Positions 1 through 40,935 of a DNA stretch of 40,935 nt are shown here, in pieces. The stretch covers positions 1-40,935 of the forward strand of contig JBNAWJ010000023.1 of the NCBI GenBank assembly GCA_049699795.1. Direction: 5' to 3'. A program made the position numbers and the translations under genes. The first letter of the stretch is position 1. Each line of letters starts with the position of its first letter. Origin of the DNA: Nitrososphaerales archaeon (lineage in GTDB: Archaea; Thermoproteota; Nitrososphaeria; Nitrososphaerales; JACAEJ01). Below the pieces are notes generated by a model. The model searched no databases, was not told where the DNA came from, and saw only the letters and a list, made by a program, of their open reading frames with translations.

Positions 1-52
1 GGCGAAAATCGGAACATAGCGTACGAAAAGTCGGAATTAAGCCACAAAGCAA
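1..52 (-). repeat. Copy A of the dispersed intergenic hairpin/TIR element, truncated by the window edge and inverted relative to copy B
   Basis: nt 1-51 are the exact reverse complement (51/51) of 23609-23659. It ends in AATTAAGCCACAAAGCAA, the terminal motif also seen at 23732-23749 and, with one substitution, at 38278-38299. Confidence 0.85.
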
Positions 53-133
53 TAAATATCTTAAAAGATGCAAAAATTAGCGTTTTGGTCTATGATTTAG
101 TGCATGTTCATCCTTATGCTTGTAATTTGACTT

Positions 134-505
134 TTAGCCTTTGGTTTCTCTAACAAATTCGTCAAAAACGGATTTTACTCTTTCAGTCGCTAACCCGCTT
201 CCTTCAACTCCCTGCTCTGTTACCTTTATCTTGTCCATGACAATTATGGATCTTATATCCTCTCTTAACTTGACCAAACCTGGGAAGACTTTGTTCAGTC
301 TATCAGCAAGAGCTTTCAGATCGAAGGGCTTCTCTACTAACCTTATCTCTTTTATGAAATCGCTGTTAAGGACCATTTTGTAGATTTTATCGCCAGCCCC
401 TAATACATTGTCCAGTATGATGTTAAGCTTCTCATCTATACCAACTAGATCCCCCTCATATATTCTGCCTTCAGACGTCTCTACAGCGACCTTTCTTCCT
501 ATCAT
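134..505 (-). CDS. Sm-like (LSm) archaeal protein with a C-terminal extension of about 55 aa
   Basis: The N-terminal part (VAVETSEGRIYEGDLVGIDEKLNIILDNV ... IKEIRLVE) fits the Sm1/Sm2 pattern. The ORF is intact at 123 aa. Confidence 0.7.
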   Translation of the reverse strand: MIGRKVAVETSEGRIYEGDLVGIDEKLNIILDNVLGAGDKIYKMVLNSDFIKEIRLVEKPFDLKALADRLNKVFPGLVKLREDIRSIIVMDKIKVTEQGVEGSGLATERVKSVFDEFVRETKG

Positions 506-710
506 TGCAACAAGCTCTTCATTGAACCTCTTGTATGCTATGGATGACAGTTTGCTCCCCCTTTTTGTTATAATTTATGTAAATAAAAACTATATGGAAG
601 AAGTTAGTAGTATTACAAAAACAGGATTTGTTATAACAAAGATGACTCGAATCAAAAAGCATACTTATCTTGCTAAAATAGTCGAAAACATAGAATTAAA
701 TCGATCGGGA

Positions 711-1286
711 CTATTCGAAGAATCGACCTAATTCCCCAGCCTTTTCAAAAAGGCTGAGCCAATCCACAAATCCTACTCTCTTTGGATACTCTCCCTTCAT
801 CACTTTGATGATTTCTTCAGCAACATCTTTCGCATCCCTACCAGTGGTATCGAACTCAGCCACTTTATCCTTACCAAATTTCTTCAAAGCTTCATAGGCA
901 CATACTCCTAATATCTCTGATGCAACGTTGTTCTTGATCTTCTCAACACTGTAGTTCCTTAATTTAAACCTCCTCTCAAGCTCAAAGGGTGAACACCTTA
1001 ATATAGCGACAAACCTTATTTCTCTTTTAGAAAAGATGGATGGCAACAGGTGTCCTGCCACAACTACCTTTTTCCCTTCCATAGCTTTTCTTGCATATTT
1101 TCTCAATAAATTTAAGTCTGCGATGAATCCGTGCTCATCCTCACCTATTATAGCATTCTTCTCTATAGCGATTTGATTCAAGTCCAAAAAATCCCAATCC
1201 AGTAGTTTAGCTATTAGTCTACCAACAGTCTTCTTTCCTGTTCCAGGGTTGCCTGCTATGCCTATTACATCTTGGGAATCTTTCAT
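711..1286 (-). CDS. fap7: Fap7/adenylate kinase 6-type NTPase (small-subunit rRNA maturation factor)
   Basis: P-loop GNPGTGKKT, and the C-terminal RVGFVDW motif typical of archaeal Fap7. Length 191 aa. Confidence 0.8.
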   Translation of the reverse strand: MKDSQDVIGIAGNPGTGKKTVGRLIAKLLDWDFLDLNQIAIEKNAIIGEDEHGFIADLNLLRKYARKAMEGKKVVVAGHLLPSIFSKREIRFVAILRCSPFELERRFKLRNYSVEKIKNNVASEILGVCAYEALKKFGKDKVAEFDTTGRDAKDVAEEIIKVMKGEYPKRVGFVDWLSLFEKAGELGRFFE

Positions 1287-1293
1287 CTATAAA

Positions 1294-1464
1294 TCATTCA
1301 GGGTACTGAGCTTGAACTTTCATCGGCGTGAACTCTATGACCAATGCTTGACCACATTTATTGCATCTTGCTTGAAGGTAAATGATATGAGGAGAGGAGC
1401 CTTTAGTGTTCAAGTCTTGGTTTATGGTTATCTTCTCATTTTTGCAAACAGGGCAGGCCAACAT
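1294..1464 (-). CDS. Small C4 zinc-ribbon protein, Elf1-like (absent from the supplied ORF track, 56 aa)
   Basis: My translation: MLACPVCKNEKITINQDLNTKGSSPHIIYLQARCNKCGQALVIEFTPMKVQAQYPE. The CPxCxxEK ... CxxCGQ pattern resembles Elf1. It lies 7 nt upstream of fap7 on the same strand. Confidence 0.45.
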   Translation of the reverse strand: MLACPVCKNEKITINQDLNTKGSSPHIIYLQARCNKCGQALVIEFTPMKVQAQYPE

Positions 1465-1532
1465 GGCAGATCATAACCCATTTAATTTTGGAAGATGTAA
1501 ACTTTTCGTTAAAGGTATCATGATATAAGTTT

Positions 1533-2630
1533 TCATTTAATCTCCTCTCCAAGCTCCTTAGCCAATTCCAAAAGAAGCTTTCTTTGCTTTTCTGTCAAGT
1601 TCGTTGGAGTTTTTACTGTCACTCTGACCAATTCATCCCCTCTACCAAAGCCTCTTATTTTTGGCATCCCTTTACCTTTAAGCCTGAATATAGTTCCACT
1701 CTGAGTACCTGGAGGTATTCTGAGTTTAGCTCTCCCATCTATGGATGGTACTTCTATCTCTGAGCCTAGTGCTGCTTGAGTGAAACCTATCTGAGCATCG
1801 TAGAATAAATCATCGCCATCTCTTTTAAGGGCCTTGTGAGGTTTGACAGTTACGACTACGTATAAATCTCCAGGCTTTGCTCCTTCAACGCTTGCTTCAC
1901 CCTCTCCTCTTAGCCTTAGACTATAGCCTGTATCAACACCAGCAGGAACATCTATTCTTATCTTTCTGTAACGCTTGACTATTCCACTACCATGGCATTC
2001 TTTGCATGGATTCTCTATTACTGCTTTTCTACCATTACATTTATCACAAGTCGTTATCTGAACGAACCTTGTAAAGCCTGATGTGCGGGCATATTGTATT
2101 TGACCTGTGCCATGGCACTTAGGGCAAGTTTTAGGCTCTGTCCCTGGTCTTGCCCCTGTTCCTTTACATACATCACATCTTTCATTGCGGGGAACTTCTA
2201 TCTCAGTCTTTACACCTTTAAATGCGTCTTCTAAACTTATTTCAAGATCGTATCTTAAATCGTATCCTCTCTCAGAAGCATGTTCACGCCTTCCAAAGAA
2301 CATATCGAATATACTGCCGAAGCCGCCAAAACCAAAGCCTAAATCTCTAAAAATTTCATCGAAATCAACGCCTCTGAATATGTCCTCCCTTGTGTACCTG
2401 CCGCCTATACCCTCATGACCGAACATATCATATTGCCTTCTCTTCTCCTCGTCTGACAGAACAGCGTAAGCCTCTGAAATTTCCTTGAACTTTTCTTCAG
2501 CATCAGGAGATTTATTCCTGTCTGGATGATACTGTAAAGCTAGTTTGCGATAGGCATTTTTTATCTCTTCTTGTGTAGCATTTCTTGGTACCCCTAAGAC
2601 TTCATAGTAGTCCTTTTTATTGCTATACAT
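1533..2630 (-). CDS. dnaJ: Chaperone DnaJ (type I Hsp40)
   Basis: J domain with HPD (YHPDRN), a G/F-rich linker and four CxxCxGxG zinc-finger repeats. Length 365 aa. Confidence 0.95.
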
Positions 2631-2658
2631 AAGAAATCAACTTTAAGGCAAATCGAAT

Positions 2659-4533
2659 TTACTTCTTATCATCCACTACTTCATAGTCAGCATCTATTAC
2701 TTTATCCTTCTTTTCCTCCTTTTTTTGCTCAGTTCCTTGCCCTTGCTTTTGAGCTTGCTGGGCTGTTTGCTGATATACTGCAGCCCCTATCTCTTGCAAA
2801 ATTTTTGATAATTGTTCATTCTTCGCCTTTATCTTATCTACATCTTTTCCACTGAGGGCATCTTTCAATTCGTTGATGGCTTTGTCTATCCTTTCGATTT
2901 GATCTTGACTGAGCTTTTCTTTAAGTTCAGACTTTGTCTTATCTGCTGTATAAATCAAGTTATCAGCAAAGTTGCGAATTTCAGCCTCCTCTCTCTTCTT
3001 CCTATCTTGCTCAGCAAACTTTTCAGCCTCGTCCACCATACGTTTTATTTCATCTTGTGACAGTTTCTTAGATGCTGTTATGGTTATCTTCTGCTCCTTC
3101 CCTGTAGCCATGTCCTTTGCTGTGACGTTCAATATCCCATTCACATCTATATCAAAAGTAACTTCTATTTGGGGGACTCCTCTTGGTGCTGGTGGGATCC
3201 CTGTCAAGTTGAACATCCCTAAGGATACGTTATCACTAGCCATAGGCCTTTCTCCTTGTAGAACATGAATAGTAACTGTAGTCTGAAAATCTGCAGCAGT
3301 TGTGAAGATCTGGCTTCTTCTTGTGGGTATTGTAGTGTTACGCTCAATTATCTTTGTGAATATGCCTCCAAGAGTTTCTACGCCCAAAGATAAAGGTGTG
3401 ACATCGAGTAGGAGGATATCCTTAACCTCACCAGCTATAATAGCACCTTGAATAGCTGCTCCTATTGCTACACACTCCATAGGGTCTACTCCTACTTCAG
3501 GGGGTTTACCAAGAACTTCTTCAATGAACTTTCTCACTAGAGGCATCCTTGTCTGTCCTCCTATCAGTATTACCTTATCGATATCTTTTGGAGTGAGCTT
3601 TGCATCTTCTAATACTCTTATTATAGTATCCTCTGTCCTTTTCACTATAGGTAAAGATAATTCTTCTAACTTCGCTCTAGTCAGAGTGTAGTGAAGATGC
3701 TTTGGGCCGTCTTTATCCATGGCAATGAAAGGTAAGTCTATATCTGTTGTGAGAAGAGTTGAAAGTTCTATCTTAGCCTTCTCACTAGCCTCTTTTAATC
3801 TAGCCATGGCAGTCTTATCGTTTCTCAAATCTATGCCTGTTTGCCTTCTGAATTCTTCGACAAGATGATTGACTATAGCGTAATCGATATCAGCTCCTCC
3901 AGTCTGAGTATCCCCACTAGTGGCTATTACTTGGAAGACTCCTCCACCAAAGTCCATGACAGTTACGTCGTGAGTGCCTCCGCCGAAGCTGAAAACCATT
4001 ATTTTCATTTCTTTTTCTAGCTTATCTAGACCATACGCCAAACAAGCCGCAGTGGGCTCATTTATTATCCTCACAACATCCAGTCCAGCTATGGTGCCAG
4101 CATCTTTCGTAGCTTGCCTCTGATTGTCGTTGAAATGAGCAGGAACAGTTATGACTGCTTTGCTGACAGTTCTCCCAAGAAAAGTCTCTGCGTCCTTTTT
4201 GATCTTCTGTAGTATAAAGGCTGAGATTTGCTGAGGAGTGAATTCTTTACCATACACACGAACTTTGTAGTCTGTCCCCATCTTCCTTTTTATTTCTAAT
4301 ATAGTACCTTCAGGATTCATCAAAGCTTGTCTTTTGGCAGGCTCGCCAACCAAAAGTTGACCATCCTTTGTGAACGCGACTACTGAAGGGAACATCTTTC
4401 CTGCTGCTGTAGGGCCTTCAGCGCTTGGTATGACTAAAGGCCTTCCTGCTTCCATTATGGCTGCTGCTGAATTCGTGGTTCCTAAATCTATCCCCAATAT
4501 CTTTTCCTTAGATTCTTCTTTAGAACTACTCAT
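2659..4533 (-). CDS. dnaK: Chaperone DnaK (Hsp70)
   Basis: [18 protein letters not shown]-like and EPTAA motifs. I prefer the ATG at 4533 (MSSSKE...), preceded by AAGGTGAG, over the GTG at 4551. This start overlaps the grpE stop. Confidence 0.95.
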
Positions 4534-5092
4534 GATTCTCACCTTTTTCACTTAAGCCTAAAGCGACCTTAACCATGCTCGGTCTTATCAACCTTCCATT
4601 TAAAAGATAACCCTTTCTTATCTCTTCTATTATTATATTGGTAGAATAATCTTTTGTCTGAACATGAGCAACAGCCTCATGTAAATTTGGGTCAAAGTTC
4701 TTTCCAACGGACTCTATCTCCTCTAACCCTTCTTTCTTAAGAATTTCTTTCAACTCTTTTAAGACCATCTCGATTCCTTCTACAAGAGATTCTTTGCTGT
4801 CTGTCTCTTTACTGGATTTGATAGCCCTCTCAAGATCATCGATAATGTTCAACAATTTTACTATTAACCTCTCATTGCCATACTTTACCAAATCGAGCAT
4901 CTCTCTATTCACCCTCTTCTGAAAATTTTCAAAATCTGCTTGCAGATACTTTAATTTATTCAAATAATCTTCTGCTCTATCGTGCTCCTCCTTTAAAGCC
5001 TTCCTTAATTCCTCTAACTCGTTCTCTAACGATTTTTCAGCAGGCTTGGCTTCTCTTACCGATTCACCCTCTGCCATAGATTCACCCATCAT
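4526..5092 (-). CDS. grpE: Nucleotide exchange factor GrpE
   Basis: Coiled-coil N-terminus, then a GrpE core ([12 protein letters not shown] ... HEAV). GGGGAGG lies 8 nt upstream of the ATG. Confidence 0.9.
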
Positions 5093-5124
5093 CTGTAAAG
5101 CCTCCCCATCAGATATATCAATGA

Positions 5125-5147
5125 GATGTTAACCTAAAGTTAACATC
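5125..5147. promoter_or_regulatory. Candidate operator palindrome GATGTTAAC-N5-GTTAACATC in the grpE-dnaK-dnaJ promoter
   Basis: Perfect 9-bp arms. On the coding (minus) strand it directly follows a TTTTTAT TATA-like box (complement of 5149-5155) and lies 33-55 nt upstream of the grpE ATG. Confidence 0.4.
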
Positions 5148-5225
5148 ATAAAAATGGAATATTAACTTTTCGTTCTGTGGCGCTATAAGAGCAAGTCTAT
5201 GTCGCATTGAACTGGTTCAGATGCT

Positions 5226-5636
5226 TTATTCGCCCAATACTTCCAATACTATCTTTCTTGTTCTAGGTCCATCAAGCTCTAATAAGAAGATGTTCTGCCA
5301 TGTTCCTCTAACCAATCTTCCACCCTTGACTGGAAATAATCTTGATGGGCCAATAAATGTAGATGCTAAATGGGCATCAGCGTTATCATCGATTCTATCA
5401 TGAAGCCATCCTTTACCCTTTGGAAAATCCTTCTCTATTCTGTTTATTATATCTTGTATCAAACCCGTTTCATGTTCATTTACTATTATAGCAACGGTTG
5501 AGTGTAAAGCATAGGCTAGGCAGAAGCCATTTTTTATGTTGCTTTTTCTCACATGGTCTTCAACATAACTGCTTATGTCTACCAACTCTGTTCTGCTTTT
5601 TGTTGAGACATCGATTTCATCAAAAAAGACCTTCAA
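5226..5636 (-). CDS. YjbQ/UPF0047 family protein (secondary thiamine-phosphate synthase family)
   Basis: Family-typical motifs HSTVAIIVNEHE and DDNADAHL. TTG start preceded by AGGAGGT at 8 nt spacing. Confidence 0.8.
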   Translation of the reverse strand: MKVFFDEIDVSTKSRTELVDISSYVEDHVRKSNIKNGFCLAYALHSTVAIIVNEHETGLIQDIINRIEKDFPKGKGWLHDRIDDNADAHLASTFIGPSRLFPVKGGRLVRGTWQNIFLLELDGPRTRKIVLEVLGE

Positions 5637-6000
5637 TCATATCTACCTCCTTTGTTAGATTGTTCTTCAAATAAGAAATACTTTTTCTAATCATAATTCT
5701 GCATCATTGTCAATAGCTTTTGATTTTCTATCTGAATTTGTTAGGTCGTTACAAAAGGAATTTGAACAATCGTTTTCTGAAGATTTCTCTAACAATTTCC
5801 TGATCTTGACCTTAACTTTTTGTTTGGTCTTGTCAGACATGTAGACTGCCTTACATAATTATGATGTTATAATTGTAGAAAAAGGCGATTTAATGTAAAA
5901 AGTTATGTGATACAATAAAGTGAATAAGATGAGATAAACAATGATGCGATAACGCATAGATTTATATCAGCAGGGAAATTTATATTTTGGGCTGTAAATC

Positions 6001-8382
6001 ATGGCAGTAGCAAACAGATTAGTAGTTGAATTTGAAAAGTTAGGCAAGGAAGATGTCCCTCTAGTGGGAGGTAAAAATGCCAATCTAGGAGAGATGTTAA
6101 AGGCAAGAATCCCAGTACCCCCTGGATTTGCCATAACTTCTTATGCTTACAAAAGATTTTTGGAAGAGACAGGTTTATCTGAAAAGATTTATGAAATGAT
6201 TAGAGAAAGCGTTAAGGAAAAGAATGATCCTAAGCAGTATGAAGAAGCCTCAAAGAAGATAAGGGCTGCCATAGAGTCAGAACAAATCCCTAAGGATATA
6301 GTCAAAGCCATAAAGGAAGCTTATAAAAAGTTATGTGACAATTTAGGCATTTTAGACGCTTACGTAGCTGTGCGCTCATCTGCTACAGCCGAGGATTTGC
6401 TCGATGCTTCTTTTGCAGGTCAACAGGAGACTTACCTAAATGTTAAGGGTTCCGATGATTTAGTCTACAATGTTAGAAGATGCTGGTCAAGTCTGTTCAC
6501 ACCAAGGGCGATATTTTACAGAGATGAGAAGGGTTTTCCTCATGAGAAGGTTTTGATAAGCGTTGGTGTTCAAAAAATGGTCAACGCAAAAGCAGCAGGA
6601 GTCATGTTCACCCTCCATCCTGTCACAGGGGATAGATCAAAGATTGTTATTGAATCTACGTGGGGCTTGGGAGAGAGTTTGGTATCTGGTTCAGTAATTC
6701 CTGACCGCTTCGTTATAGATAAAGATACAATGAAGATTGTAGAGCGTGAAATCGCCCATAAAACTGTATTTTACACAAGAGATGAAACAGGCAAGACTGT
6801 TCATCTTACAGTGCCTTCTGATAAGCAAGACGCACCTTCTCTCACAGATGAGGAAGTTCTTAAGTTAGCAGAGCTTGGCAAAAGGATAGAGGAGCATTAT
6901 CAAAAGCCTCAAGACATAGAGTTTGCCATAGATAAAGACTTACCTTTTCCAAAAAATATTTTCATAGTCCAATCTAGACCTGAGACTGTTTGGGGTATTA
7001 AGGCAGAAGCGCCTTTGGTTTCGGGAGAATCAGCGATTCAAGCCAAGACTATAGAGCGTGTAATCGCTCTCAAAGGATTGCCAGCAAGTCCTGGCTTTCA
7101 CATAGGTCGAGCAAAGGTAGCAATCACACCAGAAGAAGCTGCTAAACTCATGAAGCAAGGAGACATACTGGTAACAAGAATGACGAACCCAGACTGGGCG
7201 CCCTACATGAGGGTTGCTGGCGCCATAGTAACTGATGAAGGCGGAATGACCTGTCATGCAGCAATAGTGAGCAGAGAGCTTGGTATCCCTTGCATAGTGG
7301 GGAGCGGGAATGCTACAAAAGTTCTGGTCACTGGTAATTCTTATACAGTAGATGCTAGGGCCGGTGTTGTTTATGAGGGAACTATAGAGGAGTTTAGAAA
7401 GCCTGTTGGAAAGCCAGCTGTAGCAATGCAAGGTTTTGCTGAGCCATTTTTGGTTACAGCCACCAAGATTTACATGAATTTAGGAATTCCTGAGAAGATA
7501 GAAGACTATGTTCACCTTCCCTTCGATGGGATAGGTCTTATGAGAGTTGAATTTATCATGGCGACAGAAATAGGCGAGCATCCCCTCTACTTGATTGAAA
7601 GTCACCAAGAATCAAAGTTCATTGGGAGGATGGCAGAGGGAGTAGCGAAAGTAGCAAGAGCGATACAGCCAAGACCAGTCGTGGTTCGATTTTCAGACTT
7701 TAAGACAAACGAATATGCGCAGTTAAAAGGAGGAGAAAAGTATGAGTCAAGAGAGGACAATCCTATGCTAGGATGGAGAGGAGTCAGCAGATACGTTAGC
7801 CCTCAATATGAGAAGGCTTTCAGGCTTGAATGTAGAGCTATAAAGAAGTGCCGTGATGAATGGGGCTTGAGAAACGTTTGGGTCATGCTACCTTTTGTGC
7901 GCACAACTTGGGAAGTCGAGAAATGCCTTGCCATAATGAAAGAAGAAGGGTTAGAGAGGGGAAGAGACTTTAAAGTCTGGCTTATGGCTGAAGTTCCATC
8001 GATAGTGTTCATGGCTGATGAGTTTAGTAGGCTTTGTGACGGTTTTAGCATCGGTAGCAACGATCTAACTCAGCTAATTCTAGGGACTGATCGTGATAGC
8101 CAAATACTGCCTGCCATAGACAGTAGATACTTTGATGAGCGTGATCCGGCAGTGTTGAGAGCCATAGAGCATTTAATAAAAGTCGCTCATAATTCCAAGG
8201 TGACTGTCTCCATTTGTGGACAGGCTCCTTCAGTCTACGAAGACTTTACAGAGGCTATAGTAAGATTTGGTATTGATAGCGTAAGCGTTAACCCTGATGT
8301 CGTTGCTCAGACAAGGAAGCTTGTTGCAAGCGTTGAACAAAAGATACTGCTAGAACGCTTGAAAAAAATTCAAGAATCTTAG
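6001..8382 (+). CDS. ppsA: Phosphoenolpyruvate synthase (pyruvate, water dikinase)
   Basis: 793 aa. ATP-grasp N-domain (VGGKNANLGEM), phosphohistidine swivel (GGMTCHAAIVSRELGIPCIVG) and PEP-utilising C-domain (GSNDLTQ). Confidence 0.95.
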   Translation: MAVANRLVVEFEKLGKEDVPLVGGKNANLGEMLKARIPVPPGFAITSYAYKRFLEETGLSEKIYEMIRESVKEKNDPKQYEEASKKIRAAIESEQIPKDIVKAIKEAYKKLCDNLGILDAYVAVRSSATAEDLLDASFAGQQETYLNVKGSDDLVYNVRRCWSSLFTPRAIFYRDEKGFPHEKVLISVGVQKMVNAKAAGVMFTLHPVTGDRSKIVIESTWGLGESLVSGSVIPDRFVIDKDTMKIVEREIAHKTVFYTRDETGKTVHLTVPSDKQDAPSLTDEEVLKLAELGKRIEEHYQKPQDIEFAIDKDLPFPKNIFIVQSRPETVWGIKAEAPLVSGESAIQAKTIERVIALKGLPASPGFHIGRAKVAITPEEAAKLMKQGDILVTRMTNPDWAPYMRVAGAIVTDEGGMTCHAAIVSRELGIPCIVGSGNATKVLVTGNSYTVDARAGVVYEGTIEEFRKPVGKPAVAMQGFAEPFLVTATKIYMNLGIPEKIEDYVHLPFDGIGLMRVEFIMATEIGEHPLYLIESHQESKFIGRMAEGVAKVARAIQPRPVVVRFSDFKTNEYAQLKGGEKYESREDNPMLGWRGVSRYVSPQYEKAFRLECRAIKKCRDEWGLRNVWVMLPFVRTTWEVEKCLAIMKEEGLERGRDFKVWLMAEVPSIVFMADEFSRLCDGFSIGSNDLTQLILGTDRDSQILPAIDSRYFDERDPAVLRAIEHLIKVAHNSKVTVSICGQAPSVYEDFTEAIVRFGIDSVSVNPDVVAQTRKLVASVEQKILLERLKKIQES

Positions 8383-8392
8383 AGGTCAAAAA

Positions 8393-8950
8393 GTGAAGCA
8401 GAGTAAATCAGAAAAAACTCCTTTAACCCTTAAACCAAGGCTTTACGTCTATTCGATGAAGCAAGATGATCAAAAAAAGTGTACTGCAGCAAAGCTCTGT
8501 CGTTTTGGCTTAGCCCAACCTATTTTAAGAAAGAGTGAAATCCCTAAGAAAAGCATAGTTCTAAATCCAAAAGCATCGAGCATTTTTTCACCTTTAGATA
8601 AGCCTTATCTAATCTATGGTCTTGTTGCTATAGACTGCTCATGGAAAAGAATTGATGAGACCTTCTCAAAAAGGTTCAAAGGCTTAAACAGAAGGCTTCC
8701 TCTGTTGATGGCTGCCAATCCTATAAACTATGGCAAGATTTCAATGCTAAGTTCTATAGAAGCCCTTGCTGCTGCGCTATATATTTCTGACTATATTGAG
8801 GAAAGTAAAAAGTTGATGTCCATATTAAAGTGGGGACAAAACTTCTTAGAATTAAACAGGAATCCTCTGGAGGATTATAGGCTTTCCAAAAGCCATGAAG
8901 ATATTATCGAAATAGAAAGAGAATACTTTGGAACGATTATTTCCGATTAA
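8393..8950 (+). CDS. tsr3: 16S rRNA aminocarboxypropyltransferase Tsr3
   Basis: Motifs KKCTAAKL, AIDCSW and LPLLMAANPINYG ... LSSIEALAAALY. GTG start with GAGGT 7 nt upstream. Confidence 0.8.
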   Translation: MKQSKSEKTPLTLKPRLYVYSMKQDDQKKCTAAKLCRFGLAQPILRKSEIPKKSIVLNPKASSIFSPLDKPYLIYGLVAIDCSWKRIDETFSKRFKGLNRRLPLLMAANPINYGKISMLSSIEALAAALYISDYIEESKKLMSILKWGQNFLELNRNPLEDYRLSKSHEDIIEIEREYFGTIISD

Positions 8951-9115
8951 CAATTAATAACTGGCTATCCATCCGATCAATCCTACCAAAACAAAAATCA
9001 TTAAACCTATAGCAAAAAATCTTACTGTGAAGCAAGTGTTCCTTTTCCATGATAAAAACACCGATATAACCGCTGATGCAATAATTATATATAATTTTAA
9101 AGCAGATGTGTAATT

Positions 9116-9709
9116 ATGTTCAAGGAGTTAGCCCTTATGGTTTGGATGATGTGGTCTATAGTAACCATTGCACTTGTTTTACTTCCTCTATTCCCTAATT
9201 TATGGAAAAAGATAGGTATTCTCACATACCTTGTTTTTCTTGCCTTTTGGTTGCCTATAGCTTATTTGATTCTTTTAAGCCAAAACCTTCTCTTACAAAT
9301 TAAGATGGATTTCCACATAATCGTAGTTTTCTTAGGTTTTATTCTCATAATGATTGGATTGATGATTCATGTATGGACGGCCAAACTGCTTGGAATAAAA
9401 GCGTTGATAGGATATAATGTTGTTCGCCCAGATAATGAAAAAAGCGGTTTGATCACTTCAAGCCTCTTTTCTATAGTTAGGCATCCCACATATTTGGCTC
9501 ATACATCACTTTGGCTCGGCTTCTTCTTGTTGACGGGCTTTCTAAGCTTAATGATTTTAACACTTTTAGACTTTCTCATCACCTATTTTATGATAATACC
9601 CTTGGAAGAGAAGGAATTGATTCAAAGATTCAGGCAAGAATATATAGATTACAAAAAGAGAGTGCCAAAATTCTTCCCAAGACTTTTGATCAAGGGAAAA
9701 ATCGATTAG
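9116..9709 (+). CDS. Membrane methyltransferase of the isoprenylcysteine carboxyl/phospholipid methyltransferase (ICMT/PEMT) family
   Basis: Multi-TM protein with an RHPTYLAH motif and a C-terminal EEKELIQRFRQEY.DYKKRVP signature. Confidence 0.7.
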   Translation: MFKELALMVWMMWSIVTIALVLLPLFPNLWKKIGILTYLVFLAFWLPIAYLILLSQNLLLQIKMDFHIIVVFLGFILIMIGLMIHVWTAKLLGIKALIGYNVVRPDNEKSGLITSSLFSIVRHPTYLAHTSLWLGFFLLTGFLSLMILTLLDFLITYFMIIPLEEKELIQRFRQEYIDYKKRVPKFFPRLLIKGKID

Positions 9710-9778
9710 AGTAATAATCTACGAAAGCTAAGGTCTTTCATCCTATGCAGATTTTGGATATGGCTTATGGATAATTCG

Positions 9779-10633
9779 TTATTGTATTCTTGCCAATTCC
9801 TTTACTTTCTTAAGGTTCCCTAACCAGTCTCTTTTGCTATCTACCGGAGTTTCTAGTATTAAGGGTAATTCTCTAATCGCTTTGTGGTGGAGTATTGCTC
9901 TGAATCCCTCTTCTCCAATAAAGCCCATTCCTATATGCTCATGCCTGTCTAAATGAGAACCCAGTCCGGCCTTAGAATCGTTTAAGTGAATAACTTTCAG
10001 CTTAGAAAGACCTATAATTTTATCGAAGAAATTTAAGGTTTCATTTACAGCCTTTTCATTTCTCAAATCGTAGCCTGCCGCAAAGGCATGGCATGTATCA
10101 AAGCAAACTCCAACTCTATCCCTTTGCTCTGCCTTATCGATTATGGAAACTATCTGCTCAAATTCATAACCAACGCTGTTTTTTGTTCCAGAAGTGATCT
10201 CGAGCAATAGCATAACATCATTATCAACGCTAGAAAGAGCCTCATTACAAGCGTCTATGACCCTTTTTAGACCTACATCCAGACCTTTGCCAAGATGACT
10301 CCCTAGATGAGTAACAAGATAGTTTATTTTCAATTGGCCACACCTTGAAAGCTCTGCCTTTAATATTTCCAAAGATTTTTCATAAGTTTCTTTCGAAGGG
10401 GATGATATATTTGGCAAATAAGGCATATGAGCCGCTGTTAGTTTGAATTCATAAGCTTTCAACTTTTTGACAAAAGCATCAACGTCTTCTTGCTTCAATG
10501 GAGAGAACTTCCATCCTCTAGGATTCCTAGTGAATATCTGAAAGGTTGTGCAATTCAGTTCTTTTGCTCTATCCACAGCCTTATCTATTGAGCCTGCTAT
10601 AGATACATGAACACCAATTAGCATTGCTATCAT
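9779..10633 (-). CDS. nfo: Endonuclease IV (deoxyribonuclease IV)
   Basis: TIM-barrel AP endonuclease 2 pattern: GVHVSIAG, HMPYL.N, THLGSH, CFDTCHAFAAGYD, HLNDSK, DRHEHIG, ILETP. Confidence 0.9.
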   Translation of the reverse strand: MIAMLIGVHVSIAGSIDKAVDRAKELNCTTFQIFTRNPRGWKFSPLKQEDVDAFVKKLKAYEFKLTAAHMPYLPNISSPSKETYEKSLEILKAELSRCGQLKINYLVTHLGSHLGKGLDVGLKRVIDACNEALSSVDNDVMLLLEITSGTKNSVGYEFEQIVSIIDKAEQRDRVGVCFDTCHAFAAGYDLRNEKAVNETLNFFDKIIGLSKLKVIHLNDSKAGLGSHLDRHEHIGMGFIGEEGFRAILHHKAIRELPLILETPVDSKRDWLGNLKKVKELARIQ

Positions 10634-10819
10634 CTATAGAATAAAGAGTATGATCTAAAAAGATAACGATCAGGGTTGACCATGCATCGACCCTATTTCT
10701 AACTTATACTCTCTATTATACGCCGTACGCCTCATTTACAAAACCTTTGGAAGATTTGTAGATCTTTGTAAGAGATCAAAGTCATTGAAGAGTACAGTAT
10801 ATTATACCAACTTCGTGTT

Positions 10820-11095
10820 TTATCCGTTATGAAAAATAAGCTCCTTAAAAATTTCGGCATAGGGGTTCAATGGGATGGGTCTTTGAGGCTCCATATATAG
10901 CGATATTCTTCTCCGATGAGGATATACTTCTGGGCTTCCATCTCTATTTACCCATCCAATGTGTGTATTATCTTCAAAATACTGACCAGAAATTTTCCAG
11001 ATACCAACAAAACATCCTCGTACCAACTTTAACTCTCTTAATTTCTGATCTGTCAGCCCGCTATTTTTAATATATCTTTTAAGCCCGCTCCTCAT
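10820..11095 (-). CDS. Hypothetical protein (orphan ORF in a gap of about 670 bp that is otherwise unassignable)
   Basis: Only an open frame (91 aa from the ATG, 98 aa from an upstream TTG). I recognise no motif. Confidence 0.25.
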   Translation of the reverse strand: MRSGLKRYIKNSGLTDQKLRELKLVRGCFVGIWKISGQYFEDNTHIGWVNRDGSPEVYPHRRRISLYMEPQRPIPLNPYAEIFKELIFHNG

Positions 11096-11301
11096 GTTTG
11101 GAGTACATAAAAGCAAAGCATACCCCTCTCACTAACCCTATCTTTTATTGTCGTTTTATAACGATAATCTACTCCCCAGATTTTATTTTGTTTTACAATA
11201 AGCCAGTTGTACGGATTAGTGATACAAAACCAATATCTCACTTGGTTTCACCACCAATAATAGAATGCCTAGACATTTTCGACAACTTTATAACGACAAA
11301 A

Positions 11302-11730
11302 TCAATCGCTTATCCATGCCCAACTTCCATCGATGTAAACTTCCTTCTTCCACATAGCAGGTTCTTTTTTGTATCTTTCAATAGCCTCTTGTAAAGCAGG
11401 ATAAGCTTGCTTTCTACTCTTACCAACTACAATAACTAAGACTAACGGTTCTCCAACATTAAACGAACCCTTAAAATGGTAAATCCTTGCTAAGGATAAT
11501 TCATATTTATTTCTAATCTCATCACTAATCTTTTTTATGGCTGAATTTGCATGCTCATCATAAGACTCTATCTCTAGCCTTCTGACTTTTTTATCACCTT
11601 TTCCAACTTCTCTTACAACTCCAATGAATAACATAACAGCGCCAGCATCTTTGGGTAAATTAGATAGTAAATCACTTATTACAGATGCTATCTCAATCTT
11701 TCCTTTATCATAAATCCCTGATTCGATCAT
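11302..11730 (-). CDS. moaE: Molybdopterin synthase catalytic subunit MoaE
   Basis: 142 aa. MoaE-like core: GAVMLFIGVVRE, LEIESYDEHA, EPLVLVIVVGKSR..A, PAMWKKE. Confidence 0.75.
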   Translation of the reverse strand: MIESGIYDKGKIEIASVISDLLSNLPKDAGAVMLFIGVVREVGKGDKKVRRLEIESYDEHANSAIKKISDEIRNKYELSLARIYHFKGSFNVGEPLVLVIVVGKSRKQAYPALQEAIERYKKEPAMWKKEVYIDGSWAWISD

Positions 11731-12253
11731 TTCTTCTCATTTTCCTCTTCAATCTCGTGCCACAGACATCACAAATTACAGCATTACCATCATAAAAGAC
11801 CTTACCACAACCACTACAGTACAATAACCAACTTATGGTCCTTGAAATGCCTTTCGTCATTACAGGAGAAAACCTTAACCCAGAAAACTTGACCAAGTTC
11901 TGAATAGAGTAATCATCAGATACTATTGTGACATAGTAACCATTTTTCTTCAACTGCATACCAAGGGCTATGATCGAAATGTCTGTATCTGAAAGCTTTT
12001 GAAGGTCGCCACTTTTGCTGGCCATTTTCCTTACTTCTTCTATCGAATTATGCAATGGTTCAATTATCAAAAGTCTATTGCTCTCTGTAAGGGCTGAGAT
12101 GGCCATGCTCAGCGTCTTAGTATGTGAGACTTCATCGATAACTAATGGAGTTGTATAGTACCTAGATACGCTTGTGAAGGGTATTCCAGCATAAAAGGCT
12201 GTTGAATCTAACACTAAAGCCTTTTTTCTTACTGAGATTTTGCTTAAAGTCAA
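11708..12253 (-). CDS. nob1: Nob1-type endonuclease (PIN domain plus C-terminal zinc ribbon)
   Basis: N-terminal PIN (LVLDSTAFYAG ... DTDISIIALG) followed by CSGCG ... CDVCG. Its 3' end overlaps the moaE start by 23 nt. Confidence 0.7.
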   Translation of the reverse strand: MTLSKISVRKKALVLDSTAFYAGIPFTSVSRYYTTPLVIDEVSHTKTLSMAISALTESNRLLIIEPLHNSIEEVRKMASKSGDLQKLSDTDISIIALGMQLKKNGYYVTIVSDDYSIQNLVKFSGLRFSPVMTKGISRTISWLLYCSGCGKVFYDGNAVICDVCGTRLKRKMRRNDRIRDL

Positions 12254-12375
12254 GATCGATAATTAGTTTAATTGTCTTCTTATTGAACATTACGAAATTA
12301 ATAAGATGATTATATGCAAATCATTCAAAAAGTATTTTTGGTTAAACTATATTATACGATAAGATGTGAAAATTC

Positions 12376-13080
12376 GTGAACAAATATCTGGAGATAAAGA
12401 CTAGATTATCATCGATAGAAATTCTTAGGCTTATGAAAGAGGAGCATTCTTATGAAGAATTATCATCTCTGTTAGGACTTTCAGCGCCAATACTGAGCAG
12501 GTATATTAATGGTCATGTCCTTCCAAGCTTGGAAAGATCGAGTAGGATCACAGAAGCCTTCAAAGAACAACTAACCAATCTTATAAAGGGTAGGATAAAA
12601 TTTGAGGATGGGAGAATCTTTGATCACTCAGAAGTGCTCTACAATCCTAACCTTCTCGACAAGATAGGCAAGTTGGCCTTTCACGAATTTAGTTCTATGA
12701 AAGTGGATAAAGTGCTTACCGTTGAGACTGATGGCATACCATTGGCTGTTCAAGTTAGCAGAGAATTCGGTGTGAATTTTGTTGTTGCAAAGAATAGAAA
12801 GGAGATGGGCATAAGAAATTTCGTAGAAGTAAAGAGAGTCTTCAGCTCAGGGGCTTACTCTTACCTATTCGTACCTAAACGCTCTATAGAGCAAGGTGAG
12901 CATGTATTGATAGTCGATGATGCTGTTAGAACAGGATTTACCTTAGAAACTCTTTTGGAGATTTGTAAAAAATGTGGAGCAGAGCCCATAGGAATCTTCG
13001 CTATAATCTGCTTTGAGGATACTTTGAACAGATTAAGGCAGAGGCTAAATTATCCAGTGAAGGTCTTGGTGAGCATTTGA
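12376..13080 (+). CDS. HTH domain fused to a phosphoribosyltransferase domain (PyrE-like/PurR-like putative regulator)
   Basis: N-terminal HTH (YEELSSLLGLSAPILSRYINGH). C-terminal type I PRTase PRPP loop (VLIVDDAVRTGFTL). GTG start is uncertain. Confidence 0.75.
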   Translation: MNKYLEIKTRLSSIEILRLMKEEHSYEELSSLLGLSAPILSRYINGHVLPSLERSSRITEAFKEQLTNLIKGRIKFEDGRIFDHSEVLYNPNLLDKIGKLAFHEFSSMKVDKVLTVETDGIPLAVQVSREFGVNFVVAKNRKEMGIRNFVEVKRVFSSGAYSYLFVPKRSIEQGEHVLIVDDAVRTGFTLETLLEICKKCGAEPIGIFAIICFEDTLNRLRQRLNYPVKVLVSI

Positions 13081-13106
13081 ATTTTTAACATGATCATGTT
13101 AAAAAT
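13081..13106. promoter_or_regulatory. 26-bp perfect palindrome ATTTTTAACATGATCATGTTAAAAAT between the regulator gene and purS (operator and/or terminator hairpin)
   Basis: I checked self-complementarity base by base. It starts at the first nt after the regulator stop codon. The ATGATC core recurs at 13169-13174 and 13184-13189. Confidence 0.5.
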
Positions 13107-13226
13107 CTTATATATCATAAGAGAATATTTATATAAACAAACACTACAACCCTTCTATAGAGGATGCTATGATCTTATCTTACATGATCAAGGCCTATCT
13201 TTTTGAAATATTTTATGGTGAAGGGT

Positions 13227-13487
13227 ATGAAGACTTATCTTGTTAAAGTAGTTATAGAGAATAAGGCAAGTGCCAGAGACCCTGAGGGAGAAACTATCCT
13301 AAAGGACCTTTTGATAAAAGGCGGCTATAAAAAAGTCAAGGCGGTAAGAACAGCGAAGCTATTGAAGATGTGGGTCGAGGCTGAGAATGATAAAGAAGCG
13401 AAAGAGACAGTGTCAAAGCTATGTGATGAATTGAGAATCTATAATCCTGTAGCCCATACATGCTCCATAAATGCAGAAGGAGAATAA
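13227..13487 (+). CDS. purS: FGAM synthase subunit PurS
   Basis: About 86 aa with the typical PurS start (VKVVIENKASARDPEGETI). I prefer the ATG at 13227 over the TTG at 13203. Confidence 0.85.
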   Translation: MKTYLVKVVIENKASARDPEGETILKDLLIKGGYKKVKAVRTAKLLKMWVEAENDKEAKETVSKLCDELRIYNPVAHTCSINAEGE

Positions 13488-13489
13488 AA

Positions 13490-14194
13490 ATGAAAGTAGC
13501 AATAATACAGTTTCCTGGTAGCAACTGTGACTTTGATACACTTCATGTTTTAAATAATGTTATGAATGTCAAAGCAAATCTTGTATGGCATAAGAGTGAT
13601 GATCTTAAAGATTACGATGCAGTTATACTACCAGGAGGATTCTCTTATGGTGATAGACTAAGAGCAGGGATTATAGCAGCCTATAGTCCTGTCATGAGAG
13701 AAGTGAGAAGGATGGCGAAGGATGGTTATCCTATACTCGGAATATGTAATGGTTTTCAGATACTGATAGAATCTGGCTTACTTCCAGGAGCATTGCTAAG
13801 AAATTCGTCTCTAAAATTCATCTGCAAATGGGTGAACCTTTCTGTTGTAAGCAATAAAGCCATCTTCACTCATAAAATTAAGAAGAATCATTTACTAAAA
13901 ATGCCTATAGCCCATAACGAAGGAAGATACTTCATCGAAGAAGATGACCTTAAAGAACTATACAAAAGGGATCAGATAGTACTCAAGTATGCTGATGAAT
14001 ATGGCAAGATTAGTGAAAGATCAAACCCGAATGGCTCGATAGATGGAATAGCAGGTATATGTAATGATGAAGGTAACGTTTTTGGTCTGATGCCACATCC
14101 TGAAAGAGCATCTGAAAAGTTGTTAAGCCCTTTTGATAGCGATGATGGAAAAATTATCTTCTCATCCATGATTGAATATGTAAAGGAGAGTTGA
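13490..14194 (+). CDS. purQ: FGAM synthase glutaminase subunit PurQ
   Basis: MKVAIIQFPGSNCD start, catalytic GICNGFQ, C-terminal MPHPER. GAAGGAG upstream. Confidence 0.9.
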   Translation: MKVAIIQFPGSNCDFDTLHVLNNVMNVKANLVWHKSDDLKDYDAVILPGGFSYGDRLRAGIIAAYSPVMREVRRMAKDGYPILGICNGFQILIESGLLPGALLRNSSLKFICKWVNLSVVSNKAIFTHKIKKNHLLKMPIAHNEGRYFIEEDDLKELYKRDQIVLKYADEYGKISERSNPNGSIDGIAGICNDEGNVFGLMPHPERASEKLLSPFDSDDGKIIFSSMIEYVKES

Positions 14195-16419
14195 ATTCGT
14201 TGGTTGCACTAAACTCGATCTTAGTAGAATTAACTGAAGATGAGATAAAAGAAGCAAAAAGAATGCTGGGCAGAGAGCCTAACCATCTTGAGCTGGCTAT
14301 GATAGATGCAGAGTGGTCAGAGCATTGTAGCTATAAGTCATCAAAGCCTGTTCTAAAGCAGTTGCCAACGAAAGGACCTAGAGTGATAATAGGGCCTGGC
14401 TATGATGCTGGAGTCGTAGATGTTGATGATGGTTATGTAGTAACTTTGCATATAGAGAGCCATAATCATCCATCTGCCATAGACCCTTATGGAGGGGCAG
14501 CAACGGGGATAGGAGGAGTTTTAAGGGATATTCTTTGCATGGGTACAAGACCTATTGCTTTACTGGATTCTCTTAGGTTTGGTAGCATAGAAGAGAGTGC
14601 CCATTCTAGATGGCTCTTCAAGCATGTTGTGAGAGGGATAAGCGATTATGGTAATTGTGTTGGAGTTCCAACAGTTGCAGGAGAAGTTGAGTTTGACAAT
14701 TGTTTTGAAAGAAACTGTCTTGTTGATGTGGTTTGCTTAGGGTTGGGAAAGATCGATAATCTTGTATTAGCAGAGGCAAAGCATCCTAATGATAGCGTAA
14801 TCCTAGTCGGTGGGAGCACAGGAAGAGACGGGATTCACGGTGTAACCTTTGCATCAAGAGTTTTAACTGAAAAGTCTGATGAGGAGAGATCAGCGGTTCA
14901 AATCCCTGACCCATTCATGAAGAAGTTGATTATAGAAGCAACTCTAGAGGCTATTGCTACAGGTCATGTAAGAGGGCTTAAGGATTTAGGAGGAGGAGGG
15001 CTAACTTGTGGATTGTCGGAGATGGCAGACAAAGGCGGATGTGGGATAGACTTAGAGTTATCAAAAGTTCATCTTCGTGAGAAGGATCTTAGTCCAATAG
15101 AGATAATGATATCAGAGTCTCAAGAAAGGATGGTCTTTATAATCGAACAAGGTCATGAAAAAGAAATATGTGAAATCTTTGATAAATATGAATTGCCTTA
15201 CAGCATCATAGGAAAGGTTACTGATAGTGGTAAATTGATCGTAAAGATGGATGGATCAGAGTTAGCCAGCCTTCCTGCCAAGGTAGTGGCAAATGCACCT
15301 ATAATATATAGAAAGGCAGTTGAGCCAGATTACATAAAGAAGTTAAGAATCGTGGAAAAACCATCGTTACCATCGAATCTTCCATCAGTTTTATTAAAGA
15401 TGCTAAGTTGCCCAAGCATAGCAAGTAAGAGTTGGGTTTATGAGCAGTATGATCATGAGGTAGGAATAAGAACTGTAGTGAAGCCAGGTCAAGGAGACGC
15501 TTCAGTGCTAAGGCTACCCAATGGAACCTTCTTGGCTATAAAGGCTGATGGGAATAGCAAGCATTGTTATATTGATCCTTACAATGGCTCAGCAGGATGC
15601 TTATCCGAGGCATGCAGAAATCTAGTATCAGTAGGAGCAGAGCCTTTAGCCTTCGTCGATCATCTTCAATTTGGCAATCCAGGCAATCCTGAAGTATTTT
15701 GGACTTTCAGAGAGTCTGTTAGAGGATTGGCAGATTACTCTAAAGCCATAGGTTTGCCTTGCATAGGGGGTAAGGTTAGCTTTTACAATGAAGATAAGGT
15801 GAAGAATACGGCCATAAAGCCATCCCCAGTCATAGCAGCCATAGGAAGGATAGAAAAGCAAGAATGGATCACAACTATGAACTTCAAGCATTATGGTGAT
15901 CATATTGTAATTTTAGGCGAAACTAAGCCAGAGATGGGTGGTTCAGAGTACTATGAGTATATTCATGGCTTAATTGGAGGAATAGCACCAAGAATTGATT
16001 TTGATAAAGAAAAGGCAACTATGCACACTATTTTAGATACTATAAGAAAAGGGCTTGTCAAAGCTGTTCACGATGTATCGAAAGGAGGAATAGCGGTAGC
16101 CTTGGCAGAGATGTGTATATCTGGAAGCATTGGTGCATCCATCGATTACTCAAAAATCCCTGCTCATGATCTAAGAATAGATGAAATTCTCTTCTCAGAG
16201 ACTCATTCTAGGTTCATAATAGAAATCGATGATACTAGTATCGACGAATTTTTGAGCATTATGAAAAAAGTTGGCGTTGCACACAATATTATTGGCAAGG
16301 TTGGAGGAGATACTTTGAAATTTAACAAAAATAAGGAAGAATTGATATCAATACCCTTATCAGACTTAAAGGATAGTTGGCTAAATTCTATTCCTAAATG
16401 TATGGGTGAGAGTGAATGA
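14191..16419 (+). CDS. purL: FGAM synthase subunit PurL (small PurL type)
   Basis: 742 aa. Motifs WSEHCSYKSS, ESHNHPS and duplicated PurM-like domains. The start overlaps the purQ stop. Confidence 0.9.
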   Translation: MNSLVALNSILVELTEDEIKEAKRMLGREPNHLELAMIDAEWSEHCSYKSSKPVLKQLPTKGPRVIIGPGYDAGVVDVDDGYVVTLHIESHNHPSAIDPYGGAATGIGGVLRDILCMGTRPIALLDSLRFGSIEESAHSRWLFKHVVRGISDYGNCVGVPTVAGEVEFDNCFERNCLVDVVCLGLGKIDNLVLAEAKHPNDSVILVGGSTGRDGIHGVTFASRVLTEKSDEERSAVQIPDPFMKKLIIEATLEAIATGHVRGLKDLGGGGLTCGLSEMADKGGCGIDLELSKVHLREKDLSPIEIMISESQERMVFIIEQGHEKEICEIFDKYELPYSIIGKVTDSGKLIVKMDGSELASLPAKVVANAPIIYRKAVEPDYIKKLRIVEKPSLPSNLPSVLLKMLSCPSIASKSWVYEQYDHEVGIRTVVKPGQGDASVLRLPNGTFLAIKADGNSKHCYIDPYNGSAGCLSEACRNLVSVGAEPLAFVDHLQFGNPGNPEVFWTFRESVRGLADYSKAIGLPCIGGKVSFYNEDKVKNTAIKPSPVIAAIGRIEKQEWITTMNFKHYGDHIVILGETKPEMGGSEYYEYIHGLIGGIAPRIDFDKEKATMHTILDTIRKGLVKAVHDVSKGGIAVALAEMCISGSIGASIDYSKIPAHDLRIDEILFSETHSRFIIEIDDTSIDEFLSIMKKVGVAHNIIGKVGGDTLKFNKNKEELISIPLSDLKDSWLNSIPKCMGESE

Positions 16420-17843
16420 GAGAGAAATGTGGAGTAATTGGCGCTTATTCCTTTGACGATTTTGATGTATCACAATTCTTGGTTAGAGGCCTTGAAAGCC
16501 TTCAGCATAGGGGTCAAGAATCATGGGGAGTGGCTGTATCTGGGCATAATGTCTTTAAGAAACTTGGCTTGGTCTTGGAAGACCCTGAAGATGCTTATAA
16601 TATCGAGAAGATGAAAGGAAATGTTGGAATCGGTCATGTCAGATATTCAACGAAAGGTAGAACTTCTATAGAGAATGCTCATCCAATAGAGATAGGAAAG
16701 TCTTTTTTCATATCTCATAATGGTACAATAGCAAATACTGATGAATTAATGAATAAAGTGTCGAAGGAAAATAGCATTTCAAGCTCAGTTACAGATACAG
16801 AATTGGTTGGCATCAGGCTCAAACAAATATACCATCAGCATAAGGATTGGTCAACTTCCTTTGAAATTTTGAGCAAAGAGTTAAGTGGCTCTTACTCAAT
16901 GACGATACTGACCGAAAATGGAGAGCTTTTGGCAGCAAGAGATGAGAGAGGCTTTAGACCTCTTTGTTTAGGCTACCATAAAGAAACAAAAACTTATCTA
17001 ATAACCTCAGAGAGCTGTGCTCTTGATTCTCTTGGAGCAGATTTGATAACAGATGTAAAGCCTGGCGAATTAATTAAGATAGATAAGAACGATCTCTCAA
17101 CTTACATGTTTTGTAATGAAGAAAGGCATGCCCACTGCCCCTTTGAATATACATATTTCTCTCACCCTGGTTCATACCTAGAGGGAATCAACGTATATCT
17201 TGCTAGGAAAAGGATTGGGGCTGAGTTAGCCAAGAAGTATCGATTGGAAGGAGATGTAGTAATACCAGTCCCAGACTCAGCGAGGCCTGCTGCCCAAGGA
17301 TTTTCAGCAGAATCAAAGATTCCTTTTGAAGAGGGTTTGATGAAAGATAGGTATAGAAAAAGAGGTAGCTTGAGAAGCTTCATAGAGCCCTTTCAGAAGA
17401 GAAGAGAAGAGATAGTAAAGAAGATCAGCTCTGTGAAGGCTATTGTGAAGGATAAGAATGTAATAGTCGTTGATGATAGCATAGTGAGGGGCACTAGCTC
17501 ATTGATAATTGCAGATATACTGAAAAAGGCAGGGGCAAGGAAGATAAGTTTCGTGATAACATTTCCACCAATAAGGTATCCTTGCTATGCTGGCATAGAC
17601 TTTCCTACTCAAGAAGAGCTTATTGCTTATAGATTTTGTAAAGATAAAACTGATTTAAATCACATCAATGATATGGTTGCCTTTGCCTTGAACGTAGACT
17701 TTGTTGGTTACAATGACATAGAGGAATTGAGCAAAGCCATTGGCTTACCTACCGATGAATTTTGCTTTTCATGTGTGACAGGAGATTACTCTTGCCTCAA
17801 ATGCATCCCTAAGTTTAGGAGTAGGGAGGAGATGAAGGGATAG
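16416..17843 (+). CDS. purF: Amidophosphoribosyltransferase PurF
   Basis: Ntn Cys after a short propeptide (MREKCGVIG), PRTase loop VIVVDDSIVRGTS, and C-terminal Cys residues of Fe-S type. ATGA overlap with purL. Confidence 0.9.
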   Translation: MREKCGVIGAYSFDDFDVSQFLVRGLESLQHRGQESWGVAVSGHNVFKKLGLVLEDPEDAYNIEKMKGNVGIGHVRYSTKGRTSIENAHPIEIGKSFFISHNGTIANTDELMNKVSKENSISSSVTDTELVGIRLKQIYHQHKDWSTSFEILSKELSGSYSMTILTENGELLAARDERGFRPLCLGYHKETKTYLITSESCALDSLGADLITDVKPGELIKIDKNDLSTYMFCNEERHAHCPFEYTYFSHPGSYLEGINVYLARKRIGAELAKKYRLEGDVVIPVPDSARPAAQGFSAESKIPFEEGLMKDRYRKRGSLRSFIEPFQKRREEIVKKISSVKAIVKDKNVIVVDDSIVRGTSSLIIADILKKAGARKISFVITFPPIRYPCYAGIDFPTQEELIAYRFCKDKTDLNHINDMVAFALNVDFVGYNDIEELSKAIGLPTDEFCFSCVTGDYSCLKCIPKFRSREEMKG

Positions 17844-17989
17844 TTGACTGGAATCTTTGGCTTTTATGCCTTTAGTGAAGGTAAGGAGAATTCTACAAAG
17901 AAATTGGATGCTATCCATTTTCCATCTAAAGTAAAGTCTAGACCCAAAGGACTGTTGACTATAATTATCAGTAGGCTTATTCGATCAAA

Positions 17990-19588
17990 ATGAGCAAGAC
18001 TTTAGTTGTCGATGCTGGTGGGAGGGGACATGCTTTATGCTCTCATCTATCTAGAAGTCAAGAAGTGAAGGAAGTTATCTGGGTTCCTGGTAATGCAGGT
18101 GTGTTTTATGATCAAACTGGGAAAATACGAAGAGTAAATTTTTCAGAAAAGAAAGACCCGCTAGACGAGATTTGTGAGATTGCAGCTAGAGAAGGAATTG
18201 AGCTTGCAGTAATCGGGCAGGAAAAGTATTTGAGATATGGTTTAAGAGATAAACTTGAAGAAGTAGGAGTGAAAACTGTTGGCCCGAAGCAGAAATCAAC
18301 AATACTAGAAGCAGACAAAGCATGGACTAAGCAATATCTTAAGAGAATTGGTGTTGATGTGCCAGAATTTATGATCTTTGAGCAAGCTGATGAAGCCATC
18401 GATTGGGTTAGTAAATGGTACAAAGAAACTTCAAAACCATTAGCAATTAAGGCAAGCGGACTTGCTGAGGGAAAGGGGACAAGAGTCTGTTGGAACTATG
18501 AACAAGCAAGATGTTGGATAGAAACCTTGATGATTGGGGACCCTTTAACAAAAACTTATCAACCAAGGTTTGGCGATGCTGGAAAGAAAATTGTAGTTGA
18601 AGAAGGATTAGTTGGAAAAGATTGGATAGAGATTGCTTACTTTGCTCTAGTCGATGAAAAAGGGTATGCCTTACCTTTTGGTACAGCTTATGAAGACAAG
18701 AGAGCTTTTGATGGGAACGAAGATTGTCTGAAGGATTGGAATTTACTCTACACTCTATACCGAAGATGGGATAAACAAAAGCCTCCAAATTATTACAGAA
18801 TACTTTCCGTTCTTAGAGAGTTAACCATCAATCCTAATACTGGTGGAATGATTTGTATTGCTCCTCATCCTTTACTTGATGAGAAATTGAATGAAAAGAT
18901 AATGGAAGAATTTGTTGAACCTGTTTTGAGGAATTGTGAAGATTACGATATTCCAAGGTTCCAAGGAGTTCTCTATTTACAGTTGATGTTCAATATTCGC
19001 ACATATGAAGCAAAAGTTTTAGAGATCAATGTAAGACATGGTGATATAGAAGCTCAAGTAATTTTGGAGAGACTAGAATCTGAACTCTTTCCTTATCTTA
19101 AAGCCTGTGTTGATGGAAATTTAGCTGAGATGGAAAAACTAAGCTGGAAGCAGGAGTGGAGTTATGGAATTGCTTTGGTTAGTGGCAGTAGTCAAGATAA
19201 GGATTTGGGAAAAGAGATTAAATCAAAAGCTGAGTTAGCTGAAGATATAGCAATGGAAGGTTATGAGGCGAAAAAAGACTGGAATATCGGTTATCCATAC
19301 GTTCATTTAACTAATCAACCTATCGATGGTTTAGAAAAAATAAAAGATGTGAAGATTTATCATAATGGCACAGAGATTATAAATGGAAAACTTTTATCAA
19401 CCGGAGGAAGAGTTTTAACTTTAGTTTATACTTCACCAAATTTTGAAGAAGCTAAAAGAAAAGTTGATGAGGCAGCAGAGTCTATTCAATTTTCAACAAA
19501 GCGTTACAGAAGAGAACCCATTCCTAAAGATAAACTTGATGTGCTTTTACCAAAACTTTATCAATTTCCCCAAAATACCATCCCGTAA
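17990..19588 (+). CDS. purD: Phosphoribosylamine-glycine ligase PurD, divergent long form (532 aa)
   Basis: PurD landmarks are present in order: [70 protein letters not shown]. Extra segments lie between them. Confidence 0.8.
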
Positions 19589-19617
19589 CAAAAGTGAATT
19601 GTCGAAAAGTAAAAGAG

Positions 19618-20058
19618 ATGATTGAAATGGAAGTTGCAGTAATAGCAGGCAGCAAATCCGATCAAAAGGTTTTAGATGAGGTATGTGAAATTCTAAAAGA
19701 TTTTCAAGTTAAATATGATGCCAAAATTTTGTCAGCCCATAGAAATCGTAAAGAGTTAGAAGATTACATAATGAATTCAAAAGCCAATGTATTCATAGCC
19801 ATAGCAGGATTATCTGCTCATCTACCAGGCTTCATAGCATCTATAACTACAAAGCCAGTCATCGGAGTCCCAGTCTCGGCAAAGCTTGGGGGGCTTGATG
19901 CATTATTATCGATAGTGCAAATGCCATCGAAAGTTCCAGTTGCCTGCGTTGGAATTGATAATGGTAAGAACGCTGCATTATTGGCAATAGAAATCCTTAG
20001 CATAAAGAATCCTGAACTAAAAGAGAAATTGTCTAATTATAGGCGTGGTAATTTATGA
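19618..20058 (+). CDS. purE: PurE (class I-like N5-CAIR mutase signature)
   Basis: [34 protein letters not shown]. The start is uncertain (GTG 19594, ATG 19618 or ATG 19627). Confidence 0.85.
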
Positions 20059-20894
20059 GTGAAGAAGGAAAGCTATTGAGAAAAGGCAAGGTCAAAGACA
20101 TATACGATATTGGTAATGATAGATTACTTTTTGTATTTAGCGATAGGATATCAGCCTTTGACATCATTCTTCCCTCTCTCATACCAAGTAAAGGAGAGAT
20201 ACTTTGCAAGTTCTCAGAGTTTTGGTTCAATAAGCTAAACATTCCAAATCATATGATCAAAGTCATAGACAAGAATAAAATGATAGTGAAGAAGCTTTCC
20301 ATGATTCCTATAGAATGTGTTGTCAGAGGATACTTGTATGGCAGTTTATACGATAGATTGATGAGAGGAGAAGTTCGATTAAACATCAGACCAGAACTGG
20401 CTTGTAAACTCCCAAATCCTCTTTTCGATCCTACTACAAAATCTATGGACAAGGATTTACCAATTTCTAAAAGTGAAATCTTATCAAAGAACTTGCTTAA
20501 GAAAGAAGAGTTATCGTGGATAGAAAAGACGAGTATAGAGCTTTATAACAAAATGGCTAAAAGATGTGAGGATGCTGGATTCATAATGGCAGATGTCAAG
20601 TTTGAGTTTGGTAAAGACGGTGATAAAATTCTATTGGCAGATTCTTTAGGTCCTGATGAGTTCAGGCTCTGGCCAAAGGAAAAGTATTCTGTAGGAAAGA
20701 CTCAGGAAAGCTATGACAAGCAATTGGTAAGAGATTGGTTGATAAACGTTGGCTTTAAGAAGGATTTAGATAATGCTATTAAGAAAGGTAATCCATTGCC
20801 TAAACCTCCAAAATTGCCAGATGAACTAATATCTGAAACTAAAAAGAGATACATCACAGCTTTTGAAAGAATAACTGGTTTGAAATTTAATTGA
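20055..20894 (+). CDS. purC: SAICAR synthase PurC
   Basis: [31 protein letters not shown] and DEFRLWP motifs. ATGA overlap with purE. Confidence 0.9.
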
Positions 20895-20899
20895 TAAAT

Positions 20900-21943
20900 A
20901 TGAAAAGACTAACATACGCCAAGGCTGGCGTCGATCTAGATGAAGTAAGCAAAATACGCAAGGACATTGTTAGGCAACTTCATAGTACTCTAAAGCTAAG
21001 AAAAGGCAAGTTTGGAAGACCATTGATAGAGATAGGACATTATGCTGGAATGATAGATATTGGTGATAAAGCGTTAACAGTTCATGCTGATGGTGTAGGC
21101 ACAAAAGTTCTCATAGCTCAGATGATGGATAAGTACGATACAATAGGAATTGATTGCATAGCTATGAATGTCAATGACCTAATATGCTTAGGATCAGAAC
21201 CAATAGTTCTTATTGATTATCTAGCTCTTGAGAAGCCTAATAGAAAGATTGTGAAGGATATAATGAAAGGTCTTGCTAAAGGAGCAAAGGAAGCTCAGAT
21301 TTCAATAGTTGCTGGTGAGACCGCAATAATGCCAGATGTGATAAAAGGAGTTAATGGCAAAGGCTTTGATCTCGTTGGCTTATCAATCGGTGTTGTAGAT
21401 AAAGATAAAGTGATAGATGGAAAAAATCTAAAGCATGGCGATGTAGTAATAGGCATTAATAGCACAGGGATTCATTCTAATGGCTTATCTCTTGCAAGAA
21501 AAGCATTACTTCAAAAATATAGAATTGATGAATTCATACCAGAGCTTGGGAAGAGTGTTGGAGAGGAGTTATTAGCCCCAACAAGAATCTATGTCAAACC
21601 TGTTCTTGAAATATTGAAAGAATGTGAGGTTCATGGATTAGCCCATATAACTGGTGGAGCTTTTTCAAAGCTCAGAAGATTATTGCTAAAGCCAAAGGTA
21701 GGCTTCTTGCTCGATAATATGCCTGAACCTTTGCCAATATTCCGACTGATCCAAAAAGAAGGCAGCATTACTGATAAAGAAATGTATAGAACTTTTAACA
21801 TGGGCATAGGCTTCTGTGTTTGTTCACCAAAGAGTGAAGAGGATAGAATAGTTAAAATACTAGCGAAATATGGCATGGTGGCAAGAACCATAGGTAGTAT
21901 TGTCGAAAAGCCTGGAGTAATTGTGAGGGGTATTAGTTTATGA
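20900..21943 (+). CDS. purM: AIR synthase PurM
   Basis: YAKAGVD, DGVGTK, DCIAMNVNDL, GGETA, GIHSNG, HITGG and NMGIG motifs. I prefer the ATG at 20900 over the TTG at 20891. Confidence 0.9.
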   Translation: MKRLTYAKAGVDLDEVSKIRKDIVRQLHSTLKLRKGKFGRPLIEIGHYAGMIDIGDKALTVHADGVGTKVLIAQMMDKYDTIGIDCIAMNVNDLICLGSEPIVLIDYLALEKPNRKIVKDIMKGLAKGAKEAQISIVAGETAIMPDVIKGVNGKGFDLVGLSIGVVDKDKVIDGKNLKHGDVVIGINSTGIHSNGLSLARKALLQKYRIDEFIPELGKSVGEELLAPTRIYVKPVLEILKECEVHGLAHITGGAFSKLRRLLLKPKVGFLLDNMPEPLPIFRLIQKEGSITDKEMYRTFNMGIGFCVCSPKSEEDRIVKILAKYGMVARTIGSIVEKPGVIVRGISL

Positions 21944-23316
21944 TAAAAAGAGAAGAGATGCAAGAATTGGCTAAAAGGTACAGAGAGCCTGTAGAGCTCA
22001 TATTGGGTTCCCACTCTGCTTTAGATGCTGCATCAGGGGCTAGGAACTATGGATTTAGAAGAATAATCTACACAACAAAAGGGAGAGCCATCATATACTT
22101 GCAGAATCCAATATTGGGTAAAGCTGGAGAAGTGGTAGAGGATTTGCCCAAACATGCTAGAGAAGAAATGATTTGTGTATACGATCCAAAAGAATTGAAG
22201 AAAAAAGGGGATTGGAAGACAGCTTTGGTAATATTCGATGAGTACCCTGATATTTACAAGTATTTGGATGAATTTCTAGATTTGGAGTGCCTTCAAGTAC
22301 CAAACAGAGCCTTCTCTGTATACTTAGGAGGGGATGAGCGTTGTAGCAAGATAGAAAAAGAATTTTCAATACCAATAGTAGGATCAAGAAAGCTGTTGAA
22401 GATAGAGAACAGAGGAGAAATTGAGAGAGATTATTATTGGTTCGCAGAAAAAGCAGGCATACCTTACCCCAAATCCTATGATTTTGACGTTCATAGGAGG
22501 GGAATAAGGTTCAAGGAATTCATTGATGAGCCTATGGTATTGAAATGTGAGCATGCAAAGAGAGAGCTTGAAAGAGAATTCATATTCGCTTCTGACAGCA
22601 ATGATCTTGAAGAAAAAGTAAAAGCAGAGATGGAACTTGGGAATGTAAATGAGGAGGGATTAAGAAGGGCAAGAGTTGAGCAGATAGTATTAGGTCCTCA
22701 TGCCAACTTCAACTTCTTCTTATCGCCAATAGATGCAGAGGAGGAGTGGGGAGATGTTGATGATTTCTACTCTGAGCTTTACGATATGAATTTGGATAAA
22801 GCAAGATTTTGCTTAGCGAATGAATTCCTTTCTATAGATGAGAGAAGAGAAACAATTTTGGATGGTTTGAAGAGATTGCCTATAGATGTTCAACAGAAGA
22901 TAAAGAAGGTACCATCCTTTGAAGTCACATGCCATATCGCCATGAGTTTAAGAGAATCACTATTAAAAGACGTTCATAAAGTTGCCAATGCTTTCCTACT
23001 AGCAACAAAAGAGTATGAGCCTCCGGGGATAATTGGAGCTTGGTGCCTTCAAACACTGATAACTTGGGGAAAAGTTCCAGGAAAAGCCATAGAGTATGGT
23101 TTGTACGATGTTCCTCCTGGAGAGGATGTTTATGCCCATATCCCAGTAACTCAGGATGTTGCAACAAGGCATGGCGGGGGGACTAATGTTCACATGGGGA
23201 TAGGCTCTCAGTATGCGAATGCAAAACACAATAAGAGAATGAGCACTGGGGATAGAATAGCCTTAGAGATAAAAAGGGCATTGAATTTAAGAAAATTAGA
23301 TAAGATAGTCACTTGA
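21940..23316 (+). CDS. purP: Archaeal FAICAR synthetase PurP (ATP-grasp), long form (458 aa)
   Basis: N-terminal ILGSHSALDAASGARNYGF and C-terminal RHGGGTNVHMG are PurP-like. ATGA overlap with purM. It is the last gene of the pur cluster. Confidence 0.7.
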   Translation: MIKREEMQELAKRYREPVELILGSHSALDAASGARNYGFRRIIYTTKGRAIIYLQNPILGKAGEVVEDLPKHAREEMICVYDPKELKKKGDWKTALVIFDEYPDIYKYLDEFLDLECLQVPNRAFSVYLGGDERCSKIEKEFSIPIVGSRKLLKIENRGEIERDYYWFAEKAGIPYPKSYDFDVHRRGIRFKEFIDEPMVLKCEHAKRELEREFIFASDSNDLEEKVKAEMELGNVNEEGLRRARVEQIVLGPHANFNFFLSPIDAEEEWGDVDDFYSELYDMNLDKARFCLANEFLSIDERRETILDGLKRLPIDVQQKIKKVPSFEVTCHIAMSLRESLLKDVHKVANAFLLATKEYEPPGIIGAWCLQTLITWGKVPGKAIEYGLYDVPPGEDVYAHIPVTQDVATRHGGGTNVHMGIGSQYANAKHNKRMSTGDRIALEIKRALNLRKLDKIVT

Positions 23317-23383
23317 ATACTAATCCTGATATTTTTCCATAATACATTTTTAAGTAAGCGATTTTAAGTAAACTGTGATAGGA

Positions 23384-23593
23384 ATGCAACAGTATTGTGT
23401 AGAGTGTGGAGGACTGATGATATATGATATTTCTTCCAAGCATTACTCTTGCAAGAATTGTGGCTTATACATAACAAAAGAGCAGCTTATGGATTTAAAG
23501 GATAAGATTAGGAAGGAAGGAGAGGAGCGTAAGAAGAAGAGAAGAGAAGTAAGTGAGTATTTAGAATGGTGGCTATCAAAGAAGACTCGTTAA
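23384..23593 (+). CDS. Small zinc-ribbon protein with a Lys/Arg/Glu-rich C-terminal helix
   Basis: CVECGG ... CKNCG (C4) followed by KEGEERKKKRRE. I prefer the ATG at 23384 over the GTG at 23375. Confidence 0.5.
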   Translation: MQQYCVECGGLMIYDISSKHYSCKNCGLYITKEQLMDLKDKIRKEGEERKKKRREVSEYLEWWLSKKTR

Positions 23594-23608
23594 ATTAAAT
23601 ATTTTTTA

Positions 23609-23749
23609 TGCTTTGTGGCTTAATTCCGACTTTTCGTACGCTATGTTCCGATTTTCGCCCTCATGCGCGAACTATCTTTTCGAAACTCTTACTCTAAAGG
23701 ACTACAATGGAACAATAAATTCGAAATTAGTAATTAAGCCACAAAGCAA
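23609..23749 (+). repeat. Copy B (complete) of the intergenic hairpin/TIR element
   Basis: 17-bp perfect inverted termini: TGCTTTGTGGCTTAATT (23609-23625) and AATTAAGCCACAAAGCA (23732-23748). The first 51 nt are identical to the reverse complement of 1-51. It lies between convergent genes. Confidence 0.85.
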
Positions 23750-24177
23750 TTTTTTAAGAAATTTACCCCTTTTAGTAGCTTTCTTGTAGTATTTGTCATT
23801 TCTAAATCCTTCAACTCATCAGCCTTAAACCACTTAACTTGTGAGGCTTCCTTGCTACCTCTAACCTTCCCTTTTATGACTTTGACCATAAAGCCTACTA
23901 TCACATAGTGAAAGCGAACTCTACCTTTATCATCATACTCAATACTGTCAAAAACATCCACAATCTTGATTACATCTACCTTTAATCCCACCTCTTCTTC
24001 AACCTCACGCTTTATCGCATCATTTATTTTTTCACCAAGATTCACAAGCCCTCCTGGTAGAGACCATCTACCCTTGCCTGGTTCATGCTCCCTCTTTACT
24101 AAAAGAACAGAACCATTTTTTTCTATAAGAGCTCCAACTCCAACCATAGGATGCCTTGGATATTTTCTCTTCATCAT
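23734..24177 (-). CDS. Nudix hydrolase
   Basis: Nudix box GGLVNLGEKINDAIKREVEEEVGL. 147 aa. The last four codons and the stop lie inside the repeat terminus. Confidence 0.85.
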   Translation of the reverse strand: MMKRKYPRHPMVGVGALIEKNGSVLLVKREHEPGKGRWSLPGGLVNLGEKINDAIKREVEEEVGLKVDVIKIVDVFDSIEYDDKGRVRFHYVIVGFMVKVIKGKVRGSKEASQVKWFKADELKDLEMTNTTRKLLKGVNFLKNCFVA

Positions 24178-24179
24178 AA

Positions 24180-25004
24180 TTACTTCATATCCTCTTTATC
24201 TATAATCCCGCCATACTCTATTATCATAGATTTTAATTGTTCAAGGGCATCCTTAACCCTTTTCTTTACAATGGATGATTCTTCAGCCATTGCTGTCACT
24301 TGAATCTCAATCTTGGATATGCCTTCTTCATGACCTTTTGGATGCGATTTTATATACACAAAAGGATTATTTGTCAATGCTTTATCTATCAAAGGCGCTA
24401 AATCTGACTCAACAATCCCTGTAGTATGAATGCTCTCTTCATAGTAGAAATTCTTTATGACATTTTTTATCATAGGTACGATACTCTCTTTGAATATCCC
24501 TTCCATCTCTCTAGGAACTCCAGGAAGGCAGATGATCTTTATATCTCCCTCATCTATCATAACTCCAGGAGCTGTGCCTATAGGGTTTGGAAGGGCTTTG
24601 GAACCTTTTGGCAATTTAGCCATCTTCAATCTTGCTGGTGTTAAATCAACCTTCTTTATCATACCATGATGAGCCATGAACTCATACTTCTTTTCTAACA
24701 TCTTCAAGGCATCGTTATCTACAACCAGTTCTCTACTCAACGCTTTAGCTACACCTTGGAGAGTCTTATCATCATAAGTAGGTCCTAACCCTCCAGATAT
24801 TATTAACCAATTTGTACCTCTCTTCATGGATTCTTTTATAACAAATGATATATCGTCTATGTCATCTCTAACAACTGTACAGCGCTTTACAAACCCTCCT
24901 AATTCAGTTATCACCTTTGCAAGCCAATGGGCATTCGTATTCAAAATCTTTCCAACAAGGAGTTCATTACCCACTGAAATTATCTCAAAGACACCTAATT
25001 CCAA
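24180..25004 (-). CDS. CinA-like / MoCF-biosynthesis (COG1058-type) domain protein
   Basis: EIISVGNELLVGKILNTNAHWLA, SGGLGPTYDDKT and PGVPREM motifs. Separated from the Nudix gene by 2 nt. Confidence 0.75.
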   Translation of the reverse strand: MELGVFEIISVGNELLVGKILNTNAHWLAKVITELGGFVKRCTVVRDDIDDISFVIKESMKRGTNWLIISGGLGPTYDDKTLQGVAKALSRELVVDNDALKMLEKKYEFMAHHGMIKKVDLTPARLKMAKLPKGSKALPNPIGTAPGVMIDEGDIKIICLPGVPREMEGIFKESIVPMIKNVIKNFYYEESIHTTGIVESDLAPLIDKALTNNPFVYIKSHPKGHEEGISKIEIQVTAMAEESSIVKKRVKDALEQLKSMIIEYGGIIDKEDMK

Positions 25005-25175
25005 AGGTTTTAACCTCCATACTGTTTTTGTCAGTTGTGATTAAATAAGATTAGGTTAAATTAGTTTCGAATTTTTTGAAGCGGGTTAAAATCTTATTAA
25101 TAAACGTATCAAGCTGATTATTATCATAACAGTAAAGTTGATAGGTATCATAAATCAATGTTATTTGGAGGGGAT

Positions 25176-25490
25176 ATGGTGAAGAAAGAATACGTAGTTA
25201 CAGAAATTTCTGCTGCACCTGATGGAGGACCTTATGTTCTCGTTGCTCTAGTCGATCCTAGAGATTTGAAGGGTGCGTCTCAACCCCGCCCTAGTGTCGT
25301 TATGGGCTTCACATCCATGGAGGATTTGATGAAGGATTTGCAGAGAGCCCTTTCAGGTTTATCAAGGCAGATGATGGGTGGAGCAGTAACTGTGATAAAG
25401 CTTGACATGAGAGAATATGAAGAATCAGGGTTGAAAGTAGGTGACAAGGTCTACTTAGAAATTACAAAAACTGAGAAGGAAGGAGTTTAA
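25176..25490 (+). CDS. Hypothetical protein (about 104 aa)
   Basis: Clean ORF with GGAGGGG just upstream of the ATG at 25176. I recognise no family. Confidence 0.5.
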   Translation: MVKKEYVVTEISAAPDGGPYVLVALVDPRDLKGASQPRPSVVMGFTSMEDLMKDLQRALSGLSRQMMGGAVTVIKLDMREYEESGLKVGDKVYLEITKTEKEGV

Positions 25491-25588
25491 ACTCCTTTCT
25501 AAATCTAAGCTTGAGAAAAAACCACTAAACAATAAACCCCCAAATTTATCAATGCAAAAAGTTATCTTTAAGTTTAAAGTTATAATCC

Positions 25589-26374
25589 ATGACTATGCAA
25601 TTCAAAATCTACAAAGAGCCAGAGCTTAGAGATCCTTACATGGTCACAGGGCTCCCTGGTATAGGATATGTTGCCAAGCTATCAGTAGACTACCTTATCA
25701 AAGAATTGAAAGCAGAGCTATTCGAAGAGCTTTATTCATCTTCATTCCCACCTTACGTTCTAATCAAAAAGGATGGTACAGTTGAATTGTTGAAGAATGA
25801 ATTCTACTATTGGAAGGATATTAGATCAAAGAACGATCTGATAATTTTTGCTGGAAATACTCAAGCAATTTCTCCAGAGGGACAATACGAGATTTCTAAT
25901 GAAGTTTTAAACAGGGCTGAGAAGTTCAAAGTTAGAAAACTCTTCGCAACTGCAGCCTACGTAACTGGTAGATATCTCGAAAAACCGAGGGTCTATGGAG
26001 CTGCCACTGAGCCAGAACTGGTGGAAGAACTCAAAAAGTATGATGTCTTGCCTATGGATGCTGGAAGTATTAGCGGCACTAATGGATTACTATTCGGGCT
26101 TGCTAAACTTAGAGGGATTCAAAGCATTTGCCTGCTGAGTGAAACTCCGGGCTACATGACTCCATCAGGCCATGTTCTCGCTGATGTAAAAGCTGCACAG
26201 GCGCTTTTAGAAGTTTTGAGCAAAATGCTAGACATTAAGATCGATATGAAGCCTTTAGAGCAAGAGGCTAAGATGGCTGAAGATTTTGTTCAAAAAATGG
26301 AAGAGTTAGAGCGCCGCTGGGTTGAGGAAATGCGCAAATCTGTTAGTCCACCACCAAAAGACATCTACCTTTAG
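25589..26374 (+). CDS. PAC2-family proteasome assembly chaperone (PbaA/PbaB-like) with a C-terminal HbYX-like tail
   Basis: GLPGIGYVAKLSVDYLI is a PAC2 N-terminal motif. The C-terminus ends ...KDIYL (Ile-Tyr-Leu). Confidence 0.75.
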   Translation: MTMQFKIYKEPELRDPYMVTGLPGIGYVAKLSVDYLIKELKAELFEELYSSSFPPYVLIKKDGTVELLKNEFYYWKDIRSKNDLIIFAGNTQAISPEGQYEISNEVLNRAEKFKVRKLFATAAYVTGRYLEKPRVYGAATEPELVEELKKYDVLPMDAGSISGTNGLLFGLAKLRGIQSICLLSETPGYMTPSGHVLADVKAAQALLEVLSKMLDIKIDMKPLEQEAKMAEDFVQKMEELERRWVEEMRKSVSPPPKDIYL

Positions 26375-26383
26375 GGCGAAATA

Positions 26384-27082
26384 ATGAGTTGGATAAAATA
26401 CATCGAGAAGCCAGTAGTAAAAGAACCCATTGCTATTGTAGGTTCTCCTGGCTTAAGATCGGTTGGGAAGATAGTAGTAGACTATTTGATTGAAGAACTT
26501 AAACCAAGATTGGTTGCTGAATTGTATTCAAAACATTTCCCCATTCTTTACCAGACAAGGCCCTCTTATGTATCACATCCAGATTACCCTGGTCAAGCTG
26601 GCACTCTTTTAAAAGGGGGGAAAGTAGAGCTTCCGAAAGTTGAATTCCACTTATCAACTTACCCAGAATTGCTGATAACAAAAGGCTATCATGCCAATTT
26701 CAATGGACAGTATGAAGTAGCCCATAAAATTTTAGATTTTTACCAAAAGTTTGGAGTTAAGAGAATGATAGTAACTGCAGGCTATGGAAGAGAAGGAAAA
26801 GATGTTTGCTGTGCTGCTACCGATTTGGAGCTGATAAAAGAGCTGAAGAAATACGATATTGATATTGGATACGAAGGTCCTTTCTATGGTTTTTCAGGAC
26901 TTGTTTTTGGTCTAGGAATGCTAAGAGAAATTAAAGGCATATGCCTATTTGGTAAAACCCAGCCAAGCCTTGAAGACCCAGAATATCCAGATCCGAAAGC
27001 AGCAAAAGCAGTTTTGGAAATACTCAGTAGAATGTTAAACCTTACCGTCGACCTATCAAAATTAGAAAAAAGAGCAGAGTAG
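26384..27082 (+). CDS. PAC2-family proteasome assembly chaperone paralog (no HbYX tail)
   Basis: GSPGLRSVGKIVVDYLI motif. It aligns by eye with the upstream paralog and ends ...LEKRAE. Confidence 0.7.
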   Translation: MSWIKYIEKPVVKEPIAIVGSPGLRSVGKIVVDYLIEELKPRLVAELYSKHFPILYQTRPSYVSHPDYPGQAGTLLKGGKVELPKVEFHLSTYPELLITKGYHANFNGQYEVAHKILDFYQKFGVKRMIVTAGYGREGKDVCCAATDLELIKELKKYDIDIGYEGPFYGFSGLVFGLGMLREIKGICLFGKTQPSLEDPEYPDPKAAKAVLEILSRMLNLTVDLSKLEKRAE

Positions 27083-27126
27083 CAAACAAAAATTCTTAAA
27101 CGATTCTTAATTAATTTGATGTTATC

Positions 27127-27885
27127 ATGTTTGTGATCTTTATAGTGGGAACTGCTGGTTCAGGCAAATCTCTTCTAACATCAACTCTAGTCTCATGGTA
27201 TACTGAAAAGGGCTCTAATGCTATTGCTGTTAACCTTGATCCAGGGGCTTTGGAACTTCCTTATACGCCTGATGTTGACGTGAGAAATTATATCGACCTT
27301 CAGACAATAATGGAGTCTTATGAATTAGGGCCTAATGGAGCGTTAATCCTTGCTTCTGATCTCATAGCTACAAAGCTCAACGACCTTCAGGATGAGATAG
27401 ATGAATTTAGGCCAGATTATGTAATCGTTGATACGCCAGGTCAAGTGGAGCTCTTTGCCTATAGAAATAGCGGTCCTTTCATAGTTAATAATTTAAAATG
27501 TGATGGTAGAGCGATCCTCTTTTTATTCGATGCTTTACTTGTTTCGACTCCCATGAACTTCGTTTCTATAGCGCTCTTGGCAACCTCTGTTCAGCTAAGA
27601 CTAAGATCAGCACAAATATCCGTTCTTACAAAAAGAGATATGATAGGAAAGCAAGTAGGGAAGATAATGAAATGGTCAGCGAGTTCTGTTGCTCTTGAGG
27701 AATCTATAAGAGAAGGAGAGGATGATTCTCAATACTTATTGAGTAGTGGGATTCTACATAAGTTGGTGGAGCTTGGTTTTGCTCATGAACTAATACCTAT
27801 ATCGTCTGTTACTCATGAGGGGATGGTTGAGCTTTCAGCAACGTTAGCAAACATTTTTCGTGGGGGGGAAGAGGTTGATGGATAA
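27127..27885 (+). CDS. GPN-loop GTPase
   Basis: P-loop GTAGSGKS, GPN motif (LGPNGA), DTPGQVE, TKRD. Confidence 0.85.
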   Translation: MFVIFIVGTAGSGKSLLTSTLVSWYTEKGSNAIAVNLDPGALELPYTPDVDVRNYIDLQTIMESYELGPNGALILASDLIATKLNDLQDEIDEFRPDYVIVDTPGQVELFAYRNSGPFIVNNLKCDGRAILFLFDALLVSTPMNFVSIALLATSVQLRLRSAQISVLTKRDMIGKQVGKIMKWSASSVALEESIREGEDDSQYLLSSGILHKLVELGFAHELIPISSVTHEGMVELSATLANIFRGGEEVDG

Positions 27886-27910
27886 TTCCCAATCAAGAGG
27901 TTAATGGATA

Positions 27911-28453
27911 TTGGCTCCAAAGATAGAGAAAGGGCTTGTTCACATAATAACTGGGAAAGGTAAGGGCAAGACCACATCAGCTATAGGGCAAGGTCTAAGA
28001 GCAGTAGGACATGGATTAAAGGTCTACATGATACAGTTCATGAAGGGAGAATTTGAAGGGAAAAAGTATGGCGAGATAAAATCTATCAAGAAATTTCGAA
28101 ATTTTAAGGTAGCTCAATTCGGTAGTGGAGAGTTAGTTTCCCATTACACTCCTAGTGAAAAAGATTTTGAATTAGCTAGGAAAGGTTTTGAGCACGCAAA
28201 AGAGATCGTTGATAGTAACAAGTATGATATGGTTATATTGGATGAGATATGGGTAGCAGTGCATCATAATTTGATAGACTTGTCAGAAGTTATCGGCTTG
28301 ATAAAGAAAAAACCTGAGCACGTAGAATTGGTATTGACAGGAAGGTATGCCCCAAAGGAAGCTTATGATTATGCTGACTACATTTCAGAGATCAAAAAGA
28401 TAAAGCATCCCTATTCGAAGGGTCTTAAGGCAAGGATTGGTGTAGAGTTTTAG
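27911..28453 (+). CDS. cobO: Cob(I)yrinic acid a,c-diamide adenosyltransferase (CobA/CobO/BtuR type)
   Basis: GKGKGKTTSAIGQGLRAVGHG, MIQFMKG, ILDE and HPY motifs. Apparent TTG start; the nearby ATG at 27904 is out of frame. Confidence 0.85.
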   Translation: MAPKIEKGLVHIITGKGKGKTTSAIGQGLRAVGHGLKVYMIQFMKGEFEGKKYGEIKSIKKFRNFKVAQFGSGELVSHYTPSEKDFELARKGFEHAKEIVDSNKYDMVILDEIWVAVHHNLIDLSEVIGLIKKKPEHVELVLTGRYAPKEAYDYADYISEIKKIKHPYSKGLKARIGVEF

Positions 28454-28454
28454 T

Positions 28455-29387
28455 TTACAAGACTCTGCCCACAATGGTTATAGGCTTTCTAGTTATCCAT
28501 GTCAGTTTTTCTATTTGTGCTTCATCCATAGTTGTCAAAACAGCAGTGGCTGGACCAGCGGGCTTCTCCAAGTCAATTTTTAGATTGTTGTAAAACTCGA
28601 CTTGGCGCCCAACCATATGGGCTATCATCCTTGCTTCATAAGCTATTCCTTGGGTATCTACTGGAATTAAATCATGAATGAAATCCAACTGTGTCAATCT
28701 AACCAGATCGTGAAGGGCTGCTATCTTTCCCTCTTTTTCAGCTTGAATAACTTCATCTCCAACCTTTGGTTCTCCAATTAGCACTAGGGCATCGTTCGGC
28801 TGAGTTCTTCCCATTCTCAATTCGTCCTCATGGACCAATCCTACAGCAGTAACTCCTAAGCCTGTCTGGTCTGTGCTTATATTCTCCTCTGTATTCATGC
28901 TTATAGATTGATCTGGGTCCATTCCTACCTTCTTCGCCTCACTCCTCATACCTCTTAGTATTTCTATGCCAGTAGGATTCATCTCTACGCTTAATGTAGC
29001 TACCATTAGCTTTGGCCATGAGTTTATAGAAATGGTATCCATTAGAGCAACTCTAGTCATGAATCTACCGAGTGTAAAACCATCTACCTTGATTTTATCC
29101 ATGGGTTTTGGACCTATACCGCCAGATGATGTGTAGCTTAAACTCAAAATCAAGCCTGTTGGTAGCTTCATGAGGGTTACGTCTCCTCTCTTCATCAATG
29201 TGACTTGTGAAGGAACTAATTTGAAGACAGTTGGACGAACTATACTTCCTATGTTCTTAAGCATAGTCAAGTAAAAGGTCAAGGCTTGGCGAATGACTTC
29301 TGACCTATTCAGCTCGTACTCTTTTGCAAATCCATCTATATCATGGATTAACTTCTTTGGAAGCCTTACGTTTATAGGGCTACTCAA
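28455..29387 (-). CDS. Ribbon-helix-helix (CopG-like) domain fused to a PurM/AIR-synthase-related-like domain; function unknown
   Basis: N-terminal VRLPKKLIHDIDGFAKEYELNRSEVIRQALTFYL is RHH-like. The remaining ~260 aa resemble PurM-superfamily proteins by eye only (for example ...DALVLIGEPKVGDEV). The gene call is solid; the domain call is tentative. Confidence 0.6.
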   Translation of the reverse strand: MSSPINVRLPKKLIHDIDGFAKEYELNRSEVIRQALTFYLTMLKNIGSIVRPTVFKLVPSQVTLMKRGDVTLMKLPTGLILSLSYTSSGGIGPKPMDKIKVDGFTLGRFMTRVALMDTISINSWPKLMVATLSVEMNPTGIEILRGMRSEAKKVGMDPDQSISMNTEENISTDQTGLGVTAVGLVHEDELRMGRTQPNDALVLIGEPKVGDEVIQAEKEGKIAALHDLVRLTQLDFIHDLIPVDTQGIAYEARMIAHMVGRQVEFYNNLKIDLEKPAGPATAVLTTMDEAQIEKLTWITRKPITIVGRVL

Positions 29388-29499
29388 ATTCTATATCAAC
29401 TGATTAGCATAGAAAGTTAAATCCCCTTATTATCTTCTTGGTTTATGATGGAACTTTTAGCTTATATCCTAGCATAATGGGTTATGGAGTTGGTGACAG

Positions 29500-30522
29500 A
29501 TGGCAGTAGATTCTGATTCTATACTATCAAGATCCATTGGGTGCCTGGCAGGCGTAGCCATTGGTGATGCTATGGGCATGCCTACCTCTAGCTTTTCTCC
29601 AGATCAAATACGTGAAAAGTTTGGCAGAGTTACGAATTTCATCGATGCACCTGCTGGGCATATTATTCACGATGGGTTGAAGGCGGGTCAAGTTACAGAC
29701 GACACTTGGATAACGCTAATCTTAGCAGATGCTATAATTGAAGACGGGTTTGTATCAAAGGAAGGCTTTGCCCAACGCTTATTGGAATGGAGCAAGGGAT
29801 TGGGCACCTCTTTAGATAGATTGCTTGGACCTAGCACAAAAAGAGTCTTGAAGAGGATGGCTAAAGGAGTTAAACCCCAGGACATCATTGGAACAGGAAC
29901 CACGGATGGTGCATCTATGAGAATATCTCCTATAGGGATTTTGAATGCAGGCTTCGATTTAGAAAGGGTTGTAGAAGATGTTGTGAAGGCATGTGCGCTA
30001 ACTCATAATACTAGCGTAGCTATCTCTGCTGCTTCGTCTGTGGCGTGCGCTATATCAAAGGCTATAACAGGAAAATGTGGGGTTGATGTGATCGAGGCTG
30101 GAATAGAAGGCGCAAAGCGTGGCGCCAAATTTGGGATTCTTTATCCAGCAGCCCCAGTCGATAAGAGAATCGAACTGGCTATAAAGATAGTCTTAAAAGC
30201 AAAGAATATTGAAGAAATGACAGATTCGCTCTACAATTATGTTGGAGCTGGTATAGAATCTAATGAAGCTATACCTACTGCCTTTGGCATCTTTTTCGCT
30301 ACTAACGGCGATCCTATGGATGCTATAATAATGGCTACAAATATTGGAGGAGACTCTGACACTATAGCATCGATAGTAGGAGGTATGGCAGGGGCATTTA
30401 AGGGAATTGGGGCTTTTCCAAAGGATTTAGTTAAGAAGGTTGAGCAAGTCAACGGATTGGATTTTGAAAAGATAGCAAGAAAGCTTCTCGAAGTAAGGGA
30501 GAGGAAGTTGATGAAGTTATAG
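29500..30522 (+). CDS. ADP-ribosylglycohydrolase family protein
   Basis: GVAIGDAMGMPT, TDDT and GGDSDTIASIVGGMAGA motifs. 340 aa. Confidence 0.85.
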   Translation: MAVDSDSILSRSIGCLAGVAIGDAMGMPTSSFSPDQIREKFGRVTNFIDAPAGHIIHDGLKAGQVTDDTWITLILADAIIEDGFVSKEGFAQRLLEWSKGLGTSLDRLLGPSTKRVLKRMAKGVKPQDIIGTGTTDGASMRISPIGILNAGFDLERVVEDVVKACALTHNTSVAISAASSVACAISKAITGKCGVDVIEAGIEGAKRGAKFGILYPAAPVDKRIELAIKIVLKAKNIEEMTDSLYNYVGAGIESNEAIPTAFGIFFATNGDPMDAIIMATNIGGDSDTIASIVGGMAGAFKGIGAFPKDLVKKVEQVNGLDFEKIARKLLEVRERKLMKL

Positions 30523-30759
30523 ATGTATTAGCTTTTGAAGAATAGTCTTAAACTTTCAGCATTATCTCATGATTAAATCTTTTTTAGCCTTTTGGGATAA
30601 TTAAGGATTATCGTTACATCAAACATATAGAAAATACTTTGTAATAAGTTCAACGAAGTTTCGTTTGCGGGGTCTAATTCTGAACACTAAATCATTTTAA
30701 GGCCTAAAAATATTGCACTTTTCACAAATTATCCTAAATACTAAATCCATGAGATTATC

Positions 30760-31842
30760 CTAAGTGATGAAATTCTCTAAGCCAACTTCTTTTGCAATTC
30801 TTATGGTTTGTTCCATTTCATCACTGTTTAAGCGCCTTCTTAACTCTGGCACTTCATCAGCTCTCCAATGAGGTGTGTACTGAAACATTACATTAACTCT
30901 AACGCCTTTACCTAGATTTTTAACTATCCATTCTACTATAGGTCTAAAGCAACATTCGATATGCTTTGGTAAAACCAGTATTCGAATTATCAACTCTCCA
31001 TGCTCTTTAGCAATAAGATGGTTTCGTGTGCAAGCCTCCCAGTAATTTGGCGCATCTGAAATTCTTACTGCACAATCATCATTACCATACTTAAAATCCA
31101 ATAAGTAAACATCAGTCCACTCGGCCAATAGTTGTGATGAAGGATAACTATAGTAGCTATTCGAGTTCCAAACCATTGATATATTCTCATTAATCATTTT
31201 TGATACTTTCAACCAATGGTAAAGATAAGGTGTAGGGTCTCCTCCTACCATGTTCAGATTTCTACAGCCTCTTGCTCTTGCTATGTCTGCTTGCTTAGCC
31301 ACCTTTTCTAATTCATATAATGTTCCTGGTTCATACCATTGGCTTATGCTCCAATTCTGGCAGTGAAGACATCTCATGGTGCAACCTATCGTGAAGACGG
31401 TAAAGGATGGTATTAGTTCAGGCTCTTCTCCATAATGATCGAACATAGTGGAAACAGGAAAGTTTGAATCACAACCACAATACTTCGTCTCACCCTTAAG
31501 TCTATTTACAGCGCAAGCCCTCATGCAAAACGTGCATCTCTCAAGAATTCTTTTAGCCAGTTCTATCTTAAGGTCTAATAGACTGCTTTTGGCAGATTCA
31601 TTGGGCTTTCTATTGCCTGAGTCAACTTCTTTTACATAAGTCTTGAATTCTTTTATCAAATTATTATGCATCTTCCACATCTCAGAATTATCCATATCTT
31701 GAAACTCTGCAGGAAAGGTCTTCAAGAGCTTAAACTTTGCAAGCTTCTTATCGAAGATTATGTCGAAGTATCTTGATAGAGATTTTCTGCATTTTTCATC
31801 GTAAAACACATTTATGGAATCTGGGCGAAGCGCTCTCCACAT
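30760..31842 (-). CDS. Radical SAM protein, PflX-like (COG1313-type activase-like)
   Basis: CxxxCxxC (GCTMRCLHCQNW), plus an upstream Cys cluster CTFCMRACAVNR ... YCGC. Confidence 0.7.
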   Translation of the reverse strand: MWRALRPDSINVFYDEKCRKSLSRYFDIIFDKKLAKFKLLKTFPAEFQDMDNSEMWKMHNNLIKEFKTYVKEVDSGNRKPNESAKSSLLDLKIELAKRILERCTFCMRACAVNRLKGETKYCGCDSNFPVSTMFDHYGEEPELIPSFTVFTIGCTMRCLHCQNWSISQWYEPGTLYELEKVAKQADIARARGCRNLNMVGGDPTPYLYHWLKVSKMINENISMVWNSNSYYSYPSSQLLAEWTDVYLLDFKYGNDDCAVRISDAPNYWEACTRNHLIAKEHGELIIRILVLPKHIECCFRPIVEWIVKNLGKGVRVNVMFQYTPHWRADEVPELRRRLNSDEMEQTIRIAKEVGLENFIT

Positions 31843-31923
31843 TTAAGTCACACTACATAATTAATTTGTCCTTGACTATTCTATTCTTAAAATTGCTTAT
31901 AAGTTCTTCACCATTATTGCTTA

Positions 31924-32967
31924 CTAGTAAAACCATCTTCCAAAGGTTCTAGGATTGGCATTTCCTACTATATTGATCTTAAATCCACATTTAGGGCATG
32001 TATTTCCTTTTGCTAGGTCAACTTTAAGCACATCAAAACCCATTCTTCTTATCAAAATATGCTTGCAATTAGGGCAAAAGGTATTCTCTCCCTCTCCTGG
32101 GACATTTCCCATGTAAACATATTGTAATCCTTCTTCCTCAGCTATTTTCTTAGCTTTTAACAAAGTCTCAAAGGAAGTTGGAGGTCTATCGACCATCTTG
32201 TAGTGAGGGAAGAATCTTGAGAAGTGTAAAGGAGTACCCTTCCCAATATTATCTCTTATCCATATGGAAAGCTGTCTTATTTCATCAGTAGAATCGTTTA
32301 TGCCAGGGATTATCAAATTTGTGACTTCAATATGAACCCCTTTTTTCTTCATCAGCTTTGTTGCTAATAATACAGATTCTAAATCTCCTTTACAATAGGT
32401 TCGGTAGAAGTTCTCAGTGAAGCCCTTTATGTCAACGTTGGCAGCATCTATGAAATCAACTAATTGTGAAAGAGCCCCTTCTGTTATATAGCCATTGGTA
32501 ACAAGTATGTTATGAATTTTATTTTCTTTTGCCAGCTTTGATGTATCGTATATGAACTCATACCAGAGCAAAGGTTCATTATAAGTGTAAGATATGGATG
32601 AAGAGTTTGATTTAATTGTCTTTTCAACAACTTTATCAGGAGTGAGTTCATGAGCATAAACTTCTCCAGGAGACGCTTGGCTTATCTCCCAATTTTGGCA
32701 CCATGGACATGCAAAGGTGCAGGACAGAGTTGATATAGAGTATGTATCACTACCAGGCCAAAAGTGGAATAATGGCTTCTTTTCTATCGGATCGATAGCC
32801 TCTGCCGTAGTTAGACCATATATCAAAGTGAAGAGAGTACCGTCTCTATTCTCTCTAACTCTACAAACTCCTCTCTTACCACTCCTTATTACACATGATC
32901 TAGGGCATAGATTACATTTTACATAGTTATTGTCAATCTTTGTATAAGCCATGGCTTCCTTTTCCAT
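31924..32967 (-). CDS. AmmeMemoRadiSam-system-type radical SAM enzyme (PflA-like)
   Basis: N-terminal CNLCPRSC ... GVCRVR, radical SAM CTFACPWCQNWEISQ, and C-terminal CPNC ... CPKC. The start may be the ATG at 32952. Confidence 0.7.
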   Translation of the reverse strand: MEKEAMAYTKIDNNYVKCNLCPRSCVIRSGKRGVCRVRENRDGTLFTLIYGLTTAEAIDPIEKKPLFHFWPGSDTYSISTLSCTFACPWCQNWEISQASPGEVYAHELTPDKVVEKTIKSNSSSISYTYNEPLLWYEFIYDTSKLAKENKIHNILVTNGYITEGALSQLVDFIDAANVDIKGFTENFYRTYCKGDLESVLLATKLMKKKGVHIEVTNLIIPGINDSTDEIRQLSIWIRDNIGKGTPLHFSRFFPHYKMVDRPPTSFETLLKAKKIAEEEGLQYVYMGNVPGEGENTFCPNCKHILIRRMGFDVLKVDLAKGNTCPKCGFKINIVGNANPRTFGRWFY

Positions 32968-33077
32968 TAGCGCTACTCCTTCTTACTCTTTAACAAGAAT
33001 ATTATGGTGTTAGGTCCTTATAGAACTTTCGAAAGAACGATAAGGAAAAAAAGTAGTGTAAATCAATCTCCATTGAC

Positions 33078-33977
33078 ATGGCTAAATCCTCACAAAGAGA
33101 ATGGCTGATAGCTTCAGGACCAGCGTCGAAGGAATTGGCGATAAACATAGCTAGGAATTTTGGGGCTGATATTTTGCATATCGATTCAAAGCTCTTCCCA
33201 GACGGTGAAAGCTACTTTAGGATAATTAATGATGTTAGGAATAAAAGAGTTGCAATAGTTCAATCGACTTATCCACCTATTGATAGACATATCTCACAGC
33301 TATTGTTTCTGGCTCATAAGCTCAGTGAAGATGGGGCAGAGGTTCATGCAATAATTCCGTATCTTGCCTATGCTAGGCAGCATAGAGCATTCTTACAAGG
33401 AGAGGTAGTCAGCTTGGGAGTTTTTGCCCATCTGCTAAGGTCTGTAGGAGTCAAAAGAGTAGTTACGGTTGATATACACAATGTAGAAGGTTTGGGGCTC
33501 TTCTCCATACCTGCTTATAGCGTATCAGCGATTCCTTTATTGGCTGAATACTTCAGCAAAAATCATGTTTTGAGTGAAGCAGTAGCTATATCTCCAGACT
33601 TTGGAGGGTCTGTCAGGGTAGAAGCCTTTGCAAGAATTCTTAAGATAAATCATACCGTCCTTGAAAAGGTAAGAGATAGGACTACTGGTGAAATCATATT
33701 TAAGGATGTGGCTAAGCAAGTTCAGAACAAAGATGTAATACTTGTAGATGATATAATAAGCAGCGGTAAGACTATGGAGCTAGCTGCAATGAAGTTGAAG
33801 GAATGGGGGGCTAAAAGAATTTTTGCGACTTGCACCCATCCATTACTGGTTGAAGACGCTTTGGATAGAATTAAAAAGGCAGGGATTGAAGAAGTCATAG
33901 GAACCAATACCATACCAAGCCCTGTAAGCAAGATCGATGTTGCTCCAATTTTAGCGTCTTACCTTTCTACTCTATGA
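33078..33977 (+). CDS. prs: Ribose-phosphate pyrophosphokinase (PRPP synthase)
   Basis: FPDGES, PYLAYARQ, VDIH and PRPP loop VILVDDIISSGKT. Confidence 0.9.
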   Translation: MAKSSQREWLIASGPASKELAINIARNFGADILHIDSKLFPDGESYFRIINDVRNKRVAIVQSTYPPIDRHISQLLFLAHKLSEDGAEVHAIIPYLAYARQHRAFLQGEVVSLGVFAHLLRSVGVKRVVTVDIHNVEGLGLFSIPAYSVSAIPLLAEYFSKNHVLSEAVAISPDFGGSVRVEAFARILKINHTVLEKVRDRTTGEIIFKDVAKQVQNKDVILVDDIISSGKTMELAAMKLKEWGAKRIFATCTHPLLVEDALDRIKKAGIEEVIGTNTIPSPVSKIDVAPILASYLSTL

Positions 33978-33987
33978 GTTATTCAGA

Positions 33988-34998
33988 TTGGCAAACAAGA
34001 AATTCTTCTTACTTTCAGGAGAGAGAAGTACTTTACCTCAAGCAGAATTGAGGGCTATAGTAGAAACCTATGATGATAAAGCAAAGTTTGAAATAATTAA
34101 TGAGAGAGTGATGATCGTAGATGGAAGATTTGATTTAAATACAATTTTAAAGAGAAGCGCATATGTTAATGCTGGTGGTAATCTTTTAACTCATTGTAAG
34201 ATAGAGGATGCAGAGAAATCTATCGAGGCTATAGCCTTCGATGAATTTATGGAAGATTCTGTGAGTTTTGCGGCATATATCTTCAATCTATCTGATCAAC
34301 ACTTATCAGAGAAAATGGAATCGATTATAGGCTCTGCTGTTAAGAAAAGATTACCTAACGCCAAAGTTTCATTGAAAAATCCTCAAAAGATCGTAATCGG
34401 TATAATCTTTGATGATCATCTTCTTTTAGGCTTCACAGATTATATGGCTAAAAGGATTTGGAAGTTAAGGAGGCCTAGGGTGAGACCTTTCTTTCATCCC
34501 TCGGCTCTTTATCCTAAGTTTGCGAGAGGACTTGTCAATTTATCACATGTCAAAGAAGGAGATTTGCTACTAGATCCATTTTGTGGCACAGGAAGCGTGT
34601 TGATAGAAGCATCCATCATTGGAATCAATACGATTGGGATAGACGTATCTATGAAGATGTGTAGAGGATCCATGGATAATCTAAAGCATTACATGCTAGA
34701 AAGCCTTGGCGTAATAAATTCAGATGCCTTGATGCTACCAATAAAGAATGTTGATGCCATAGTAACAGATGTGCCTTATGGGAGATGTGCATCATCAAGA
34801 GGGATAAAGACTATGAATTTGTTACAAGATTTCATCATACAAGTAGATGCAATTATGCCTAAAGGAAGGTATTGCGTCATCGTTCATCCTAACACTGTCA
34901 AACTGAACAATTTAGATACATTTGAAGTAAAAGAGAGGCATGAGGTTTATGTCCATCGAAGTTTGACTAGAGCCATAACTGTATTAAGAAAAAGGTAG
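33988..34998 (+). CDS. trm11: tRNA (guanine(10)-N2)-methyltransferase, Trm11/Trm-G10 type (THUMP plus methyltransferase)
   Basis: FFLLSGE N-terminus, SAM motif LLDPFCGTGSVLIEA, catalytic DVPYG. TTG start. Confidence 0.75.
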   Translation: MANKKFFLLSGERSTLPQAELRAIVETYDDKAKFEIINERVMIVDGRFDLNTILKRSAYVNAGGNLLTHCKIEDAEKSIEAIAFDEFMEDSVSFAAYIFNLSDQHLSEKMESIIGSAVKKRLPNAKVSLKNPQKIVIGIIFDDHLLLGFTDYMAKRIWKLRRPRVRPFFHPSALYPKFARGLVNLSHVKEGDLLLDPFCGTGSVLIEASIIGINTIGIDVSMKMCRGSMDNLKHYMLESLGVINSDALMLPIKNVDAIVTDVPYGRCASSRGIKTMNLLQDFIIQVDAIMPKGRYCVIVHPNTVKLNNLDTFEVKERHEVYVHRSLTRAITVLRKR

Positions 34999-35120
34999 AG
35001 TCATAGAAGTAAGAATGGCAAATGATTTAGTCTTCAAAAGAATTTTTTCAAAACCTAGGTTATATTTAATAGATACCTATGGTATTAATTCTATGGAAAA
35101 CCATGATACTACCCTACGAG

Positions 35121-35510
35121 ATGGTCTACAAGACTGCTATTCCAACTTTGAGGGCCATGATAGCAAGAAGGCTCGTCGAGGATTATGGTCTAATGCAAGA
35201 GGAAGTTGCTAAGAAGTTAGAAATAACTCAGGCCGCTGTAAGTTATTACATGAAAGGCAAGCGGGCCATGATTTTGAAATTAGATGATGTAGATGAGATT
35301 AAAAGCATGACAAACGAGATTGCCGATCTTCTTTTCGAAGGAAAGATAAGCCGAAGGGAGTTTAGACTAAGAATTACAGAAGCCTGTGATTTCATAAGAG
35401 GATCCAAATTATTATGCGAAATTCATAAGCGCCTTGAGCCTGATGTTGATTCTGAGGATTGCCATGCTTGTGATGGAGCCTTAAAGAAAAGAATGAACAT
35501 TATGGTCTAG
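35121..35510 (+). CDS. HTH transcriptional regulator with a C-terminal Cys/His cluster (COG2522-like)
   Basis: LRAMIARRLVEDYGLMQEEVAKKLEITQAAVSYYMKGKRA is an XRE-like HTH. C-terminal C..H ... C..C. The start is uncertain (35079, 35103 or 35121). Confidence 0.6.
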   Translation: MVYKTAIPTLRAMIARRLVEDYGLMQEEVAKKLEITQAAVSYYMKGKRAMILKLDDVDEIKSMTNEIADLLFEGKISRREFRLRITEACDFIRGSKLLCEIHKRLEPDVDSEDCHACDGALKKRMNIMV

Positions 35511-36642
35511 TAAGATTCTTTAACCTAGGTTCTACTATCCTTTCGTAATTTCTCTCAATTTCAGCTCTTATTATATCTGTGGTTATCTTACCTTTAGATT
35601 TGAGCATGGCTGCCAGAGTTACACCACCAGCTCCTACTCCTTCTCTAACAAAGCCATGAGCATAGGCTCTGAGACCCTCCTTCTTTGATTCGCCAAGTCC
35701 TGGATCTGCACCAAAGATAGGAATGTCTGCAGATTTGTTGATAAGCCAACTAATGCTGGATGTTTTATCCTCAACTATATAATTGGTTGTGCCTACAGCA
35801 ACATTTCTAAGAACATCGGGTCTAATTCTGCTGATCAATGCTACTATTGCTGTCATTTGTGTACCCCCTGCCAAAATAACTGGGACTTTCTGTGCAGCTC
35901 CTAGAGTCATGCCTGTAACGCTTACCATCATAGGATCGCCGAGAGTGGATATTGCCCCAATAGGATCGTCTTTAAAGCTGCCTATCTTAATGCCTGCTGC
36001 CTTCATCCCTTCCTCAACAACTTTGTTCTTTATTTCGTGAGGATTTTCAGGCATGCTACTGCTTACTTTGCCTCTAGCATCTATACCAAGGCTCATCAAT
36101 ACTCCTAAAGCTGTAGTAGTCCCTGCTGGTATGCTTTCTCCTAGAACCAAATAATCAGCTATCTCGGCAAAATTCCTTCCTATGATCTCTGAATAGTTCA
36201 TAGCCTTTTCGACAACATCTCTATCCAATGCTCTACCATTCTGTATATTATCCCCAGGGCTTGGAATATTGATGGAGATATAGGGTGCATTGGGCTTTAC
36301 TTCACAGCCAGCCTCTACGATGAATAAAGGTATATTTGCCAATCTCAAAGCGCTTAAGGTTATTATCGCTGGCGTTGGTTTCCCATCAGGAGTTGCTGGT
36401 ATTCCAGGAATGCACTTACACTCGCCATAGTAGATCAACTCAGCATCTGCTGGAGGGGTACACTTTATAATTTCAGGGACTGCACCAGCAACTGTTATCC
36501 CTGGCACCATAGCCGTTTTAGTGTTGGCTATAGTGCAAATGAAGACAGGATTTTTTCCCTTTAATTTCTCTATGAATTGAGACGCTTTTGCTTTATCCCC
36601 TATTATGCTGACTTTATTAAGAATAATACTCATCTTCATCAA
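35500..36642 (-). CDS. cobT: Archaeal-type CobT homolog (UPF0284/TIGR00303-like nicotinate-nucleotide-dimethylbenzimidazole phosphoribosyltransferase)
   Basis: FICTIANTKTAMVPGITVAGA ... ESIPAGTTTA ... GDPM ... LAGGTQM pattern. ATGA overlap with the upstream symporter gene. Confidence 0.6.
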   Translation of the reverse strand: MMKMSIILNKVSIIGDKAKASQFIEKLKGKNPVFICTIANTKTAMVPGITVAGAVPEIIKCTPPADAELIYYGECKCIPGIPATPDGKPTPAIITLSALRLANIPLFIVEAGCEVKPNAPYISINIPSPGDNIQNGRALDRDVVEKAMNYSEIIGRNFAEIADYLVLGESIPAGTTTALGVLMSLGIDARGKVSSSMPENPHEIKNKVVEEGMKAAGIKIGSFKDDPIGAISTLGDPMMVSVTGMTLGAAQKVPVILAGGTQMTAIVALISRIRPDVLRNVAVGTTNYIVEDKTSSISWLINKSADIPIFGADPGLGESKKEGLRAYAHGFVREGVGAGGVTLAAMLKSKGKITTDIIRAEIERNYERIVEPRLKNLTRP

Positions 36643-38081
36643 CTCTTTTCTTTTTCATAAGGCTTTGGGTCTCTCGTTGGCATAAAAAGCTGTAACTTTT
36701 CCATAGAAGGCGGATCAGTCAAGTAAGAAACTACTACTAGAGCTATAAAAGATGCAAGAACTCCTATGAACGTTGGTTCTAGTAAAGTCGGTTGTAGCAA
36801 CAATGGATCTACTCCTAACAAAGGAAGAGCTAGGAAAGCCCACAAGACTGCTACACTGGACCCTATGAGAGAAGAGGCAAAGGCTCCTGCTGCTGTTGCT
36901 CGCTTCCAATAGAAGGCTGCTAGGACTGTAACAAATGTTGCTGGTATCATTATGCGAAAGGTAAGCTCTACCAACAAGATTATGTTTTGAAAGATGGCTG
37001 CTAAAACAAACCCTGCACTTCCCATTATGGCGCTTATCGCTCTTATCCTGTTCATACTCATCTTCAATTTTGGCCAGATGCCCCTTATGAGTAGAGTCGC
37101 AGCTACGATCTGAAAGATCACTACAGCTATCGCGCTTCCACTGAGCAAAGCTACTGCTACAAGTCCAGAAAGTCCGGTATCTAGATTGGTTAAAGCAACG
37201 AATGGGGCTGCTGCTTCTGGCGGTATACCTGGGAATTGTACTGAGGCGAACATGCCTATAATGGCTGCTGCCATTCCTACAATTATTATCAAAATACCCG
37301 CGAAGACCAATCCTATCCTTGCAGTGCGAACACTCTTGGCTGCGAATAGCATCTGATAGATATCAGCTGCTACCCAGAAGCTCAGAGTCATGAGCCAGAA
37401 GAAGGACCATATGGACAAAAGACCCACGTCTGAAAATAGATTCAATTTATCTGGCGAGAGCGTTGTGACAACTTTCTCCCATCCACCTGCTCCAGACAAG
37501 GCAGTGGGTATAAGAATTGCTAACCCAGCTACAAGAACAAGGAACTTGACTATATTGGTTATTGCAGATGCCCATATTCCTCCCAAGGCTGTATATGTGA
37601 TGAAGGGTATGGCTATTATTAGCATGGCTATGACAAGAGGAATGTTAAAGAAGGCATTCAAAACGAGTCCACCTCCCACAAAGCCTATGCTAAGAAGAGT
37701 TATGTATGCAAAAACGCCTAATATTGTAATCAGAACACGACAACGAGAATCATACCTTAGCTCATAAATGTCTGTTATGGCATACTGCGCCAAGACTCTT
37801 AATCTTCCAGCTATTGTAAAGAATAGTATCCATGCTCCAATGCCCAGCATTATGAAGAACCAAGCTCCAGAAAGACCAAACAAGTATCCAAGACCGCTCA
37901 CACCTAGAGTAGCGCTGGAGATCATGGCAGCAAGGGTCAAAGCAATGTATAGAGCGTTGAACTTTCTTCCAGCAATTAGATAATCATCATAAGCTCCAGA
38001 GCGTTTATACATAGTTATTCCTACGATGAACATTAATGCTATGTATGCAAAGACTATCGCCCAATCTATAATTGTTATCAT
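36639..38081 (-). CDS. Sodium:solute symporter family (SSF) transporter
   Basis: 480 aa polytopic membrane protein. The N-terminal YLIAGRK motif is typical of the SSF family. Confidence 0.7.
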   Translation of the reverse strand: MITIIDWAIVFAYIALMFIVGITMYKRSGAYDDYLIAGRKFNALYIALTLAAMISSATLGVSGLGYLFGLSGAWFFIMLGIGAWILFFTIAGRLRVLAQYAITDIYELRYDSRCRVLITILGVFAYITLLSIGFVGGGLVLNAFFNIPLVIAMLIIAIPFITYTALGGIWASAITNIVKFLVLVAGLAILIPTALSGAGGWEKVVTTLSPDKLNLFSDVGLLSIWSFFWLMTLSFWVAADIYQMLFAAKSVRTARIGLVFAGILIIIVGMAAAIIGMFASVQFPGIPPEAAAPFVALTNLDTGLSGLVAVALLSGSAIAVVIFQIVAATLLIRGIWPKLKMSMNRIRAISAIMGSAGFVLAAIFQNIILLVELTFRIMIPATFVTVLAAFYWKRATAAGAFASSLIGSSVAVLWAFLALPLLGVDPLLLQPTLLEPTFIGVLASFIALVVVSYLTDPPSMEKLQLFMPTRDPKPYEKEKS

Positions 38082-38175
38082 TTCGCATCTTTATTATGGA
38101 CGATAATTTGACCATATAAGTGTTAATTATTGCACTACAATTGTATTACAAAATTTATTTTTGAGTAATTATGAT

Positions 38176-38299
38176 AATTATTGCTTTATGGCTTAATCCT
38201 TGAATCTTGCTGTAATTATGTTAAGATTTTTCGGCTCAATCATGGATATGGCGCAAGAAATTAACATGAATTCTTCAATTAAGCCATAAAGCAATAATT
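38176..38299 (+). repeat. Copy C of the intergenic hairpin/TIR element (22-bp perfect inverted termini, 80-nt interior)
   Basis: AATTATTGCTTTATGGCTTAAT (38176-38197) and ATTAAGCCATAAAGCAATAATT (38278-38299). Same terminal motif as copies A and B, with a paired G>A / C>T change. Confidence 0.85.
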
Positions 38300-38311
38300 T
38301 ATCCATTGCTT

Positions 38312-39199
38312 TCAGTAACCTTTATTCTTTTTACTTATATGCAATTTGTGCTTCTCTTCATCTTCTATCTGTATAGTGCTATGAACTACTTTAAACCTTT
38401 CTTTAAGAATTTTCCTTGCCTCTTCTAAGATACAACACCATTCTTCAGGTCTATTTATAGTTAGATGGACACTTATTGAATATATCCCAGAAGTTATCGT
38501 CCATAAATGTAAATGATGAACCCCTTTAACGCCTTCTATGCTCAACAAAGCCTTTTCAACTTCTTTGGGAGATATTTGCTCTGGCGCACTCTCCATAAGT
38601 ATGTTCACGCTCCCCTTCAATAGTCTGTAGATGGTAGGTATCATGATAAGTCCTATGGCTACACTTGCTATAGGATCGGCAACTCTTAATCCTGTCAGAA
38701 AGATTACTGCTCCAGAAGTAATGGCTCCTATAGAACCTAAGGCATCCATGATCACGTGAAGAAAGGCTGATCTAAGGTTAAGGTTCTCCCTCGATGAATT
38801 CCATAGTATCCTAGCCCCTATCAAGTTCACGGCTAAGCCTACAGTAGCTATTATCAGCATCTCTAGACCTAGAACTTGTGGTGGATAAAGGAAACGCTTG
38901 TACGCCTCGAAGAATATGTATGCTACCAATGCCATTAGTATGACACCATTTAATAGAGCTACAAGTATCTCGATGCGATAATAACCAAAGGACTTTTCAG
39001 GGGTAGGTGGCTTCATAGCGTAGAGGCTAGCAAAAAAGCACATAGATAATCCTCCGACATCGGATAGCATGTGAACAGCGTCAGACATCAAAGCTAGGCT
39101 ATTGGTCAAAATGCTTCCTATGATCTCAATCACCATATATGAAGAAGTGAGGATAAGAACAATCCCTAGCCTTAACCTGCTCTCAGCATTAATGGACAT
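38312..39199 (-). CDS. Cation diffusion facilitator (CzcD/ZitB-like) metal efflux transporter
   Basis: Six TM segments, HMLSD and HVIMDALGS motifs, and a C-terminal cytoplasmic domain (HHLHLW). Confidence 0.85.
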   Translation of the reverse strand: MSINAESRLRLGIVLILTSSYMVIEIIGSILTNSLALMSDAVHMLSDVGGLSMCFFASLYAMKPPTPEKSFGYYRIEILVALLNGVILMALVAYIFFEAYKRFLYPPQVLGLEMLIIATVGLAVNLIGARILWNSSRENLNLRSAFLHVIMDALGSIGAITSGAVIFLTGLRVADPIASVAIGLIMIPTIYRLLKGSVNILMESAPEQISPKEVEKALLSIEGVKGVHHLHLWTITSGIYSISVHLTINRPEEWCCILEEARKILKERFKVVHSTIQIEDEEKHKLHISKKNKGY

Positions 39200-39283
39200 T
39201 TAGCTATATCAACACTCGTCTAAAGCTTTTAGTATAAAAATATACCATTAGAAATCAGATTAATTCTATCTTGATCAGTTCTA

Positions 39284-40123
39284 TTAAATCTTTCTTATGA
39301 ACTCTGCAAGTCTTACAACCTGCAGTGTGGAAATTACATCGTGGGTGCGTATCAGATGAGCACTATTGTAAACGGCTATAGCTGTTGCTGATAGAGAGCC
39401 AAAAAGCCTATCTTCAGGCTCTTTTTGGTTCAATATCTTCCCTATGAAGGATTTTCTCGATACTGCTATGCAAATAGGCTTATTGAGTTCACGAAGTTTT
39501 TCCAGATTTTTTATTACATAGCAGTCCCAAACTTGCCATGGAATATTTGCATCGCGAATAAAGCCTATTGCAGGATCTATTACTATCTTCTCATTGTCTA
39601 TCCCAGCCTTTCTAGCAATATTCAAACTTTCTTTCAAAGCCATGTTGATTTTTTCCATAGGGTTTCCTTGATCATGTTTTATTGCATGAGCAGCAATTAC
39701 AAGGCTAGCATCATAATCAGAAACTATTCTTGCCATATTCTCGTCTCCCTTTAAACCATAAACATCGTTGACGATATTTGCTCCAGCCTTTATGGCTGCT
39801 TCTGCAGACTTGCTTCTTGTTGTATCAACAGATATTGGTAATGAAACAGTCTCCTTTACTACTTTAATAGCCATGGATAATCTCTCGATCTCTTCTTCTA
39901 TGGATATTTCTGTCTTCAAGTATGGCGCTGTCGACATGGCTCCGATGTCTATTATATCTGCCCCTTCTTCCTCCATCTTTTTTGCTAAATTTGCTATCTC
40001 ATTAGGAGACTTTCTTACCGATCCTTTGTAGAAAGATTCAGGACTTACGTTTATTACTCCCATTATTCGAACAGGATGCTCATCACCGATCTTTACTCCA
40101 GCCAAATCCGAGAAAATCGCCAT
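39284..40123 (-). CDS. folP: Dihydropteroate synthase-type pterin-binding protein
   Basis: IMGVINVSPESFYKGS, DIIDIGAMST, SVDT, NDV, DPAIGF and SRKSFIG motifs. Confidence 0.8.
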   Translation of the reverse strand: MAIFSDLAGVKIGDEHPVRIMGVINVSPESFYKGSVRKSPNEIANLAKKMEEEGADIIDIGAMSTAPYLKTEISIEEEIERLSMAIKVVKETVSLPISVDTTRSKSAEAAIKAGANIVNDVYGLKGDENMARIVSDYDASLVIAAHAIKHDQGNPMEKINMALKESLNIARKAGIDNEKIVIDPAIGFIRDANIPWQVWDCYVIKNLEKLRELNKPICIAVSRKSFIGKILNQKEPEDRLFGSLSATAIAVYNSAHLIRTHDVISTLQVVRLAEFIRKI

Positions 40124-40290
40124 AAGAAAGATTTTATTGCATAAAGTTTAATCTTTTCCTTTCCACAAAGATCCCCCATATTTTTACGTTACTTATAACA
40201 TATGTGTAATTATTTGCTTAAATTATTAACCTTGTCCATAAGTGATAAGCGTATTCTTTCGTATTTAAATACTTGTAATATGTATACGTT

Positions 40291-40935
40291 ATGAATATGT
40301 TAGAACCTAAGGAGGTTGTTAACAATTTGTTCAAGAAACATAATAGGGAAAAACCTCCAAGAGCATCTAGCATCGTATTGACTTTCGTAATCCTTACGGG
40401 GCTCTTCATAACCCCTATGCTTGGATTAACCGTCAATTTAGGTAATTTATCAGATGGATTGTTGATTAAATTCAAGCCTGGAGTTAGTGAAGAGTATAAG
40501 GAAAGCCTCCTAGCTTCATTGGGGCTTGGAATAGAAGACGAAATTCCTCAGATTCAGGTCCTTAAAGTCTCTGCTTCACAAGGGTCTTTACAATGCATTA
40601 AATCAGAATTATTGAGCAATCCTTTGATAGATTTTGTAGAAGAAGACTTTAAAATACCTCCCTCCATAATTCCTAACGATCAATATTATCCATCTGAGTG
40701 GCATTTGGAAAAGATTTCGGCTCCACAAGCATGGGACATTTCAAAAGGAGATAATGTTATAATAGCTGTTCTTGATAGTGGAGTTGATCCTAACCATCCC
40801 GATTTGTCATCGAAATTACTTCAAGGATACAACTTCTACGATAACAACTACAATACTACCGATGTTTATGGTCATGGAACAAAGGTTGCAGGAGTTGCTG
40901 CAGCGTTGACGAACAATGCTATCGGTGTCTCATCC
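40291..40935 (+). CDS. Subtilisin-like serine protease (S8), 5' partial: membrane anchor or signal, I9-like propeptide and the start of the catalytic domain. It runs off the window.
   Basis: My translation, open to the window end in 215 codons: MNMLEPKE ... hydrophobic IVLTFVILTGLFITPMLGL ... catalytic Asp in AVLDSGVD and His in HGTKVAG. Absent from the ORF track because there is no stop. Confidence 0.85.
   Translation, partial: MNMLEPKEVVNNLFKKHNREKPPRASSIVLTFVILTGLFITPMLGLTVNLGNLSDGLLIKFKPGVSEEYKESLLASLGLGIEDEIPQIQVLKVSASQGSLQCIKSELLSNPLIDFVEEDFKIPPSIIPNDQYYPSEWHLEKISAPQAWDISKGDNVIIAVLDSGVDPNHPDLSSKLLQGYNFYDNNYNTTDVYGHGTKVAGVAAALTNNAIGVSS

Follow-up and report, generated by a model that had tools for sequence, protein, structure and literature searches.

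We found that the 140-bp element lying between two convergent genes of the Nitrososphaerales contig analyzed here (the window, 40,935 nt) is very probably a non-coding, non-autonomous MITE that carries the 17-bp ends of a ~950-bp IS5-family IS. This element, copy B, is non-coding and falls under the ~500 bp expected of a MITE, has terminal repeats and a target duplication, has vacant counterpart sites in relatives, occurs in several copies, and shares its ends with an autonomous IS. It is an ordinary MITE and not a new kind of RNA. The first-pass annotation had considered a MITE, and that reading stands; it had also reasoned that termini identical to those of an IS would make the element an ordinary MITE, and IS5-family elements have these termini.

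Copy B occupies positions 23609 to 23748 of the window on the plus strand. The first-pass annotation had the start right and set the end at 23749, which made the element 141 bp rather than 140 bp. Both arms of the 17-bp inverted repeat that closes it were located, the left one, TGCTTTGTGGCTTAATT, at 23609-23625 and the right one, AATTAAGCCACAAAGCA, at 23732-23748 (both plus strand), and they are perfectly complementary. Across the window, perfect inverted 15-mers within 300 nt are found only at B and at a second element, copy C, and in 0 of 20 shuffles. The three TTTTCG repeats described earlier in the interior are present at 23631, 23652 and 23677, an enrichment over the 0.49 per kb seen in the window as a whole, counting both strands. 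The left end of B is 15 nt past the stop codon of a zinc-ribbon gene (23591-23593) and follows a T6 tract at 23602-23607. The single ORF in B is a mechanical 58-aa frame that exits the element. We found no transposase remnant in the interior of B or anywhere in the 41-kb window by tblastn with the transposases described below, and ARAGORN returned no tRNA on the window, as had been stated for the element. An integron attC-like site was considered and set aside, as an attC-type core is not visible by eye and the layout of the element is accounted for by its target duplication and the matching IS.

An 8-bp direct repeat, ATTTTTTA, flanks B at 23601-23608 and 23749-23756; it contains the T6 tract and had been overlooked. 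We compared this site with five contigs that encode the closest orthologue of the adjacent Nudix hydrolase (L125-L129). The filled site in the window reads ...AAAT ATTTTTTA (140 bp) ATTTTTTA AGAAATT..., and the vacant site in L125-L129 reads ...AAAT ATTTTTTA AGAAATT..., with one octamer and no element (in wider context, ...TCGTTAAATTAAAT ATTTTTTA AGAAATTTACC...). Two of these contigs, L125 and L127, align to the window at ~96% identity in two blocks (blastn), of 10.0 kb and 5.6 kb, on opposite sides of the site, and the L125 alignments end at 23608 and 23749, with 8 nt of the query common to both. Since the 8 bp are single in the vacant site and double in the window, a TA duplication of the IS630 type is ruled out. 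Comparing filled with vacant sites shows that the insertion of B is recent.

The insertion touches a protein-coding gene. The Nudix hydrolase gene (23734-24177, minus strand) converges with the zinc-ribbon gene (23375-23593, plus strand), and its last codon is hit by B. In L125-L129 the same two genes are convergent with stop codons 1 nt apart. The Nudix protein of the window has 147 aa and ends in ...KNCFVA; its orthologues, 92-96% identical in the protein search, have 144 aa and end in ...FLKNI. The codons for CFVA and the TAA stop come from the right repeat of B read on the minus strand, with the TAA within GGCTTAATT, and excising B and one octamer in silico predicts that the ancestral Nudix protein ended in ...KNI-stop. 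B has thus swapped the last Nudix codon and stop for CFVA-stop. No exact match to the zinc-ribbon protein of the window is on record. NCBI lists the orthologues of window proteins under Nitrososphaerales archaeon.

Synteny between the window and L125, the 96%-identical relative, ends at ~29384 of the window and ~4844 of L125. Beyond this break, L125 carries small ORFs and RNase_H_2 and HNH_3 genes (1-4700), and the difference may stem from an integrated element or from rearrangement.

Three copies of the element lie within the 41 kb of the window. Copy A (1-51, minus strand) is cut by the window start, and its 51 visible nt all match the left part of B (51/51); its flank, ATAAATAT at 52-59, is presumed to be the target duplication from the 8-bp rule. 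Copy C (38182-38293, plus strand) is a 112-bp variant subfamily, flanked by the target duplications ATAATTAT (38174-38181) and ATAATTTAT (38294-38302, with one T extra). Its terminal repeats, TGCTTTATGGCTTAAT, are perfect over 16 bp, carry a G>A change in both arms relative to B, and enclose a different interior. The terminus of B therefore recurs at 36-51 (minus strand) and at 38182-38197 and 38278-38293. The first-pass annotation was correct that these places share the terminus; it gave their extents as 1-52 and 38176-38299, which we revise to 1-51 and 38182-38293. The 22-bp repeat assigned to C at that stage is made up of the terminal repeat (16 bp) and 6 bp of the nearly palindromic duplication. 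Corroborating the results for B, copy C is missing in three MAG contigs (L136-L138) whose CDF transporter is 94% identical to that of the window: their spacer between the CDF and symporter genes is 107 nt vs 230 nt in the window, and it holds one copy of the sequence that matches the C flanks ATAATTAT and ATAATTTAT.

Contigs L001 and L002 of assembly ERZ3623746 end ~53 nt into copies A and B (592-643 in L001 and 6594-6646 in L002), and the window itself begins within copy A (1-51). Contig ends of this kind are typical of multi-copy repeats in short-read assembly, and the MITE is an assembly breakpoint in this lineage.

All three copies are in all-A/T octamers (ATAAATAT as the flank of A, ATTTTTTA, and ATAATTAT), and such octamers make up 1% of window positions at 38.6% G+C. 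The IS copies described below are likewise in A/T-rich targets. The first-pass annotation had placed every window copy at the 3' end of a gene, and we agree, as all lie just downstream of genes. We infer that all-A/T octamers are concentrated between genes and that a preference for A/T-rich targets, combined with selection against gene disruption, leads to copies at gene ends.

We scanned one genome per species for the 16-mer of the terminus. The hits were mostly chance bacterial matches plus a cluster in Thermoproteota archaea; several hundred chance matches were estimated in 596 Gb, and the Thermoproteota ones alone were judged meaningful. In L028, from a Caldarchaeales MAG, and at the ends of five contigs from the Nitrososphaeria MAG JARVJX01, a transposase gene begins after the same 17 bp. 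The five JARVJX01 contigs stop 96-127 nt inside the left end of the IS, which argues for multi-copy behavior of the IS. The L028 transposase, joined across one frameshift, matches the NCBIfam model transpos_IS5_2 (NF033579) at 201 bits (cut-off 140) and, in Pfam, DDE_Tnp_1 (PF01609) at 82.7 bits and DDE_Tnp_1_5 (PF13737) at 47 bits. A protein search with the transposase gave 845 homologues at E <= 1e-20, and among the matches listed most have 283-293 aa.

In the L028 IS itself (7101-8000), that frameshift splits the transposase near residue 75 (...RALHRLIPRL / DYSWLRR...). Its homologues have one unbroken frame of 283-293 aa, and the L028 gene is a probable pseudogene. In L028 the IS5-family element adjoins an IS6-family-like transposase gene (6493-7005, judged by eye), and the same holds in L119 (2437-2931, annotated DDE_Tnp_IS240). 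This adjacency in two unrelated contigs suggests IS clustering or nested insertions.

Six further contigs (L119-L124) were retrieved by transposase protein identity alone, independently of the terminus, and in all of them the terminus bounds the element on both sides. Each IS copy has one ORF of 279-293 aa. The IS in L119 spans 1453-2404 (952 bp, duplication TTACTTAA), that in L121-L124 spans 1453-2422 in L121 coordinates (970 bp, duplication GTTATCAA), and that in the Bathyarchaeota contig L120 spans 611-1551 (941 bp, duplication TAAATTT), so that the range is 941-970 bp with duplications of 8, 8 and 7 bp. The left repeat of B is identical to the left ends of the IS in L119, L121-L124, L028 and JARVJX01; L120 has one mismatch in the left repeat (T>C) and two in the right. 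Past the 17-bp repeats, the MITE and the sampled IS copies have background identity, and a simple internal-deletion derivative of these copies is ruled out on that ground. The hosts of IS with these ends are Caldarchaeales, Nitrososphaeria and Bathyarchaeota assemblies, all hot-spring archaea. A partner IS from the same sample was sought via P0005, and the locus fell in a different sample. The terminal family defined by TGCTTTGTGGCTTAATT has no named match in the resources searched.

The short element also occurs in other genomes. In Bathyarchaeota MAGs, the matches are MITEs of 138-150 bp, either complete or decayed (L011, L046, L113, L089 and L094), and across its full length B has 66-69% identity with those in L011, L113 and L089. 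A metagenome scan for two repeats separated by 80 to 110 nt returned six loci, counting both orientations and duplicate contigs, which represent two further distinct MITEs with perfect repeats: one of 133 bp (L130-L133) and one of 140 bp with a 9-bp duplication, TAAATAAAC (L134 and L135). The repeat-to-repeat pattern had 0 matches in viral contigs. Duplications are 7-9 bp across the family. Exact or nearly exact duplications flank B, L089 (AAATTTAT on both flanks), L134, L046 (7/8 matching) and L011, and those of some older copies have decayed (L113 and L132).

A solitary terminus, AATTAAACCACAAAGCA, lies ~310 nt upstream of the 140-bp metagenomic MITE (103-119 in L134 and 95-111 in L135) and may mark one end of a further element that is truncated. 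In the interiors, subterminal CTTTTCG/CTTTTCC and a central TCTTCGAA are partly conserved across MITE subfamilies of different archaeal classes (23631-23690 in the window; alignment columns 20-27 and 79-90), and both motifs are missing from the IS ends.

DDE transposases are known to bind both terminal repeats of an element and to move it by cut-and-paste chemistry. By analogy, we infer that the MITE is mobilized in trans by an IS5-family transposase and that the host genome has the partner IS. The transposase from a full-length IS copy elsewhere in the genome would bind both repeats, and the MITE would be inserted where an all-A/T octamer is cut with an 8-bp stagger, whose repair would produce the 8-bp duplication. 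Copy B would have been placed recently in this way between the two convergent genes, its right repeat supplying the CFVA-stop of the Nudix gene.

We weighed this reading against the structured RNA proposed earlier, in which a REP/ERIC-like 3' UTR hairpin, terminator or small RNA is kept for its function and dispersal is secondary. Both strands of B and C do form long hairpins in silico (-44 to -48 kcal/mol, z ~ -6), the window copies are all just downstream of genes, and T6 tracts flank B. However, the hairpin is the terminal repeat itself, the T6 tracts belong to the duplicated target outside the element, and the gene-end position would be accounted for by the all-A/T octamer targets. With Rfam, nothing in the whole window reached the gathering score; at a permissive E-value, only generic miRNA-hairpin models appeared at 23595-23757 and 38170-38310 (MIR5998, mir-784 and MIR161, which are plant or animal miRNA precursors), with 14-26 bits vs cut-offs of 90-180, and such matches are not meaningful in an archaeon, being generic long-hairpin noise. 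RNAalifold on eight family members retained the 16-pair terminal stem only; the covariation term was -0.01, and no helix was conserved in the interior. The lone change in both arms is the G>A of copy C, which is equally expected if one transposase recognizes both repeats. Moreover, close relatives have no element at the B and C sites; hence, the element is not required there. We consider a conserved RNA function very unlikely as the origin of the family, and the structured-RNA proposal is not upheld.

Two other transposon-based explanations do even less well. One is that each copy is a full-length IS that decayed in place and never moved as a small element. IS deletion derivatives are common and the match to the IS is confined to the termini; yet A equals B over all 51 visible nt, repeat included, the interior has no transposase remnant, and B is similar over its full length, at the 66-69% given above, to 138-141-bp elements of other archaeal lineages. 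Hence, the short form itself was copied, and in-place decay is extremely improbable. The other is an IS630/Tc1-mariner MITE with a TA duplication, which the first-pass annotation had suggested in its MITE reading on the ground that 4 of the 5 visible ends abut TA. Several ends do contact TA or AT, but these contacts are a by-product of the all-A/T target octamers. The vacant site shows that 8 bp rather than 2 were duplicated (7-9 in the family), and the transposase of the autonomous elements that share these termini is a DDE enzyme of the IS5 family, which leaves the IS630 explanation next to no chance.

Beyond the origin of the element lies the question of its later use. It is unlikely, though less so than the explanations above, that the MITE family has been recruited by its hosts and that, as a separate matter, IS and MITE were transferred between classes. 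Under recruitment, the hairpin, once inserted between genes in convergent or tandem order, could serve as an RNA 3' end, terminator or small-RNA precursor, and the in-frame TAA in the repeat could systematically remodel protein C-termini. Under transfer, the 66-69% similarity between the Nitrososphaeria-like and Bathyarchaeota elements could reflect recent movement of the IS/MITE between archaeal classes in hot springs.

For the MITE as we describe it, there are practical consequences. In uncultured Thermoproteota, at least three assemblies have contigs broken by the IS/MITE family, and since a gene C-terminus is changed by the MITE, annotators should mask the family. Filled and vacant sites are a strain-level marker of recent transposon activity. 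The results document an IS5-family IS and MITE that are active as a pair in lineages of the Nitrososphaeria, Caldarchaeales and Bathyarchaeia. They provide a clean example of a MITE that rewrites a protein C-terminus and open no new mechanism.

Compared with known systems, the B family has the anatomy of prokaryotic MITEs of DDE IS: members of 112-150 bp that are non-coding and intergenic, with perfect terminal repeats, target duplication, several copies, IS-matched termini and a long-hairpin fold. Unlike MITEs derived from DDE IS, it has an interior that bears no relation to the partner IS copies sampled. MITEs are well represented in archaea, as a census counted 18,091 in 1,015 of 8,220 genomes, ~89% of them intergenic (PMC11602168). 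Like the REP/BIME and ERIC sequences of bacteria, the elements are dispersed extragenic palindromes with possible hairpins downstream of genes. REPs are 20-40 nt long, are linked to Y1 (RAYT) transposases and have no target duplication; unlike REP/BIME and ERIC, B is 140 bp long and has an 8-bp duplication, DDE-IS termini and no conserved RNA structure. The partner, at 941-970 bp with one DDE transposase of ~290 aa and mostly 8-bp duplications, is like the IS5/ISH1 subgroup, for which a length of 900-1150 bp, 1 ORF and direct repeats of 8 bp are given (PMC6352166). It appears to fit the ISH1 subgroup and resembles ISH1/IS903 by size, ORF number and duplication length only. The nearest annotated plasmid elements, ISPam1 and ISAav2 of the bacterial IS5 family, are ~31% identical in amino acids, and their ends, GGCTTTGTTG and GGCGTTGTTG, have a GC.TTGT core in common with TGCTTTGTGG; the hosts here are Thermoproteota archaea. 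The B family is a new sequence family of MITEs, paired with an IS5-family element of uncultured Thermoproteota.
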